Assembly: GCA_965140415.1 (NCBI GenBank)
Contig: OZ223209.1
Location: 1,504,001 to 1,568,000, forward strand
DNA length: 64,000 nt
Source: Myxococcota bacterium
GTDB lineage: Bacteria; Myxococcota_A; SURF-8
Reading direction: 5' to 3'
Part shown: positions 1 through 64,000 of the stretch, piece after piece
Numbering within the stretch: position 1 is the stretch's first letter
How the letters are laid out: each line of letters begins with the position of its first letter
The notes under the pieces: generated by a model
The model's input: only the letters and a program-made list of their open reading frames with translations
Databases searched by the model: none
Told to the model about the DNA's origin: nothing
Made by a program: the position numbers and the translations under genes

Positions 1-2531
1 GGCATGATGTTTTTAAGCTGTTCGAGCACTTCTTTCATATTTTTCTGCGCGGTCTTCGCGTGTTTGCGATTGTCGCGGTCTCGCTGCGGTTGACGTTGAC
101 TGGGAAATGGCGATTGCAGGAAGGCTTGCAGCGTGTTCAGGTTCTGCATGGCCTGCTCGGCCACATCGAGTGAGCCGCGAACATCCTGATTTTCCATGCT
201 TTTAAGCAGATCCTGCATGTTCTGAATGGCGCGATCTCGATAGGCTTGCAGGTTGTTTAGTCCGCTGGGAGTTACCTGTTCCGCCTCGGCCTTGGCGCTT
301 TTCACTTTCTGAGCCAGTTTGTCCATCTGCTGTTCGAAGTTTTTCTTCATGGCTTCGGCCATCTGCTGCTTGTATTGTTCCTGCTGGGCCATGGTCTGAC
401 GTTGCAGGTTTTCTTCCTTTTCCTTCAATTGCGCCAGATCCGTTGCCGCATTCATCATCTTTTTCATCGCTTCGGAATACAGCGATTCGCCTAGCTGCTC
501 GCTGCCTTCCTTCAGGTTATCCAACAACTGGTTCAACTGCTGGGACATCTGCTCCAGTTGCTGCAAGGCGCGTTCCAGATCGCCGTTTGCCAGCATTTGC
601 TCCAGCGAATCGAGATTCTGGTTCATGTTTTCCGTGTCCATCGACTCCATGTTGACGAACTCTTCCGGAATCTCCTTTCGTATTTGAGCCATTTTCTGGG
701 CCAACTCTTCCATTTTCTTTCGGAATTCAGCCATCAACTGCTGGATGCGTTCCTTCAACTGTTCGTTTCCGGTGGCCTTGTATTCCTCCAGCAGGCGGCG
801 CAACTCGTCACGCATCTGGGCCAGCTTTTCGCTGTCGTGCACCAGTGCGTCGTATTTCTGTTTTTGCAGCAGTTCGTACAACTCCATGATGTACTTTTCC
901 AACCGCTGAATGCTGCCCTCGCGTAAGCCGTTCAAGCGATGGAAGCCGAAAAGCACATCTCCACTGCGTTGCATCATGTTTTCGATTTCGACCGCCATGT
1001 TGTTGTAGTCGTCCCGATGCGCCAGGAAATCCTCGAACATGTTGCCGAGCATATGCTGCACCGCTTCGGTGCTTAAGGGGTCGTCTTTCAACTCCTTTAA
1101 AATTGCCTGCAACGGATCGACAATGATTTCAGTAAGTTGCCGAATGGTATCGTCGAAGGCTTTCAACACTTCACTGGCCAGCTTGATTTTCTCCTGGCCG
1201 GGCGGGTTTTCCAGATAGCCCGCCAATAATCCCAGCATGCCTTCCCAAAGTTGTTCCTGGCGTTCGATGAGCTTTTGGTGATGTTCGTACATCGAGAAAA
1301 TCTTCAATACCTGGGTGGCGGATCGTCCTTTATTGGGACCGCTGACACTGTTGTTGTCGGTGGCTTCGATGTAATAACTAACACGGTCGCCCGGTTGAAA
1401 GCGCAGCGTGGCCAGATCCCACAGCCACTCGGATTGGTGGCGGCGTTTGGAAGGCTCGAAGCTTTCGATCGGGAACCGACGATCTTCGCGTCCCTTGCCC
1501 GTGTCGTAGTTCATGACCAATTCGATTTTACTCAGGCCGAAATCGTCTTCGGCTTCATAAGCGATCTCGATCTGATCGGTTTCGCGCACTTCCATTTCAC
1601 TGGGAGGATAGGCAATACGCACACCGGGGGAGCGATCCGGCAGAACGAGAATTTTTCTGGCGCGCGAATCGGCGACGTCGTCGAACTGGAAGTAATAGCT
1701 GTCCTTGGCCGCAACCGACAGTGTCCCCTCGAAGCGCTGTTGACCCAAGGAGTCCAGGGAAATCTCGCCGCCTTCATCCATCACCAAAGAAGCTTGTTCC
1801 GCGTTTGTGGCAGCGCGCACGTTGACTTTGACCTGGGTGCCCGGATAGGCTTCGATATCGCCGGAACAGTTTTTCACTTCCAGCCGGTCCAGGCCGGTAT
1901 AGGCCGGATAGGTGTACGTCAGGTTGACATCTCCGGCTAAAAAGCTGGCTTCGCCGGAAAGAAAAGACGCCGCTCCGTAGCGCCCAAGTATGGAAGAGAA
2001 GGCCCCGCGCGTACTGTTGGGAGCAAGCCAGATCAATAGGGCGATCAGCATGGCTGTCAGCAGGGTTCGCCCCATGGGGCGCCATAACCCACCATAGGGC
2101 ACCAACTTGCCCGGTGAGACAGTATCGAGCAGCGGGAAGACGCTTTCAACACTGGCCTTTGCCAGCGTGGGCGAGTAGGGCTGTTGTCGTCCTTCGCTTT
2201 CGGTAAATTGCACCGCGCTTAACAGCCGGTCGCTAAGCGTAATATTTCTTGCTTCGACGTAGGCGGCGATGCCGTCGGATGGGCGATATGTCCGGTAAGG
2301 CAACCACAGGAATTTACGGATCAAATACACGCTGCAAGCAGTCAGCAGGACCGCAAAAATGATCTGAAGGCTTAGCCCCACCGCACCCAGGGCGAAAAAA
2401 CCGATGGCCAGCAGGAAAAGCCCGAACGTGCTTTCAAGCAGCCGCAGCCCCGCTTCCAGCCAGAAGCGCAGCATCAGTCGACGTCGCACGGAATCGATGA
2501 AAGCCGATAACTGACGATACGAATCGCTCAT
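1..2531 (-). CDS. DUF4175-like large membrane-anchored coiled-coil protein (3' end runs off the window)
   Basis: Absent from the ORF track. Hand translation from ATG 2531 (ATGA overlap with the nagZ stop) gives MSDSYRQLSAFIDSVRRRLMLRFWLEAG..., N-terminal TM helices and DRLLSAVQF. The same frame reads as Q/E/M-rich coiled coil at position 1 (..MKEVLEQLKNIM). Confidence 0.75.
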   Translation of the reverse strand, partial: MSDSYRQLSAFIDSVRRRLMLRFWLEAGLRLLESTFGLFLLAIGFFALGAVGLSLQIIFAVLLTACSVYLIRKFLWLPYRTYRPSDGIAAYVEARNITLSDRLLSAVQFTESEGRQQPYSPTLAKASVESVFPLLDTVSPGKLVPYGGLWRPMGRTLLTAMLIALLIWLAPNSTRGAFSSILGRYGAASFLSGEASFLAGDVNLTYTYPAYTGLDRLEVKNCSGDIEAYPGTQVKVNVRAATNAEQASLVMDEGGEISLDSLGQQRFEGTLSVAAKDSYYFQFDDVADSRARKILVLPDRSPGVRIAYPPSEMEVRETDQIEIAYEAEDDFGLSKIELVMNYDTGKGREDRRFPIESFEPSKRRHQSEWLWDLATLRFQPGDRVSYYIEATDNNSVSGPNKGRSATQVLKIFSMYEHHQKLIERQEQLWEGMLGLLAGYLENPPGQEKIKLASEVLKAFDDTIRQLTEIIVDPLQAILKELKDDPLSTEAVQHMLGNMFEDFLAHRDDYNNMAVEIENMMQRSGDVLFGFHRLNGLREGSIQRLEKYIMELYELLQKQKYDALVHDSEKLAQMRDELRRLLEEYKATGNEQLKERIQQLMAEFRKKMEELAQKMAQIRKEIPEEFVNMESMDTENMNQNLDSLEQMLANGDLERALQQLEQMSQQLNQLLDNLKEGSEQLGESLYSEAMKKMMNAATDLAQLKEKEENLQRQTMAQQEQYKQQMAEAMKKNFEQQMDKLAQKVKSAKAEAEQVTPSGLNNLQAYRDRAIQNMQDLLKSMENQDVRGSLDVAEQAMQNLNTLQAFLQSPFPSQRQPQRDRDNRKHAKTAQKNMKEVLEQLKNIM

Positions 2532-3532
2532 GAATACGGATCCTTGAACAGCAATCGGTTTTTCATCGACACGATACGGTCGTGAGATTCCTTTAGACGT
2601 TCCGGTGGCACGTCGCCGTTGCGAACCAGCCGTTGCAGCCAGATCAGCACTTCTTCCGCCAGTTCGTAGCTGTGGCAGATAGGGAACAGGTCGATGCCGG
2701 CGTTTAGCATCCCTCGAACGATTTCCTCCGTCGAGTAGCGCCCGTGAATGGCTTTCATCTCCAGATCGTCCGCCATCAATACGCCCTGAAAGCCAAGTTC
2801 CCCGCGCAACAGGTCGGTGCAGATCGGGCGTGATAGGCTGGCGGGCGTTTCCGGGTCCAAGGCATCATAAACAACATGCGCCACCATTAACAGGTGCATG
2901 CCCGCTTCGATTGCGGCTCGGAAGGGCGCAAGTTCCACCTGGTCGAGCCGTTCTCTGTCGTGACTGACGCTGGGCAACGTGAGGTGACTGTCCTGAAAGG
3001 TGTCTCCATGTCCCGGAAAGTGTTTGCCGCAACCCAATAGTCCGGCTTTGCGCAGCCCTTTCCAATAGGCGTTGGCATAGCGCCAGACGGTTTCCGGGTC
3101 GGAGCCGAAGGCGCGGTCGCCGATGATGGGGTTTTTCGGGTTGGTATCCACATCCAATACCGGAGCCAAATTGACGTTCACTCCGATTTCCCGCAGCCGC
3201 ATCGCCATGTAATAGACGTCCTTTTCAACGTCTTCCGGTTTGTAGCTGGCCAGTTCGCGCGCACTGGGCAAGCGAAAGAGGCGCTCTTGCAGGCGCATTA
3301 CTCGGCCACCTTCCTGATCGATCATGACCAGTAGCGGCGTTTCGGCGCGGCGCTGCATCGCTTCGACCAATTGGCGCGTGGTTTCCGAGTCCTTGCAGCT
3401 TCGTTTGAACAGCAATACACCACCGACTCGATCTTCGGAAATCAGGCGCAGCAGCGTTGCATCGGTGCGATCTTCATTCGGACTACAGGCGACCATCTGC
3501 CCGGCCCAGCGTGCCAGCTCAGCCTGGTTCAT
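2528..3532 (-). CDS. nagZ: beta-N-acetylhexosaminidase (GH3)
   Basis: Motifs IDQEGGRVMRL, NLAPVLDV, KHFPGHGDT..DSH and DDLEM. Confidence 0.93.
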   Translation of the reverse strand: MNQAELARWAGQMVACSPNEDRTDATLLRLISEDRVGGVLLFKRSCKDSETTRQLVEAMQRRAETPLLVMIDQEGGRVMRLQERLFRLPSARELASYKPEDVEKDVYYMAMRLREIGVNVNLAPVLDVDTNPKNPIIGDRAFGSDPETVWRYANAYWKGLRKAGLLGCGKHFPGHGDTFQDSHLTLPSVSHDRERLDQVELAPFRAAIEAGMHLLMVAHVVYDALDPETPASLSRPICTDLLRGELGFQGVLMADDLEMKAIHGRYSTEEIVRGMLNAGIDLFPICHSYELAEEVLIWLQRLVRNGDVPPERLKESHDRIVSMKNRLLFKDPYS

Positions 3533-5837
3533 GCGTTTCCTCCTCTACATAATGCAACACGCGGCGGCTGTGTTCTATTCCTTCCGGCCAGTTGATTTCC
3601 TGGCAGAAACGGATCGAATCCAGCAGCATCAGGCGCGAATGTTCCTGGTCTTTTTTCAATGCGTACAGGCGACCGCCCTGCATCGAAAGGGTGGCCATCG
3701 ATTGTCGGTCGCCTACGGTGCGGGCGACATTGAGTCCCAGGTTGATAAAGCCGATGGCGCGGTCGTATTCCTGCCGCTGGCCGTATAAAGCGCCCAGCCG
3801 TTCCATGGATCGGATCATGCATTTGACGTTGCGGCTTTTCATACTGCTTTCCATCGCTTCGATCAACAGCGGCAGCGATTGACTCAACTCGTTGCGATCC
3901 AGTTTCAGCTGACCCAGCGAAAGGCGGATTTCGGCGGACCAGTGGCGCGTCGGCTCCACTTCCGGTTCGACGTGATCGGTCATTTCCAATGCTTCAACCA
4001 GCAAATCCTCCGCTTTTTCAAAAACTTGCTGTAGTCGCAGCAATTCTCCGTGTTTACCCAATGCACGGCTGATGGTGTAGGGGTCGCCATGCAAACGGGC
4101 TTTGTCGATGGCTTCCTGTAGGCAGTTGGTGGCTTCGATCTTCTGACCACGATTCATCAACAGGTCACTTAGTTCCAATAGCGTGTCGATGGTCAGGTAG
4201 GTCATTTGCAGATCGTTGGCCATTTCCAGAATCAAGCGATAGGTTTTCTGGGCGCGCTTGGCGTCTCGCATGGCTCGATAACAGCGGCCAAGCTTGAACA
4301 GTACATGCAGCATCTTTTTACGCTGAATGTCCGTGCTGTTTTCGGGATTGGCAGTCAGGTAACGGGCGATCTGGCTTTCCCGCTGGAAGCAGAGTGCAGC
4401 CATGCGGAAGTGCAACTGGCGCATCAAAGTGTTGCCGACCATATCCAGCGTCTGCATCAGATGAGCCGCTTTTTCGTTCTGGAAAACGATGTGATGCACG
4501 ATCAACCAGTTTTTCATCGGTTGATTCAAGGTCTGGGATTTTTGCAGGTATTCCGCAATCTTGGGGTGAAAGACCTGCAAACCGGCGGCGGATGTCTGCC
4601 GATAAACCCATTCCTGTAGGTAATTATGACTGAAATTGATGAACTGCTGCTCACCCAGAATCCGTGTACGGATGAAGTGGGCCTTGATCAACTCATCCAG
4701 ATCTTCCATCAGATAATTGGCGTAGCTGTACAGGTTTTTCAGTGCGGTAACGCAGGATTCGCTGGCCAGACAGGCGATCAGCCGCAGCAGATCCTGAATG
4801 TGCGGCTTAATCAGCTTGAAGCGCTCGGCCATCAACTCGGAAAGTTCGCTCGGGATCGCCATGCCACGCAGTTTTTCACTGACCCGCCAGCTTCCATGAA
4901 GCAGGATAAGGTAGTCCTTGTCGCGCAGATAATCCAGCAATACGAATAATACCAAGGGGTTTCCGTTGCTTTGCGTTTGCAGGTTTTCTTCCAGTTCAAT
5001 CGGTAGCCGTTCGGTTTCGAAATGCTGGCGCGCCAACTGTAACAGGTGTTTCATGTTCAGCGGAGGCAGTGGCAGCATATGCACGTGCGGATTGGGCGAA
5101 AGCACGGAATTCGCTTCGCGGCTGGTAGTGATGATCAGCACGCGCTCGTTTTGAATGATTTCTTCCAGCGTTTTCAAGTAACCGAACGACAGACTGTCTG
5201 TCAGGTGCAGATGATCCAGGATCAACGCCAGCGGTGCTTTCTTGGCCAGACGGCGAATCAAGTGCGTGATTGCGGTGCTTAGTCCCATCAAGCGCACGCG
5301 GTCGTCCAGGCGCTGATCGGTGGTCTGGGGAATATCGATTGGGAAAAGGTGCGACAGATAGTGGGTATCCACCGCGCTCAATCCAAGCGAGCGCAGGTTG
5401 GAAATCATGGCGGCTACCATGTGTCGCGGTGTTGTTGGAGTAATTCCGGTTATTTGCACTACCAGTTGATGAAACAGGTGGTAGGACAGATTATTGAACT
5501 CCGGCATGCCATGCAAGCGGAACACTTGAAAACCGTTGTCATTTAGAAAGGGTGGTAATTGTTGGGTGAACGCGGTTTTACCGATGCCGATCGGACCTTC
5601 GACCACGATCATCTGGCCCTGGTGGTTTAGAACCTTCTCCACAATCGGTGGAACGAGCTGCAATTGTTCTTCGCGTCCAAGAAAGAGTTTCTGCGTTCGA
5701 ATTGCAGTTTCCGTTAGCGAAAACACCTGTGGTTTCCAGCCGCTTTCCGGCATGGGCAGGCCGCAGCTACCGCAGAATTTCGCAGTTTCGATTAAAGTTT
5801 CCCCACAACTTGGACAAGTAACGGTCGTATGTGACAC
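3519..5837 (-). CDS. Double zinc ribbon + STAND/AAA_16-type ATPase + TPR protein, with no cyclase domain
   Basis: CPSCG..AKFCGSCG, Walker A GPIGIGKT, Walker B-like LILDHLH, GNPL motif, FSHNYLQEWVY and TPR-like C-terminus. Start moved from 6002 to GTG 5837 (RBS AGGA upstream; a promoter lies inside the extension). Confidence 0.8.
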   Translation of the reverse strand: MSHTTVTCPSCGETLIETAKFCGSCGLPMPESGWKPQVFSLTETAIRTQKLFLGREEQLQLVPPIVEKVLNHQGQMIVVEGPIGIGKTAFTQQLPPFLNDNGFQVFRLHGMPEFNNLSYHLFHQLVVQITGITPTTPRHMVAAMISNLRSLGLSAVDTHYLSHLFPIDIPQTTDQRLDDRVRLMGLSTAITHLIRRLAKKAPLALILDHLHLTDSLSFGYLKTLEEIIQNERVLIITTSREANSVLSPNPHVHMLPLPPLNMKHLLQLARQHFETERLPIELEENLQTQSNGNPLVLFVLLDYLRDKDYLILLHGSWRVSEKLRGMAIPSELSELMAERFKLIKPHIQDLLRLIACLASESCVTALKNLYSYANYLMEDLDELIKAHFIRTRILGEQQFINFSHNYLQEWVYRQTSAAGLQVFHPKIAEYLQKSQTLNQPMKNWLIVHHIVFQNEKAAHLMQTLDMVGNTLMRQLHFRMAALCFQRESQIARYLTANPENSTDIQRKKMLHVLFKLGRCYRAMRDAKRAQKTYRLILEMANDLQMTYLTIDTLLELSDLLMNRGQKIEATNCLQEAIDKARLHGDPYTISRALGKHGELLRLQQVFEKAEDLLVEALEMTDHVEPEVEPTRHWSAEIRLSLGQLKLDRNELSQSLPLLIEAMESSMKSRNVKCMIRSMERLGALYGQRQEYDRAIGFINLGLNVARTVGDRQSMATLSMQGGRLYALKKDQEHSRLMLLDSIRFCQEINWPEGIEHSRRVLHYVEEETHEPG

Positions 5838-5972
5838 GTGCTGATTTCCTGTCGTTTCTACTCTCCACCCCGCCGGTTCGACTGAAACCCGATGGATGAA
5901 TCCATCCAGGGATGGGGACGAGTTGTCATTCGTATACGAGTCGAGAATCTCGACGCATTTCCATAACCTATC

Positions 5973-6002
5973 ATTATATTCCCACTCACCGTGCGAACGC
6001 AA
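5973..6002 (-). promoter_or_regulatory. sigma70-type promoter TTGCGT-N18-TATAAT for the ATPase-nagZ-DUF4175 operon
   Basis: Read on the minus strand just downstream of the upstream gene's terminator. Confidence 0.55.
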
Positions 6003-6024
6003 GCCTTGTAGCCGCTAGAAAAGC

Positions 6025-6060
6025 AAAAAAACAGGCCATGAGCGTTTGCCCATGGCCTGA
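6025..6060 (-). terminator. Rho-independent terminator
   Basis: CAGGCCATG/CATGGCCTG stem followed by a T7 tract on the minus strand, after the stop at 6085. Confidence 0.85.
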
Positions 6061-6084
6061 AGGGAGGTTTGTGTTGGGATCTGC

Positions 6085-7548
6085 TTAGATGCAGAAGCCG
6101 ATGACGCCGTAGACGATGGCACTGCAACTGTAACCCGCACAGCAGGAGCGCAGACCCCAGCCGCAGATCAGCGGATTCTGGCATTCGCAGGTGTAGCAGT
6201 TCGGCGCGCTGGCGGCGTCGCAACACTCGTCATCGCCGCATTTCGGGCAATTCAGAGCGCAGGCGTTATACAATGGATCGCATACATGACCCGCCGGGCA
6301 GGAACCGCCGCAGTCGCCCAGGCCATCGCCGATGCCGCAGCGGCCATCGTTCTGGCATTCCATGTTGCCGGGGCAGGGGTTGGATTCGCCGCACATTTCC
6401 AGGCAGCAGCCTTCGCGCTGGCCGATGGGAATTTCGCAGTATTCGCCGAAGTGGCAGGCGGCGTTACTGGAGCAGGCATAACACTCTTCGTATACGCACT
6501 TGCCGTAGTTCAATGAACTGAGATTCTGATCGCAGTAATGATGCGTCGGGCAGGATTGGCCCATCACATCGCAACGAGTATAACACAAGCCGTCATCCAT
6601 GCCGGGGCGCTTGTCGCAGAATTGGTTGTGTTCGCAGTTAGCGTCGGAAACGCAGTAACCGGCCACGCGTTCACATTCGCCGCCAACGCAGCTATACCCG
6701 CGCGGACAGTTTCCGCCTGCCAGATCGCAATAAATCCGGCACTCGCCGTTGCCTTCCGAGTCTTCTTCGGTAAAGCAGTATTCATTGTTTCCCGCGCAGC
6801 CGTCGTCCGACGTGCAGGGCACGCCTACCGGTTCGTCTTCATCGCCGTCCGCTGCATCGCCATCGGCAGCCGTGTCGCCATCCACCGGAACGTCGATGTC
6901 CTGGCACATACCGTCGATGCACAACTGGTCGTCGTCGCAGGTGCGATAGTATTCATAGTCGGAGCCGTCGGACTTGCAGCGCTGGATGTCGTCGTCGTAG
7001 CAGCGGTAGGTATCCGGACAGCAGAAGGTACTGCCGTCGCACCAGTCGCCGCCGTCGGAGTTGACGCAATCTCCGTTGATGCAACGTGTTTCGCCCGAGC
7101 AGCGCTTGTAAGCAACCCATTTTTTTTCGTTGTTGCAGCGAACGATGTTTTGCAGATCCTGGCAGTCGTAGGTGTCCGGCGTGCATTCGGTCGAGGTTGT
7201 GTCGCCGTCGACAGCCGTGTCCTCGTCGCCGTCGCCACTCGTGCCGTCGCAAGCTGCCGCCGGGGTACAATAGTAACCCGAACCGATGCGCTGGCAGCAG
7301 CCGCCGAAAAAGGCGTTGACGTCCTGGCATTCGCCGTCGTTCGTGCAGAGTTTCGAGCAGATGGCGGTGCCGCCGATCGGGATGCATTCGGCGCCATCGC
7401 CGCAAGCGGAGCCGGGAGAGCAGGGTTGGCCAAGTGTCGGAGTGCCGGTGGAGTCGCCGTCGAGATCGTCTACAACTTCATCGCTGTTGCAACCTGCCAG
7501 CAACAACACACCCATCAGCGCCATAATCATCCACTTCCAGACAGACAT
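6085..7548 (-). CDS. Very Cys-rich lipoprotein with DGD linkers
   Basis: Lipobox LLLAGC; about 67 Cys by hand count; several DGD motifs; RBS AGGAGG before ATG 7548 (the track starts at TTG 7557). Confidence 0.85.
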   Translation of the reverse strand: MSVWKWMIMALMGVLLLAGCNSDEVVDDLDGDSTGTPTLGQPCSPGSACGDGAECIPIGGTAICSKLCTNDGECQDVNAFFGGCCQRIGSGYYCTPAAACDGTSGDGDEDTAVDGDTTSTECTPDTYDCQDLQNIVRCNNEKKWVAYKRCSGETRCINGDCVNSDGGDWCDGSTFCCPDTYRCYDDDIQRCKSDGSDYEYYRTCDDDQLCIDGMCQDIDVPVDGDTAADGDAADGDEDEPVGVPCTSDDGCAGNNEYCFTEEDSEGNGECRIYCDLAGGNCPRGYSCVGGECERVAGYCVSDANCEHNQFCDKRPGMDDGLCYTRCDVMGQSCPTHHYCDQNLSSLNYGKCVYEECYACSSNAACHFGEYCEIPIGQREGCCLEMCGESNPCPGNMECQNDGRCGIGDGLGDCGGSCPAGHVCDPLYNACALNCPKCGDDECCDAASAPNCYTCECQNPLICGWGLRSCCAGYSCSAIVYGVIGFCI

Positions 7549-7632
7549 TACCACCAACCTCCTTTTTGGGCCTCATTTCGTGGCGAGTGTGGGACTTTAC
7601 GATTTTTCCTATTGAATTCCCACAACAGACTC

Positions 7633-7667
7633 ATTATAATGAAGTTGGACTCGCCTTGTCAACTTCA
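7633..7667 (-). promoter_or_regulatory. sigma70 promoter TTGACA-N18-TATAAT overlapped by inverted repeat TGAAGTTG-N12-CAACTTCA
   Basis: -35 at 7662-7657, -10 at 7638-7633; repeat arms at 7640-7647 and 7660-7667. Confidence 0.7.
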
Positions 7668-7756
7668 AACGTGAGAAGGCGAAATGCGTCGTTGGCGCAT
7701 CCTCGCCCTTGGTCTCAAGGACGCGGGGATTGTTGTATTTACAGGGGGGAGGAATC

Positions 7757-10132
7757 ATGAAGCCAGGCAAAAAGGTGGTATCGATGAAACGTAAGATGTT
7801 TGTTTTGCTGGTCGGAATGCTCGTGGCTGGGTTATTGCTTGCGTCCTGTTCGGATTCTTCCAGCGCCAATGGCAACCCCGATGGGGATTTCACCCAGGTG
7901 TGTTCCATCGATGAGGAATGCGAAGTCGGTCTGTGCTGTTTGCAGAGCATCTGCCAGCCCTGCACCGATGGCGATCTTGTTGTTCCCGATTACGACGGTG
8001 ACAACTTCGTGGATGGCGATCAGATTGCAGACGGCGACGACGACTGGTCGATTCCGACCGCCAAGGAGCGCCTGATTTTCATCGATCCCGAGGAAGTCAA
8101 CTTCGGCTCCGTGCAAATCAACGGTTTGGTGACCAAATCGTTTTCAATCCGTAATGTGAGCAACGAAGACATTAACCTGACCATTTATAGCGTCAGTTAT
8201 AACGACACTCTGCAAACTGCCGAATTCAGCCTGACGAATCTCGAAAACTATGACTTTCCGGTCGTTTTGCTGCGCGAACAGAGCATGTCCATTGAAATTA
8301 CCTATGCACCTACAGACACCGGAATCGACACCGGTGTGGTCGATATCGTATCCGATGCCAGCAACGAACCGCTGGCTCATGTGCAATTGGTTTCTCGGTA
8401 CAAAGGTACCAAATTTATCGAAGTCAGTCCGCTGCATCATGATTTCGGCGGGCTGGATCTGGGTTCAACTCCGGTGGAGCAGGAATTCGTGATCAAGAAC
8501 ATCGGTGAGCCCAGTGGAAACAAGGTGTTGACCATCAGCGATATCCGCCTGGCCAGTGGTTTCGAAAATGACAATTTCTCGATTATTTCGGGTGAGATCG
8601 ACCGCTTGAATCCGGTGCAGCTTACTCCTTTTCAAGCGGATATCCAGTTGCCGATTCACACCTTTACCGTGCGCTACAGCCCGCAGACCAAGGCCAATAT
8701 CTTCAGTCCGCATTCCGAGCGCATTCTGATCGTCAACGATTCCGACGACATTACCGAGCAGATCAAAAACGTCACCGTGGAAGGCTGGGCGGAATCCTCA
8801 TTGCTTTCGGTAATTCCTTTCCCAATCGAATTCGGAACGGTCATCATTCACGATCACGAATGCTTGCCGCCCGACACCTGCAATCCCGACTACGGCACCT
8901 GCTGCCCCAACGGGCAGGTCTGCCTGGAAGTCTCCGGCGAGCACCAGTGCTACAAGCAGAAAGATGTGCAGATTGCAAACTGGAGTGACAATCCGGTGGC
9001 GCTGAAGGAACTGCGGCTGAGTCCACGTGGGGAGTGCCCGGTTTTCCGTATTGATGATTACAACGGCATCGCCGGGCAGCTTTGCGACACGGTTGACGAC
9101 TGTGCCGCCAATATGACCTGTGAACCGATTGCGGGCGAAAGCGAAGACTTGAAGTTTTGTCATGTTGACCAAGGATCGGATAAACTTGTTAATTTCCGGA
9201 TGACATACAAACCAGTTGAAGTTGTGACCGACACCTGCAACCTACAGATTTTCAGCACCCTGCCGGGCGCGGATGTAATGAACTTCGAAGTTACCGGCAA
9301 AGGCCGTTTGCCCAATGTCGCGCCAGTACCGCGTTTGGCGTTACAGAGTCACGGTCCGATCATTGTCGAGCCGATCTGGGGCATTGAGGAAGACACCACT
9401 TTGTGCTTCTATGGCGATGTCAGCTACGACGAAGACGGAGAAATCATTCCGCCGGGTGTCTGGTCGATGCCGGTCATGCCAGCCGGAAGCAGCGCCTATT
9501 TCCGCTATCTGGATAACGACCAGTTCAGTTCCTGTGTGAAGTTCGATAAGGCAGGCGATTATGAAATCCACTTCACCGTCAGCGACGATGAAGGCGCTTG
9601 GGGCGATCCCTTCCGGGTCTATGTTACCGTGAATGGGCAGCAGGGGCTGAGCATCGTGTTGCGTTTCGAGCGGGGAGATAACTCCTTCTTCGGCAACAAC
9701 CTGGTCGATATGGACCTGGGGATGATTTCTCCCAGCGGTTTTAAATGCAGCGACGATACCATTATGAACACCGGCACCTGTGTCTTCGGATTGGGTGAAG
9801 GCGTAGTGACAATGCCGACGGTTTGCACCGGCGGCGGCACCTGTAACGGAGTGGAGGAAATGCGCGGCCTGAACATGGTCGATGGAGCCTATAAAATCGA
9901 GGTGACCTATGCGAGCGACTGCGAGGTGTACAATAACTGGCTGATCCAGCCCTTCTGCGGTTCTCGCCTGAAAAACAACGATTTCAAGATTGAAATCTAC
10001 GACACCTCCGATTTCAGCGGCAACACGCTCTTCCCGATCATTTCCGGCACATTGAGAGAAGAGGGTGATTCAATGAGTTGGTTGTTCGTGCGCGATAACG
10101 GTCTCTGGCAGCAGCCGATATCGATGAACTAG
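7757..10132 (+). CDS. Surface lipoprotein with choice-of-anchor D/ASH Ig-like domains, Cys-rich inserts and a PKD-like domain
   Basis: Lipobox LLASC, DGD linker, repeated P..(V/H)(N/D)FG.V....I.N motifs, PKD-like GDYEIHFTVSDDEG. RBS GGAGGA before ATG 7757. Confidence 0.75.
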   Translation: MKPGKKVVSMKRKMFVLLVGMLVAGLLLASCSDSSSANGNPDGDFTQVCSIDEECEVGLCCLQSICQPCTDGDLVVPDYDGDNFVDGDQIADGDDDWSIPTAKERLIFIDPEEVNFGSVQINGLVTKSFSIRNVSNEDINLTIYSVSYNDTLQTAEFSLTNLENYDFPVVLLREQSMSIEITYAPTDTGIDTGVVDIVSDASNEPLAHVQLVSRYKGTKFIEVSPLHHDFGGLDLGSTPVEQEFVIKNIGEPSGNKVLTISDIRLASGFENDNFSIISGEIDRLNPVQLTPFQADIQLPIHTFTVRYSPQTKANIFSPHSERILIVNDSDDITEQIKNVTVEGWAESSLLSVIPFPIEFGTVIIHDHECLPPDTCNPDYGTCCPNGQVCLEVSGEHQCYKQKDVQIANWSDNPVALKELRLSPRGECPVFRIDDYNGIAGQLCDTVDDCAANMTCEPIAGESEDLKFCHVDQGSDKLVNFRMTYKPVEVVTDTCNLQIFSTLPGADVMNFEVTGKGRLPNVAPVPRLALQSHGPIIVEPIWGIEEDTTLCFYGDVSYDEDGEIIPPGVWSMPVMPAGSSAYFRYLDNDQFSSCVKFDKAGDYEIHFTVSDDEGAWGDPFRVYVTVNGQQGLSIVLRFERGDNSFFGNNLVDMDLGMISPSGFKCSDDTIMNTGTCVFGLGEGVVTMPTVCTGGGTCNGVEEMRGLNMVDGAYKIEVTYASDCEVYNNWLIQPFCGSRLKNNDFKIEIYDTSDFSGNTLFPIISGTLREEGDSMSWLFVRDNGLWQQPISMN

Positions 10133-10157
10133 CAACAAGCTTGATTCCTGTCTCACG

Positions 10158-10186
10158 GAGCCGCGTCTTTCTGGCGCGGCTCTTTT
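10158..10186 (+). terminator. Rho-independent terminator
   Basis: GAGCCGCG/CGCGGCTC stem + TTTT after the stop at 10132. Confidence 0.75.
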
Positions 10187-10197
10187 CAGGAAACCCC

Positions 10198-10226
10198 TTG
10201 ACCGATACGTCCGGGGAGGGTATGGT
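10198..10226 (+). promoter_or_regulatory. sigma70-type promoter TTGACC-N17-TATGGT
   Basis: Lies between the terminator and the lipoprotein-rsfS-rlmH operon. Confidence 0.55.
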
Positions 10227-10297
10227 TTCGCCCCGGTTGGCTCGTATTCCGTTTTGGAAGCGGGATTTTATTGTAATGAAAACGAAATAGGCGACCA

Positions 10298-11371
10298 ATG
10301 ACTCGATGGATACAAACGATACTGGTGATTCTGCTTATTGCTCTGCTCGGTCTGGCGAATGGTTGTTCCAAGGCGGACAGTGAAGACGCCGAACAGCGCG
10401 TGATCGAAAAGAAGGACGTGGCCGAAGAAGTCAAGGAGCGCAAGGTTACGTTACACGAGATCGATCTGTCCAAAATTCCGGGTGACATCGGCGAAATGGA
10501 TAAGCTGATGCTGATGACCCAGGAAGAAGTTGCCGCGCGACTGGGCGGGTATCACTTTAACGCCGAAATGGTTTTCACCACCGGTGGCGGAAAAAAGAAA
10601 ATCAACCTACTTGAACGGCACGAACTGGAACAGGCCGAAAACGGCGATTTTCGTGTGCGGATTTTCAACGACAATACCAAGAACTACGAATTGTACTGGG
10701 TCAATGGCGAAGTGCTGGACCGCACTGGCTACGGCGCGTATAGGACTTCGATGTCCACCGGAAAGCACTTGTACTGGCGCGAAAAAACCTACATGGCGCT
10801 GGACCGCTTTTACCGCTACTTCCGCGGACATATGAAATTTTCTCCTGCCGAATCGATGGAATACGAAGGGCGTCCGGCTCTGAAGATCGCGTTCACTCTC
10901 GATCCCGCAGGTGCAATCGGCGAAGCGGACCTGCCGCTGCAATACGATTTCCCGAGCCAGTATGCTTTGAGCCTGCTCTCGATGAACAAGATGATGAATC
11001 AGAACCGCAAGCGCGTGACCCGTTTCGAGGAAGCGGATGGCTATGTCGTGGTGGATCGGAATGCGGGCGTGATTCTGTCGTACAAGTTCCACGGAAAATA
11101 CTTTATCTCAATCGGCAAAAAGCGAATCGAGAAAATGATCGCCGCCGGCGACAAGAATCCGCCTAAGGAAGTTCTGTTCATTCTGGACGGATCGCTGAAC
11201 ATTGATAAGATCGGCCAGATCAAGTCGATCGAAAAGCCGAAAAACGAACCCGCCGCCAAGCGCGAGCAACCGATGGAAGACGTTGCGCCGCTATTGCCGG
11301 AGGGTGTGAAAACCAATAAACAAATCAAAGCCGAGCAAGCCAAGGCCAAGCCGGAGAACACGGACAAGTAA
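10298..11371 (+). CDS. Hypothetical lipoprotein
   Basis: Signal peptide with lipobox LANGC; 357-aa ORF; no DGD motif. Confidence 0.75.
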   Translation: MTRWIQTILVILLIALLGLANGCSKADSEDAEQRVIEKKDVAEEVKERKVTLHEIDLSKIPGDIGEMDKLMLMTQEEVAARLGGYHFNAEMVFTTGGGKKKINLLERHELEQAENGDFRVRIFNDNTKNYELYWVNGEVLDRTGYGAYRTSMSTGKHLYWREKTYMALDRFYRYFRGHMKFSPAESMEYEGRPALKIAFTLDPAGAIGEADLPLQYDFPSQYALSLLSMNKMMNQNRKRVTRFEEADGYVVVDRNAGVILSYKFHGKYFISIGKKRIEKMIAAGDKNPPKEVLFILDGSLNIDKIGQIKSIEKPKNEPAAKREQPMEDVAPLLPEGVKTNKQIKAEQAKAKPENTDK

Positions 11372-11376
11372 ACCCC

Positions 11377-11859
11377 ATGAGCGAGACGAACGAAACCACC
11401 TCTGAACAGACAACCGAAAAAACTTCCAAACCGGAAGAAATCAGCCTGCTTTCCGAAGAACGCGACAAGCTCATTTTAGCCGTTCGTGCCGTGCAGGAAA
11501 AGAAGGCGTTGGATGTCATGCTGATCGATGTCACCGATCGGCAGACCTACACCGACTACATCCTGATCTGCCACGGTCAGAGCGACCGGCAGGTGCAGGC
11601 CATTGCCGAGCACGTACAGCAGACGCTGCGCGCCTATAAAATCCGTCCCATCGGCACGGAAGGCGAAACGCTGAACCACTGGGTGCTGATCGATTTCGGC
11701 GGGCTGATCGTCAACGTGTTCTACCAGCCGATTCGTGAACTCTACGATCTGGAAGGCATCTGGGCCGGATCGCCGCTACTGGATATCGAATCCGTCGAGG
11801 CGCTGCCGGTTGAAATCACGCCGAAGAAATCCAAACGGTTGATGAAGGACCAGGCGTGA
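11377..11859 (+). CDS. rsfS: Ribosome silencing factor
   Basis: EKKALDV..IDV...TDYILICHG.SDRQVQAIA, WVLIDFG, YDLEGIW; adjacent to rlmH. Confidence 0.95.
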   Translation: MSETNETTSEQTTEKTSKPEEISLLSEERDKLILAVRAVQEKKALDVMLIDVTDRQTYTDYILICHGQSDRQVQAIAEHVQQTLRAYKIRPIGTEGETLNHWVLIDFGGLIVNVFYQPIRELYDLEGIWAGSPLLDIESVEALPVEITPKKSKRLMKDQA

Positions 11860-12323
11860 AGATTCGGCTGGTCAGCATCGGCAAGACCAAGCAGCCCCAT
11901 GTCAAAACCGGGGTCGATCTGTACCGCAAGCGCTTGTCCCACTACATTCCATTCGAATACGTCGAACTGCCCGATGTCAAGGGCGGCGGCAAGGCGGAAG
12001 TGTTGCGCGAGCGCGAGGCGCAAAGCATTATGAAGGGTCTGTCGCCGCAAACGGTTCTGGTGGCGCTGGACGAGCATGGGAAGCAGTTTTCCTCCGTTGC
12101 TTTCGCCGGGTGGATCGAAAAGCAGATGAATCGCGGCGCAAGCGACGTCGTGTTCGCCATCGGCGGCGCAACCGGGCACGGCAGGGCGCTATTGGATCGC
12201 GCCGAGTTGACGATGTCGCTTTCGAAAATGACCTTTCCGCACGATCTGGCGCGGTTGCTCTTTCTGGAGCAGCTCTACCGCGCGTTCACGATCATTCGCC
12301 ACGAGCCGTATCACAACGAGTAG
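11856..12323 (+). CDS. rlmH: 23S rRNA pseudouridine(1915)-N3-methyltransferase
   Basis: SPOUT motifs FAIGGATG, SLSKMTFPHDLARLLFLEQLYRA and PYH. Confidence 0.96.
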   Translation: MKIRLVSIGKTKQPHVKTGVDLYRKRLSHYIPFEYVELPDVKGGGKAEVLREREAQSIMKGLSPQTVLVALDEHGKQFSSVAFAGWIEKQMNRGASDVVFAIGGATGHGRALLDRAELTMSLSKMTFPHDLARLLFLEQLYRAFTIIRHEPYHNE

Positions 12324-12351
12324 CAACTACCTGTTGATTTCGGAAATTCTT

Positions 12352-13332
12352 CTATAACGTCACTTGATCCAAGGCGGGCTCATCAACACCGGAGAGCACA
12401 CGAACGCCCGTAAAATCGGCGATCTCCAGGTGGGCTTCCGTGTGCATCATGCGGGTGGCCAGATAATAGCGGCAACTGGCGAACAAACGGTGCTCGTCGG
12501 GAAGTTCGTCGCTGATCAGTGTGATATCCGCAAATTCGCCCGAATCGGGAATCACCTGCTGAAGCTGTTTCATTTTGCGGTCGAAAAAACGATCTCGTAT
12601 CACGCGCAGCACGAGAGTCACATCCGAGTCGGCGTTGAAACGCTGTAGATACTCGCGAATCAGTTTCGGCCAAACAGGATAGGGGTCTTCGAAGTCGGGA
12701 TAGAGCAGGATGCAGGTGCTCCGTGCTTGAATCTTTAGCGGTTCGGGATGCGGCTCAGGTACGCCGTATTTCGAGATGAAGCCGTCGATGTCCGTACCGA
12801 AGTCGGTTTCACTGGCTTGCAGTTTTTCATGTTCCCAATGCCAGTATTGGATAGCCTGCAAGGCTTTGATCTGCTCCAGAGGGAAGCGATATTTAATGAT
12901 TTGCATCGGGCTGCCCACCGCCACGGCGTAAGGCGGCACGTCTTTACTGACGACCGTTCCCGATCCGATGACCGCGCCGTTGCCGATGCGCACACCAGAC
13001 AGCAAGGTTACCCGGTTGCCGATCCAGACATCGTGGCCGATTACGATCTGCCCTTTGCGCTTGAAATCGTCGCGTTTACCCAGATGGAAGGAACTGCTTA
13101 TGCGCTCTATGTCGTGATTCAGATTGAACAGACTGTAGATGCGATTGCCAAGCGAACAGTAGTTGCCGATTTGCAGGTTGATGATTTCGTTGCCTTCGTC
13201 CATATAGATGCGCATCGAGCCGATGAAACTCATACGACCCAGGCTGCCGAACATGAAATTCTTTTTCACACCATCGCTGATGCTCATCGGGCGCACTTCG
13301 CTATCCGCCTGGATGGTAATATCGAATTTCAT
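12352..13332 (-). CDS. CatB/Vat-family hexapeptide O-acetyltransferase with an extra C-terminal glycosyltransferase-like domain
   Basis: IGNYCS, KGQIVIGHDVWIG, IGNGAVIGSGTVVSKDVPPYAVAVGSP and IQYWHW, followed by about 130 additional aa. Confidence 0.75.
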   Translation of the reverse strand: MKFDITIQADSEVRPMSISDGVKKNFMFGSLGRMSFIGSMRIYMDEGNEIINLQIGNYCSLGNRIYSLFNLNHDIERISSSFHLGKRDDFKRKGQIVIGHDVWIGNRVTLLSGVRIGNGAVIGSGTVVSKDVPPYAVAVGSPMQIIKYRFPLEQIKALQAIQYWHWEHEKLQASETDFGTDIDGFISKYGVPEPHPEPLKIQARSTCILLYPDFEDPYPVWPKLIREYLQRFNADSDVTLVLRVIRDRFFDRKMKQLQQVIPDSGEFADITLISDELPDEHRLFASCRYYLATRMMHTEAHLEIADFTGVRVLSGVDEPALDQVTL

Positions 13333-13386
13333 GTAAACCCCTTTGTTGGAAGCTTGAACCTAACGGCCTGGAAACCGAATGTGGCG

Positions 13387-13911
13387 CTATTCCCCCGCCA
13401 GATGCTTTTCGATGCCGCGATTGACTTTGACCAGGTTCGGTTTGATCAAGGCCAATACGACCTTTTCCACCTGGCTGGTGATGCTCTTGGCAAGAAACTT
13501 CGGGATCATGGGATGCTTGGCCAGATCCAGGTTCAACTCGCCGCTGAGTTTGACGGTGGTTTCTTTTTCGTCGCCGGTGAAGAAGTTTTCGCCGTGGACA
13601 TCGACGTATTCGGTAAAGAACATCATCTCCAGCCGGTAACGCACGCTCATCGTGCTTTCATCCCACTCGGCATAATCCACCCAGCCCAGTTCCTCGGCTT
13701 TGATGAACTTCTTCAATCCACCGGGGATTTTGTCTTCGCTGTACCAGTGGTTGACGATGCTCACCTTGCCGTCGCCCTTGTCTTCGTATTTCTTGCAGTC
13801 GATTTTTTTAACATCGGGCAAATAGGGGACGAGGTCGGGCATCTTGTCACGCATGGTGGCGTAGACATCTTTCAAAGGATAGGGCACATGGTCGATGACT
13901 TCGAATTTCAT
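13387..13911 (-). CDS. START/SRPBCC-fold (DUF2505-like) protein
   Basis: Probable start MKFEVIDH at 13911; VYATMRDKMPDLVPYLPDV and W.DYAEWDE motifs. Confidence 0.6.
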   Translation of the reverse strand: MKFEVIDHVPYPLKDVYATMRDKMPDLVPYLPDVKKIDCKKYEDKGDGKVSIVNHWYSEDKIPGGLKKFIKAEELGWVDYAEWDESTMSVRYRLEMMFFTEYVDVHGENFFTGDEKETTVKLSGELNLDLAKHPMIPKFLAKSITSQVEKVVLALIKPNLVKVNRGIEKHLAGE

Positions 13912-13983
13912 GTCGCTTCTTCGGCTTTTTAGGGGTTGGCGAATGGAAGAGGATTTCCCCTCCGCTTGCGTCTTGTGGTGCGC

Positions 13984-14012
13984 ATTGTAACAAAGCCCCG
14001 GAATGCGTTCAA
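13984..14012 (-). promoter_or_regulatory. sigma70-type promoter TTGAAC-N17-TACAAT
   Basis: Upstream of ATG 13911, which supports the shorter start. Confidence 0.5.
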
Positions 14013-14069
14013 CAAAAATTGTATAGTGCTTCAACGGTACTTTAAACCACAGGTCGAAAAAAAGTATTT

Positions 14070-14771
14070 TTAAGCAGGATAGCGATTGATGAAATCCCTT
14101 ACCGCCATAAGAACAAGTTCAACTTTGGTCTTATCGTATTCATCATAATGTCCGTGAGCAGCATCGTTTCGAAGACTTAACCAAGCGGTTACACTTTTTT
14201 GTTCACTTTTTCCATACGCACCAGCTTTAACGAGATCGGCATTTATTAAATCCGCCTTTTTAAACCGGCTTTTAGGAGAGGTTGTATCTACACTAACTTT
14301 TTCGCACAATTTTCTAAGGTGTGTTTCTAAAGAGCTTCCAATAATTACAGCCGCAGGATCTTTATAACCATCTTTTAATAGATATTCTGCCATATCTAGG
14401 TAATCTGAGAATAAGTCAGCTCTAATCAAAGATTTCAAGGATGATAGATAGCCATTTGAGTAATCCTCTCTTAGAGCCATCGCAATTCCTGTATAATCTT
14501 CCATTAGAAGAATATCATCATCACCTTTCCTATTTTGGACAGCTTCATATTTCTCCCAATAAGCACTGCCTTTAGGAGCCAAATCCATTATTGCAGCCTG
14601 AAGCCGAGTGTAAACTTTTGTCTCTTCTGCTGGTATAGGAACATCATAACCATATTCAACATTCAGTCTCCCATGGTGAACCTTTCCATATTCTTCCAGT
14701 AATTTTCTTTGGTCTTCAATTACAGAATCCAATCGTTTTAAAATACTTTTGAGGATTTCTTCCGATAGCAT
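14070..14771 (-). CDS. HEPN-domain protein (DUF4145-like), AT-rich
   Basis: PAAVIIGSSLETHLR helix and RNDAAH (RxxxxH) motif; visibly more AT-rich than the flanks. Confidence 0.8.
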   Translation of the reverse strand: MLSEEILKSILKRLDSVIEDQRKLLEEYGKVHHGRLNVEYGYDVPIPAEETKVYTRLQAAIMDLAPKGSAYWEKYEAVQNRKGDDDILLMEDYTGIAMALREDYSNGYLSSLKSLIRADLFSDYLDMAEYLLKDGYKDPAAVIIGSSLETHLRKLCEKVSVDTTSPKSRFKKADLINADLVKAGAYGKSEQKSVTAWLSLRNDAAHGHYDEYDKTKVELVLMAVRDFINRYPA

Positions 14772-15060
14772 TTCTAAACCTCATTTTGCTTTAGCTTAAT
14801 CATACACAACCATAGCATCCGGCTGGAAATTTTTAGCATTTTCCAACCAGCCCAATAGCCAGCCTTATCCGGCGTTTCTACAATCCCCATTTCATTCATG
14901 AGACTTCCTTTGCATGGATTTGCTCTATGATACTAATGTTTAAGCCATTTTGCCAGTCCATTTGTCAAATTGTTCGAAATGGTTTGTAAAATTATGAAGA
15001 GATGAAAGTGAAATCGTTACCAGTTAATAAAACGATAAATTTCCTGCCATGCGTGGAGTT

Positions 15061-15090
15061 CCGGTATGCTCCGATATGCTCCGATATGTT
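15061..15090. repeat. 10-bp tandem repeat x3 (CCGGTATGCT CCGATATGCT CCGATATGTT)
   Basis: Read directly, about 110 bp upstream of the PEGA gene. Confidence 0.8.
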
Positions 15091-15198
15091 CCCTAAAACC
15101 ACTTGATTCAACAGATGACTTCGGGTATTTTGACTGCGGATCTTATATAAGGTATCGAGCAGTAATTTTCGGAACCTCACACGGTGGAGAAAAAGCGA

Positions 15199-16221
15199 AT
15201 GCGGCGAAGGCTGGCAATCATCCTGATGATTCTTCTTTTTCTGTTGGGTACGCTCCATGCGGCAATGGCGCAAAGCCGAAGCGGCGTGATGGTCTGGCGG
15301 CTGGAAGCCAAGGAAGGCGTAAGCGAACATCACATCGATTCCCTGACCGGTATCGTGGCGGCGGAGGTGGATCGCTACTCGGGAATGCAGGTCGTTTCCG
15401 AAGCGGATATCCGCACGATTTTGCAGGGCGAAGAAGTCCGGCAACGCTGCGGCGAGGAAAGCACCTCCTGCATGGTGTCCATCGGCGCAGCTTTAGGCGT
15501 ACCCGAAGCGGTTTCGGGTGATCTGGGGCGCATCGGTTCCATCTGGGTCTTGAATCTGCGTCGCATCAATATCCGCAGTACCGAAGTTGCCGGGCGCGTA
15601 AGCCGCCAGGTAGATGGCACCGTGGAGGATCTGGTCAAAGTCGTTCCCGCAGCGGTGGCGGAGCTTTTCGGTAAACAGGCTCCCGAACTTCCGGCCACCT
15701 TGAGTGTCACCACCAAACCCGATGCCGCAGAAATCCGCATCAACGGTCAATCGGTGGGGCAGGCTCCCGTCAAGAAAAACGTCCCAGCCGGGGACGTTAC
15801 CGTGCAGGCCGAAAAAAAAGGCTACGAGTTGATCTCCCGCACACTGACACTGGAAGCGGGGCAGAGCGAAACGCTGCAACTTGAAATGACACGCTACCCC
15901 ATGAACCCTTACAAACTGGGAGGGCATATCGCATTCTGGAGCGGACTGGGTCTGGCGGTTATCGGCGGCATCGCCACATGGCAGGCGTATGATACCGCCG
16001 GTGACAATAAAAACGGCGACTGGGGTGATAAATCCGGTAACAAAGCCTGGTCGGGCGCTGCTTCGGCCTGCTACGCCATCGGCGGCGCAGCCATGATAAC
16101 CGGAGTGGTGCTGTGGGCGATCAGCCCCGGAGACGAAGCCTGGGCGGAGAAGCACCGCGTATCCATGGGAGTCAGTCCCGATGGCAAAGGGCTTGCGTTG
16201 AGCTGGCAGGGGAGCTTCTGA
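15199..16221 (+). CDS. PEGA-domain protein with signal peptide and hydrophobic C-terminal hairpin
   Basis: PEGA signature LSVTTKPDAAEIRING..VGQAP....PAG...VQAEKKGY; N-terminal CxxxxxxC domain; ends in GLALSWQGSF. Alternative start GTG 15184. Confidence 0.85.
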   Translation: MRRRLAIILMILLFLLGTLHAAMAQSRSGVMVWRLEAKEGVSEHHIDSLTGIVAAEVDRYSGMQVVSEADIRTILQGEEVRQRCGEESTSCMVSIGAALGVPEAVSGDLGRIGSIWVLNLRRINIRSTEVAGRVSRQVDGTVEDLVKVVPAAVAELFGKQAPELPATLSVTTKPDAAEIRINGQSVGQAPVKKNVPAGDVTVQAEKKGYELISRTLTLEAGQSETLQLEMTRYPMNPYKLGGHIAFWSGLGLAVIGGIATWQAYDTAGDNKNGDWGDKSGNKAWSGAASACYAIGGAAMITGVVLWAISPGDEAWAEKHRVSMGVSPDGKGLALSWQGSF

Positions 16222-17360
16222 TGAAACGACACATACTCATATTCCCGTTGCTCGTCGTGTTGCTTGGCGGTTGCCAGTATTTCTGGGCCAATTACGGCGA
16301 ACTCGATCAGCCCTGCTCGACCAAGGGCACTTGTCGCGACAACCTTGTCTGCGTCAACGACATCTGCAAACGACCGGGCGATATTTCAGACGGCGATCAG
16401 GATGTTGTCACAGACGGCGACACGATCACGGATGGTGACATGCCCACTGATGGCGACACGCCCACAGACGGCGACACGCCCACTGACGGTGACACACCCA
16501 CGGATGGCGACACGCCCACCGATGGTGACACACCCACGGATGGCGACACGCCCACCGATGGTGATACACCCACGGATGGCGACACGCCCACCGATGGTGA
16601 TACACCCACCGACGGTGATACGCCCACCGATGGCGACACGCCCACCGATGGTGACGAGCCGGTGCCGGATGGCGATCTCGACTGGGAAGGCGAAACCGAA
16701 TTTTCCGGTGGTCTGATCATCGGTTTGCTTAACGCTCCCGTCGCGACCTGCCGTGGTTTGGTTTCCGATGGCTTGTATTTCTGGATCGGCGATGTCACCA
16801 ACAACCGGTTGTTGAAGGTTCGTAAAACCGGCGGTGTAGCCAACAGCTATCCCTTGCCTGCGGATGACTTGATCGATCTGGCCACCGACGGAACGAAGCT
16901 TTACAGCATCCACGACGACCCGGACGCGGTGTATGTCATTAACAAACTGAACGGGCAAGGCACACTTTCCGATCAATCTTTCAGCAACCTGAAAGGCGCC
17001 ACCTATACCGAGAACCAGGTTGCAACCTGGGAAGCCAACAAGATCGAACTGCGCGCCCCGCAGACATTGGCGCAGGAACACGTCGTCACCTGTGATTCTC
17101 CCGGCTCGCTGCTTTGCTTTAACGATCCGAATTACATCGTCTATGCCGAATCTCCCTTCGACGGCAATGCGTTCACAACAAACCTGAACATCTTAAACGG
17201 TACGCATCTGGTTAATGCCAGTATTCTCAAAACCCTGGTCGTGCCTATCAACGCCCAGCGCGTTACGGGGCTGGATGCCAGCCTGAACCACGTTTGGGTG
17301 CTTACCGACGGCAGCGGCCCGGATGCGGATAAAATCATTTTCCTTCGCCTGGATGAATAG
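16221..17360 (+). CDS. Lipoprotein: small Cys domain, (DGDTPT)n linker and beta-propeller-like C-terminus
   Basis: ATG 16221 overlaps the PEGA stop; lipobox LLGGC; propeller-like motifs RGLVSDGLYFWIGD and DLATDGTKLY. Confidence 0.85.
   Translation: MKRHILIFPLLVVLLGGCQYFWANYGELDQPCSTKGTCRDNLVCVNDICKRPGDISDGDQDVVTDGDTITDGDMPTDGDTPTDGDTPTDGDTPTDGDTPTDGDTPTDGDTPTDGDTPTDGDTPTDGDTPTDGDTPTDGDTPTDGDEPVPDGDLDWEGETEFSGGLIIGLLNAPVATCRGLVSDGLYFWIGDVTNNRLLKVRKTGGVANSYPLPADDLIDLATDGTKLYSIHDDPDAVYVINKLNGQGTLSDQSFSNLKGATYTENQVATWEANKIELRAPQTLAQEHVVTCDSPGSLLCFNDPNYIVYAESPFDGNAFTTNLNILNGTHLVNASILKTLVVPINAQRVTGLDASLNHVWVLTDGSGPDADKIIFLRLDE
16413..16646 (+). repeat. 18-bp coding tandem repeat, 13 units (DGDTIT, DGDMPT, 11x DGDTPT)
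   Basis: Unit GAYGGYGAYACRCCCACN; the 11 DGDTPT copies differ only at synonymous positions. Confidence 0.95.
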
Positions 17361-17371
17361 GAATTTCCATC

Positions 17372-19903
17372 ATGACACGCCCAACAATCATCTTGCTGTT
17401 TCTTGTTGCTCTATTGTGCCTTGTGCTGTTTACGGGCTGTACCCCCGACGATGACTCCAGTTCAAGCGACGGTGACAGCCCGACCGATGGCGACGGCACC
17501 AGCGACGGTGACAGCGACGATCCCGCCAATTCCAACGGTCTGACCATCGCGTCGGTCGTGGTGGTGGCGGACGATGGCGGTAACCTGATCGCCAATCCGG
17601 GTGAAGAAGTTCACGTGCGGGTTTCCGTCCGAAACAGCGGAACGCAACGAATCGAAGGATTGAACGGAAGCCTCGCCAGCAGTAGCCCATACGTCACCAT
17701 GACCTGTGGAATGGGAGTGGCCCTGCAATGGGTGACGGAACTGGAAGTGAACGGCGTACAGGCGCTGGGTTCGACCATGAGTTCCTGTTTTACCAGCGGC
17801 ACCTTTTCCATGACGCTCTCTGCCGAAACACCGGAAAACACCATACTGCCCTTTACCCTGATCTTGTCCGACTACGACATGAACAGCTATCGGCTTACGT
17901 TTTCACTGACCGTCGGTGCAACCAGCACTACAACCGGAATGGTGTTCGACAGCATCGAGGTGCTCTCGGATTCCAACAGCGACGATCTGGTCAGCCCGGG
18001 AGAGCTGGCCGAATTGCGGATTACGCTGCGCAATGCGGGAACGGAAACCTATGAAGAGTTGCAAGGCAGTATCCAATCCAAAACCGAAGGCATTGTGATT
18101 CTGTGCGGGGAAGCGGTTATTTCCGATTCCTACTATTACAGCATTTCCCCCGGCGACACGGTGGATTTGAAAGAAAACGAGGAAGACTGTTACACCAATG
18201 GCACAACCAAGATTCAGGTTTCGCCGAACGTTGCTCCCAATACGAAAGCCAGCTTCGAAATCAACTTGACCGACGATCAGAACGGAACGCATACTGTTAC
18301 TGCCCAATTAACGATTGTCGAACCACAGGGCGATCTGGTGTTCGATTCCGTGCAGGTCATTAGCGATGCCAATAATGACAAGATCGTCAACCCTGGTGAA
18401 GAAGCACAGGTAAAAGTCTTCGTTCGTAACGATGGAACCGCCCGCATCAATCCGCTCAGCGGTACCTTGACCAGCGACAGCGACTACGTCACGATCCTGT
18501 GCGGAGAAGTCGTAAAGACGCGCTGGGATTACGCCATCGAACCGGAGGGGCGCGAGTGGTTGCAGGAAGATCAGGAAAACTGCTATTCCGATGGAACCAT
18601 GAAAATCAAAGTGGCGCAGAATACGCCGCCGGATACCTTGATTCCTTTTACGTTACAACTGACAGATCCCGAGCAAAACATCTATCAGGTGCCGTTTTCC
18701 ATTACCGTATTGGATGCCGGTGGTGCACTGGCGTTTGAATCGGTGGAAATCACACGCGATTCAAACAACGATCATATCGTCAATCCGGGTGAAGAAGCCG
18801 AGTTGAAAGTCACGATCACCAACACCGGTGCAAGTCGCATCACGGCGCTCAATGGAACCCTGCAAAGCAGCAGCGAGTATGTCACCATCCTCTGCGGCGA
18901 AGTTGTCAAGACCTACAGCGATTATTCGCTCGAACCCGAAGAAAGCCAGTTCCTGGTAGAAGCGCAGAGCGACTGCATGAACTATTCCAGTTTCAGCACG
19001 GCGAAAATTCAGATCGATCCGGCGACTCCGGCGGAAACCTCGATTCCCTTCATGCTGAATCTGTCGGATCAGGAAGGCAATGTCTACCAGATTCCATTCG
19101 CAATTACGGTGCAGGAGCCGGGCGGGGAACTGGCATTCGATTCGCTGGAGATTCTGACCGACTCGAATAACGACGATTTGCTTTCCCCCGGAGAATGGGC
19201 CGACGTTCGCATTTTCGTCACCAATACCGGCAGCAGCCGCATTACGCCGCTTAATGGAACGCTGATGAGCACGAGTCCTTACGTGACTTTCCTGTGCGGC
19301 GAAGTGGTAAAAGTTTACAATGATTATCAACTGGAACCGGATGAGCGCCAGTATCTGGCCGAAAACGAAAGTGATTGCACGATTAGCGGTTCCATGAAGA
19401 TTCAACTCGAACAGGACACCCCCATTGGAGCCGAGTTGCCATTCATTCTGAATATGGCCGATGAGCAAGGGCATGGATATCGGGTGGAATTCAGCATGAC
19501 CGTACAGCAGAATGACGGCCTGCTGGAGTACGACCGTCTCGAAATCCTGAATGATACCAATAACGATCACATCCTGACTCCGGGCGAGCGCGGAGATGTG
19601 AAAGTGTATGTTGAAAACACGGGAACCGCCCGCATCACCAATCTGATCGGCGCCTTATCCACTACCAGCAATTACGCCACCATCGAGTGTGGCCATCAAA
19701 TTCACGTGGATTGGGATCGAGTGCTTGACCCGGGTGACATTCAAATGTTAAGTGAATACGACAGCAACTGTAGTTGCTCTGGAACGATGAAGGTCACGAT
19801 CTCATCTAGCGCCCCGCAAGGCCAGTCAATTCCTTTCCGTGCGGACCTGTACGACCGGGAAGGCCAGCTATGGAGTGTGTCCTTTTCCTTAACGGTTCAA
19901 TAG
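17372..19903 (+). CDS. Lipoprotein with six tandem ~130-aa Ig-like repeats
   Basis: Lipobox LFTGC, DGD linker, six D-x-N-x-D...PGE repeats each with a CG-x(~25)-C loop. Confidence 0.85.
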   Translation: MTRPTIILLFLVALLCLVLFTGCTPDDDSSSSDGDSPTDGDGTSDGDSDDPANSNGLTIASVVVVADDGGNLIANPGEEVHVRVSVRNSGTQRIEGLNGSLASSSPYVTMTCGMGVALQWVTELEVNGVQALGSTMSSCFTSGTFSMTLSAETPENTILPFTLILSDYDMNSYRLTFSLTVGATSTTTGMVFDSIEVLSDSNSDDLVSPGELAELRITLRNAGTETYEELQGSIQSKTEGIVILCGEAVISDSYYYSISPGDTVDLKENEEDCYTNGTTKIQVSPNVAPNTKASFEINLTDDQNGTHTVTAQLTIVEPQGDLVFDSVQVISDANNDKIVNPGEEAQVKVFVRNDGTARINPLSGTLTSDSDYVTILCGEVVKTRWDYAIEPEGREWLQEDQENCYSDGTMKIKVAQNTPPDTLIPFTLQLTDPEQNIYQVPFSITVLDAGGALAFESVEITRDSNNDHIVNPGEEAELKVTITNTGASRITALNGTLQSSSEYVTILCGEVVKTYSDYSLEPEESQFLVEAQSDCMNYSSFSTAKIQIDPATPAETSIPFMLNLSDQEGNVYQIPFAITVQEPGGELAFDSLEILTDSNNDDLLSPGEWADVRIFVTNTGSSRITPLNGTLMSTSPYVTFLCGEVVKVYNDYQLEPDERQYLAENESDCTISGSMKIQLEQDTPIGAELPFILNMADEQGHGYRVEFSMTVQQNDGLLEYDRLEILNDTNNDHILTPGERGDVKVYVENTGTARITNLIGALSTTSNYATIECGHQIHVDWDRVLDPGDIQMLSEYDSNCSCSGTMKVTISSSAPQGQSIPFRADLYDREGQLWSVSFSLTVQ

Positions 19904-20005
19904 TCGAAGCTTTGAGCAGGTATCCTGCGAGGTGCATCGACGTTTAGCCGTGAAAAACGTGGAAGCTGAAAATTTGTAGTTCAGTATCAAGAAGTGGAGG
20001 GTGAT

Positions 20006-21451
20006 GTGACGGACACGAACGTACGAATTCCGAAAGAGGGCAGGGACAAGCAGGCCGTACTCGATGATATGAAAAGCTTCGGTCAAGACGACGCCAAATA
20101 CAAAGATGGCCGCACGTGGAGCCTGGTCTATTACCTTGGAGAAGAATATACCGATTTCCTGAAACAGGCGCATGGCTTGTACTTCTCTGAAAACGGTCTG
20201 AATCCGATGGCGTTTAAAAGCCTGAAACGCTTTGAAAAAGACGTTGTCAGCATGGCTGCCAACCTTTTCCACGGCGACCACGACACCGTCGGCACCATGA
20301 CCAGCGGTGGTACGGAAAGTTGCTTGTTGGCGGTTAAAACCTACCGCGATCTGGCGCGCGCCAAGCGCCCCTGGATTCGTCACCCCGAGATGATCGTTCC
20401 CGAATCGATTCACGTCGCTTTTGAAAAAGGGGCGGAATACTTTGGCTTGAAGATCGTGCATGCCCCGGTCGGCAAGGACTTCCGGGTAAATGTCAAAGCC
20501 GTGAAAAAGCTGATCAATCGCAATACGGTCATGTTGGTGGGCAGCGCTCCCTGCTACCCGCACGGCGTGGTGGACCCCATCGAGGAACTGGGCCGCTTGG
20601 CGCAGAAAAAGAAAATCCCACTGCACGTGGATTCCTGTGTCGGTGGCTTTATGCTGCCTTGGGTCGAAAAGCTCGGCTACAAAGTGCCGCCGTTCGACTT
20701 CCGCGTGCCGGGTGTCACCTCGATTTCTGCGGATGTTCACAAATACGGCTACAGCGCCAAAGGCGCTTCCGTTATCGTGTACCGCAATATCGATTACTTG
20801 AAGCACCAGTTCTTTGCCTATACCGACTGGTCGGGTGGCATCTACATTTCCCCGGCGCTGCTGGGTACTCGTCCTGGTGGCTCCATCGCAGCAGCCTGGG
20901 CAGCGATGCAGGCCATGGGTGAAAACGGCTATTTGGAGCGTGCCCGCGCGATCATGGACACGACGCGCAAATTGATCGACGGCGTCAACGCCATTCCCGA
21001 ATTGCAGGTACTGGGCGAACCGACCATGAGCGTCTTCGCCTATCGTTCCATTGATCAGGATGTCAACATCTACGCAGTCGGCGATCAGATGGAGGAAAAG
21101 GGCTGGCACATCGACCGGCAGCAGAAACCGGAAGCGCTGCACGGCATGGTTTCTCCCACCCATGCGGCAGTGACGGAAAAATATTTGCAGGATCTGCGTG
21201 ACTCGGTAGCTTTCGTCAAGGCGCACCCCGAAATGGGAACGAAAGGGAATGCCGCCATGTACGGCATGGTCGCCCACATTCCGATGCGCGGCATGATCAA
21301 AAAGAACGTGCTTAAGCTGATGGAAGGCATGTACGGACCGGATGGCGAACTGCCGGATATCGAAGGCGCGGGTCAGGCCGACGATCTGGCCACCAAACTG
21401 GGTATGATGTACGTGAAGGTAAAAAGCGAAGTGATGAAAAAGCTGTCTTGA
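20006..21451 (+). CDS. Sphingosine-1-phosphate lyase-like PLP-dependent enzyme (group II decarboxylase family)
   Basis: GTMTSGGTES, HVAFEKG, LHVDSCVGGF, SISADVHKYGY (PLP lysine), W.GGIY.SP...GTRPG. GTG 20006 follows GGAGG. Confidence 0.85.
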   Translation: MTDTNVRIPKEGRDKQAVLDDMKSFGQDDAKYKDGRTWSLVYYLGEEYTDFLKQAHGLYFSENGLNPMAFKSLKRFEKDVVSMAANLFHGDHDTVGTMTSGGTESCLLAVKTYRDLARAKRPWIRHPEMIVPESIHVAFEKGAEYFGLKIVHAPVGKDFRVNVKAVKKLINRNTVMLVGSAPCYPHGVVDPIEELGRLAQKKKIPLHVDSCVGGFMLPWVEKLGYKVPPFDFRVPGVTSISADVHKYGYSAKGASVIVYRNIDYLKHQFFAYTDWSGGIYISPALLGTRPGGSIAAAWAAMQAMGENGYLERARAIMDTTRKLIDGVNAIPELQVLGEPTMSVFAYRSIDQDVNIYAVGDQMEEKGWHIDRQQKPEALHGMVSPTHAAVTEKYLQDLRDSVAFVKAHPEMGTKGNAAMYGMVAHIPMRGMIKKNVLKLMEGMYGPDGELPDIEGAGQADDLATKLGMMYVKVKSEVMKKLS

Positions 21452-21476
21452 TCAGCTAGTATAAAGCGTTTCTTAC

Positions 21477-21508
21477 AAACGACGCCGCCAGCAAGCGGCG
21501 TCGTTTTT
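21477..21508. terminator. Probably bidirectional Rho-independent terminator
   Basis: AAACGACGCCGC/GCGGCGTCGTTT stem with T tract, between convergent genes. Confidence 0.85.
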
Positions 21509-21550
21509 GGTTACAAGGTGGCTATATTCTTGGGTCACACTTGGAAAGCG

Positions 21551-22114
21551 TTACAATTCCATTTCATGGTCATCGATCTCAGTGCTTTCTGCATCCTCAT
21601 CGTCGCTATCACCGGCTTCGTTGTTCTCCTGCTCCAATTCCGATGTCTCCAGGTCGCCATCGCTTAGATCCGGTTGACAACTCGCTCCTCCGTAGCCGTC
21701 GCCAACACAACGCTCATCTTCTCCACAATCGTCCTCCAACGTTGCTTGGCATTCTCCACCTGTCATACAAGGACCACAGCTTACCGTTTCCAAGCGCCAG
21801 ACATCTCCCTCATAACACCACAAGCCATCCTCGAAGGCTCCCCGGTCTCTCCAGGTCTGATCGAATTCACAAGGATAGTCGCAGGAACCGAGTGGAATCT
21901 CGCAATCGCCATCGGCATTGTCTTCAATATCGTTCTCATTCTCAGTGGTTTCGGTATCTATTTCTGTTTCAGAGTCGCCATCCGGAACAGTTTCCTGTTC
22001 CTGAACCTCGGAATCTCCATCTGTTGCATCGTTTTCACTGTCGTCGCATGCAAACAAGCTGCAACAAACCAAGATCAAGAAAAGAGCTCCAAGTATTTTA
22101 TATCCCTTTGACAT
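21551..22114 (-). CDS. Acidic Cys-containing lipoprotein with DGD motifs
   Basis: RBS AAGGAG before ATG 22114; lipobox SLFAC; TDGD/PDGD/ADGD/SDGD. Confidence 0.75.
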   Translation of the reverse strand: MSKGYKILGALFLILVCCSLFACDDSENDATDGDSEVQEQETVPDGDSETEIDTETTENENDIEDNADGDCEIPLGSCDYPCEFDQTWRDRGAFEDGLWCYEGDVWRLETVSCGPCMTGGECQATLEDDCGEDERCVGDGYGGASCQPDLSDGDLETSELEQENNEAGDSDDEDAESTEIDDHEMEL

Positions 22115-22445
22115 GTCGATCTCCTTCCCCGTCATGTTTCGGGTTTACGAAAAGTGTATAAAAGATTGTATTGTTGTAACAATAGCAAAAACTGAACCAC
22201 ATTCTCGAATGTGCGTAACATGACAGTATTCTTGATGTTTTAGGGAGTTATGCAAAGAATAGCATCGAAACTTGCACTACAATCAAGACAATTATGTCAG
22301 GTTTCCTAACTCCCTTTCCCACTGGTGCTGCATAGCACGCTAAAGTACGAGGCGCATACCTAATTGACGAATCTTTGACAATTCGGTACATTTCAAGCAT
22401 GTACATTTAGGCCATCTGCCTGACATAACAAGAGGATCATTCATC

Positions 22446-24626
22446 ATGACACAAACTGCCAGATTTATTCGCGTGCAAACAGTCTTCCTTTGTGCATTGC
22501 TGACGCTTTTTCTTCTTGTAACCCACGCCTGTTCTTCCGATTCCGACGATCCGGTCGTGGACGGTGACAGTGAAAGTACGGATGGTGATGCAAACAGTGA
22601 TTTTAGCGCCTTGAGTAATGAGTTGCAGTTGCATCTCAGCGAAGCGGGGGATATCGAGTTGCATCTGGGCGAACGCAGCCTGTTGGCGCTCTCCGGCAAA
22701 TCGGGACTGCTCACGCGCCGCTATGACGAAACGGTGGAAAGCTCGTTCGGTCAATACAAGTTCACCCGTTCGAATGAAGAGAAAATCGAATTGCTTCGCA
22801 GTGACGAAGCCCCGATTCAAGGAAAAGATAGCTACTTGATGCACTACGCTGCTTCAGACGACTCTATAAGCGCAGAGTTGCAGATCAGCGTGGTCGATGA
22901 TGACACTTCGCGCATGACCTTTACTCTTAGCGGCCAAGAGGTCGATTCCTTTTCGATTCCTCTCCGCTGCGATGAAGAGGCGACATTCCACGGTTTCGGT
23001 GAGCAATACAACGGCACCGACCAGCGCGGCGAAGCCTTCCGCCTGATGGTTTCCGAGCAGGGCATTGGGCGGGAACCCTCGATGGAAGGGGGACTGTGGA
23101 TGGTCAACGGAAATCAGCACACGACCTATTTTCCCATGCCCTATTTCATCAATGCCACAGGTGGATACGGTGTCTTGCTTGAAACCGACTACCGCAGCTA
23201 TGTCGATCTGTGCCAGAGCGACGAAGACATTGCCTGGTTCGAAGTCACTTCCAATGAGCCTCTGTCCCTGCTGCTCTTTCACGGTCCTCAAACCCTAGAC
23301 GTGATCGAACAACTTGGTAGACAGATCGGAAGGCCTGCTGCTCCACCGCAATGGGCGTATGAAGCCTGGATGTGTACCCAGGGTGGACCGGCGGAAGTGG
23401 AACGCAAAGTTGCAGAGTTGGAAGCGGCGCAGGTGCCTTTCGGGGCGATCTGGGTGCAGGACTGGACCGGGAAACGGGAGAATATCGGTGGTGGCTCCGG
23501 CGTGGAATATCGCTGGGAACATGATAGCAGCTACTATCCCGATCTTGCCGGGCTGGTTGCATCCATGCACGAAAAGGAAATCAAAGTATTAGCCTACGTC
23601 AATCCCTTCGTACAGCAGGAATTACCCAATCATTTCGAAGAAATGGACGAACAAGGACTGTTGGTGAAAAATCCGGAAAGCGGCGAAAGCTACATCTTTA
23701 CCAGTCCCGCCGGGCAAGCTGGAAACCCGGACTTTACCAATCCGGCTGCCGTTCAATATGTACAAAATGCCCTGTCTAACATCGTGACCGAGTTGGGAAT
23801 CGATGGCTGGATGAGCGATTTCGGCGAATACCTGCCACTGGACGTGCAACTTTCCGATGGCAGCGATCCACGGGCCTATCATAATCGCTATCCGATCGAA
23901 TGGACGCGCATGACCCGCGAAGTCATGGATGAGTTGCGTCCAAATGGTGATTGGGTCATGTTCAGCCGCTCCGGCTGGACCGGTTCGCAAGCCGTGGCGC
24001 AGATTCACTGGGTGGGCGATCAGGAAGCGACCTGGAGTGAGTATGACGGCCTGCCGACCGTCGTTCCGGCCATGCTGAATCTAGGGTTGTGCGGGCAGCC
24101 CTACGTTACGCATGATATCGCTGGCTTTTCTGGCGGTCCCAGCAGCAAGGAACTTTTCATGCGCTGGACGGAACTTGGGGCTTTCACACCGATTATGCGC
24201 ACGCACGACGGCAACAACAAGGACGAAAACTGGTACTGGAACCGGGACCAGGAAACTGCCGCTCATTTCAAGCGGTTTGCCAAGATTCACCAGGTGCTCA
24301 TTCCGGATTTTGTGGCGCTTTCCGAGCAGGCGCAGCAGAGCGGCGCTCCAATCCTGCGACATCTGATGCTGGTTTTCCCGAACGATTCCAATTGCCTGGA
24401 TATTTCCGACCAATTCATGATCGGCGATGCGCTACTGGTTGCACCGGTGACGGCAGAAGGTGCAACAACTCGCTCCGTCTATTTTCCGCCGGGTGATTGG
24501 TACAATGTCTGGACGGGAGAGAAAGTGGAAGGTGGCCAACGTATGGACGTACAAGCGCCGATTGGATCGCCGCCAGTATACGCTTTTGGCTCCGATCGAG
24601 CAGACCTGCGTGCAATCACGGAATAA
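22446..24626 (+). CDS. GH31 glycoside hydrolase lipoprotein, YihQ/sulfoquinovosidase-like
   Basis: FHGFGEQY, IWVQDWTG, nucleophile WMSDFGEYLP, acid/base HWVGDQ, ELFMRWTELGAFTPIMRTHDG; N-terminal lipobox-like THAC and DGD linker. Confidence 0.88.
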   Translation: MTQTARFIRVQTVFLCALLTLFLLVTHACSSDSDDPVVDGDSESTDGDANSDFSALSNELQLHLSEAGDIELHLGERSLLALSGKSGLLTRRYDETVESSFGQYKFTRSNEEKIELLRSDEAPIQGKDSYLMHYAASDDSISAELQISVVDDDTSRMTFTLSGQEVDSFSIPLRCDEEATFHGFGEQYNGTDQRGEAFRLMVSEQGIGREPSMEGGLWMVNGNQHTTYFPMPYFINATGGYGVLLETDYRSYVDLCQSDEDIAWFEVTSNEPLSLLLFHGPQTLDVIEQLGRQIGRPAAPPQWAYEAWMCTQGGPAEVERKVAELEAAQVPFGAIWVQDWTGKRENIGGGSGVEYRWEHDSSYYPDLAGLVASMHEKEIKVLAYVNPFVQQELPNHFEEMDEQGLLVKNPESGESYIFTSPAGQAGNPDFTNPAAVQYVQNALSNIVTELGIDGWMSDFGEYLPLDVQLSDGSDPRAYHNRYPIEWTRMTREVMDELRPNGDWVMFSRSGWTGSQAVAQIHWVGDQEATWSEYDGLPTVVPAMLNLGLCGQPYVTHDIAGFSGGPSSKELFMRWTELGAFTPIMRTHDGNNKDENWYWNRDQETAAHFKRFAKIHQVLIPDFVALSEQAQQSGAPILRHLMLVFPNDSNCLDISDQFMIGDALLVAPVTAEGATTRSVYFPPGDWYNVWTGEKVEGGQRMDVQAPIGSPPVYAFGSDRADLRAITE

Positions 24627-24669
24627 GGATCTTATTTCGTAGTAAATCTATGATATTGGGGGATTGATA

Positions 24670-24846
24670 TCAATCGGACTTGCCGTTTTCCGGTTCCGCA
24701 GCGGACGGCGTTTCTGCGGTCGCATCCTTATCCGGATTCAGGATGGGATGCTCGCAATAGTGGAAGCGCATCCAGAATGCGAATGCAACCACAATAAAAA
24801 TAATCAGCTTATAGCGCAGCTTGATCTTTCTTTTCGCATTTGCCAT
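24670..24846 (-). CDS. Small single-pass membrane protein (58 aa)
   Basis: RBS GAGG before ATG 24846; basic N-terminus, one TM helix, low-complexity tail. Confidence 0.5.
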   Translation of the reverse strand: MANAKRKIKLRYKLIIFIVVAFAFWMRFHYCEHPILNPDKDATAETPSAAEPENGKSD

Positions 24847-25009
24847 TCGTATCCTCAACAGGCTATTGATTTCGTCCGATTTGAACCTGCATATAGCACG
24901 TCTATTCGGTTCTGGTCAAAGAGAAACATTCGATAGAAAATGGAATTCGCCTTGCGCAGGTGGCGTTCGGTGAACGGGTTGGCTTTGCTGTTGAGGTGGT
25001 TGTAACCAT

Positions 25010-25039
25010 AAAAAATGCCGCCCCTCCCCAGGGGCGGCG
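25010..25039 (-). terminator. Rho-independent terminator
   Basis: GCCGCCCCT/AGGGGCGGC stem + T tract on the minus strand after the MFS gene. Confidence 0.8.
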
Positions 25040-25080
25040 AACTCTCATTTTCGGCAAAAGACCGAAAAAGGAGTGATTGC

Positions 25081-26391
25081 TTATGCTTGCGCAGCCAACG
25101 CCTCGGCTTCTTCGGCCTCGGCTTCGGCACCCTTGCGAGCGATGGCGCGGCTGACGAAGGTCAGCACGGCGGCGATGATCATCAGAGCGCCCGCCACCAC
25201 GAAGGTGATCTTGGAATTGCCGGTGGCGTCGATGATGGCACCGTTGACGCGCGGCAGAATCAGGCCGCCCACGCCCCAGGCGGTGAACATGATGCCGTAG
25301 TTCATGCCGAAGTTCTTCAGGCCAAAGTAATCTTTGGTGGCCGAGGGGAACAGGGTCAGGTTGGCACCGTAGTTCGCACCGGCGATCAGGATGATGGCCA
25401 GCAGCATGATCGCGTTATCCTGAACGAAGATCAAGGAGGTGACCATCAGCGCCTGCAGTACGAAGGCACCGAACATCGTCCACTGACGACCTATTTTGTC
25501 GGACACGATACCGGACAGAATACGACCGCCCGCGTTACCGATGGAGAGTACGACGACCACATAGAAGGCCGCTTCGCCCAAGGAGGCCACGCCCAGTTTC
25601 TTGGCAATACCGATCAGCATCAGGCCGGTAGCCGCGCCGCAGGCGTACATGAACCACAGCATCCAGAACTGCGGAGTTTTGATCATTTCTTTCCAGTTCA
25701 TCTCTACGCCCATGGTTGCAGGAGCCGGAGCGGAAGAACCGTCAGCCGCTTTGGGTGCCGCTTTTTCCGCCGGTTTGTAACCAGCCGGGGGATTCTTGAT
25801 GAATTGCGCCAGCACGACGACCACGACCAAGAAGGCCACGCCCAGTGTCAGCATGGTTTTGGAAACGCCCATTTCCATCACGCCGTTGACTTCGGTGGCA
25901 TAGCTTTTCAACAGCGAGGTAGCCAAGGGAGCGATGTACACGGAAGCCAGACCGAAACCGGCCACGACCAGACCCGCGATTTTACCGGTCATTGAAGGGG
26001 GGAACCATTTGACGGCTGCCGGCGTGGCGGCGGCGTAACCGAAGCCGATGCCGATGGCGGCGACAACACCGAAACCGGCGACGAAACCGGCCAGCGAGCT
26101 ACCGGCCAAACCGGAAATGATGCAGCCCAGACCGATCAGCACGCCGCCGATGGTCACGACCCATTTCGGACCGATTTTGTCTTGCAGGCGACCGGCGGGG
26201 ATCATCGCCAGCGCGAAAACGAAGCACGCCACTGCGTAAGGCAGCGATTTGGCAGAGGCATCCCAACCCCAAGATTCCGGAATTCCACCGGAAATGACAC
26301 TCCAGGTGTACAGAACACCCAAAGCGAGGTTTACGCCCGTACCCGAAGCGGTTACGAGCCAGCCGCTGTTCGAAGATTGTGAGTCACTCAT
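25081..26391 (-). CDS. OFA-family (oxalate/formate antiporter-like) MFS transporter
   Basis: LGVLYTWSV, GRLQDKIGPK, KWFPP..G...GLVVAGFG, DYFG.KNFG.NYG; about 12 TMs; GGAGG before ATG 26391. Confidence 0.9.
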   Translation of the reverse strand: MSDSQSSNSGWLVTASGTGVNLALGVLYTWSVISGGIPESWGWDASAKSLPYAVACFVFALAMIPAGRLQDKIGPKWVVTIGGVLIGLGCIISGLAGSSLAGFVAGFGVVAAIGIGFGYAAATPAAVKWFPPSMTGKIAGLVVAGFGLASVYIAPLATSLLKSYATEVNGVMEMGVSKTMLTLGVAFLVVVVVLAQFIKNPPAGYKPAEKAAPKAADGSSAPAPATMGVEMNWKEMIKTPQFWMLWFMYACGAATGLMLIGIAKKLGVASLGEAAFYVVVVLSIGNAGGRILSGIVSDKIGRQWTMFGAFVLQALMVTSLIFVQDNAIMLLAIILIAGANYGANLTLFPSATKDYFGLKNFGMNYGIMFTAWGVGGLILPRVNGAIIDATGNSKITFVVAGALMIIAAVLTFVSRAIARKGAEAEAEEAEALAAQA

Positions 26392-26764
26392 TGTTACCTC
26401 CATGTTCAGGTTTCAGCACTCAGGTTGATACAAAAAACGCTACAATTTCAATAAGCTCGGTTGGTTGGTCAATCCACTCACCTGAACTGTGCGGTTGGTG
26501 AACACAGATAGGTGAATTCTGAATCAGTATTCATTTAACATAACGCTCTGCGTAATAACAGAGTGCCGGGCACTTGTCAAATCAATTTCCCGGAAAGTAC
26601 GGAAGAAAATTCCTCTAGGTATTATAACAAGAAGGAATGGGTAAGAAAATTGGGGGGAGATTGAAGCAAGCATCACGAAAAAGTTCCCGTAGAGTAATAC
26701 ATATTGCTTGATTTTTTATGAGAACGACTGTTAGCATGAGAATAAATCAGCTTAGAAAACACAG

Positions 26765-29572
26765 GTGGGAGAAATGACCTCTGAAAACGCTACAAAAAAA
26801 GCGTGCTCCAGATCGACAAAAGGACAAGAGCACTCCGGTGAATTTTCCAAGCTTGTGGCCAGCTTACTGGAAACGGCTGGATTTATTTACTATTCTATCG
26901 ATTCCAAAGGCAAACTTACTCTATCGGACGAAAAGATTTTCAAACCTCGTCAAGATGAAAAAGAGGTGTTATTTAAGGATCTCCATGTCTTCCCTCCCGA
27001 TTTTCAACATGTGATAAGCCATCAGCGTTCTCAGCAAATCATACAGGTCTATTCCTTACTAAACACCAATATAGGTAGAGGCTGGTTTCGTAATTTGATC
27101 CATTCCAGTGAGAACAATCTTATCGAAGGTCTTCTCACCGATGTAACGGAAGACTTTGAAAAGAACCATCAAGCTTTTCTTATCACGCGTGAAATTGAGA
27201 CAGAAAACGGAAAAGAAGAGCTGAAAGTCGTGTACTCCAATCAAAAAGCAAGGAAACTGCTGGGATTGCGGGTAGGTCCTTTTAACGAGCTTTCTCCATG
27301 GGATTTGGTTGTGGAAGAGGACAATGAATCTTTACAAACGAACTACCAAAAATTTCTTAAAAGTAAAACCAAGACGGATTCCCCCCAAGCTGATTTCTTA
27401 CGGCCATGGCGAAGCCGCGCAGTAAACAAGAGGATTTCAATCGAATTCCAAAAATGGGATTATATGCCTGCTGGAACTAAATGGCTAATCAACGATGCAA
27501 CAGATCAGGCCAAGGCCCAGCAAGAAGTCGAAATGCTGGCGGATAGTTTAAGCCAAATGACGGATGGTGTTTGTATCTATAACATGAAAGAAAAAAATAT
27601 CGACTGGGCTAATCATCGCTTCAGAGAGATTTTTGCAATAGGACAAAACCACCCCTTGCCCAAAATCCTAGAACTTTTCCCTGAAGAAGCAAAGTCTTTA
27701 ATCAACGAGAAAATTCGTATTAGAAAACAAAATGTAATGGAGTATGATTATTATGAGATTAAAGCCCAAAAATTAGATCGCAATAAAACGCCATTCTACA
27801 TAGAAATTAGCTCAACGAGAAAAGCAAACACTAATCAAGCAATTTTCTCCGTTCGGGATGTAACGCATAAAAAACTAGTGGATCGCATTGATAGCAATTT
27901 GGATGATATTGAAAAGACGTATGACAATATTTTTAATGCCATAGATCATTTGCTTCAATCTCGCCTAATGCTTTTATATTACTTCAACGAAGACAACAAT
28001 ACGCTTTGCCTTAGGAAATCCAAATATCTGGATCTGAAATACTATGAGGATATTGATAACCTATACTTCAAACCTACCAAGGAAGAAATTCAGCTTATTG
28101 ATGAACTTGCGGATAATACTAAGACAAAACATTGCAATTTTTCTGAATATCCATCACAAAAACCATTTGAACCATTCACTAGGAACTACCTCAACAAAAA
28201 AAGTCACTCTCTTGTTGTGTTTCCCATTCGCATAGGAAAAGAAACCGTAGGTGCACTTTATACCATCACAGATTTACAACCGAGTCAAAATCCAGAAATA
28301 AGCTTCCGTTTGGAGCAACTTGTTTCAATCAGTTCGCGTGCCATTGAAAATGCGTTGACCATACGAACCAATTTGGTCCGCGATCAGATTGTGCAAGATA
28401 TTGTATACAGGGAGGGAATGGAGTCGGATGAATTCTTCAAGAAATTAGTGAATAGTGTTAATAAGCAAATCAATGCTGGAGCTGTAACGATATTTACAGA
28501 AGATGGGGACTGGTGTCTCCATTTCAAAGCGAGTACAGTAAGTGTGATAGGCAATGCATCCTACTCTTTCGGAGTTGGAATTACCGGACTTATTGCAGAT
28601 CAGAGAAAACCAATCACGGTCCCCGATTTAAGAAAAGATGGTCGAGTCAAAGGCAATGTTAACGAATTCTCCCCGATTAATACCATCTCATTTTTAGGTG
28701 TTCCGATTAGGTCAGAAACGAGAGATGTTATTGGTGTACTTCGCTGTGTGAATAATTATTTGCACGTCGATGGGTATCCTAAGCCCGTGGTCTGTTTCGG
28801 TTTTGAAGAGATTTATATACTTAAATCCATCGCTGATGGTATCCGATCGTTTATTGTTACCTATAGGGCAGAACAACTTAGACGTCGTGCGTACTTACTA
28901 ACCTCTCACGAGTTTGCCGCTCCCCCAATTCAAATCTTGAATGCAAAACGCGCACTGCAAGTCAATATGCAAACCAGTAAGGGAAGTGTTGAAGACAACC
29001 TTGCACTTCTTGATGATATTGATGCATTGGCCAATTATGTGATCTCGATTTCAGATGGTCTTAAAATACTTCGACAAGATCCTTCCGTTTTAGCGGATTC
29101 GCGATGCTACCTTCATGAAGACATTTTTGAGCCTGCTGTACGAGTGGTAAAAAAAATGTATGAAAGTCATAAGCCTAGAATCAGTGTCGCTCAGCACCCG
29201 GAAAGGGTATATTCTTTAAACAAAGGTCAAATGATAGCAGCAGTAACAAATCTCATAATAAATGGGATCAAGTACAAGAAACCGAATGAAGAGCAAGCGA
29301 GGATATTTATCGACTACTATTTGTCTGAAGATAGAAGGTTGTACATACGGTTCACCGACTATGGAGTTGGAATTGAGCCGAAAGAAAACGACAAAATCTT
29401 CGACATGGAATTTAGAAACACAAAAACATCAAAAACAGTAATGGGAAGCGGGCTTGGATTATCCGTTGTAAAGGCTGTCTTCAAAGCTCACGGTGGTGAT
29501 ATCGAAGTGATTCAGTTTAAAGACCCAACTATTTTTCGCGGATATATTCCTGCGGAACGTTTTGTTAGCTAA
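26765..29572 (+). CDS. Soluble PAS/GAF sensor histidine kinase, AT-rich
   Basis: PAS-like WANHRF..IF, GAF (SFLGVPI...VIGVLRCVN), H-box SHEFAAP, N-box NLIINGIKY, G-boxes DYGVGI and GSGLGL. Start may be ATG 26774. Confidence 0.88.
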   Translation: MGEMTSENATKKACSRSTKGQEHSGEFSKLVASLLETAGFIYYSIDSKGKLTLSDEKIFKPRQDEKEVLFKDLHVFPPDFQHVISHQRSQQIIQVYSLLNTNIGRGWFRNLIHSSENNLIEGLLTDVTEDFEKNHQAFLITREIETENGKEELKVVYSNQKARKLLGLRVGPFNELSPWDLVVEEDNESLQTNYQKFLKSKTKTDSPQADFLRPWRSRAVNKRISIEFQKWDYMPAGTKWLINDATDQAKAQQEVEMLADSLSQMTDGVCIYNMKEKNIDWANHRFREIFAIGQNHPLPKILELFPEEAKSLINEKIRIRKQNVMEYDYYEIKAQKLDRNKTPFYIEISSTRKANTNQAIFSVRDVTHKKLVDRIDSNLDDIEKTYDNIFNAIDHLLQSRLMLLYYFNEDNNTLCLRKSKYLDLKYYEDIDNLYFKPTKEEIQLIDELADNTKTKHCNFSEYPSQKPFEPFTRNYLNKKSHSLVVFPIRIGKETVGALYTITDLQPSQNPEISFRLEQLVSISSRAIENALTIRTNLVRDQIVQDIVYREGMESDEFFKKLVNSVNKQINAGAVTIFTEDGDWCLHFKASTVSVIGNASYSFGVGITGLIADQRKPITVPDLRKDGRVKGNVNEFSPINTISFLGVPIRSETRDVIGVLRCVNNYLHVDGYPKPVVCFGFEEIYILKSIADGIRSFIVTYRAEQLRRRAYLLTSHEFAAPPIQILNAKRALQVNMQTSKGSVEDNLALLDDIDALANYVISISDGLKILRQDPSVLADSRCYLHEDIFEPAVRVVKKMYESHKPRISVAQHPERVYSLNKGQMIAAVTNLIINGIKYKKPNEEQARIFIDYYLSEDRRLYIRFTDYGVGIEPKENDKIFDMEFRNTKTSKTVMGSGLGLSVVKAVFKAHGGDIEVIQFKDPTIFRGYIPAERFVS

Positions 29573-29587
29573 TTATACGGGGAAAAC

Positions 29588-29986
29588 ATGCCAAAGAAAA
29601 TCCTATTCGTAGATGACAATCCTGATCAAATAAAGTACTTCCGCAGGTATTTGGATTCTCAAAACGATTTCAAAACAGAAATTATGGTGAAGATTTCTGA
29701 GTTGTTCAAAATGATCTCCAAGGGAAATCTCGCGGATCTTATCGTATTGGACATTATGATGCCAACGGAAGGGCGTTACGAAAGCGACCCGGCACAAGGT
29801 GGAATTATGACTGGCGTCAAGGTGTATGAGGAACTTCAAGATAAGCAGATTAATATTCCGGTCATGATTTATTCCGTACTGCGCAAGGAAGATGTTCCCA
29901 TGTTGGATGCAAATGTCCCGTATCACTGGAAAAACGACGACTTTGAAGAAATCGAGTATACTATTCGTAAATTATTAAAAGTATAG
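29588..29986 (+). CDS. Single-domain response regulator (receiver)
   Basis: ILFVDD, DLIVLDIMMP, IPVMIYS and conserved Lys. Confidence 0.9.
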   Translation: MPKKILFVDDNPDQIKYFRRYLDSQNDFKTEIMVKISELFKMISKGNLADLIVLDIMMPTEGRYESDPAQGGIMTGVKVYEELQDKQINIPVMIYSVLRKEDVPMLDANVPYHWKNDDFEEIEYTIRKLLKV

Positions 29987-29998
29987 AGGTAATCTGGC

Positions 29999-30721
29999 AT
30001 GAAACAGCACACTGCCTCCAACATTGGAATGGGAGTGCTTTATGCACTAACTATAGCTTGCGCAATTTTAATTTTATATCTTGTATTTATGGAAATTCGC
30101 ATTCAATTTTCTAAAGACCTCGTTTTGTCCGAAAATGGGAAGTTGCTAATCGTGGTCGATGCTGGTCCCGATACAAAATGTGTAAAATCAAAGCAAGGTC
30201 TTAACCATATTGAAATAAAGAACAACCAGAACTCTTCGGATATCTTGACCCTATTAGGCTTATTTATCGCTGCAATCACATTGACCGCAGCTATACGATT
30301 TTTCTCGTTTGTCAAAGAAACCGACAGCCTCAGTCAGAAACTGGAAGAAAAAATTAAGGAGCATGCAAAGCTTATAAATAGTTTTGACGAATTCCGAAAA
30401 CTCAACATATTCCAGACCGATATTTTACTTCAACTTACTAATGAAATGTACGGTCTAACTAAATTAAGCGGTATTAAAAACGAAAATCTTAAAAACACAC
30501 TGACTGGTATTGCCTTGCAGTTTTTCAGGCTCATTGTAGATAGAGCCGACTTTCGCCGCCTTAATGAATTTCATTACCTACTTCCTCAATACAAAGATCA
30601 ATTTAAAGGTGATAATAAAATTTATAATGGCTTGGCAAAGATGAAAGCCGACCCGGATTGTCCAGATGATCTTCGCGAGAAATTGAAGTATATCCTGCCG
30701 CTGATCAAGCCTGATCCCTAA
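29999..30721 (+). CDS. Hypothetical membrane protein (2 TM + helical cytoplasmic domain), AT-rich
   Basis: Two hydrophobic segments; 12 bp after the receiver gene, with RBS GAGG. Confidence 0.7.
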   Translation: MKQHTASNIGMGVLYALTIACAILILYLVFMEIRIQFSKDLVLSENGKLLIVVDAGPDTKCVKSKQGLNHIEIKNNQNSSDILTLLGLFIAAITLTAAIRFFSFVKETDSLSQKLEEKIKEHAKLINSFDEFRKLNIFQTDILLQLTNEMYGLTKLSGIKNENLKNTLTGIALQFFRLIVDRADFRRLNEFHYLLPQYKDQFKGDNKIYNGLAKMKADPDCPDDLREKLKYILPLIKPDP

Positions 30722-30806
30722 CCTTTTCCTTGACTATCAGAGCGGCTTACCGCAGAGTATAAACAGTGAGTTGCACTACCCTGTCACATGCCGGAAGGAG
30801 GGCGCC

Positions 30807-31334
30807 ATGCAGTGTCAGACCTGTGGACATCCGCAGATGGAAAAAATGCAGTATGAAGGCGTAGAGATCGAAGTCTGTCCGCGCTGCGGAGCGAAATGGC
30901 TGGATAACGGGGAGTTGCAGCGTATCGTCAAACTGCGTGAAGAGCGGTTCGACCAGGCGATCATCGACGAAGTCTCCGAGTTGGCCAAGAAAAGCCGTTC
31001 CATGCCGCCTGCGGAAATTTCGCGCGAGCGCTTCTGTCCCAAGTGCAACGCATCCATGACGCCGGTGAATTACCAGTATTCCTCCAACATCATTATCGAC
31101 CGCTGCCCCAATAACCACGGTGTGTGGCTGGACCCAGAAGAGCTGGAGAAAATTCAGGCGTACGGCGAACACTGGATGGACGAAGTCCAGCAGAATAAGG
31201 GCAAGTACACCGATATGGCTCGCCAGATCAAAGTCGAATACGATATGAAATATCAGAAGGAAGACAACGTCAAGGTTTCCCATTTCGACTTCGTCAACAA
31301 ACTGATCAACGGTATCATCAAGCTCGATTTCTAG
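30807..31334 (+). CDS. Double zf-TFIIB zinc-ribbon protein
   Basis: CQTC..VEIEVCPRCGAKWLDNGEL and CPKC..IDRCPNNHGVWLDPEEL; RBS AGGAGG before ATG 30807. Confidence 0.85.
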   Translation: MQCQTCGHPQMEKMQYEGVEIEVCPRCGAKWLDNGELQRIVKLREERFDQAIIDEVSELAKKSRSMPPAEISRERFCPKCNASMTPVNYQYSSNIIIDRCPNNHGVWLDPEELEKIQAYGEHWMDEVQQNKGKYTDMARQIKVEYDMKYQKEDNVKVSHFDFVNKLINGIIKLDF

Positions 31335-31407
31335 CCTTGTTCCTTGCCGATCCTGTCGGTGAAATAGGGAGAAATCCGGGCGAAACCGTGTCATTCGAGG
31401 TAAGCAG

Positions 31408-32445
31408 ATGAACCGCATTGTGGAGTGTGTGCCGAACTTCTCGGAGGGGCGCAACCGGGAGGTCATCGACGCCATTGCTGCCGTCGTGCGCGCAGTGGAT
31501 GGCGTACGCCTGTTGAACATCGAACCGGACGGCGACTACAATCGTTCGGTTTTCACCTTTATAGGAGAACCTCAGGCGGTCGTTTTAGCCGCCTATAAAG
31601 CGACGGAGAAGGCGGCGCCACTTATCGACATGCGCACGCATAACGGGGGGCACCCGCGCATGGGAGCCACCGACGTTGTTCCCTTCATTCCGGTTTCCGG
31701 CGTAACGATGCAGGATTGCATAGAATGCGCGCGCGAATACGGGCGACGCGTTGCAGCCGAACTGAACATTCCGATTTATCTATACGAGCGGGCCGCCTCG
31801 CGCCCGGAACGTCATAATCTGGCCGACGTGCGTAAGGGGCAGTACGAGGGACTGGTGGAGAAACTGCAAGATCCCGACTGGGCACCCGACTTCGGACCAG
31901 CGCAATTCAACGCCCGCAGCGGGTTGACGATTACCGGCGCACGCCCGTTTCTGATCGCCTACAATGTGAGCCTGAATACAACGGATGTGACGATTGCCAA
32001 CGAAATCGCGTTAATGCTGCGTGAAAGCGGAAGAATCAAACGCGATACCCAAGGCAACAAAGTCATCGGCCCGGACGGAAAGCCGGAACGGATCGCCGGG
32101 CGGCTGAAAAACGTCAAAGGGTTGGGAGTGGCGCTGCCGGAACAGGGCATCGTGCAGGTCTCCATGAACCTGACCGACTTCACCGTTACGCCGCCGCATG
32201 TGGCCATCGAAGAATGCCGAAAAGAAGCCGAACGGCTGGGAGTGCGCGTCACAGGCTCGGAAGTGGTCGGCCTGATTCCCAAAGAGGCTCTGCTATTGGC
32301 TGGCCGGTATTATTGCGAACGGAACGGCGACGATTCCAGCGCATTCGAAGCGACCCTGTTGGAAGCGGGAGTGGCTGGACTCGGGCTGCACGATCTGTAT
32401 CCGTTCGTTTTAAAGGAAAAAGTCATCGAATTGATGATCGACTAA
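31408..32445 (+). CDS. ftcD: Glutamate formimidoyltransferase
   Basis: VECVPNFSEGR, HPRMGATDVVPFIP, GARPFLIAYN, QVSMNL. Confidence 0.95.
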   Translation: MNRIVECVPNFSEGRNREVIDAIAAVVRAVDGVRLLNIEPDGDYNRSVFTFIGEPQAVVLAAYKATEKAAPLIDMRTHNGGHPRMGATDVVPFIPVSGVTMQDCIECAREYGRRVAAELNIPIYLYERAASRPERHNLADVRKGQYEGLVEKLQDPDWAPDFGPAQFNARSGLTITGARPFLIAYNVSLNTTDVTIANEIALMLRESGRIKRDTQGNKVIGPDGKPERIAGRLKNVKGLGVALPEQGIVQVSMNLTDFTVTPPHVAIEECRKEAERLGVRVTGSEVVGLIPKEALLLAGRYYCERNGDDSSAFEATLLEAGVAGLGLHDLYPFVLKEKVIELMID

Positions 32446-32468
32446 ATTCGACCCTGAAGGAGAGCGCC

Positions 32469-33086
32469 ATGTTGATCGATCAGAAAGTAACCGCGTTTCT
32501 TCAAACTCTTGGTGCCGGTACGGCGGCTCCTGGTGGAGGTTCCGCCTCTGCACTGTCCGGTGCGATGGCTGCGTCACTGGCGGCGATGGTCGCCGGATTG
32601 ACGATCAACAAGAAAGGGTATGAGAGCGTCTGGGAAGAAATGACTGGCATCCAACAGCAGGCGCGCGAACTTTCCCTTCTGTTGTCCGAACTGGTCGACC
32701 GTGATGCCGCTGCGTTTAATGAAGTCATGGCTGCTTTCAAACTGCCCAAAGGCAGCGACGATGAAAAGGCGACGCGCTCCAAGGCCATCCAGGAAGCTAC
32801 TCTGCATGCCGCCCGCGTTCCGCTGGAAACCATGCAAGCCACACAAAAGGCGAGCACCTTATTATTGGCGGTGGCCGAGCGCGGCAACCGCAACAGCGAA
32901 ACCGATGTTGCCGTAGGCGCTTTATTGGCGCAGGCGGGCTGCGAAGGAGCGTATCGTAACGTAGAGATCAACCTGAGCAGCATCAAAGACAAAACCGCAG
33001 CAGAAAAACTGCAAACAGAAGCGGAACGGCTGCTGGCAGAAGTCAAGGCTACGGCGGAAAAGATCCGGCAGCGCTTTTTCGGCTAA
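32469..33086 (+). CDS. Formiminotetrahydrofolate cyclodeaminase (FTCD_C / cyclodeaminase-cyclohydrolase family)
   Basis: APGGGSASAL, D.DAAAFN.VM.AFKLPK, GN.NS.TDV, NVEINL. True start ATG 32469 after AAGGAG (the track starts at 32214). Confidence 0.92.
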   Translation: MLIDQKVTAFLQTLGAGTAAPGGGSASALSGAMAASLAAMVAGLTINKKGYESVWEEMTGIQQQARELSLLLSELVDRDAAAFNEVMAAFKLPKGSDDEKATRSKAIQEATLHAARVPLETMQATQKASTLLLAVAERGNRNSETDVAVGALLAQAGCEGAYRNVEINLSSIKDKTAAEKLQTEAERLLAEVKATAEKIRQRFFG

Positions 33087-33476
33087 TTCACGTCACTGCT
33101 TCGAATCCTTACTCGCAATATGAAAAGTCCTGATCCTGTTACTTCGTTCTAGACATAAAACCATGTGATTTCGCTGATTCGAAAACTCGAAATTTCGGAG
33201 GGGGAGGCAACGTTTTGTTATGTTTTCTATTTCAATTGTCTTTTAGGAATAGCATCGGAAATTCGGGTTCTTAGAAGATGGAAATATTACATTGGTGTAA
33301 ATCGATCTAATGACTTGAGCAGCTTTGTCTAGCATTTATTGGTTGCGTTGCGATATACTGGATTGGGAATTGGAAACATCTATTATTTCATAAGAAGAGG
33401 GAAACGACTGTTTCAGCATTATACTCGAAACGGTTTTCCACAACAGAAGCGAAACGGCGTTTAGGGAATAGATTGC

Positions 33477-36400
33477 ATGGCTTATAGTCCAAAAATCGAG
33501 ACCGAACTTGCCAAAGAGCTTCAAGCTGCCAGAAAACGGATCTCCGAATTGGAGCAGTTTCTTGCATCGCAGTCTGTTGAACAAAGCGACGAAACCATCT
33601 CGCGATTGAGCGACACAGACCAAATACGATCAGAGTTGGAAACACAGAACCGTTTCATCACTCAGATTGCCGATACCAGTCCGGTCGGTATCACACGAGT
33701 CAACAAACATGGTGAAATTACATTCGCCAACCGAAGAGCAGAGGAAATATTCGGGCTTTCCAAAACGGATATTGAGTCGAGAACATACAAAGATCCGGAA
33801 TGGAAGATTACGGATTTCAACGGAAATGCGTTTCCAGAAGAGAACCTTCCTTTCGTTATAGCCAGGAAAACGGGAAAACCGATTTTCGGTGTTCAGCATG
33901 CCATCGAATGGCCCGATGGCAAACGGGTTCTGCTTTCCATCAACGTAACGCCACTGTTTGATCGTGATAATGAATTTGATGGCATCATTTCAACGATCGA
34001 GGATATTACCGCACGAACGCAAACAGAAAACGAGTTAAGAGGAAAAGACAAATACTTCAGGGCATTGATCGAAAACGTCAGCGACGTGATCTCGATTCTC
34101 GATGCAGGGGGGAACGTTGTCTACGAAAGTCCGTCCCATAAAGTCGTTTTAGGTTATGAGACCGGTGAATTGATAGGACAAAACATCTTTTCCTACGTGC
34201 ATGAAGAAGACCGGGAACGCATTATGCTGGAGTTTGCCAGCCACATGCAAGAACCGGGGGATATCGCTCCGGTTTCGTTCCGGTTTCTGCGCAAAGACGG
34301 GCGATGGATCAACCTGGAAGGAACCGGCCACAACCTGCTTCACGATCCTGTAATTAACGGAATCATCGTTAACTATCGAGATGTTACTGAGCGCATACGA
34401 ATTGCAGATTCTCTCAATAAAAGCGAAGAATGGCTGAAAAGTATCCTGACTTCGGTTCCGGCTGGTGTCGGTGTCTTGAAAGACCGTGTTCTTATGGAAG
34501 TCAACAAGGTCGCATGCGAGATGGTCGGGTATACGCGGGATGATCTGATTGGGGAAAGCGCTCGCATATTCTTTCCCAGCGAGGAAGAATATCAACACGT
34601 TGACCAAGAAGAGTATCGTCAAATCGAAGAGTACGGAACAGGACAGGTCGAAACCCGATGGCAGCGAAAAGATGGCGGGATTATCGACATTATCATGAGT
34701 TCAACTCCTATCGATTCATCCGACCTGGAAAAAGGTGTGACTTTTAGCGCAATCGACATTACACAACGAAAAAATACCGAACGAGCTTTAAGGGAAAACG
34801 AGTATTTTCTAAGGAAAGCTCAGGAAGTGGCTCATCTTGGTTGCTACAGTTTCGATATCCAGAAAAACAAGTGGGTAAGTTCCGACATCCTCGATGACAT
34901 TTTCGGTATCGGTCCAGATTTTCCACGCAATGCCGAAGGTTGGGCCGAAATCATTCACCCCGATCATCGGGATATGATGACCGATTACCTGCATAATTAC
35001 GTCTTGACCGAAGGAAATCTTTTCGACAAGGAATATCTCATTCTTCGTGTGGATACCAGGGAACAACGATGGGTGCACGGCAAAGGCGAGCTGAAATACG
35101 ATTCCAACAATGTCCCTGTGGAAATGATCGGTACGATACAGGACATAACGGAATTGAGACGAGCAAGCGATGTCTTGCGTGAAAGCGAGGAGAAACTTCG
35201 AGAAGCCCAGGAGATGGTGCACCTGGGATATTGGTTCTGGGAAGTTAAGACCGGTAAGGTTCAGTGGTCGGATGAAGTTTATCGTATTTTCGGGTTTGAT
35301 CCCGAAACCTATACCCCTCATATCGATTCGATTATGGAGCTTTCGCCCTGGCCGGGAGAGAACAAGCGCAACCAGGAGTTGATCCAACGAGCCATTAAAA
35401 GCAAAGAGCAGGGACAATATGAACAGCGATTTCTTTTCCCGGATGGGAGTGATGGATACTATGCCTCCACATTCCAGGGTGTTTACGATGCGAAAGGCGA
35501 GTTGACCGCGATCAAGGGGACCGTGCTCGATATTACGGAGCGCAAGAAAACAGAACTGGCGCTAAGTGAAAGCGAAGGGAGATTCAGATCCATTACCGAA
35601 CAATTGTCGGATATGATCTCCCTGACTGATGAAACGGGATTCATTACTTATGTTTCTCCCGTATGCGAAACGATGTTCCGCGTAGATTCTGAAGAGATGG
35701 TCGGTAAGCATTTTATGGAGTATCTCGACGAATCTGCGATACCGATTGCTATTAAAAACTTCCAGGAATCCCTTGAGGGTAATTACCAAATAAGAAACCT
35801 GGAATTGTTGATGAAACGAGGTGATGGCTCCAGGTTCACCGGCGAATTACATGGATCGCCATTCAATTCGGGAAGTGTACAGGGTGTTCTGGTTGTTATT
35901 CGGGATATTACCGAGCGCAAACAGGCTGAACGTGCTTTGCGAGAAAGCGAACAAACCCACCGTTCGCTGCTTAGGAATTTAAATTCCGGTGTGGTCGTTC
36001 ATGGATCGGATACCCGAGTGCTGCTTGCTAACGACGCCGCGTGCAATTTGCTTGGATTGTCCGAAGATCAGATGCGTGGCAAGGAAGTGATTGATCCCGA
36101 GTGGAGATTCGTCAGTGAAGATATGCTGGATTTGCCGCTTGAGCTCTACCCTGTCAATCAAGTGATTTCCACCCAAGCTCCCATCTATAATAAAATTATC
36201 GGAGTTAGACGGACGAATCCGGATGACCTGGCTTGGGGAATCGTCAACGGATTTCCAGTTTTCAATGAGTTGCATGAAATTGAACAGGTCGTAATCAACT
36301 TTATCGACTATACGGAACTGAAAAAGACGCAGGAAGAAAAAGACAAGTTGGAAAACCAGCTTCAGCAATCGCAGAAAATGGAGTCGATCGGTCGCTTGGC

Positions 36401-37496
36401 AGGAGGAGTCGCTCACGACTTCAACAACCTGCTTACCGGTATCACAGGAAATGTTTCCTTGGGTATGCTGGATCTTTCCCCAGACGATCCGCTTTATGAA
36501 ACTCTGGGAGAGATTGAGAAAGCTGCCAAAAGCGCTGCCGGTCTGACACGCCAGCTGCTTGCTTTTTCTCGAAAGCAGATTATCAGCCCGAAAGTGATCA
36601 ATCTGAATGAATTGATAGAAAACATCCGAAAAATGCTGGAGCGTTTGATCGGAGAAGATATTCATCTTCGTATCATCCCTGATCGGAATCTTGGCAGAGT
36701 CAAAGTCGATCCCGGTCAGATCGAGCAGATCATCGTGAATTTATCCGTCAATGCCCGCGATGCCATGCCAGATGGAGGCAAGCTGACAATCGAAACTCAA
36801 AACAAGGTTCTCGACGAACAATACTGTAAAAACCGTCCCAATGTGAACCCGGGAGAGTTCGTGATGCTGGCCATTTCCGATAACGGTGTCGGAATGGATT
36901 CAAATACCCAGCTAAAAATTTTCGATCCTTTTTACACCACCAAAAACGTTGGAGAAGGAACGGGGCTTGGCTTGTCAACCTCTTATGGGATCGTCAAGCA
37001 GCATAACGGGTATATTCAGGTGTATTCGGAATTGGGAAAAGGCACGACGTTTAAAGTATATTTTCCCAAGGTTGAAGATGAAGCGGAAGATATCAAAGAG
37101 AATAGGGTCATCAATGATTTACCGAGGGGGACGGAAACGATACTCGTCGTGGAGGATGAATCCCTCGTTCGCAATATCGCCATAAAAATTCTGAAGAGAC
37201 AAGGTTACAAAGTACTTTGTGCGGACAATGGACCGAATGCTCTTGCGATAGTCGAACAAGAAAAACCCAATATCGACCTCTTGCTCACCGATATGGTTAT
37301 GCCATACATGAACGGTAGAGAGTTGTCGAATCGATTGGCCAAAGCATATCCGGTCATGAAAATCCTGTTCTCCTCTGGTTATACGGAAAATGTTATCGCT
37401 CACCACGGTGTGTTGGATGACGGTGTCAATTTCATCGGAAAACCGTATTCCCCGCAGGAACTGGCAAAAAAAGTCCGGAATGTTCTAGATGAATAG
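33477..37496 (+). CDS. Multi-PAS hybrid sensor histidine kinase/receiver (CckA-like)
   Basis: About seven PAS/PAC repeats ending in DIT, H-box AHDFNNLL, NARDAM, GTGLGL, C-terminal receiver LLLTDMVMP. Confidence 0.93.
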   Translation: MAYSPKIETELAKELQAARKRISELEQFLASQSVEQSDETISRLSDTDQIRSELETQNRFITQIADTSPVGITRVNKHGEITFANRRAEEIFGLSKTDIESRTYKDPEWKITDFNGNAFPEENLPFVIARKTGKPIFGVQHAIEWPDGKRVLLSINVTPLFDRDNEFDGIISTIEDITARTQTENELRGKDKYFRALIENVSDVISILDAGGNVVYESPSHKVVLGYETGELIGQNIFSYVHEEDRERIMLEFASHMQEPGDIAPVSFRFLRKDGRWINLEGTGHNLLHDPVINGIIVNYRDVTERIRIADSLNKSEEWLKSILTSVPAGVGVLKDRVLMEVNKVACEMVGYTRDDLIGESARIFFPSEEEYQHVDQEEYRQIEEYGTGQVETRWQRKDGGIIDIIMSSTPIDSSDLEKGVTFSAIDITQRKNTERALRENEYFLRKAQEVAHLGCYSFDIQKNKWVSSDILDDIFGIGPDFPRNAEGWAEIIHPDHRDMMTDYLHNYVLTEGNLFDKEYLILRVDTREQRWVHGKGELKYDSNNVPVEMIGTIQDITELRRASDVLRESEEKLREAQEMVHLGYWFWEVKTGKVQWSDEVYRIFGFDPETYTPHIDSIMELSPWPGENKRNQELIQRAIKSKEQGQYEQRFLFPDGSDGYYASTFQGVYDAKGELTAIKGTVLDITERKKTELALSESEGRFRSITEQLSDMISLTDETGFITYVSPVCETMFRVDSEEMVGKHFMEYLDESAIPIAIKNFQESLEGNYQIRNLELLMKRGDGSRFTGELHGSPFNSGSVQGVLVVIRDITERKQAERALRESEQTHRSLLRNLNSGVVVHGSDTRVLLANDAACNLLGLSEDQMRGKEVIDPEWRFVSEDMLDLPLELYPVNQVISTQAPIYNKIIGVRRTNPDDLAWGIVNGFPVFNELHEIEQVVINFIDYTELKKTQEEKDKLENQLQQSQKMESIGRLAGGVAHDFNNLLTGITGNVSLGMLDLSPDDPLYETLGEIEKAAKSAAGLTRQLLAFSRKQIISPKVINLNELIENIRKMLERLIGEDIHLRIIPDRNLGRVKVDPGQIEQIIVNLSVNARDAMPDGGKLTIETQNKVLDEQYCKNRPNVNPGEFVMLAISDNGVGMDSNTQLKIFDPFYTTKNVGEGTGLGLSTSYGIVKQHNGYIQVYSELGKGTTFKVYFPKVEDEAEDIKENRVINDLPRGTETILVVEDESLVRNIAIKILKRQGYKVLCADNGPNALAIVEQEKPNIDLLLTDMVMPYMNGRELSNRLAKAYPVMKILFSSGYTENVIAHHGVLDDGVNFIGKPYSPQELAKKVRNVLDE

Positions 37497-37935
37497 GGCA
37501 TTCTAATTGGCTCCTTTGGTTGCGTAAAGAATGTAGGAAGTCAAAATTCTAAAGCCGCTTATTCCTGCCGAGAAAAGTTATTAACAGAAAATATCGGAAT
37601 CATACTGGGAATTGATCCTGTGGTCGATTTCATGATGTCTCCTGTTACCTATGACGTAATAGCATTTCGTCTCTTTCATTCTTGACTAAAAACGACCTGT
37701 TAGAGATCGTGATCTTCTTTCCGGGCCTGAACTTGTGTCTTTGATCAACGGGAGGATTACCTCTATTTATAACTTTTAGTAACAATTCCTCTTTTATACC
37801 TTAAGTCGATTATCTTCCGAAGGCAGGAATAATTATCTGGGAATTCTTGTCCACGCTGGAATGAAATTTAGCGGCAGTTGTTTTAACAAGGGTGATAAAT
37901 ACGTTTATTCGGAGTAATGACTGGTATAAGAAGTT

Positions 37936-37990
37936 AAAATGAATGAGGCTTCATTTTTCTCTTGACAAGCGAATTAGGGGTTCCTATACT
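37936..37990 (+). promoter_or_regulatory. acs promoter TTGACA-N17-TATACT with upstream palindrome AAAATGAA-N6-TTCATTTT
   Basis: -35 at 37962-37967, -10 at 37985-37990, palindrome at 37936-37957. Confidence 0.75.
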
Positions 37991-38142
37991 CGCGCCAAAT
38001 TAGAGAATGTTTTGTCGCAATGCGTCAGATGAATTTGAATTGCCTTGTTTTTCCATGTGGTTATGAGCATACCAGAGCATCACAACCAGGGAAATGTTTC
38101 GTTGTAACGAACTCTTTAACTGTGTCAAAGTAGGAGGTCAAA

Positions 38143-40107
38143 ATGAGCGATTTTCTGTACCACGCACCTGATAAGTATCGCGAAAACGCATGGGTGAAGA
38201 CGATGGACGAGTACAAAGCGATGTACAAGCGCTCCATCGATGATCCGGAAGGTTTCTGGAGTGAGATCGCAGAAAACTTCTTCTGGTACAAGAAATGGGA
38301 CAAAGTCCGTGATTTCAATTATGATATCCGCAAAGGTCCCGTCAAAATCGAATGGTTCAAAAACGCAAAAACCAACATCACCGTCAACTGCCTGGACCGT
38401 CACCTGGAAGGCGAAAACAAAGACAAAATCGCCATCATCTGGGAAGGCAACGAACCTGGCGAGCAGAAGACCTTCACCTATGCCGAATTGCATAAAGAAG
38501 TCAATAAGTTTGCCAACGTGTTGAAGTCCAAAGGCATCAAAAAGGGCGACCGCGTATCCATCTATATGCCGATGGTTCCCGAACTGGCGATCGCCATGAT
38601 GGCTACCGCCCGTATCGGCGCGATCCACAGCATCGTGTTCGGTGGTTTCAGTGCTGAAGCGCTGGCGGATCGTATCGTCGATTCCGAGTGCAAAATCGTC
38701 ATCACCACCGACGGTGTGTACCGCGGTAAAAAAGCCGTTCCATTGAAGGGCAACGCCGACAAGGCCATGAGCATCTGCCTCGACAACCACAACCACACCG
38801 TGGACACCTGTGTTGTCGTCAAGCGCACCGGCCTGGACATTCCGATGCAAGACGGTCGTGATTACTACTGGGAAGACCTGATGACCGACGCGGCTGATTT
38901 CTGCGAACCCGAGCAGATGGATGCCGAAGATCCGCTGTTCATCCTGTACACCTCCGGTTCCACTGGCAAGCCCAAAGGCGTGCAGCACAATGTCGGCGGT
39001 TACATGGTTTACACCGGCACGACCTTCAAAAACATCTTCGATTATCATGACAATGACATCTGGTGGTGCACTGCTGATATCGGCTGGGTCACCGGTCACA
39101 GCTACATCGTGTACGGACCGCTCTCTCAGGGCGCGACCAGCATCATGTTCGAAGGCGTTCCGACCTATCCCGACGCGGGCCGCTTCTGGGACGTGGTGGA
39201 CAAATGGAAAGTTACCCAGTTCTACACCGCTCCGACCGCGATCCGCGCTCTGATGGCGCAGGGTGATGAGTGGGTTGACAAATATGACCTGAGCAGCCTG
39301 CGTGTTCTGGGTTCGGTTGGTGAACCTATCAACCCCGAAGCCTGGAAATGGTACTTCAAGCACGTCGGTCACGAGAATTGCCCGATCGTGGACACCTGGT
39401 GGCAGACGGAAACCGGCGGCATCTTGATCACGCCGCTGCCTTACGCCATCGACCAGAAGCCGGGTTCGGCGACTCTGCCTTTCTTCGGCGTAGATCCTTG
39501 CGTCCTGGACGATCAGGGCAACGAGTTGGAAGGTGCCACCGAAGGTATCCTGGCTCTGCGTCAGACCTGGCCGGGCCAGATGCGCACCGTGTACGGTGAC
39601 CACAAGCGTTTCGAAGAGACCTACTTCCAGATGTTCCCGGGTTACTACTTCGCCGGTGACGGCTGCCGTCGCGACGAAGATGGTTACTACTGGATCACCG
39701 GTCGTGTTGATGACGTCATCAACGTTTCCGGTCACCGCATGGGTACCGCCGAAGTCGAGTCCGCACTGGTTTCCCACGCTGCCGTCGCCGAAGCCGCCGT
39801 TGTCGGTTTCCCGCACGATATCAAGGGCCAGGGCATCTATGCTTACGTTACCCTGATCGTGGGTCAGGATCCGACCCCCGAACTGATGAAAGAACTGGTC
39901 GTTCACGTGCGCGGCGAAATCGGACCGATCGCTACGCCGGACAAGATTCACTTTACTCCGGGCCTGCCCAAGACCCGTTCCGGTAAGATCATGCGCCGCA
40001 TCCTGCGCAAAATCGCCGCGGACGAATTCGACAGCCTGGGCGACACCTCGACGCTGGCCGATCCGACTGTCGTCACCAGCCTGATCGAAAAGCACAAAAC
40101 GCTGTAA
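38143..40107 (+). CDS. acs: Acetyl-CoA synthetase (AMP-forming)
   Basis: [47 protein letters not shown]. Confidence 0.97.
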
Positions 40108-40129
40108 TGTTTTTGTAGCCTGGTGCTTC

Positions 40130-40159
40130 AACGGCCCGCCGACCGGCGGGCCGTTTTTT
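40130..40159 (+). terminator. Rho-independent terminator
   Basis: AACGGCCCGCC/GGCGGGCCGTT stem + T tract. Confidence 0.9.
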
Positions 40160-40331
40160 GTGCGCCAGTCCTTGTGCGAGATGATATCCGAAAAGAAAAA
40201 ACTGCAAACCCGGTTTCACTGAAGCGATTGCAAACAAGCTTGAAATTTTTACTTTCCAGTAACTAGCCGATATGGGAATCTGCTTGCGTGGATACAGGTC
40301 GAAATGGTAGAAGAGGGGGCGGGAGGAAAGC

Positions 40332-41021
40332 ATGGCAAAGAAGATACGGCGACCGATCCGAAAAACCCTTCTGGAAGAATTCCTGAACGTTCCCAACATT
40401 CTGACTCTAATCAGGATTATCGCAATTCCGTTTGTGTGTGTCTTGATGCTCGAAGACAGTCGCGTCTCCGCATTTATGGCGACGGGATTGTACGGCCTTG
40501 CGGCCATTACGGATATGCTCGATGGCTACCTGGCACGGCGCAATAACGCCGTCACACTGATCGGCAAGTTCCTGGACCCGTTGGCGGACAAACTGATCGT
40601 TCTCACCATTTTACTGACGCTGCTGGCTATGGGGCGGATGCCCTTGTGGATTGTCGGTCTTATCCTTGCCAGGGAAATCACGGTAACCGGTTTGCGGGCG
40701 ATTGCTTCTGCTGAGGGCATGGTCATTGCCGCCCGCCCGCTGGGCAAATATAAAACCGCCTTTCAAATGGTAGCCCTTTTAGCGCTGCTATTACATTACA
40801 GTTACATCATCAATTTCGCCGTGTACGTCGGTGAATTCGATTTTCACAGAGTCGGAATGTTCTTCCTGTATGTATCCCTGTTTTTTTCCATTGTCAGTGC
40901 CATCGACTATTTCATGGGTTTCATTCGTGAAATGAAGCGAATGCGGGCCGTGCACGATGAACTGGAAGTGGAGGAGGAAGACGAGGACGAGGAAGAAGAA
41001 GCAAGCGCAACTACAACATAG
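40332..41021 (+). CDS. pgsA: CDP-diacylglycerol--glycerol-3-phosphate 3-phosphatidyltransferase
   Basis: NVPNILTLIRI, DMLDGYLAR..GKFLDPLADKL, GKYKTAFQM; acidic tail. Confidence 0.93.
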   Translation: MAKKIRRPIRKTLLEEFLNVPNILTLIRIIAIPFVCVLMLEDSRVSAFMATGLYGLAAITDMLDGYLARRNNAVTLIGKFLDPLADKLIVLTILLTLLAMGRMPLWIVGLILAREITVTGLRAIASAEGMVIAARPLGKYKTAFQMVALLALLLHYSYIINFAVYVGEFDFHRVGMFFLYVSLFFSIVSAIDYFMGFIREMKRMRAVHDELEVEEEDEDEEEEASATTT

Positions 41022-41045
41022 TATTTACAGCACTGGGAGGTTGAC

Positions 41046-42050
41046 GTGAGCGAAGACAAACCTGGAATCAAGCTCTGTTACCCCTGTAGTCACCATCGAG
41101 AAAAAAACACGGCACAACCCATGCTTTCCGGCACCGGTGCCTGCGGCATCGACTGCAACGTCTGCCGCCTGCATGTCATGGGCGTTTGCAGTCATTGCGG
41201 ATCGGGAGTCAGCCAATCGGGGCGCGCAAAACTGGAAGCTCAACATCGCCTGTTTGGAATGGGGTGCCCGATTCTGGAGTGTGCAAGTCAGCGGAAAATT
41301 GCCTATTGTCTGCGGGATTGCTCGGAATTTCCCTGCGATCGTTTTTCATCCGATCGGGGGAATTATCCCTACAGCAAGGGATTCCTGGAAATGCAAACCC
41401 GACGCCGCGAGCAAGCGGAGTCCAGGCCGGTGGCCAGTTGGCCCGATACCGCCGAGCAGTTCTGGAACATGCTCGATGAAAAAGTTCCTGCCGAAGTCGT
41501 TGCTTCCAGTTGCGCCACCCTTACCAGTCAAGGTGACTACGAGTTACTGTGTCTCGGCGAACGCTGGCTGATCGAACCGAAAAAGCGGCAAGTTACCAAG
41601 ATTCAAGGTTCTTTCGGTGGGGAATGGGACCGTCAGGTACCGTTTTTACTGCTGGTTTACCTCGTTCACGCCCAGGATGGCAATCTTAGCGGCGAGATGA
41701 CGACCATTCGCGATCTGTTTGTTGGCGTAAATGTCTTCCAGAGTCATCTGGCTGTGGAAACGACGGACTTCGAAAGCACATTCGGAACGGATGGCGAAGC
41801 ATTTAAAAATGCGGCAACAAGTCTGGGTGGGCAGGCAACCTCAAATGCGGATGTTTCCTACCGTTTTCAACTACTTCCAAAATTCCCGGTTGAATTCTTA
41901 TTATGGTTGGCGGATGAGGAATTCGAAGCAAGAGTTTCCGTGCTGCTGGATCGCAGTATTCCCCACCATATGCCGGTTGATGGTGTTGCAACTCTGCTGA
42001 ATCTGTTGATTCAGCGTCTGTTATTGGAAAGCCGTCCTCCCACGGATTAA
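41046..42050 (+). CDS. DUF3795 (Cys-rich) + DUF3786 fusion protein
   Basis: N-terminal GACGIDCNVC..CSHC..CPILEC..C..C.EFPC; C-terminal LPKFP....LW.ADEEF.A...VLLD. Confidence 0.7.
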   Translation: MSEDKPGIKLCYPCSHHREKNTAQPMLSGTGACGIDCNVCRLHVMGVCSHCGSGVSQSGRAKLEAQHRLFGMGCPILECASQRKIAYCLRDCSEFPCDRFSSDRGNYPYSKGFLEMQTRRREQAESRPVASWPDTAEQFWNMLDEKVPAEVVASSCATLTSQGDYELLCLGERWLIEPKKRQVTKIQGSFGGEWDRQVPFLLLVYLVHAQDGNLSGEMTTIRDLFVGVNVFQSHLAVETTDFESTFGTDGEAFKNAATSLGGQATSNADVSYRFQLLPKFPVEFLLWLADEEFEARVSVLLDRSIPHHMPVDGVATLLNLLIQRLLLESRPPTD

Positions 42051-42199
42051 AGATCCACTGGTTTTCTGAACATTCACTTAAAAGATATGGCTACAAAAGG
42101 CTTTCGCTTGACTTTCCGATGAGTTAGGTCTACTAAGGGAAGGCTTGGACATCATACTGATGGCCCGGCGGGCTTGGGAGTAGAAAACAGGAGTAAGGC

Positions 42200-45184
42200 G
42201 TGAAGCCCCAATGGCACCATTTTGTCGTTTTGTTGTTGTTGTACACACTAGGGTCTTTCGGGTTCTCGTTGGGGGAAACGATTGATCTGGGATTGCGTGG
42301 CGCACTCAGTGGTTTTACGAGCGCTACCTTGTTCTCTTTTTTCTGCGCCCAACTGGCCTCCAATATGACATTGGCGATTCCCGTTGCGCTGGCAGGATGG
42401 TTGATTGCCTGGCTGTTATTGCGCGTATTCGGCGGGAAGCGGGTAATATCCGGACTGATCAGTGCCTTTTTCACGATGGACCCGCAAATCGGTCCGCGCA
42501 TCGGAGCCAGATTACTGGTGGGTAGCCTGATGTCCCTACTCTTTGCCGGGGCGGTTGCCGGCATATTCTACTTTATCCTCATTACCTACCACGGCAAGGG
42601 CCTGATGGCCTCCTTCGGAGCGGCTTGGGCGCTGCTGGTCGGTCTTTTTGCGGTGATGCTCTACCAGCTTGGCTGGCGACTGTTGGCCTACATTGGAACG
42701 GCGCTAGCGAAGCGTAAGAAGTGGTTGGCTTTTATTGTTTCTGCACGTTTTTTAGTGCCGTTTCTGTTCCTGTTGGCGCTTGCCGGAGTGATTGGGGCGC
42801 TGATCTGGCAGTATGACGCCGTTAAAGTTTACGATCTGCGTATGTACATCTACATCGCATCCTTTGTGGCGGTTGGCATTGTCGGCATTGTTTTAAGCGA
42901 ACTTCATAGCGTACGGCATTTCCTCGTTCCACGTGCCTATTCCAACGTTGCATTTCTCGTAATGTTGACCGTACTGATTTTACTGCACTTCTTGACTCAG
43001 AGCGTATTGGCCCACGACATGACCGTGCGTTACGTCTTTTTCGGTCAAACAGCCTACACGCGCGAGGTGATTGCAAGTATTCAGAGTTTGGTCGATTTCG
43101 ATGGCGACGGCTATTCGATTCTCTACGGTGGTGGCGATTGCGACGATTTCAATTACGCCATCAATCCGATGGGGATCGAGATTCCCGATAACGGTATTGA
43201 TGAAAACTGCACGGCAGGTGATTACAAGTCCAGCCGGGAAAAGGTTGACACCCATCTGTTGTATCCTCGTGCCAATAATCAGCCTCCGGTGCGTAACCTA
43301 CTGGTGATTGTCATCGACGCGGTGCGCGGCGACCGGGTGTCATTTAATGGCTACAAGAAAGAAACCACCCCGAAATTGAAAAAATGGGCGGAAACACGCT
43401 GCACAAACTTCACCCACGCCTATTCACAATCGACCCGCACGGCATTCTCCACGCCGTCGCTGCTCTTCGACCGGTTGCCTTCCCATTTGGTATGGGAAGC
43501 GAATGAAGGATTATATCCGATCGTAAGCCAGGATAATATTTCGGTGGGTGAGGTCTTAAAGCAGCGCGGTTTCGACACCTTGGCGTTGACCTTGCCTGAA
43601 TACCTGGCCAAAAACATGATCGGCATGATTCAGGGGTTTGAAGATCGCAACTATTATAAGTGGGCGCCCGCCGAATTTCGAAAGGATCAGGAAACGCCTT
43701 CTTCGGGTTACTACACCGATGAGTTGATTCGGTTAATGAAAAAGCGAAACCCCGAAACCGGTAAACCGATCTTGATCTACGCTCATTACTTCGATCCGCA
43801 TGCCCAATACCGGGTTTCCAATGGATTCAGGAAATTCGGCTCCGACGCTCATGGGCGCTACCTCAGCGAAATCGCTTTCTCCGATCATCATATCGGGCGG
43901 CTATTGGATTGGATGGACGAAAACGGCTGGTTGAAGAATACTGCTGTCGCCATCACCGCCGATCACGGGGAAGCCTTTGGCGATCACCACACTTGGTTCC
44001 ATAGCAAGACTCTGTATAACGAGTTGACACATGTACCGCTATTGATCTGTGCGCCCGATACGGAGCCGCAAAAGGTGGATCAGCCGGTCGCTTTGCTGGA
44101 TATCTTTCCAACGATGCTAAACCTGGCCGGTCTGCAATCCCCCGCACATTTCGAGGGGCGCTCGCTGGTACCGTTGATTGACGGACAGCCTTTGCCGGAA
44201 GAGCCGGTTTTCTCTGAAGTTCTACCGGACAAACAAGGGCCGCAACGCATCACCGCCGCGACGACACGAGACTGGAAGTTGATTTTCGATCATTATCGCA
44301 ACTTCTATCAACTCTATGACTTGAATCGGGATTGGGAAGAACTGAACAATGTTTTCAGCGCGCGACCCGATGTCGTGTCAACCATGTTGCCGCTGGTGGA
44401 ATCGTTGATCGATCAGGAGTCCGTTACACGCGGTGAACGCAGGCAGTTGTACGTCATAGATGAACCGCCGAAGAATATGAAGCGGTTGAACGTGTCGTTC
44501 GAAGACAATGTCGATTTGATGGGATATACGGTATCCGACAAAACACCCAAGCCGGGAGAAACGATCAAGCTTACGTTGTATTGGCAGGCGCGGGGATTGA
44601 TTTCGATCAGCTATAAAATCAAAACGCATATTGTTGGAAAGAAAAGCGGTAAAACCTATCGTATCAATGCCAGCCATTCACCGGCGAAAAACGACTACCC
44701 TACGAAAATCTGGTTGAAAGGGGAAATCGTTGTTGATGAAATGGACATTACCATCCCCAGTGACTGGCCGAATGTGACTCCGACCGTATGGGTCGGGGTT
44801 TACCGAAAGCACCTGCTCGATTTTACGTTGAACGATGTCAAGCTTCGGCGTAGCAAAAACAAATCCGTGGCAGCGTTCAAGTTGAAGGTGCGCAAATACA
44901 AGTACAAGTCTGCATCCAAGGACGACGAAGAAGATCCTGACGATGACGAATCGGTGGATGAAGACGGGAACCCCATTGAGGAAGACGAAGAGAAAGATTC
45001 CGCTTCGAAAGCCAGCTCCAAGAAAGAAACGTCATCCACTTTGAAACCGAGTAAACTGAAAATGCCGGATATGAAACTGCGCAACAATCGGTTCCCCGGC
45101 AAGGCGTACAACTCTTCGAAGAGCAAAGACAAGAAAAGAAAAGCGGATTCCACCAAGCCGAAAACGAAAGATGAAAATCGGTAA
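42200..45184 (+). CDS. Polytopic membrane sulfatase-like/LtaS-like phosphotransferase with MopE-like Ca-binding motif
   Basis: About 8 TMs; DFDGDG..DCDD..INP..EIPDNGIDENC; IDAVRGD, HYFDPH, TADHGEAF, H..TLY; Thr in place of the CxPxR motif; C-terminal Wzt_C-like domain and charged tail. Confidence 0.8.
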   Translation: MKPQWHHFVVLLLLYTLGSFGFSLGETIDLGLRGALSGFTSATLFSFFCAQLASNMTLAIPVALAGWLIAWLLLRVFGGKRVISGLISAFFTMDPQIGPRIGARLLVGSLMSLLFAGAVAGIFYFILITYHGKGLMASFGAAWALLVGLFAVMLYQLGWRLLAYIGTALAKRKKWLAFIVSARFLVPFLFLLALAGVIGALIWQYDAVKVYDLRMYIYIASFVAVGIVGIVLSELHSVRHFLVPRAYSNVAFLVMLTVLILLHFLTQSVLAHDMTVRYVFFGQTAYTREVIASIQSLVDFDGDGYSILYGGGDCDDFNYAINPMGIEIPDNGIDENCTAGDYKSSREKVDTHLLYPRANNQPPVRNLLVIVIDAVRGDRVSFNGYKKETTPKLKKWAETRCTNFTHAYSQSTRTAFSTPSLLFDRLPSHLVWEANEGLYPIVSQDNISVGEVLKQRGFDTLALTLPEYLAKNMIGMIQGFEDRNYYKWAPAEFRKDQETPSSGYYTDELIRLMKKRNPETGKPILIYAHYFDPHAQYRVSNGFRKFGSDAHGRYLSEIAFSDHHIGRLLDWMDENGWLKNTAVAITADHGEAFGDHHTWFHSKTLYNELTHVPLLICAPDTEPQKVDQPVALLDIFPTMLNLAGLQSPAHFEGRSLVPLIDGQPLPEEPVFSEVLPDKQGPQRITAATTRDWKLIFDHYRNFYQLYDLNRDWEELNNVFSARPDVVSTMLPLVESLIDQESVTRGERRQLYVIDEPPKNMKRLNVSFEDNVDLMGYTVSDKTPKPGETIKLTLYWQARGLISISYKIKTHIVGKKSGKTYRINASHSPAKNDYPTKIWLKGEIVVDEMDITIPSDWPNVTPTVWVGVYRKHLLDFTLNDVKLRRSKNKSVAAFKLKVRKYKYKSASKDDEEDPDDDESVDEDGNPIEEDEEKDSASKASSKKETSSTLKPSKLKMPDMKLRNNRFPGKAYNSSKSKDKKRKADSTKPKTKDENR

Positions 45185-45199
45185 AGATAACGATTGAAT

Positions 45200-45730
45200 T
45201 CAGGGTGTGAAATTCTCGCAGGTGACGGAATCACCAGTTTGCAGTCCCCATTTTTTGGCTTGGCCTGCATTGATTTCCAATACATATTGCGATGGGGTTG
45301 GAACACGCAGCGACGTTGTGTCCAGCGGCTGGGCGTCTTTAACGATGCCTACAATCTGCAAGTCTTTGGAGATAAAGAGAATGTCCAGGGGAATGTAGGT
45401 GTCTTTCATCCAGAAACTCTGAATTCTCTCACTTGGAAAAACGAAGAACATCCCATGATCGTCGGGAAGTGAGGTCCGTTGCATCAAGCCGATTGCGCGC
45501 TCCTGTTCACTGCGTGCCAACTCCACCTGGTAGACAATCCGCCGACCTTCCGACGTTTCAATCGCTACCTGGGCGTTTGTCGGGTCGGATTCGAATGCAT
45601 CCTGATCCGAGGCGTGTTTGATTTCCGGTGTCGAGTTGCAGGCAAAAAACAGACTCACCATAATCACCAGCATTCTGAAAGAGAATTGCAAGAAGTAATC
45701 CGTTCGATTTTTCGTAGCTTGACCGAACAT
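45200..45730 (-). CDS. DUF192 family protein (possible lipoprotein)
   Basis: VELAR...R..GLM.R..L....GM.FVF, FWMKDTYIPLDILFI, VLEINAG. Confidence 0.9.
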   Translation of the reverse strand: MFGQATKNRTDYFLQFSFRMLVIMVSLFFACNSTPEIKHASDQDAFESDPTNAQVAIETSEGRRIVYQVELARSEQERAIGLMQRTSLPDDHGMFFVFPSERIQSFWMKDTYIPLDILFISKDLQIVGIVKDAQPLDTTSLRVPTPSQYVLEINAGQAKKWGLQTGDSVTCENFTP

Positions 45731-45875
45731 GTTATTAAGTGAGCCCTTTTGCTGCCGTTACGTTGTTCGTTTCAACGACCCTTATACCGCAGCCTGGAGA
45801 ATTTGGCCAGCACTCATCCTATAAAGAAAAGTGAAAAGAACCAGGCCACATACGCTGTGTTGGCTTGATCGTTCT

Positions 45876-47189
45876 TTATGCCACTCGTTTTGTGTCGGGC
45901 TGTTTGAGATGAACGGCCGTTCGCCACCCTTTGAATGCGACAGTCAATGCATAGTAAACCGTGATCGTCCATAAACCGGCATATACCGCATCGAAAAGAA
46001 CGAAGGGCACTAAAAGCCACATGTTTGTATTTCGACGGCTTCCGATCAATCTGAAACGGCGTTCGAGCGGACCGAAGTCGTCCAATTGAACGTGGCGTTT
46101 CAGCTTGAAAATATAGCCGTTCAGCACCTCAATACCATGCAGAATGAACAAGATCGTAAATAAGGTGTAGGGAACGGTTCCAAAAGCACCGCTATTCACC
46201 AGCCAATATGCAATGGCTCCATACCAGCCGTATTCGTAAATACGGTCGGACAATTCCTCGAACTTGCCGATTTTCGTCATCATTACTTTAACTCTGGCCT
46301 GTTTGCCGTCCAGCCCGTCTACGATTCCCGCAACAAGGGCCAGAATAAGACCGAGCAGCATGTGTCCATAGGCGAAAGCGGCGATACCCGCAAAGGCAAT
46401 GGCGATGTTGATCAGCGTGATTTGATTGGGAGTGACGGGAAATTCGCACAAATAGAAGGTAATGGCTTTTTCTATCGGTCGATGTATATACCATGCTGGC
46501 CAGTCTAAAACGGATTTCTGTGCGCGATCCAATAGTTTTCTTTTGGCCACGGAATTATCGGCACTGGATTTGATTGGAAACCAAAGGCAACTGTTTTCGC
46601 GCCGCATGTCGTAGTCATACTGGCTTAGCTTGGAAACATCGACCAGTGCTTCCGGGTGTTCGCTTAAAATTGCGGACAGATACTGTCCAAGCCATTTATT
46701 TCCCAAACCAGGATTCATATCTTCATAGTAGCCAGCCGGAAGATAGGCCAATCCATAGAAATAGTAGGATTCTTCAGATTGTGTGACTTGCAGGGCTTCG
46801 TCACCGATTCCAGGTGCGACGGATGTCTTGCGAATCAGTGGAATTCCTGCCTTGGCATTCGAACTGACGCCCTGGGGTAACTGATAGTCGTAAATACTGG
46901 CTCCATCACAAAGAAAGAAACCCTCATCATTCTGCCCGATGAATGACTTCGGAAGATCCTCGTCCTGTGAAACCGAGTGTAGGGTGACTTTCAGGCCAAG
47001 CGAGTTGAGCCTGTGGGAAACCTTCTTGATCGGTTCGGAGTAACTATCCGTGATGACGAGAAGTTCATCGACATCGTTTTGCCGCAGTATTCTGGCCTGG
47101 CGTTCAAGAATGGAGATACCGCCGATATGTATAAGAGCTAGAAGGTTTCCGTCAGCATCATAGCGTGTGCATAGAATGATTCCCTTCAT
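45876..47189 (-). CDS. Degenerate nucleotidyltransferase-like domain + CDP-alcohol phosphatidyltransferase
   Basis: N-terminal GIIL..IGGISILERQ; C-terminal VTPNQIT and DGLDGKQAR..G..E...D; several TMs. Confidence 0.8.
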   Translation of the reverse strand: MKGIILCTRYDADGNLLALIHIGGISILERQARILRQNDVDELLVITDSYSEPIKKVSHRLNSLGLKVTLHSVSQDEDLPKSFIGQNDEGFFLCDGASIYDYQLPQGVSSNAKAGIPLIRKTSVAPGIGDEALQVTQSEESYYFYGLAYLPAGYYEDMNPGLGNKWLGQYLSAILSEHPEALVDVSKLSQYDYDMRRENSCLWFPIKSSADNSVAKRKLLDRAQKSVLDWPAWYIHRPIEKAITFYLCEFPVTPNQITLINIAIAFAGIAAFAYGHMLLGLILALVAGIVDGLDGKQARVKVMMTKIGKFEELSDRIYEYGWYGAIAYWLVNSGAFGTVPYTLFTILFILHGIEVLNGYIFKLKRHVQLDDFGPLERRFRLIGSRRNTNMWLLVPFVLFDAVYAGLWTITVYYALTVAFKGWRTAVHLKQPDTKRVA

Positions 47190-47270
47190 CTTTGTTCTCC
47201 TCTACCGAGTGGTTTACCACCGGGAATGTCGTGTGAGTTTTCTTTTTAGTGTGTTCGAAAATTCAGCTTT

Positions 47271-48236
47271 CTAAGTTTCTGCCGGTATTTCCGGTCTTTT
47301 CCTGCCGTTGGGTTGGTTGGTCAGGAAGTAAATGGCGGCTTCCCATAAGAAGCCGACGTTGTATTTGAATTCGCAGTTGGAAAAGCTGGGCCAGAACAGA
47401 TTGCAGGTGCTGCAAGGGGGCGTTTGCTTTCTTTTGTTGGTACGATGCTGCTGCTTCATTCTCCTGGCTTCATCGCTGTTGAACACTTCGAGAACCGAGT
47501 GTGTATTTAGATCACCCCAGCCGTATTTTCCTTCCTGGTCCATGCAGCACAGGGTCGACTTGCCACTGGAAAGGATGTCCAGCCGGGTGATATGCTCGCA
47601 GGGATAGCCGGGGGAGGGCAACGTGCTTTGAACGTCGCCTTTGTAGTTGAACAGTCCGACGATGAACGGCTTGACGCCTACTCGATGGCAGTACTCAATA
47701 AATTGATCTTGCATGAACAAAGTCTGACGGTTCGTTCGTGTCATTCTGAACGTGATGTTTTTTGCAACGCGTGATTTCCGTTTCGAATCCGTCAGGTAAG
47801 CTAGGTTGGAAAGCGTTTTCTCCAGATTGAGGCCCATTTCTTCCTTGTAGACTTTGGAATCCAATGTGTTCAGGCTGATAAACAGATGATCGATACCGAG
47901 ATCGACCATTTCATCGATTCGTTTCGGCGTCATCAGGTAGGCGTTGGAATACAGGCGCAACTTCGTTTTCGGTAGTTTGCGGCGGATGTGTTCCATCCTG
48001 GAGATGATTTTCGGGTCCATGAAGGGTTCGCCATTCAAAAACGGTTCGATGGCTGGCAGCGGAAACCGGGTGCAGTCATCGACGATCTTTTCGAACAGGT
48101 CGTCGCTCATGGTTTTTCGATCACGAGCCAGTCTTGAATTGGGGCAAAAAGAACATGTTGCATTGCAACGATTGGTCGTTTCAATCGAGACGAGTCGTGG
48201 AATTTCGGTCATGGATCGCGATGTCATGTTTTGCAT
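47271..48236 (-). CDS. Radical SAM protein with SPASM/Twitch domain
   Basis: IETTNRCNATCSFCP, GEPFMD; C-terminal PC..LCC.D..G...CSTC. Confidence 0.88.
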   Translation of the reverse strand: MQNMTSRSMTEIPRLVSIETTNRCNATCSFCPNSRLARDRKTMSDDLFEKIVDDCTRFPLPAIEPFLNGEPFMDPKIISRMEHIRRKLPKTKLRLYSNAYLMTPKRIDEMVDLGIDHLFISLNTLDSKVYKEEMGLNLEKTLSNLAYLTDSKRKSRVAKNITFRMTRTNRQTLFMQDQFIEYCHRVGVKPFIVGLFNYKGDVQSTLPSPGYPCEHITRLDILSSGKSTLCCMDQEGKYGWGDLNTHSVLEVFNSDEARRMKQQHRTNKRKQTPPCSTCNLFWPSFSNCEFKYNVGFLWEAAIYFLTNQPNGRKRPEIPAET

Positions 48237-48368
48237 ATGAAAGCTCCATGGTTAGTTGAATTTCCTCTCCTTGAGCTCTGTTGTTCCCGATGCCGCTAGT
48301 CGTCAAGGAATCGATTTGATATCCATACCGATCGTTCATGAAATTTTTCGTGAGTCATTACTTTCAAT

Positions 48369-48398
48369 ATAGTAAACTGTACCGAGTAGTTTCGTCAA
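48369..48398 (-). promoter_or_regulatory. Possible promoter TTGACG-N18-TACTAT for the rSAM/CDP-alcohol operon
   Basis: Read on the minus strand in the divergent intergenic region. Confidence 0.4.
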
Positions 48399-48908
48399 TC
48401 CTTGTTGTTTAGAGTCGGCTCGAACAGATCGGATGGCACAAAATATTGAAAAAGAATGATGAACTTCATGCCGGGGATAACCAAAATGGCTAAATATTTC
48501 AGTGATAACAGTTTGTTAGGTGGGTTGTTACCGCGTGAAAAAAGTCCAATCTTATAGAGTGGTTTGCAGTCTGGAAGATATTAATTGCGATTTGAGACGG
48601 AGTTCAGCATTATTGCACTTGAGTTGGGAATATATACCGTTGAGTGTAAGGTTATAACAAGAGACGGCTGCTTCTGTAAGTTACTGTAAGCGCAGTCGTT
48701 CTCGTTTCGTATTAACTTTCATGAAATCAGGGAAGGAAATAAAAAGTAAACTGGCTGGTCCGCATAAATGAAATGGCCGTGATTTAAGATCTTTCTTTAA
48801 CGATTTCAAATAGCTTGCCGGATAAACAAAACATGAAAAAATCGTGACAAGCTTATGGAACTATGAAATGATAGCACTCCTGTTTAGAGGTTTGATCTTG
48901 GAGGAGAT

Positions 48909-50528
48909 GTGCGCCGCAAACAATGGTTGATCATCTTGGGGATGCTTGTAACACTGCCACTGCTTGGTTTTTGTGCAGATGCGGCGGCGTCTGATGGAAC
49001 CCATGTTTCGCAGGCCGAAGCCAAAGTGCTACCCAACGCCGAGCAAGTCGCCGTAAGCGCGCAAATGGAAGAAGAAGAAGAGGATTGGGGCGATGATTGG
49101 GACGATCCGGATTGGGGGATGGATAATGGCAAACCCAAGGATGTACCCCCGGAGCAGATCTATGACCTGACCCGTTGCATCGAAATCGCGATGGAACGAA
49201 ATCAGGCCATCAAAGCCGCCAATTGGGACGTTCAATATTACGATGCCAAAGCCAGCGAAGCCTGGTGGGCATGGTTCCCATCGATTTCCTTCCGTTCCCT
49301 TATTGCGCCCGCTCCCGATTACAGCGATGCACCCGATCCCAGCGATATGCAGGCTTTTTTGAACTATCGCAGTGGAGATTGGTGGGATTTCAATAGTGTG
49401 ATCTGGGGTAACCGCGCCAGCCTAACGATGCCGCTTTACACCTTCGGAAAAATTCGCAGTGTTCGAAAGATGGGCCCGTTGGCCAAGCATGGTGGCCGTC
49501 TCCAGCGGCGTGTCATCAAGGGACGCATCGCTCATGAAGTCAAACGCGCCTATTACACCCTGCAATTCACCAATCGTATGAACGATTCGCTGGATGAGGC
49601 GATACACTATCTGGAAGAGGCTGAATCCAAGCTCGACCGATTGCTGGAGAAAGGTTCGGAGTCCGTTAGCGATACCGATCGCTACGAGTTGGAAGTGGTA
49701 CGGGTGGATATCGAGGCGCGTAAAGCCGAAGCCAAGCGCAGTACCTATTTGTTGCATCGGGCGTTGCAGGAGTTGATGAATTTACCCAAGAATACGCCCT
49801 TGTACCTGGATCACCGGATTCTGCAAAGTCCAACAGCCAATCCGGCTTTGAAGACGTTTGAAGGCGCTCAGAAAGCGATGGAGCTGAAGAGGCCGGAATA
49901 TGAGTTGTTGGACCTCGATGTCAAACTCAAGCAAAAGGAAGCGGATCGGAAATTTGCGGACTACTTCCCGAATTTCTTTTTACGCCTGCAATATGATTAC
50001 GTTTATTCTCCTGAAATCCAGGATTTGAAACATCCCTATTTAAACGATCCATACAACGTCAACAGCTTTACCGGCTTTATCGGTTTGCAGTATGACCTCG
50101 ATTTCAACCGCATCATTCCGCAAAACAGGCAGGCAGAAGCCAAACTGCACAAAAGCCAGCACATGCGGGACTTCAAACGCGGGATGATGTCGCTGGAACT
50201 GGAACAAGCCTACGAGAAATACTTAGAAAAACTCGAGCAGGTAAAGATCAATGAAAACGGCATGATCGCAGGGAAAAAATGGATGGTCGCCGAGTGGATC
50301 CGCTACGATGTCGGCACCACCAGCACTTCCGATCTGGTCAAGGCCGTGGCGGCTTATTTCAAAACCCAGTTCTACTATCACGCTGCGGTGCACGCCGTGT
50401 ATCTGGCGGAGTCCAAGCTGCAATTCCTGATGGGCGTTGAACTGGAAGAACTGGCCGGCCCCCAGGAGAGACTGTTTTTAGAGGCGGATGACGTGCCGGA
50501 AGAAACACCGCTGCCGGATCTGCCTTAA
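48909..50528 (+). CDS. TolC-family outer membrane protein
   Basis: Signal peptide; LTRCIEIAMERN, PLYTFGKI, VKRAYY, RPE motifs; helical repeats. Confidence 0.85.
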   Translation: MRRKQWLIILGMLVTLPLLGFCADAAASDGTHVSQAEAKVLPNAEQVAVSAQMEEEEEDWGDDWDDPDWGMDNGKPKDVPPEQIYDLTRCIEIAMERNQAIKAANWDVQYYDAKASEAWWAWFPSISFRSLIAPAPDYSDAPDPSDMQAFLNYRSGDWWDFNSVIWGNRASLTMPLYTFGKIRSVRKMGPLAKHGGRLQRRVIKGRIAHEVKRAYYTLQFTNRMNDSLDEAIHYLEEAESKLDRLLEKGSESVSDTDRYELEVVRVDIEARKAEAKRSTYLLHRALQELMNLPKNTPLYLDHRILQSPTANPALKTFEGAQKAMELKRPEYELLDLDVKLKQKEADRKFADYFPNFFLRLQYDYVYSPEIQDLKHPYLNDPYNVNSFTGFIGLQYDLDFNRIIPQNRQAEAKLHKSQHMRDFKRGMMSLELEQAYEKYLEKLEQVKINENGMIAGKKWMVAEWIRYDVGTTSTSDLVKAVAAYFKTQFYYHAAVHAVYLAESKLQFLMGVELEELAGPQERLFLEADDVPEETPLPDLP

Positions 50529-50542
50529 CATCACGAGGTGTC

Positions 50543-51238
50543 ATGATGCGTTCAATAGCTTCATATTGCGTTTTGTTTATCGTTTTTGTTTTCGTGCTTG
50601 GTTTTTCACCTGCTGCCCAGGCCGGACCGGCTTTGGAAATGATGACGGCGAAGGAAAAGACCATCCGCAATTTACTTGCGACGCCGACCGTGAAAGGCAC
50701 GGAAGCGCACCTGAAAAAGGAAACCACGCTTCGAAGCGTCATAAACGAAATGTTCGATTTCGAAGAGCTTGGCAAACGCGCGTTGATCTTCCACTGGGAC
50801 AGCCTGACGCCGGAGCAGCGCATCGATTTTCTGGGTACGCTGCAAGCACTGATCGAGAAAAACTACCTGCTGCGTATTGCCGGCTCGACCACCTATAAAC
50901 TCAAGTGGTTCGGAGAGGCTCCGGTTCCGGATGAGGATTACACGGTGGTGCGTTTCAAATTGAAAAGCGGAAACTACAAGGCAGCCATTCAATTCCGTAC
51001 GATTGTCAAAAACGGCAAGCCGGTCATTTTCGATATGCTGATCGACGATGTCAGCTTGATGGAGAACTACCGTTCCCAGTTCAATAAAATCATCCGCAAA
51101 GACGGTTTTAATGAACTGATGGCCAAGATGAAGCGCAAGCTAGGTGAGATGGATGCTCCTGCCGGTGGAAAGATCGGCAATGACTCCTTCGACAAGCCGG
51201 CGGCGCCTGCTCCTACAGCCCCTGCGGCCACTCCGTAG
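50543..51238 (+). CDS. MlaC/Ttg2D-family periplasmic lipid-binding protein
   Basis: FDFEELGKRAL..HW.SLTPEQR..F; D..IDDVSL.ENYRSQF..II...G...L. Confidence 0.88.
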   Translation: MMRSIASYCVLFIVFVFVLGFSPAAQAGPALEMMTAKEKTIRNLLATPTVKGTEAHLKKETTLRSVINEMFDFEELGKRALIFHWDSLTPEQRIDFLGTLQALIEKNYLLRIAGSTTYKLKWFGEAPVPDEDYTVVRFKLKSGNYKAAIQFRTIVKNGKPVIFDMLIDDVSLMENYRSQFNKIIRKDGFNELMAKMKRKLGEMDAPAGGKIGNDSFDKPAAPAPTAPAATP

Positions 51239-51259
51239 CGTCGTTTGCCATTTCAAATT

Positions 51260-52159
51260 ATGAGCCAGACTCCTCCAGCCGAAAGCCATCAAATTTTGGG
51301 AGGCTGGCGGCTTGTCGAATGCCTGCACCGTGGTGTAGAGACGGAACTCTGGCGCGTCCAACGACGTAACGCTACAGAAACTGAGCAGGCCGTCATTAAA
51401 CGCCTGTATCCACAGCAGGCGCAGCTTTCGTCGGCTCGGGATCGCATACACGCGGAGATGCGCTGGCTTTCTCGTCTGCAACATACCAATATCATTAGGC
51501 TGCTGGATTTCGGAAACGAAGGCGGTTCTCCCTTTGTGGTCCTGCAATGGGTAGAAGGGCTGGACCTTGCGCGTTTGTTCAAGAACATGTGCGCCGCAGG
51601 CGATCGCTTGCCGGAAGCTGCCATCTCCTATATTGCTTATGAGCTATCACAAGCCTTGCTTGCTGTTCATCGCTGTACAAACTCGGAAACCGGTGAATGT
51701 CTGGGCCTGGTTCATCGGGATATTTGCCCGGCGAACGTGCTGCTGTCCACGGATGGCGAGATCAAACTGATCGATTTCGGGCTGGCGTTGAGCTTGTGCC
51801 AGCGTCAGCAGCAGCCCAAGCTGGAGCCCTGCGGGCATCTTGCGTATCTCAGTCCGGAGCGCGCACGGGGTGAAATGGCGAGCGAGCAAAGCGACCTGTT
51901 CGCGCTGGGGATCATCTTGTGGGAGCTTATAGAAGGCAGGCGGCTGTTTGCGGCTGACGACGCGACACAAAGCCTGTATCAGATAGAAGCCTGTGTGATT
52001 CCGCCTGTAAGGGAAAGCGTGTCTGCAAATCTCGCCGAGCTGCTTCGCAGCCTATTGCATGTCGATGCCAACCAACGCTTTTGTCATTTCAACTTGTCGG
52101 AATCGGAAGTGGAAGAGGGAAGGCGCGCTCTTGCCCAACTCGTGCGCCGCTATGCATGA
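51260..52159 (+). CDS. Ser/Thr protein kinase (kinase domain only)
   Basis: AVIKRL, H.NII.LLD.G, HRDICPANVLL, DFG, YLSPE, SDLFALG; Gly-rich loop degenerate. Confidence 0.88.
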   Translation: MSQTPPAESHQILGGWRLVECLHRGVETELWRVQRRNATETEQAVIKRLYPQQAQLSSARDRIHAEMRWLSRLQHTNIIRLLDFGNEGGSPFVVLQWVEGLDLARLFKNMCAAGDRLPEAAISYIAYELSQALLAVHRCTNSETGECLGLVHRDICPANVLLSTDGEIKLIDFGLALSLCQRQQQPKLEPCGHLAYLSPERARGEMASEQSDLFALGIILWELIEGRRLFAADDATQSLYQIEACVIPPVRESVSANLAELLRSLLHVDANQRFCHFNLSESEVEEGRRALAQLVRRYA

Positions 52160-52173
52160 GGCTTTGTGAAGCC

Positions 52174-52683
52174 TCACGGTGTTTCTTGCTGCTCTTTTAA
52201 AGAACACGCGGATAGGTCGGGTGTGGGAAGCAGGCCGCTGCGGCGAATCTCGATGATTTCCGGTACGAACCGGCGGCTGCGTTTGGCGAGGCGGTCGAAG
52301 CTGATACTGATGGCGAGCATAAGCGCCAGCCCCAGACCAGCACCAATGATGGAGCCGTTTTCACTGGCAGAAGCGTCTGCCCCGCCAAGAGTTGAGCCGA
52401 TCAGAGCCCCGGCGATCAAACCGATCAGTGGTAACAGATACATAAATAGCGAGGAAATGAGAAAGGTGCCCTGCGGCATGGCTACGGAAACGTAATCGCC
52501 TACTTTGCCGCCGACGCTGTTCAAGGCCCGCAGCATATCCGGCTTGTCTTTTCCCAGTGCAAAGCACAAACCGCGCTCCGTGCATTTCTCGCACGCGCCC
52601 CGGCGGGGTGTCGCGACAATAGCCTGGTTTCCGTCAAGCTGCCGAATCACTCCGTTGCGTACTGTCGATGTATCCGAATTCAT
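52174..52683 (-). CDS. RseC/MucC-family (SoxR reducing system) membrane protein
   Basis: ACEKC....LC, A.N..G.KVGD.V.V, Y.LPL plus two TMs; start ATG 52683. Confidence 0.85.
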   Translation of the reverse strand: MNSDTSTVRNGVIRQLDGNQAIVATPRRGACEKCTERGLCFALGKDKPDMLRALNSVGGKVGDYVSVAMPQGTFLISSLFMYLLPLIGLIAGALIGSTLGGADASASENGSIIGAGLGLALMLAISISFDRLAKRSRRFVPEIIEIRRSGLLPTPDLSACSLKEQQETP

Positions 52684-52780
52684 ATCCCGTGTTCCTTGCG
52701 ATTTCTTCCGCTTAAAAACGAACGCCGGTATTATTGCGCCCACAGGGTGTTACGTCAACGATTGATGGCCGTTCATTCCA

Positions 52781-52815
52781 AAAAGAAAAAGACCTCCGAT
52801 GCAGCAGGAGGTCTT
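52781..52815 (-). terminator. Rho-independent terminator closing the tmc/hmc operon
   Basis: AGACCTCC/GGAGGTCT stem + TTTTCTTTT on the minus strand. Confidence 0.8.
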
Positions 52816-52848
52816 ATGAAGTCGCATAGAGTTGTTTTAAGTACTTGG

Positions 52849-52989
52849 TTATTCCTTGCTGTCGCGATCGACCAGGAAGCGGTAGAACGCAACGAAGCAG
52901 AGCAGCCACGTCACGATGACCACATAGGTGACGCCTTCGGAATGAACCAGGAAATCCTGTAAGGTATAGAAAATATTGCCTTCGTGCAT
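52849..52989 (-). CDS. hmcD: HmcD-like small membrane subunit (46 aa), not in the ORF track
   Basis: RBS AGGAG; MHEGNIFYTLQDFLVHSEGVTYVVIVTWLLCFVAFYRFLVDRDSKE; lies right after hmcC and before the terminator. Confidence 0.82.
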   Translation of the reverse strand: MHEGNIFYTLQDFLVHSEGVTYVVIVTWLLCFVAFYRFLVDRDSKE

Positions 52990-53004
52990 GGCGTTCTCCT
53001 GTGG

Positions 53005-54183
53005 CTAGTCGTGTTCCGGGTAATCGGGATGTTCGTAGAAAATCGGCATATGGGTAACGATGAAACGGAAAGCCAGAACTCCCAACGTTACCAGGAAGAT
53101 CGAAAGAGCAACTTCCATCCAGTGCGGCGTGTAGCGCAATTCACTGGGCAGGTGGTAGTTGAACGCGGTCAGTGAGATATTCAAGCGGTTGAAGACGATT
53201 CCCAGCACCGTGATAAGGGCCGCCCAGCGGATCAGCGTGCGGTTCTTTTCGCGAACGCCGATTGCATACATAACACAGGGCGTGGCCACGAAGCCGAACA
53301 TCTCGACCAGGAATATCGCGCCGTAGTCCGAGTTCAAATAGCCCCAGTTGTTGTCCAGGCTGACTCCGATCCATTTAATGGCGAAGTATCCGGCCAGCAC
53401 CATCGAAGCGGCCTTACCGAATCCGAAGACTAAAGCATCTGCGGCTTCCAGGTGTTTTTCGTCCATCTTGTGATGGAAGTATTTGTGCGACAAGCCACCC
53501 TCGAAGAGCACCATGGATAGACCTGCTGCGATACTGGATACGAAGAAGAAGACCGGCAGGAAGGAACTGTACCACAAAGGGTGCAGTTTTCCCGGCGTCA
53601 TCAGATACATCGCACCCAGTGAACTCTGGTGCAGCGTGCTCAGTACTACGCCGAAAATCGTCAACAGGATCGTCAGTTTGTGGATCAGACCGCGCAGCTT
53701 TTTCAGGCCCAGCCATTCCATCGGTGCAATGGAGAATTCCAGGAACAGAACGGTCAGATACAACGCCACGCAGGCGGCCACTTCGAACATAACCGAGGTG
53801 GTTCCTTGTTGAACAAGAAACGGGTAGGGCAGCCGCAGGGGGCGTCCGACATCATAGAGCAGCGCAACGACCACCAGGGCATAGCCTAAAAATCCGGTTA
53901 AGATCGCCGGGCGCACGGCGGCGTGGTATTTTTTCATACCGAATAAATACACGCCTGCGCTGGTGGTGTAACCACCCGCCGCCAGGGCAACACCGCAAAG
54001 CAGATCGAAGCCGATCCAGAATCCCCATGGGGTGTAGCCGTCTAGATTCGTTACGGTGGCCAGACCACCGGTGAAGCGCAGCACGGTGATGACCAGACCG
54101 ACGATCACGATGATTCCGGCAACGATGTTGAACGGTGTCAACAGCCCCCTCCCATTACTCTGAACAGCAGTCTCGTGGGACAT
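53005..54183 (-). CDS. hmcC: NrfD/HybB-family membrane subunit HmcC
   Basis: PWGFWIGFD..CGVALAAGG, DVGRP.R, LSTLHQSSLG, KLHPLWYS; about 10 TMs. Confidence 0.88.
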   Translation of the reverse strand: MSHETAVQSNGRGLLTPFNIVAGIIVIVGLVITVLRFTGGLATVTNLDGYTPWGFWIGFDLLCGVALAAGGYTTSAGVYLFGMKKYHAAVRPAILTGFLGYALVVVALLYDVGRPLRLPYPFLVQQGTTSVMFEVAACVALYLTVLFLEFSIAPMEWLGLKKLRGLIHKLTILLTIFGVVLSTLHQSSLGAMYLMTPGKLHPLWYSSFLPVFFFVSSIAAGLSMVLFEGGLSHKYFHHKMDEKHLEAADALVFGFGKAASMVLAGYFAIKWIGVSLDNNWGYLNSDYGAIFLVEMFGFVATPCVMYAIGVREKNRTLIRWAALITVLGIVFNRLNISLTAFNYHLPSELRYTPHWMEVALSIFLVTLGVLAFRFIVTHMPIFYEHPDYPEHD

Positions 54184-55262
54184 CAGGCTTTCTCCTCGGT
54201 TTTCTCTTGAGCAGCTTGCTCCAACTCTTTTTTATAATCGTCAATCGCCTTTTTCACGGCGCGATTCACGGCCATTTCCTGCGATTTCTTGGCGTTTTCC
54301 TTTTCCTTTTTCACTCGTTCCGCCAATGTGGCGTCCGCTGCTTGCTGGTTTTGCTGCACGGCCTGAGCCAGTTCCTGAGCCGCAATCTTTTCTTTACGCT
54401 TGCTCATGGCATAGATACCGGTCAGCAGCACCGGCCAAAGACCAACGACCATCGGCACCGCGCCCAGCGCACCGGCAGTCAATTCCGGTGGTGGAGAGTG
54501 AGGAACGTGCGTCGAGAGTCCCAGATCGTTGAAATCTACTCCGGCGATATACAGCCAACTCGTTCCGCCGATTTCTTTTTCACCAAAGATGTGGTCTTTA
54601 TAGCGTTCGGGATGATCTTTGATGCGCTTGCGAGCGATCTTTAACAGGTCGTCGCGCTTACCGAAGGTCAGTGCTTCCATCGGGCAGGCTTCTACGCAGC
54701 CGGGCAACTTGCCTTCTTTGATGCGCGGATAGCACATGGTGCAGCGAATGACGACCGGGGTGGTCGGGTTGTCGTATTCATATCCCGGCAGGCTCCAGGG
54801 GCAGGCCAGCAGGCAGAAGCGGCAACCGACGCACACGCTGGGATCGTAAACCACCGGACCTTCAGGAGATTTGTGGAAGGCATGCACGAAGCATGCATTG
54901 GCACAGGCCGGCTCCAGGCAATGGTTGCATTGCATTTTTCGGAAAACCGGCGAGCCACCTTTCCCAACACCGTCATACCGATTCACGACCGTAAAGCGCC
55001 CTGTTTCCACCCGGCGTTTCTTGTCCAGCACCGAAAGGTCGTCGAAGGGCTTTTCGGGTTTGGGCTTGTTGTTGACCCGGTTACAGGCGTCTTCGCAGGA
55101 ACGACAGCCGACGCAACGGGTGGTGTCGTGCAACACGCCGTAGCTGCCCTCATATCCTTCGAAGTGCTTGTTGGCCGAGCTGGCATGTGCCTTTTTACCC
55201 ACGGCGGCAGTCGCCCCTACGGTGGCTGCGAGTTTGAAAAATCCTCTACGAGATATGCTCAT
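54183..55262 (-). CDS. hmcB: Tat-exported 4Fe-4S subunit HmcB
   Basis: SRRGFFK; CVGCRSCEDAC, CNHCLEPACANAC, CVGCRFCLLACP, CTMC..CVEACP; C-terminal TM + coiled coil. Confidence 0.88.
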   Translation of the reverse strand: MSISRRGFFKLAATVGATAAVGKKAHASSANKHFEGYEGSYGVLHDTTRCVGCRSCEDACNRVNNKPKPEKPFDDLSVLDKKRRVETGRFTVVNRYDGVGKGGSPVFRKMQCNHCLEPACANACFVHAFHKSPEGPVVYDPSVCVGCRFCLLACPWSLPGYEYDNPTTPVVIRCTMCYPRIKEGKLPGCVEACPMEALTFGKRDDLLKIARKRIKDHPERYKDHIFGEKEIGGTSWLYIAGVDFNDLGLSTHVPHSPPPELTAGALGAVPMVVGLWPVLLTGIYAMSKRKEKIAAQELAQAVQQNQQAADATLAERVKKEKENAKKSQEMAVNRAVKKAIDDYKKELEQAAQEKTEEKA

Positions 55263-55306
55263 GGTTCACTCCTTGACCGAACCTGTATCGCTTGATCGAG
55301 TATGAG

Positions 55307-56926
55307 TCACAGTTTTTTCTTGATGTGGCAGTCCTGACATCCCTGGGCTTTCTCCACTTTCATGCTCTTATGGCAGCCCATGCACATCAAGTGATAGGCT
55401 CCCTTTAATCCCGGACGGTGGATGTCTTCATCATCGAAGGGCGCACCGTGACAATTGCTGCATAGCGGCGGTTTCTCGCCGACCGGCGTATTGTGATGGC
55501 AGCCCTGGCACAGGGCGTCTTCTCCGCCGTGGAAATACAAGGCCATCGGACTTCTCCGGATACCTTCCAGCAGCTTATCAACGTGGTTGTCATGCGCGAA
55601 ATTCACTGGCCGATAAAGGTTTTGCAAGCTGGAAATTTTCACCTCATCCGGCAAGTCTTCTTTGTTAAAGGACAACGTATGTTGCTGTGGATCGAAACCG
55701 GAAACCTGCTGGAATGTTTGCGGTACCTGCTGGGTTTCTGCGGTATCGCCATCGCTGCTTTCTGCTTCAGCTTCCGCCATCTTTTCGCCATTTTGGTTGT
55801 GGCAGCGCACGCAGGCGTTTTTCGCGTATTTTTCCTTTGGCATCAGCGAATGGCAGCCGGCGCAGTTCTGTTCCGTCATTTTTACGTCTTCATGGCAACC
55901 CAAGCAGCTTGCGCCTTTCGTCAGCGTGTGCATGGCGTCTTCCAGATTCACACCGCCGCCGCGCTTGGTGCCGGTCATGGTGTGACAATCGCCGCAGGCG
56001 TTCATGGAATTGTGATGACAGCCACGGCAGGAGTCGGTGTAGTTTTCGTGTCCTTTGTGGTTGAAGGGGACAGCTTTTAACTTGGCTTGTTTGGGTTGTT
56101 CTTCACCATATGTGGAACGCACGACTACGACATCGGGTTGACCACGCTGCAAACGCGGCGGATTGTCGATTTCTTTGCAATTGGCCTGTTCCTTGGCGTC
56201 ATGGCAACCGGCACAGTTGGTCGGACCGGTTTTCTGGTTTCCCAGTGACATGTTCCGGTGACATCCCAGGCATTGCTCGTGTGCCACTTTGCGGAAGGAA
56301 CTGCGCCCGTGCGGCGTATTGGATTCTTCATTCTGGTGGCATTCCCGGCAAGAACTTTCGTGTCCTTTGACATAGCTTGGCTTTGCATCTGCGGCACTGT
56401 CGGAACCTTCGTGGTGACAGCGGTCGCACTGGTTTTCCATGGCCTGAATATGGCTATAGTGCAGGGATTTGTCAAAGCCGACCGGCTGGCGGGTGGAGGT
56501 GTACTCCGGTTCTGCACGGTGGCAGTCGCCACAGGTGATGGGGCCGCTTTCCTTGCCTTCATCTCTGAATTTCTGGTGGCAGCCGATGCAGCCTTCGTGA
56601 TAGAGCTCCATCAGTTCCGCACCCTTCGATTTCCACAGCCGCATGAATTTCTGGGAGAGCAGGCCGTTTTCCTGCTGCTTATGGCAGGTGCTGCAATCTT
56701 TGCCCGATTGCCCGACCGCCTCGACGTGAGCGTCGTGCTTGAATTGCACCGGCGGTCGCTCCAGATCTACGGAACTCTTCATCACGTCGATGAGTATCAG
56801 ATCGGCGCGACCGTGGCCATGTTCCTCTTCGTCCCCGAAAGCGAGCATTCCGCTCAGTCCGACCAGCAGAATCAGCGCCAGTCCCGCTACGTGTGGCCAC
56901 ATGCGATGCTTTGAAAAAAACGCCAT
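55307..56926 (-). CDS. hmcA: High-molecular-weight 16-heme cytochrome c (cytochrome c3 family)
   Basis: 16 CxxCH motifs counted; c3-type F.H..H motifs; PGLKGAYH..CMGCH; signal peptide. Confidence 0.92.
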   Translation of the reverse strand: MAFFSKHRMWPHVAGLALILLVGLSGMLAFGDEEEHGHGRADLILIDVMKSSVDLERPPVQFKHDAHVEAVGQSGKDCSTCHKQQENGLLSQKFMRLWKSKGAELMELYHEGCIGCHQKFRDEGKESGPITCGDCHRAEPEYTSTRQPVGFDKSLHYSHIQAMENQCDRCHHEGSDSAADAKPSYVKGHESSCRECHQNEESNTPHGRSSFRKVAHEQCLGCHRNMSLGNQKTGPTNCAGCHDAKEQANCKEIDNPPRLQRGQPDVVVVRSTYGEEQPKQAKLKAVPFNHKGHENYTDSCRGCHHNSMNACGDCHTMTGTKRGGGVNLEDAMHTLTKGASCLGCHEDVKMTEQNCAGCHSLMPKEKYAKNACVRCHNQNGEKMAEAEAESSDGDTAETQQVPQTFQQVSGFDPQQHTLSFNKEDLPDEVKISSLQNLYRPVNFAHDNHVDKLLEGIRRSPMALYFHGGEDALCQGCHHNTPVGEKPPLCSNCHGAPFDDEDIHRPGLKGAYHLMCMGCHKSMKVEKAQGCQDCHIKKKL

Positions 56927-56990
56927 CTCAGTTTTCCTTCATCTGCTTATGAATACGCTACGATCGTTTCGTGCCGTTCGTGTTGCGTTC

Positions 56991-58301
56991 TTACCCGAAA
57001 TCCACTACTTCCATTAAAATATCCAATACGAATTTGGTATGCATGTTCAAATTGTAGTGGCTGATGATGTCCTCGATGCCGCTATGGCAGTTGTGACAGG
57101 GTGTGACGCAAATATGCGCGCCCGTCTCCCGCAATTGATCCGCTTTAACACGGATGCTCTTCATACGCGAGTTTTTCCAGGGCGGACCGCAGTTGATGAT
57201 GCCGCCGCCCGCCGCACAACAGTAGTTGTGTTCGAAGCGCGGGCTGACATCGGTGAACTTTTCACAGGTTTCGTTAATGATATAGCGCAGTTTGTCACCC
57301 AGACCCAGTCCGCGCACGGTATTGCAGGGGTCTTGTACGGTCACATGTTCCGGGTATTTCTTTTTAATGCGCACTTTCTTGTTTTTGATCAAATCGTAAT
57401 AGAAATCAATGGCATGCACCATTTCGATCGGCGGATACTGCCAACCCAACCAGCGGGGACCGTCGTAAACCGCGCCGCGATAGGCATGACCGCATTCGCC
57501 CATAACGATCTTCTTGACCTTTAACCGTTCTGCGGTTTCCCAGTGCAGCCGTTCCACGCGCCCCATGACTTCGAAATCGCCGGAGAACATGGCCATGTTG
57601 CTGTTGTCCCAGCCGTCGGTTGCAGGCATGGTCCAGTCGATTCCGGCTACCGTCATCAACTTGGCCATATTGGCGAGCAGGTGCGCCATGATCTTCGGTT
57701 CCGGACCGATAACGGAGTAAAGCACTTCCGCGCCTTCTTTTTCCAGCGGGATGCGCAGGTTCGGCATGTCGAACTGGGCTTCTTCCTCCTGCCACATCAG
57801 CGTATCGATCCATTCGTCCTGGTTCACCCACATCTGGTTGTTGGTGGCCGAGTGACTGTTGGTGGTATCTTGCAGGAATTGCGGAACCACGCGCAACAGG
57901 TGGCAGATACGACGCGCCAGCATCATCAAATATGCGATATCGATGCCGAAGGGGCAGTACATGCTGCAACGACGGCAGGTGCCGCATTCGGTGTAGGCGA
58001 TCACCGCCATTTGTCGGATGAATTCCGGTGAGACGTTGCCGTCTTTTTTCACCAGCTCCCAGATCGTGTTGCGTACTTTGCTGACGGGGGCGAATTCCGG
58101 ATCTTTATCCCGTGATAGATACGTGTGACAGGCATCGGCGCACAAACCGCAGCGCACACAGGTTTCCAGGTAGACTTTCAGCCTGGCGGCGGATTCCTGT
58201 TTGAGCACTCGGTCAACCGCCCATTTGATTTTCTCGGGAGTGAGGCGCTTGATACCCTCGTCGAGCCCTTGGTCTTGTACGTGTTCCCGGGTCGTGGTCA
58301 T
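56991..58301 (-). CDS. tmcB: Cytoplasmic Fe-S/CCG protein TmcB (DsrK/HdrD/HmcF family)
   Basis: CVRCGLCADACH, CGTCRRCSMYCP, QDT..SHSAT.NQMWV..DEWID.L.WQE.EA, GECGHA, NYCCAAGGG.INCGPP, PCHNCH. Resembles TmcB rather than HmcF as I recall them. Alternative start TTG 58307. Confidence 0.82.
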   Translation of the reverse strand: MTTTREHVQDQGLDEGIKRLTPEKIKWAVDRVLKQESAARLKVYLETCVRCGLCADACHTYLSRDKDPEFAPVSKVRNTIWELVKKDGNVSPEFIRQMAVIAYTECGTCRRCSMYCPFGIDIAYLMMLARRICHLLRVVPQFLQDTTNSHSATNNQMWVNQDEWIDTLMWQEEEAQFDMPNLRIPLEKEGAEVLYSVIGPEPKIMAHLLANMAKLMTVAGIDWTMPATDGWDNSNMAMFSGDFEVMGRVERLHWETAERLKVKKIVMGECGHAYRGAVYDGPRWLGWQYPPIEMVHAIDFYYDLIKNKKVRIKKKYPEHVTVQDPCNTVRGLGLGDKLRYIINETCEKFTDVSPRFEHNYCCAAGGGIINCGPPWKNSRMKSIRVKADQLRETGAHICVTPCHNCHSGIEDIISHYNLNMHTKFVLDILMEVVDFG

Positions 58302-58337
58302 GTTCAATGGTCCTCCAAGCGATTGATCGCGTCTCGA

Positions 58338-58997
58338 CTACCAGTCTTTGCTGTTACGAACAAAGCCGAACTCACTGCCCATATAAGCTCTGGTCAGTGG
58401 GAAAAAGAGCATATGGCTGATCCGGGTAAACGGTATGGCCATCAGCCACACTTCACCCGTCAGAATATGAGCGGTAATGATGGTGGTGTAGTCGGCTGCC
58501 TGATAATAAGCCAGCATGCCGGTGAAGAAGGGGCTTAGCACCAACAGAAGCAGCACGAAATCCCAGATCGAACTGACCATGCGCACGGTCGGCTCGGCCA
58601 GTCGGCGCAAACCGAAAATCACACCCACCACCAACACGATGATCGTCATGCTGTTGGTCATGCCTTCCGGCAGGTTCGCCCAGCGAAATCCCCAGGACTG
58701 CTCCAGCAGGATCAAATGACCCAGTGTCAACAGCGGGGTGACGATCAGGCAGAAGTGAAACAGAAACGACACGATCGTAAAGAAAGGACGTTTACGCATA
58801 TTGAGGCTGCCAAACGGGATCAGCCAGTGAAACACGGAGCGCAGTCCGAATTTCCAGTTCATGTAGGGGTAGACCACCTTGTCTTTCTTGGCCAGGCGGA
58901 TCATCGAGACCAGCTTGTAGATGCTGCCCAGGATGAAGACCAGAAAGGCGATCCATACCAAGGGTCCGCGTGCAAGTTCGTACAGTGCCACGGTCAA
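58338..58997 (-). CDS. tmcC: NarI-like cytochrome b membrane subunit TmcC
   Basis: GPLVWIAF, FLFH..L...GH, HILTGE....IPFTRISHM.F...TRAYMGSEFG.VR...DW. Confidence 0.82.
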   Translation of the reverse strand: MTVALYELARGPLVWIAFLVFILGSIYKLVSMIRLAKKDKVVYPYMNWKFGLRSVFHWLIPFGSLNMRKRPFFTIVSFLFHFCLIVTPLLTLGHLILLEQSWGFRWANLPEGMTNSMTIIVLVVGVIFGLRRLAEPTVRMVSSIWDFVLLLLVLSPFFTGMLAYYQAADYTTIITAHILTGEVWLMAIPFTRISHMLFFPLTRAYMGSEFGFVRNSKDW

Positions 58998-59041
58998 ACT
59001 CCTTTATAGATGAGTCGTGTCTTTACTGATTCGGTTACCAG

Positions 59042-60292
59042 TTACAGTTCCACGATTTCCCGGATGTACGAGCCATCCTGAATATAACGCAACATCAGCT
59101 TGTTGCCGTCCGTGCTGAAAATGGGATCCCACATTTTCTCAACGTTTTCGCCAAGTTTTCGTCCGTTCAGATAACAGCAGAATGTTCCATTCTGTTCTAC
59201 TTTGGCCGCAACCCGGTGTCCATCGGGGCTGATGACCGGATCCCAGGCCATGTCGAAGGTGTCCGCCCAGGCTTCGCCGTTGACGGCGACTCCCCAACGA
59301 TTATCACTCTTTACAAGGGCGGCTACGGTCGCCCCGTTTGCAGAAAGCACCGGTTGAGTTACCATATCCTTAAAGGTGGCCGACCAGGGTTGATCGTCTA
59401 CCGCGATGGACCAGCGCCCGAATTCTTTGGCGACGACCGCCGCCAGCCGGGAACCGTCTTGACTATACACGGGTTTCCAGCACTGAGCGAAGGAGCGGCT
59501 CCAGAAGGATTCGCCGTTACGAACCAAGGTCCAATTGCCCTGGATACGTACCGGAGCGATGACATCTTCGCTGTTGGGAACAAACAGCGGTTCCCACACC
59601 GCGGGATAGCGTGCCGACCAGGCAAGCCCGTTTTTAGCGATGGTGTATTCGTGGTTGCTGGTGCGCACTTGAGCGGCGACCTGGCTGGCGTCGTCATTGA
59701 AAACCGGCGCCCACAAGCCAAGGAAGCTTTGCTCCCAGGGGGTGCCATCGATCAGCAAGGTCCACATGCCTTTGAAAAACGACTCGATATCCGCCTCTTT
59801 GCGGGGGCCTGTTTGGATGCTGTAGGCCAGATGCTGTCCGTCGGGACTGACACAGAACTCACGAATGGCAGGGTAGCCGGTTTCAAAAGGTTGGCCGTTG
59901 ATCGATGCGCCGTAATCCATGCCGCTTTTACACAGGAAAGCGACAACTTCGCCATTGGCGCTGAAACGCGGCTGCCAGACGAAATCGAAACGTTCGCCTG
60001 CAACCTCACCATCCAGCGCCAAGCCCCATTCGTCGTCGTTCATCGCCAAGGCCATCAATTTGCCGCTGGGCAGATAGCGCAGATACCAGAGCTTTTCAAA
60101 CGAATTCGGCCAGGGCTGATCGTTCAGGCTGACCGTGTATTCATCATCCTCGGTTTTTCCCAAGGTGGCCAGGGTTTCTCCATCCGGAGAGGCGGCCATT
60201 TCATGAACTTCCTTGTAACCGGAATGAATGGTGTTGAGGTCCGCAAGGACTTTTTTCCCGTTACTCCAATCCCATTGCTCTTTCGCGCTCAT
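59042..60292 (-). CDS. tmcD: Trp-rich beta-propeller subunit TmcD
   Basis: WDW N-terminus, SPDGE, repeated W...F...W.P.FS.DG..(V/L)AA units; directly upstream of tmcC. Confidence 0.8.
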   Translation of the reverse strand: MSAKEQWDWSNGKKVLADLNTIHSGYKEVHEMAASPDGETLATLGKTEDDEYTVSLNDQPWPNSFEKLWYLRYLPSGKLMALAMNDDEWGLALDGEVAGERFDFVWQPRFSANGEVVAFLCKSGMDYGASINGQPFETGYPAIREFCVSPDGQHLAYSIQTGPRKEADIESFFKGMWTLLIDGTPWEQSFLGLWAPVFNDDASQVAAQVRTSNHEYTIAKNGLAWSARYPAVWEPLFVPNSEDVIAPVRIQGNWTLVRNGESFWSRSFAQCWKPVYSQDGSRLAAVVAKEFGRWSIAVDDQPWSATFKDMVTQPVLSANGATVAALVKSDNRWGVAVNGEAWADTFDMAWDPVISPDGHRVAAKVEQNGTFCCYLNGRKLGENVEKMWDPIFSTDGNKLMLRYIQDGSYIREIVEL

Positions 60293-60391
60293 GCTCGCTA
60301 CTCCTGCTCGTCGGCTGGATAGAACGTTATGTAATTGTTACACTAAACTCATTCACTTCCGGACCGTCGTGGATTCATCAGGCTGAGCCCG

Positions 60392-60829
60392 TTACGGATC
60401 TTGAGATTCGAATCCCCATTGCTTGAAGTAACTGCAATCCCGGCAATCTTGTTGACTGCATAACACTCCAGGCAATTGACGGCGCAGAATGAAGCAATTT
60501 AAAACTTTTCCCTTAAATATCGGACAGGTTTCACACGATTCTACCGTTGCAATACGATGTTTCGATTTCAGATTATGAAATTCCCAGCAGTGCTCACGAT
60601 TAGCAACTTCGGTATCCAACAAATCCGTTGACATCCCATGAGAACGCATGAACGTTCGAAGGTCTTCGACCATCACCCGGTGCTGGCCACCTGCCGTCTT
60701 TTGAGCCGGCAAGCCTTTGGTTTTTATCCAGACCAGGATTGTATCGGAGGTGACGAAGCAGTAGCGGGCCGCTTGACCGGTAGACAGTGCCTTCGTTTTT
60801 TGGTTCGTATCCGTTTTTTCGATAGACAT
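60392..60829 (-). CDS. Excisionase/MerR-like HTH regulator with a 7-Cys C-terminal domain
   Basis: LSTGQAARYCFVTSDTILVWIK..GLPAQKTAGGQHRV...DLRTFM, then CWEF..CETCP..NCF..LC..CRDC; start ATG 60829. Confidence 0.82.
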   Translation of the reverse strand: MSIEKTDTNQKTKALSTGQAARYCFVTSDTILVWIKTKGLPAQKTAGGQHRVMVEDLRTFMRSHGMSTDLLDTEVANREHCWEFHNLKSKHRIATVESCETCPIFKGKVLNCFILRRQLPGVLCSQQDCRDCSYFKQWGFESQDP

Positions 60830-60899
60830 TGTGCACCCGAGGGGCCATCGACCCGGCAGATTCGGCTTTTTCAGCCTTTTCCTGGGTTCGTCGCTGCCG

Positions 60900-60928
60900 A
60901 GTATTGCAAATTCACGGGAATTTGTCAA
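60900..60928 (-). promoter_or_regulatory. Promoter TTGACA-N17-AATACT with palindrome CAAATTC-N4-GAATTTG in the spacer
   Basis: -35 at 60928-60923, -10 at 60905-60900, palindrome at 60907-60924. Confidence 0.55.
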
Positions 60929-60997
60929 TTCATTTTGCTACAGACTTTGGTTTGGAATAATTGCGTTTTCAACAGGTTATCGCAATAATACTACAGC

Positions 60998-61014
60998 TGT
61001 AACAAATTGTTACA
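60998..61014. promoter_or_regulatory. Perfect palindrome TGTAACA-AAT-TGTTACA (candidate operator)
   Basis: Read directly; AATTGTTACAC recurs exactly at 60333-60343. Confidence 0.5.
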
Positions 61015-61364
61015 CCTCTTTGTGGGCTGGATTGTGACAGCTATATGACGAACTTTGGTTTCCAGATGAAACGCCATGGAAATGCTAGTGCCTGATCCTC
61101 TGGAATATCTTTAGGTTATGGTAATTTTCATATTTCGGAGTGTGTTCTTGCGCCGAAGTGAGCACTCATTCACTTTTTTTAGAGAAAATTTTCTGCTACA
61201 GTTAAGGGATACAGTTGCAGCTACAGTGGTTTCAATCGAGGACGATATCGATCGGCACCGGTGGTTGACAAGCACGCTTTTATCCTTGCGTAACAGGTTG
61301 GAAATCTTTCATAATGTCGGCACCGAAGAAGTCAGTTTCCACTTGAAATTGCAAAGGACGGAAA

Positions 61365-62690
61365 ATGGATGTGTTGCTGATCGCCCCTCCGCTAGGATTC
61401 GAAACGGCTTATCCGTTGCGGCTGGCGTCATTGGCGGCGAGTTTGAAGCAACAGCAGTATCGCGTGGATGCGCTGGATCTGGTATGGGCGTCGAATACGA
61501 AAGAGGGCTGGCGTAAGCAACTCGCTCGCAGCTTGCAAGAATGGAACGATCAGCCACCGCAGGTCGTTGTGCTGGAAAGTTCAATTCGAAACGTGAGCGC
61601 CGTGCGCGATTGTGCAGCGCAAATCAAAGAAAAGCTGAATTGCCCGATTGCCATCTGTGGTAGTGCTGCCGCCATCTCTCCTGGCACCTTTGCCGAATTT
61701 CAATCCGTAGATCTGATCATTACCGGAGATGCCGAAGATGTATTGGCAACTTGGCTTGCTGCACGGCACAAGGACACTTCCTTGATTTCCGGCTTATGGC
61801 AGCGGAAAAGCGATGGTTCATGGCAACATGCCGAACCGGTTTTTCGCAGCATCAAAGAGCTTCCTGCACCGGATCGCAGCGTTTTTCCGTTGCATCGCTA
61901 CAGTACCCCATTGTTCGCCGGAAGAAAGCCGCAGGCGGCAGTGGAATTTTCAAGGGGATGCAGCCTGAATTGTCGCTTCTGTCCGACTCCGCACCGCTAT
62001 CGCACTACCTGCCGCTACCGTGACCCGGAAAGAATTGTCGAGGAACTTCAACGTTTGAAAGCGGATTTCGGTATTATGGCAGTGGCTGTCGAAGATGAGC
62101 AGCCTTTACTTGACCGCAAAAATCTGTTTCGTGTCTGTGAGTTACTGCGGCGCAATTCACTTGGAATGGAACTGGATTTTCCCAATGGCGTCTGGCCGTC
62201 CTTGCTGGATCATGACATGATCGACGAACTCGCCTCCGCCGGTTGCCGTCGCATTGCATTCGGAATCGAATCCGCTTCGCCACGGTTGCGAAAGGAAATG
62301 AATCGTCCGATAGAGATGGCGCAGCTAGAAGAGCTACTTGGCCGATGCCGCAAGCACAACATCTTGACCACCGGTTATTTTATGGTCGGTTTGCCCACGG
62401 AAACGCCAAGCGAACGGCTGGCCACGTTGCGGATGGCATGTTCGTTACCTTTGGACTATTCGCATCTTTCCGTTTATTGGCCATCCGATCACTTACAAAT
62501 GGAAATTACGGAAAATCAAAGGAAATTGGCGCATTGGCGTTCTGCTGCCTATACCTTGTTCTATCTGTCTCCTCGCAGAGCCGCACGCTTGCTGGCGAAA
62601 GGGGAACTGGCTTTGCCGGATATTCCGAAAGCCGCGTTGCGTCTTTTTCAATGGAGAAGTGGTGGTGCAATTGGCGGTGGGGGCTGGTGA
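61365..62690 (+). CDS. B12-binding domain radical SAM protein
   Basis: VLLIAPP..PL.LASLAA, D.IITGDAE, SRGCSLNCRFC, FGIESAS, GYFMVGLPTET. Confidence 0.88.
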   Translation: MDVLLIAPPLGFETAYPLRLASLAASLKQQQYRVDALDLVWASNTKEGWRKQLARSLQEWNDQPPQVVVLESSIRNVSAVRDCAAQIKEKLNCPIAICGSAAAISPGTFAEFQSVDLIITGDAEDVLATWLAARHKDTSLISGLWQRKSDGSWQHAEPVFRSIKELPAPDRSVFPLHRYSTPLFAGRKPQAAVEFSRGCSLNCRFCPTPHRYRTTCRYRDPERIVEELQRLKADFGIMAVAVEDEQPLLDRKNLFRVCELLRRNSLGMELDFPNGVWPSLLDHDMIDELASAGCRRIAFGIESASPRLRKEMNRPIEMAQLEELLGRCRKHNILTTGYFMVGLPTETPSERLATLRMACSLPLDYSHLSVYWPSDHLQMEITENQRKLAHWRSAAYTLFYLSPRRAARLLAKGELALPDIPKAALRLFQWRSGGAIGGGGW

Positions 62691-63012
62691 TAGGTGCTTT
62701 TTACCCATTGTTAGTTGTTGATGAATATTGAAAAGTTCTTTTAGAAACAAACAGGCATTGTTACGAAAAAATAACCCATGTTACACCTGTGTCTGGATTA
62801 TTCGGTCGACTGTCCGAATTCCTTGTTGTTTTACGTTGTTATTAGATCTGAAATATTCCAAGTGGTTCGATTTTATTGACGAATTGTGAATGATGAGGTA
62901 ACCTTTTACAGGTGTGATAGGTACACCTCCCTCTCGCTCGGTGCAGCCCGAAAAAAGTGTAGATAAAACTTTGCTATTATACTTGGTGTGGGGCTAACGG
63001 CTGAAAACAATC

Positions 63013-64000
63013 ATGGTTGAGAAGCGATTAAAACAATCCAAATCGAATTTCCGAGCAATTGGAATTTTGCTTCCATCTTTTCTAACTGTTCTATTATTTG
63101 TTGTTTCAATTTTTTCGATTATCCTGCCCTCCGTTCGAGAAAACCTTTTAGATCGCAAACGAGAAATGCTGAAGGGGTCTATTCAGATGGCTTACAGCCT
63201 TCTGGATTATTACGACCAGCAACAGAAGGAAGGTCACTTAACCCTCGAGCAGGCGCAAGCCAAGGCAATCGAGAAAGTCCGTGGAATGCGCTATGGGGTG
63301 GAGGGGAAAGACTATATCTGGATTCACGACACTCATCCCCGCATGGTGATGCATCCTTATCGCCCGGAAATGGAAGGGCAGGATCTGACCAAGTACAGCG
63401 ATCCGGAAGGAACCCGCCTGTTTTGGGAGAGTGTGAAATTACTGAAAAATAGTCCGGACGCGTTTATTCACTACTACTGGCAGTGGAAAGACGATCCCAA
63501 CCGGATCGAGCCCAAGCTCTCATATGTAAAAAAGTTTCCGCAATGGAATTGGATTCTGGGAACCGGATTATACATCAACGATGTCAATCAGGAAATCTCC
63601 AAATTAACCAACAAACTGGTCGTAATTTCCTCTGCGATTTTAGGGATTGTTATCGCTCTTGTATTGCTGATTGTTTTGCAGGCTTATCAATCGGAATATA
63701 AGCGCGAACAGGCGCGGATTGCCAGAGAGGAAGCGGAGCGGAAACTGAGTACGTTGATCGGCAATCTGCCAGGAATGGTGTATCGCAGTCAAGCCGATGA
63801 GCGCTGGACATTCGATTATGTCAGCGCCGGGTGTCTGGAATTGACCGGGTATCAGAATGAGGAGTTGATTGGCGGGCTTGGTTTCAGCGATTTGATTCAT
63901 GACGAAGACCGGCAGAATATGATGCAGGCGCTGGAAGCAGCATTGACGCAGGGAAATTCCTTTCAACTGACATTCCGAATTCATTCCAGACCTGACGCCA
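63013..64000 (+). CDS. Membrane sensor protein with sCache_2 + PAS domains (truncated by the window edge)
   Basis: Not in the track. Hand translation MVEKRLKQ..TM..MRYG.EGKDYIWI.D..PRMVMHPY.PE.EG..Y.WQW....PKLSYV..F..W.WILGTGLY..TM..LIGNLPGMVYR. Confidence 0.85.
   Translation, partial: MVEKRLKQSKSNFRAIGILLPSFLTVLLFVVSIFSIILPSVRENLLDRKREMLKGSIQMAYSLLDYYDQQQKEGHLTLEQAQAKAIEKVRGMRYGVEGKDYIWIHDTHPRMVMHPYRPEMEGQDLTKYSDPEGTRLFWESVKLLKNSPDAFIHYYWQWKDDPNRIEPKLSYVKKFPQWNWILGTGLYINDVNQEISKLTNKLVVISSAILGIVIALVLLIVLQAYQSEYKREQARIAREEAERKLSTLIGNLPGMVYRSQADERWTFDYVSAGCLELTGYQNEELIGGLGFSDLIHDEDRQNMMQALEAALTQGNSFQLTFRIHSRPDA

What the first reader, a model, noticed from the sequence alone, without database searches (positions are those of the whole stretch)
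52849..60292. Hybrid Tmc/Hmc transmembrane electron conduit: tmcDCB-hmcABCD
Seen: seven co-oriented, closely spaced genes ending in one terminator. Known: Desulfovibrio encodes hmcABCDEF and tmcABCD as separate complexes, with TmcC/TmcB paralogous to HmcE/HmcF. Here the 16-heme HmcA-HmcB-HmcC-HmcD arm is joined to TmcB/C/D, with no tmcA, hmcEF or rrf genes. Inference: one complex linking periplasmic hemes, quinone (NrfD-type HmcC) and a cytoplasmic thiol/disulfide site (TmcB). It sits in a genome with myxobacterial-type surface genes and no dsr gene in the window. Similar layouts may exist in Desulfobacterales, so novelty must be checked.
Basis: partly seen in the sequence, partly recalled or inferred. 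Interest (0 to 1): 0.75.

Follow-up and report, generated by a model that had tools for sequence, protein, structure and literature searches.

The report
Joined Tmc-Hmc electron-transfer operon
A sulfate-reducing myxobacterial relative has one operon that joins the inner half of the Tmc membrane complex to the outer half of the Hmc complex; the layout is common in sulfate reducers of many phyla and may do the work of the energy-conserving Qrc complex, which these organisms mostly lack.

Summary
The seven genes are real: tmcD-tmcC-tmcB-hmcA (16 hemes)-hmcB-hmcC-hmcD, then a terminator. The membrane and Fe-S subunits group with TmcC/TmcB, not HmcE/F, so the hybrid reading holds. The host is not dsr-free: it has dsrDAB, dsrC, dsrMKJOP, aprA and sat, but no hydrogenase was found. 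The layout is not local. It occurs in 64 of the 80 closest loci (14 phylum labels), and in a Desulfobacterota sample it outnumbers textbook hmcABCDEF 12 to 5. HmcA sits in the tmcA slot of the normal tmcDCBA operon. This scan noted the layout five times before on other DNA; my paper searches found no description (Pereira 2011 was not readable). Added here: QrcD was found in 1 of 60 carriers but 12 of 14 genomes with short Tmc; four loci carry qrc genes where hmcBC is missing; and HmcC keeps six of eight mapped QrcD proton-channel residues invariant. Best reading: one complex feeding periplasmic electrons to both menaquinone and DsrC, replacing Qrc plus Tmc. That contrast rests on only 2-3 independent lineage comparisons; assembly, direction and donor are not shown. 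New variant of a known kind.

The parts
60998..61014 (.). Perfect 8-1-8 palindrome about 70 bases upstream of the regulator gene; candidate operator
   Evidence: Only copy in the genome with up to 2 mismatches; not found within 3 mismatches upstream of 10 homologous starts. Function not shown.
60392..60928 (-). HTH_17/excisionase-type DNA-binding protein with a cysteine-rich C-terminal part; probable regulator, 99 bases before tmcD
   Evidence: PF12728 and TIGR01764; homologues in 6 related loci, directly before tmcD in 5
59042..60292 (-). tmcD: acidic, Trp-rich all-beta propeller-type subunit, no hydrophobic helix (cytoplasmic by inference)
   Evidence: NF045725 511.7 bits; single-sequence model all-beta, pLDDT 68.8, matches to WD40 propellers at low TM-score; hydropathy
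58338..58997 (-). tmcC: NarI-type membrane cytochrome b
   Evidence: NF045723 above cut-off, HmcE below; H81, H94, H177, H195 invariant in 50 aligned sequences; profile matches NarI
56991..58307 (-). tmcB: cytoplasmic HdrD/DsrK-type Fe-S protein with two ferredoxin motifs, the GECGH cysteine (C272) and one CCG domain
   Evidence: NF045724 714 bits; motifs; TmcB clade
55307..56926 (-). hmcA: periplasmic 16-heme cytochrome c, in the slot that tmcA fills in tmcDCBA operons
   Evidence: 16 CxxCH; NF045713; PDB 1gws E 1.9e-112 over residues 16-536; gene order
54183..55262 (-). hmcB: Tat-exported NrfC/HybA-type Fe-S protein with a C-terminal membrane helix
   Evidence: NF045715; twin-arginine motif in the sequence; 16 invariant Cys in 42 sequences; helix 265-283
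53005..54183 (-). hmcC: NrfD-family quinone-binding membrane subunit with QrcD-like proton-channel residues D60, Y101, Y142, E149, E156, H185
   Evidence: NF045714 655 bits; residue mapping
52849..52989 (-). hmcD: 46-aa single-helix membrane peptide
52780..52815 (-). Intrinsic terminator-like hairpin with U tail
52174..52743 (-). rseC-family gene beyond the terminator; probably not part of the complex
   Evidence: PF04246; no homologue in the 125 related loci searched

Best explanation
The operon encodes one membrane complex, TmcDCB-HmcABCD, built on the DsrMKJOP plan and used in sulfate respiration. The 16-heme HmcA is the periplasmic hub and takes electrons from the c3-type cytochrome pool. 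One branch runs HmcA to the TmcC b hemes to the TmcB Fe-S/CCG site and reduces DsrC, as proposed for Tmc. The other runs HmcA to HmcB to HmcC and reduces menaquinone with protons drawn from the cytoplasm, as shown for Qrc. It thus stands in for the separate Tmc and Qrc complexes of model sulfate reducers. Shown: genes, family identity, cofactor motifs, link to dsrA, near-exclusion with QrcD. Inferred: single assembly, DsrC as partner, direction, charge separation. No hydrogenase or periplasmic formate dehydrogenase was found in this host, so the donor must be something else; the Rnf-linked 19-heme cytochrome and the lone tetraheme c3 are my candidates (inference).
For: The order is kept in 64 of 80 closest loci. 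HmcF was found in 0 of 60 carriers (3 of 3 positive controls), so TmcCB is the only Tmc/Hmc-type inner module for the Hmc arm. In an even sample of 351 genomes of the host's phylum, TmcD was found in 9 of 15 dsrA genomes and 0 of 336 without dsrA; 43 of 44 joined-layout genomes tested have dsrA. TmcB keeps the GECGH cysteine that PMC10861901 ties to disulfide reduction. QrcD was found in 1 of 60 carriers against 12 of 14 short-Tmc genomes, and 0 of 14 against 12 of 14 within Desulfobacterota. Four loci put NrfCD-type genes before tmcDCB plus an 11-14-heme cytochrome and lack hmcBC; QrcD was identified by HMM in three of them. Six of eight mapped QrcD channel residues are invariant in 49 of 49 HmcC sequences, in line with PMC6303296, which suggests HmcC is an electrogenic quinone reductase.
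Against: The Qrc contrast holds only 2 independent pairs on well-supported branches (3 on all branches); none goes the other way, but it cannot reach significance. Two short-Tmc genomes (G167, G131) and four canonical-Hmc genomes lack QrcD as well, and G056 has both. Two genomes of the same order (G006, G009) keep tmcDCB and hmcABCD at separate loci. NiFe hydrogenase was found in only 13 of 52 genomes tested, so the classical periplasmic donor is mostly missing. In D. alaskensis, Hmc was not needed for H2 oxidation and mattered for oxygen survival (PMC4215793). The host has a NuoH gene, so probably another route to reduce quinone. QrcD N100 is replaced by Arg (48 of 49) and Y88 is kept in only 28 of 49. 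Many genomes are incomplete assemblies.
Confidence: 0.45

Rival explanations
1. One complex, but working outward like Desulfovibrio Hmc: it drains cytoplasmic thiol (DsrC) and quinol electrons into the periplasmic heme pool for oxygen removal, other periplasmic reductases or partner cells.
For: Hmc was important for oxygen survival and not for H2 use in D. alaskensis; PMC5109826 assumes the outward direction for Hmc. The host has a cbb3 oxidase, an ACIII-like cluster and an octaheme reductase fused to an HmcC-like domain, and no hydrogenase was found.
Against: Within the host's phylum TmcD was found only in dsrA genomes. The inner half is Tmc-type, and Tmc mutants are impaired in inward transfer. 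It does not explain the pattern with Qrc.
Confidence: 0.22
2. The genes are co-transcribed but make two loosely linked modules: a Tmc whose cytochrome happens to be HmcA, and an HmcBC quinone module that meets it only through soluble hemes. This concerns assembly and is compatible with either direction.
For: The two halves are at separate loci in G006 and G009, where hmcABCD runs on into a 19-heme cytochrome and rnf genes. The quinone arm is exchangeable: Qrc-type in some loci and HybB-like in others.
Against: The order is kept across 14 phylum labels, HmcD travels with it, and no HmcF or tmc-linked tetraheme gene offers either half another partner in this genome.
Confidence: 0.2
3. A DsrC-menaquinone shunt: electrons loop TmcB-TmcC-HmcA-HmcB-HmcC with no outside donor, balancing the thiol and quinone pools. 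By charge counting this loop would be about electroneutral (inference).
For: No periplasmic hydrogenase or formate dehydrogenase was found in the host, which has several HdrA/HdrD-type cytoplasmic proteins that could load DsrC.
Against: DsrMKJOP already couples quinol to DsrC-trisulfide (PMC10861901 abstract) and is present. A 16-heme surface is more than an internal loop needs.
Confidence: 0.13

Closest known systems
TmcABCD of Desulfovibrio (Nitratidesulfovibrio) vulgaris / Oleidesulfovibrio alaskensis (gene order tmcD-C-B-A)
   Same: TmcD, TmcC and TmcB orthologues in the same order, followed by a class III cytochrome.
   Different: The fourth gene is a 16-heme HmcA, not a tetraheme TmcA, and hmcB, hmcC and hmcD follow. 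Tmc has no NrfD subunit (PMC4215793).
HmcABCDEF of Desulfovibrio vulgaris Hildenborough
   Same: HmcA, B and C pass their family cut-offs and HmcD aligns; same overall plan.
   Different: No HmcE/HmcF; the inner module is TmcC/TmcB, comes first, and brings TmcD. No rrf gene flanks the row.
QrcABCD (cytochrome c3:menaquinone oxidoreductase)
   Same: NrfC/NrfD-type pair fed by a periplasmic cytochrome; six of eight mapped proton-channel residues are kept.
   Different: HmcC scores 109 bits on the QrcD model (cut-off 570); no QrcB; Qrc has no DsrC-facing branch.
DsrMKJOP
   Same: One-to-one plan: NarI-type (M/TmcC), CCG Fe-S (K/TmcB), cytochrome (J/HmcA), Fe-S (O/HmcB), NrfD (P/HmcC).
   Different: A paralogue only; the host has a true dsrMKJOP elsewhere.
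Neighbouring tmc and hmc clusters of Desulfococcus multivorans (PMC5109826)
   Same: tmcDCB lies upstream of hmcABC on the same strand.
   Different: There tmcA1 (132 aa) and hmcEF are both present and about 5.7 kb separates tmcA1 from hmcA: two full complexes, not one joined operon.

Membership tests
Hmc (HmcABCDEF) | 16-heme HmcA | tested here: met
   16 CxxCH, NF045713 536.7 > 400, PDB 1gws
Hmc (HmcABCDEF) | HmcB, HmcC, HmcD after hmcA | tested here: met
Hmc (HmcABCDEF) | HmcE and HmcF as inner module | tested here: not met
   Below cut-offs; tree places the protein with TmcB; no HmcF found in the genome
Tmc (TmcABCD) | TmcD and TmcC | tested here: met
   Both above cut-off
Tmc (TmcABCD) | TmcB orthologue | tested here: met
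   714 bits is just under the 735 cut-off, but it lies inside the TmcB clade, apart from HmcF
Tmc (TmcABCD) | Tetraheme acidic TmcA in the operon | tested here: not met
   Slot filled by HmcA; the lone tetraheme c3 at genome position 458757 is basic (pI 9.6) and scores 77 < 114
Tmc (TmcABCD) | No NrfD-type subunit | tested here: not met
   hmcC is in the operon
Tmc (TmcABCD) | Reduction by hydrogenase/TpIc3 and transfer to DsrC | not testable with these tools
   No hydrogenase found in the host
Qrc (QrcABCD) | QrcD/QrcC/QrcB orthologues | tested here: not met
   QrcD model 109 < 570, QrcC 45 < 400; no QrcD in the genome
Qrc (works like) | Proton-channel residues D70, Y88, N100, Y110, Y150, E157, E164, H199, E413 | tested here: inconclusive
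   Six invariant in 49 of 49, Y88 in 28 of 49, N100 replaced, E413 not mapped; numbering carried over through a QrcD homologue at a constant offset of 8
Qrc (works like) | Electrogenic menaquinone reduction | not testable with these tools
   Needs proteoliposome assay
DsrMKJOP | DsrM/K/J/O/P orthologues | tested here: not met
   DsrK 204 < 400, DsrO 105 < 200; true dsrMKJOP elsewhere

The most novel reading that the evidence does not exclude
TmcDCB-HmcABCD is the common and older form of this complex family. It is the Qrc-equivalent, energy-conserving periplasm-to-quinone module of the many sulfate reducers that lack Qrc (Myxococcota, Acidobacteriota, Ignavibacteriota, Zixibacteria, parts of Desulfobacterota), wired in one unit to DsrC. 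The textbook Tmc and Hmc would then be derived offshoots: Tmc by shrinking HmcA and handing the quinone job to Qrc, Hmc by pairing the outer arm with HmcEF.
Probability: 0.25. Interest if true: 0.75.

Novelty: new variant of a known kind. Interest (0 to 1): 0.5.

Why it matters
Models of energy conservation in sulfate reduction come from Desulfovibrio, where Tmc, Hmc and Qrc are separate. Genomes of many newly recognised sulfate reducers lack Qrc and hydrogenases, and how they use periplasmic electron carriers is open. If this joined complex does the work of Qrc and Tmc, it names a main respiratory module of those lineages, gives the uncertain role of HmcC a direct test, and suggests that the model complexes are the special cases. 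If it is only a gene-order variant, it still corrects annotation: these operons are neither plain Hmc nor plain Tmc.

Tried and rejected
(1) Host without dsr: rejected. (2) Proteins being HmcE/F in permuted order: rejected. (3) Complex prediction of TmcC against HmcC, HmcB and HmcD: no verdict, score 0.00, controls not folded; no evidence either way. (4) Polarity of evolution: best trees place short-Tmc TmcBs in two groups among large-cytochrome forms and canonical HmcC among joined forms, but fair AU tests do not reject the alternatives (TmcB p 0.21; HmcC p 0.37). The first HmcC test (p 0.0001) was discarded because it included loci that use a HybB-like paralogue. (5) Expression: no RNA holder listed. 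(6) Upstream palindrome as a conserved operator: not found in relatives. (7) rseC as a conserved part: not found in related loci. (8) No solved structure matched TmcB or the HmcC profile. (9) Paper search returned only unrelated papers. (10) Fisher tests on the Qrc table are not used as evidence, because kin are not independent.
Full report
OBSERVATION. The minus strand carries seven closely spaced ORFs from 60292 to 52849, with gaps of 44, 30, 64, 44, -1 and 15 bases. NCBIfam names them TmcD, TmcC, TmcB, HmcA, HmcB and HmcC; all pass their cut-offs except TmcB (714 against 735), which still scores twice as high as on HmcF (357). HmcA has 16 CxxCH motifs and matches the D. vulgaris HmcA structure end to end. 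The 46-aa last ORF aligns with HmcD of canonical operons. A hairpin with a U tail follows at 52780-52815. An HTH-type gene precedes the row and an rseC-family gene follows the terminator.

IDENTITY OF THE INNER HALF. In a 100-protein tree and in a 43-protein mixture-model tree, the 56991 protein lies among TmcB proteins, and HmcF forms a separate branch (100/100). HmcF rows came from five loci whose proteins pass the HmcE/HmcF cut-offs. TmcB keeps two ferredoxin motifs, the GECGH cysteine and one CCG domain. TmcC keeps four invariant histidines and matches NarI. The normal tmc order is tmcD-C-B-A: 9 of 20 fetched Desulfobacterota TmcD loci show a tetraheme gene after tmcB, as does D. multivorans. 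So HmcA fills the tmcA slot and brings hmcBCD with it.

HOST. The genome (5.98 Mb, one contig, 93.7% complete) has dsrD-dsrA-dsrB, a CobB-family (dsrN-like) gene and dsrC about 50 kb before the window, dsrMKJOP, aprA, qmoAB-like genes with an HdrD-type third gene, and sat. DsrD marks a reductive pathway (PMC10591310). No NiFe or FeFe hydrogenase was found. Of three molybdopterin matches, one is a formate dehydrogenase beside NuoE/F-like genes (cytoplasmic by inference), one is PhsA-like, and one was not examined. The host also has Rnf with a 19-heme cytochrome next to it, one basic tetraheme c3, an ACIII-like cluster with a cbb3 oxidase, NuoH, and an octaheme reductase fused to an HmcC-like domain. 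The closest TmcB loci (83-84% identity) are titled Myxococcota.

DISTRIBUTION. The best 80 of at least 593 TmcB-like stretches were kept, so this set leans to close relatives. Of the 80, 64 show tmcD-C-B plus a 15-17-heme cytochrome plus hmcB and hmcC (tmcD is cut off in one; three place hmcA after hmcBC), 9 are cut by the locus end, and 7 differ: 2 split, 4 Qrc-linked, 1 tetraheme. Fifty-eight of the 64 carry one of 14 phylum labels taken from record titles; 6 have none. For a less biased view I drew 201 genomes from the phylum of a Desulfomonilaceae carrier: 27 have an HmcA match. I examined 21 of the 27: 12 joined (one with tmcB in two pieces, one cut inside hmcA by the contig end), 5 canonical hmcABC(D)EF, 4 other; the 6 not examined were partial-length matches. 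DsrA was found in 46 of 50 genomes chosen from the 80 loci, and in 43 of the 44 with the joined order; three of the four misses are Qrc-linked variants. In 351 genomes of the host's phylum, TmcD was found in 9 of 15 with dsrA and 0 of 336 without; one genome without a dsrA match has an HmcA match with a different inner pair. NiFe hydrogenase was found in 13 of 52 genomes tested.

THE QRC PATTERN. QrcD was found in 1 of 60 genomes with both halves (58 joined, 2 split), in 12 of 14 with short Tmc (tetraheme or no cytochrome in the row), and in 0 of 4 canonical-Hmc genomes in which TmcD was not found. HmcF was found in 0 of the 60, with 3 of 3 controls positive. HmcC above cut-off was found in 2 of the 14 short-Tmc genomes. 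Four loci place NrfCD-type genes before tmcDCB and an 11-14-heme cytochrome with no hmcBC; three were scanned and have QrcD above cut-off. PMC6303296 lists the QrcD proton-channel residues and says most are kept in HmcC. Mapped through a QrcD homologue, six of eight are invariant in 49 HmcC sequences (D60, Y101, Y142, E149, E156, H185 here), one is partly kept, one is replaced, and the ninth was not mapped. Against this: on the TmcB tree the contrast is only 2-3 independent pairs; none goes the opposite way, but no test can reach significance. Many genomes are incomplete.

MECHANISM. Best reading (0.45): one DsrMKJOP-like complex whose HmcA hub passes periplasmic electrons inward to DsrC through TmcCB and to menaquinone through HmcBC, replacing Tmc plus Qrc. 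Genes, motifs and co-occurrence are shown; assembly, partner, direction and charge separation are inferred from the D. vulgaris, D. alaskensis and A. fulgidus work. The donor in this host is unknown. Two same-order genomes place hmcABCD directly before a 19-heme cytochrome and rnf genes, which points to Rnf as a source. Rivals: outward flow for oxygen defence or export (0.22), two loosely linked modules (0.2), an internal DsrC-quinone shunt (0.13).

EVOLUTION. The best trees put short-Tmc proteins in two groups among large-cytochrome forms and canonical HmcC among joined forms, which fits the joined form being older. AU tests do not reject the alternatives (p 0.21 and 0.37), so polarity is open. 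The idea that Tmc is a simplified Hmc is already in print (PMC4215793 citing Pereira 2011).

LITERATURE. Searches: (uninformative). Seen as passages around search terms: PMC5109826 (plus rows of its supplement), PMC2702500, PMC10861901 (plus abstract), PMC5539420, PMC4215793, PMC8528874 (plus a supplement search), PMC10564751 (supplement search, no hits), PMC10591310, PMC11887813, PMC10504309, PMC10553843, PMC6303296. None of the passages describes this order. The nearest are the neighbouring full tmc and hmc clusters of D. multivorans, tmc operons without tmcA in seep SRB, and automatic 'high-molecular-weight cytochrome' and 'HMC operon ORF 5' labels in Sulfomarinibacter tables. Pereira et al. 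2011, the comparative review most likely to mention it, is not held; most subscription papers and all figure images are unseen, so absence from print is not shown. This scan recorded the same layout five times on other genomes; those are unchecked AI notes, read after my own layout counts.

VERDICT. Real and correctly read as a Tmc/Hmc hybrid, but common and sitting in a sulfate reducer. New variant of a known kind; interest 0.5, resting mostly on the testable Qrc-replacement idea.

Noticed in passing
L052, L055, L064, L071: Variant operon: qrc genes, then tmcDCB, then an 11-14-heme cytochrome, no hmcBC; dsrA was not found in three of the four genomes, and one tested genome has two dsrA matches.
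   Followed up: partly
L166, L167 (G006, G009): hmcABCD runs straight into a 19-heme cytochrome and rnf genes, with tmcDCB elsewhere; hmcA is interrupted by stops in G009.
   Followed up: partly
window 52174-52743; L122 2559-11130: An rseC gene follows the operon, while the host's rnf row with a divergent 19-heme cytochrome and an RnfB fused to a GltD-like oxidoreductase lies far away; possibly a relic of an hmc-rnf linkage.
   Followed up: partly
window 60392-61014: HTH_17 protein with a cysteine-rich tail, found before tmcD in several relatives; candidate redox-sensing regulator, with a unique palindrome upstream.
   Followed up: partly
L113 6424-10994: HmcB-like gene plus a 1074-aa fusion of an HmcC/HybB-like domain with an octaheme tetrathionate-reductase-family domain (13 CxxCH), behind an ArsR regulator.
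   Followed up: no
L140, L141, L168, L169: Another inner module before hmcA: a TmcC-like gene plus a short (140-160 aa) ferredoxin piece of TmcB, without tmcD; one such genome (G368) had no dsrA match.
   Followed up: partly
L128/L129 (G259): Two hmcABC sets in tandem, one behind an HdrA/HdrD-like gene and a TmcC-like gene, one behind tmcDCB.
   Followed up: no
L111 14972-19668: qmoAB-like genes are followed by an HdrD-type gene rather than a membrane QmoC.
   Followed up: no
L119 5966-8543: A second DsrM/DsrK-like pair behind a sigma-54 activator; similar DsrK-like genes lie next to the operon in several relatives.
   Followed up: no
L146-L149: Duplicated tmcB on both sides of tmcDC, with no cytochrome gene in the row.
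   Followed up: no
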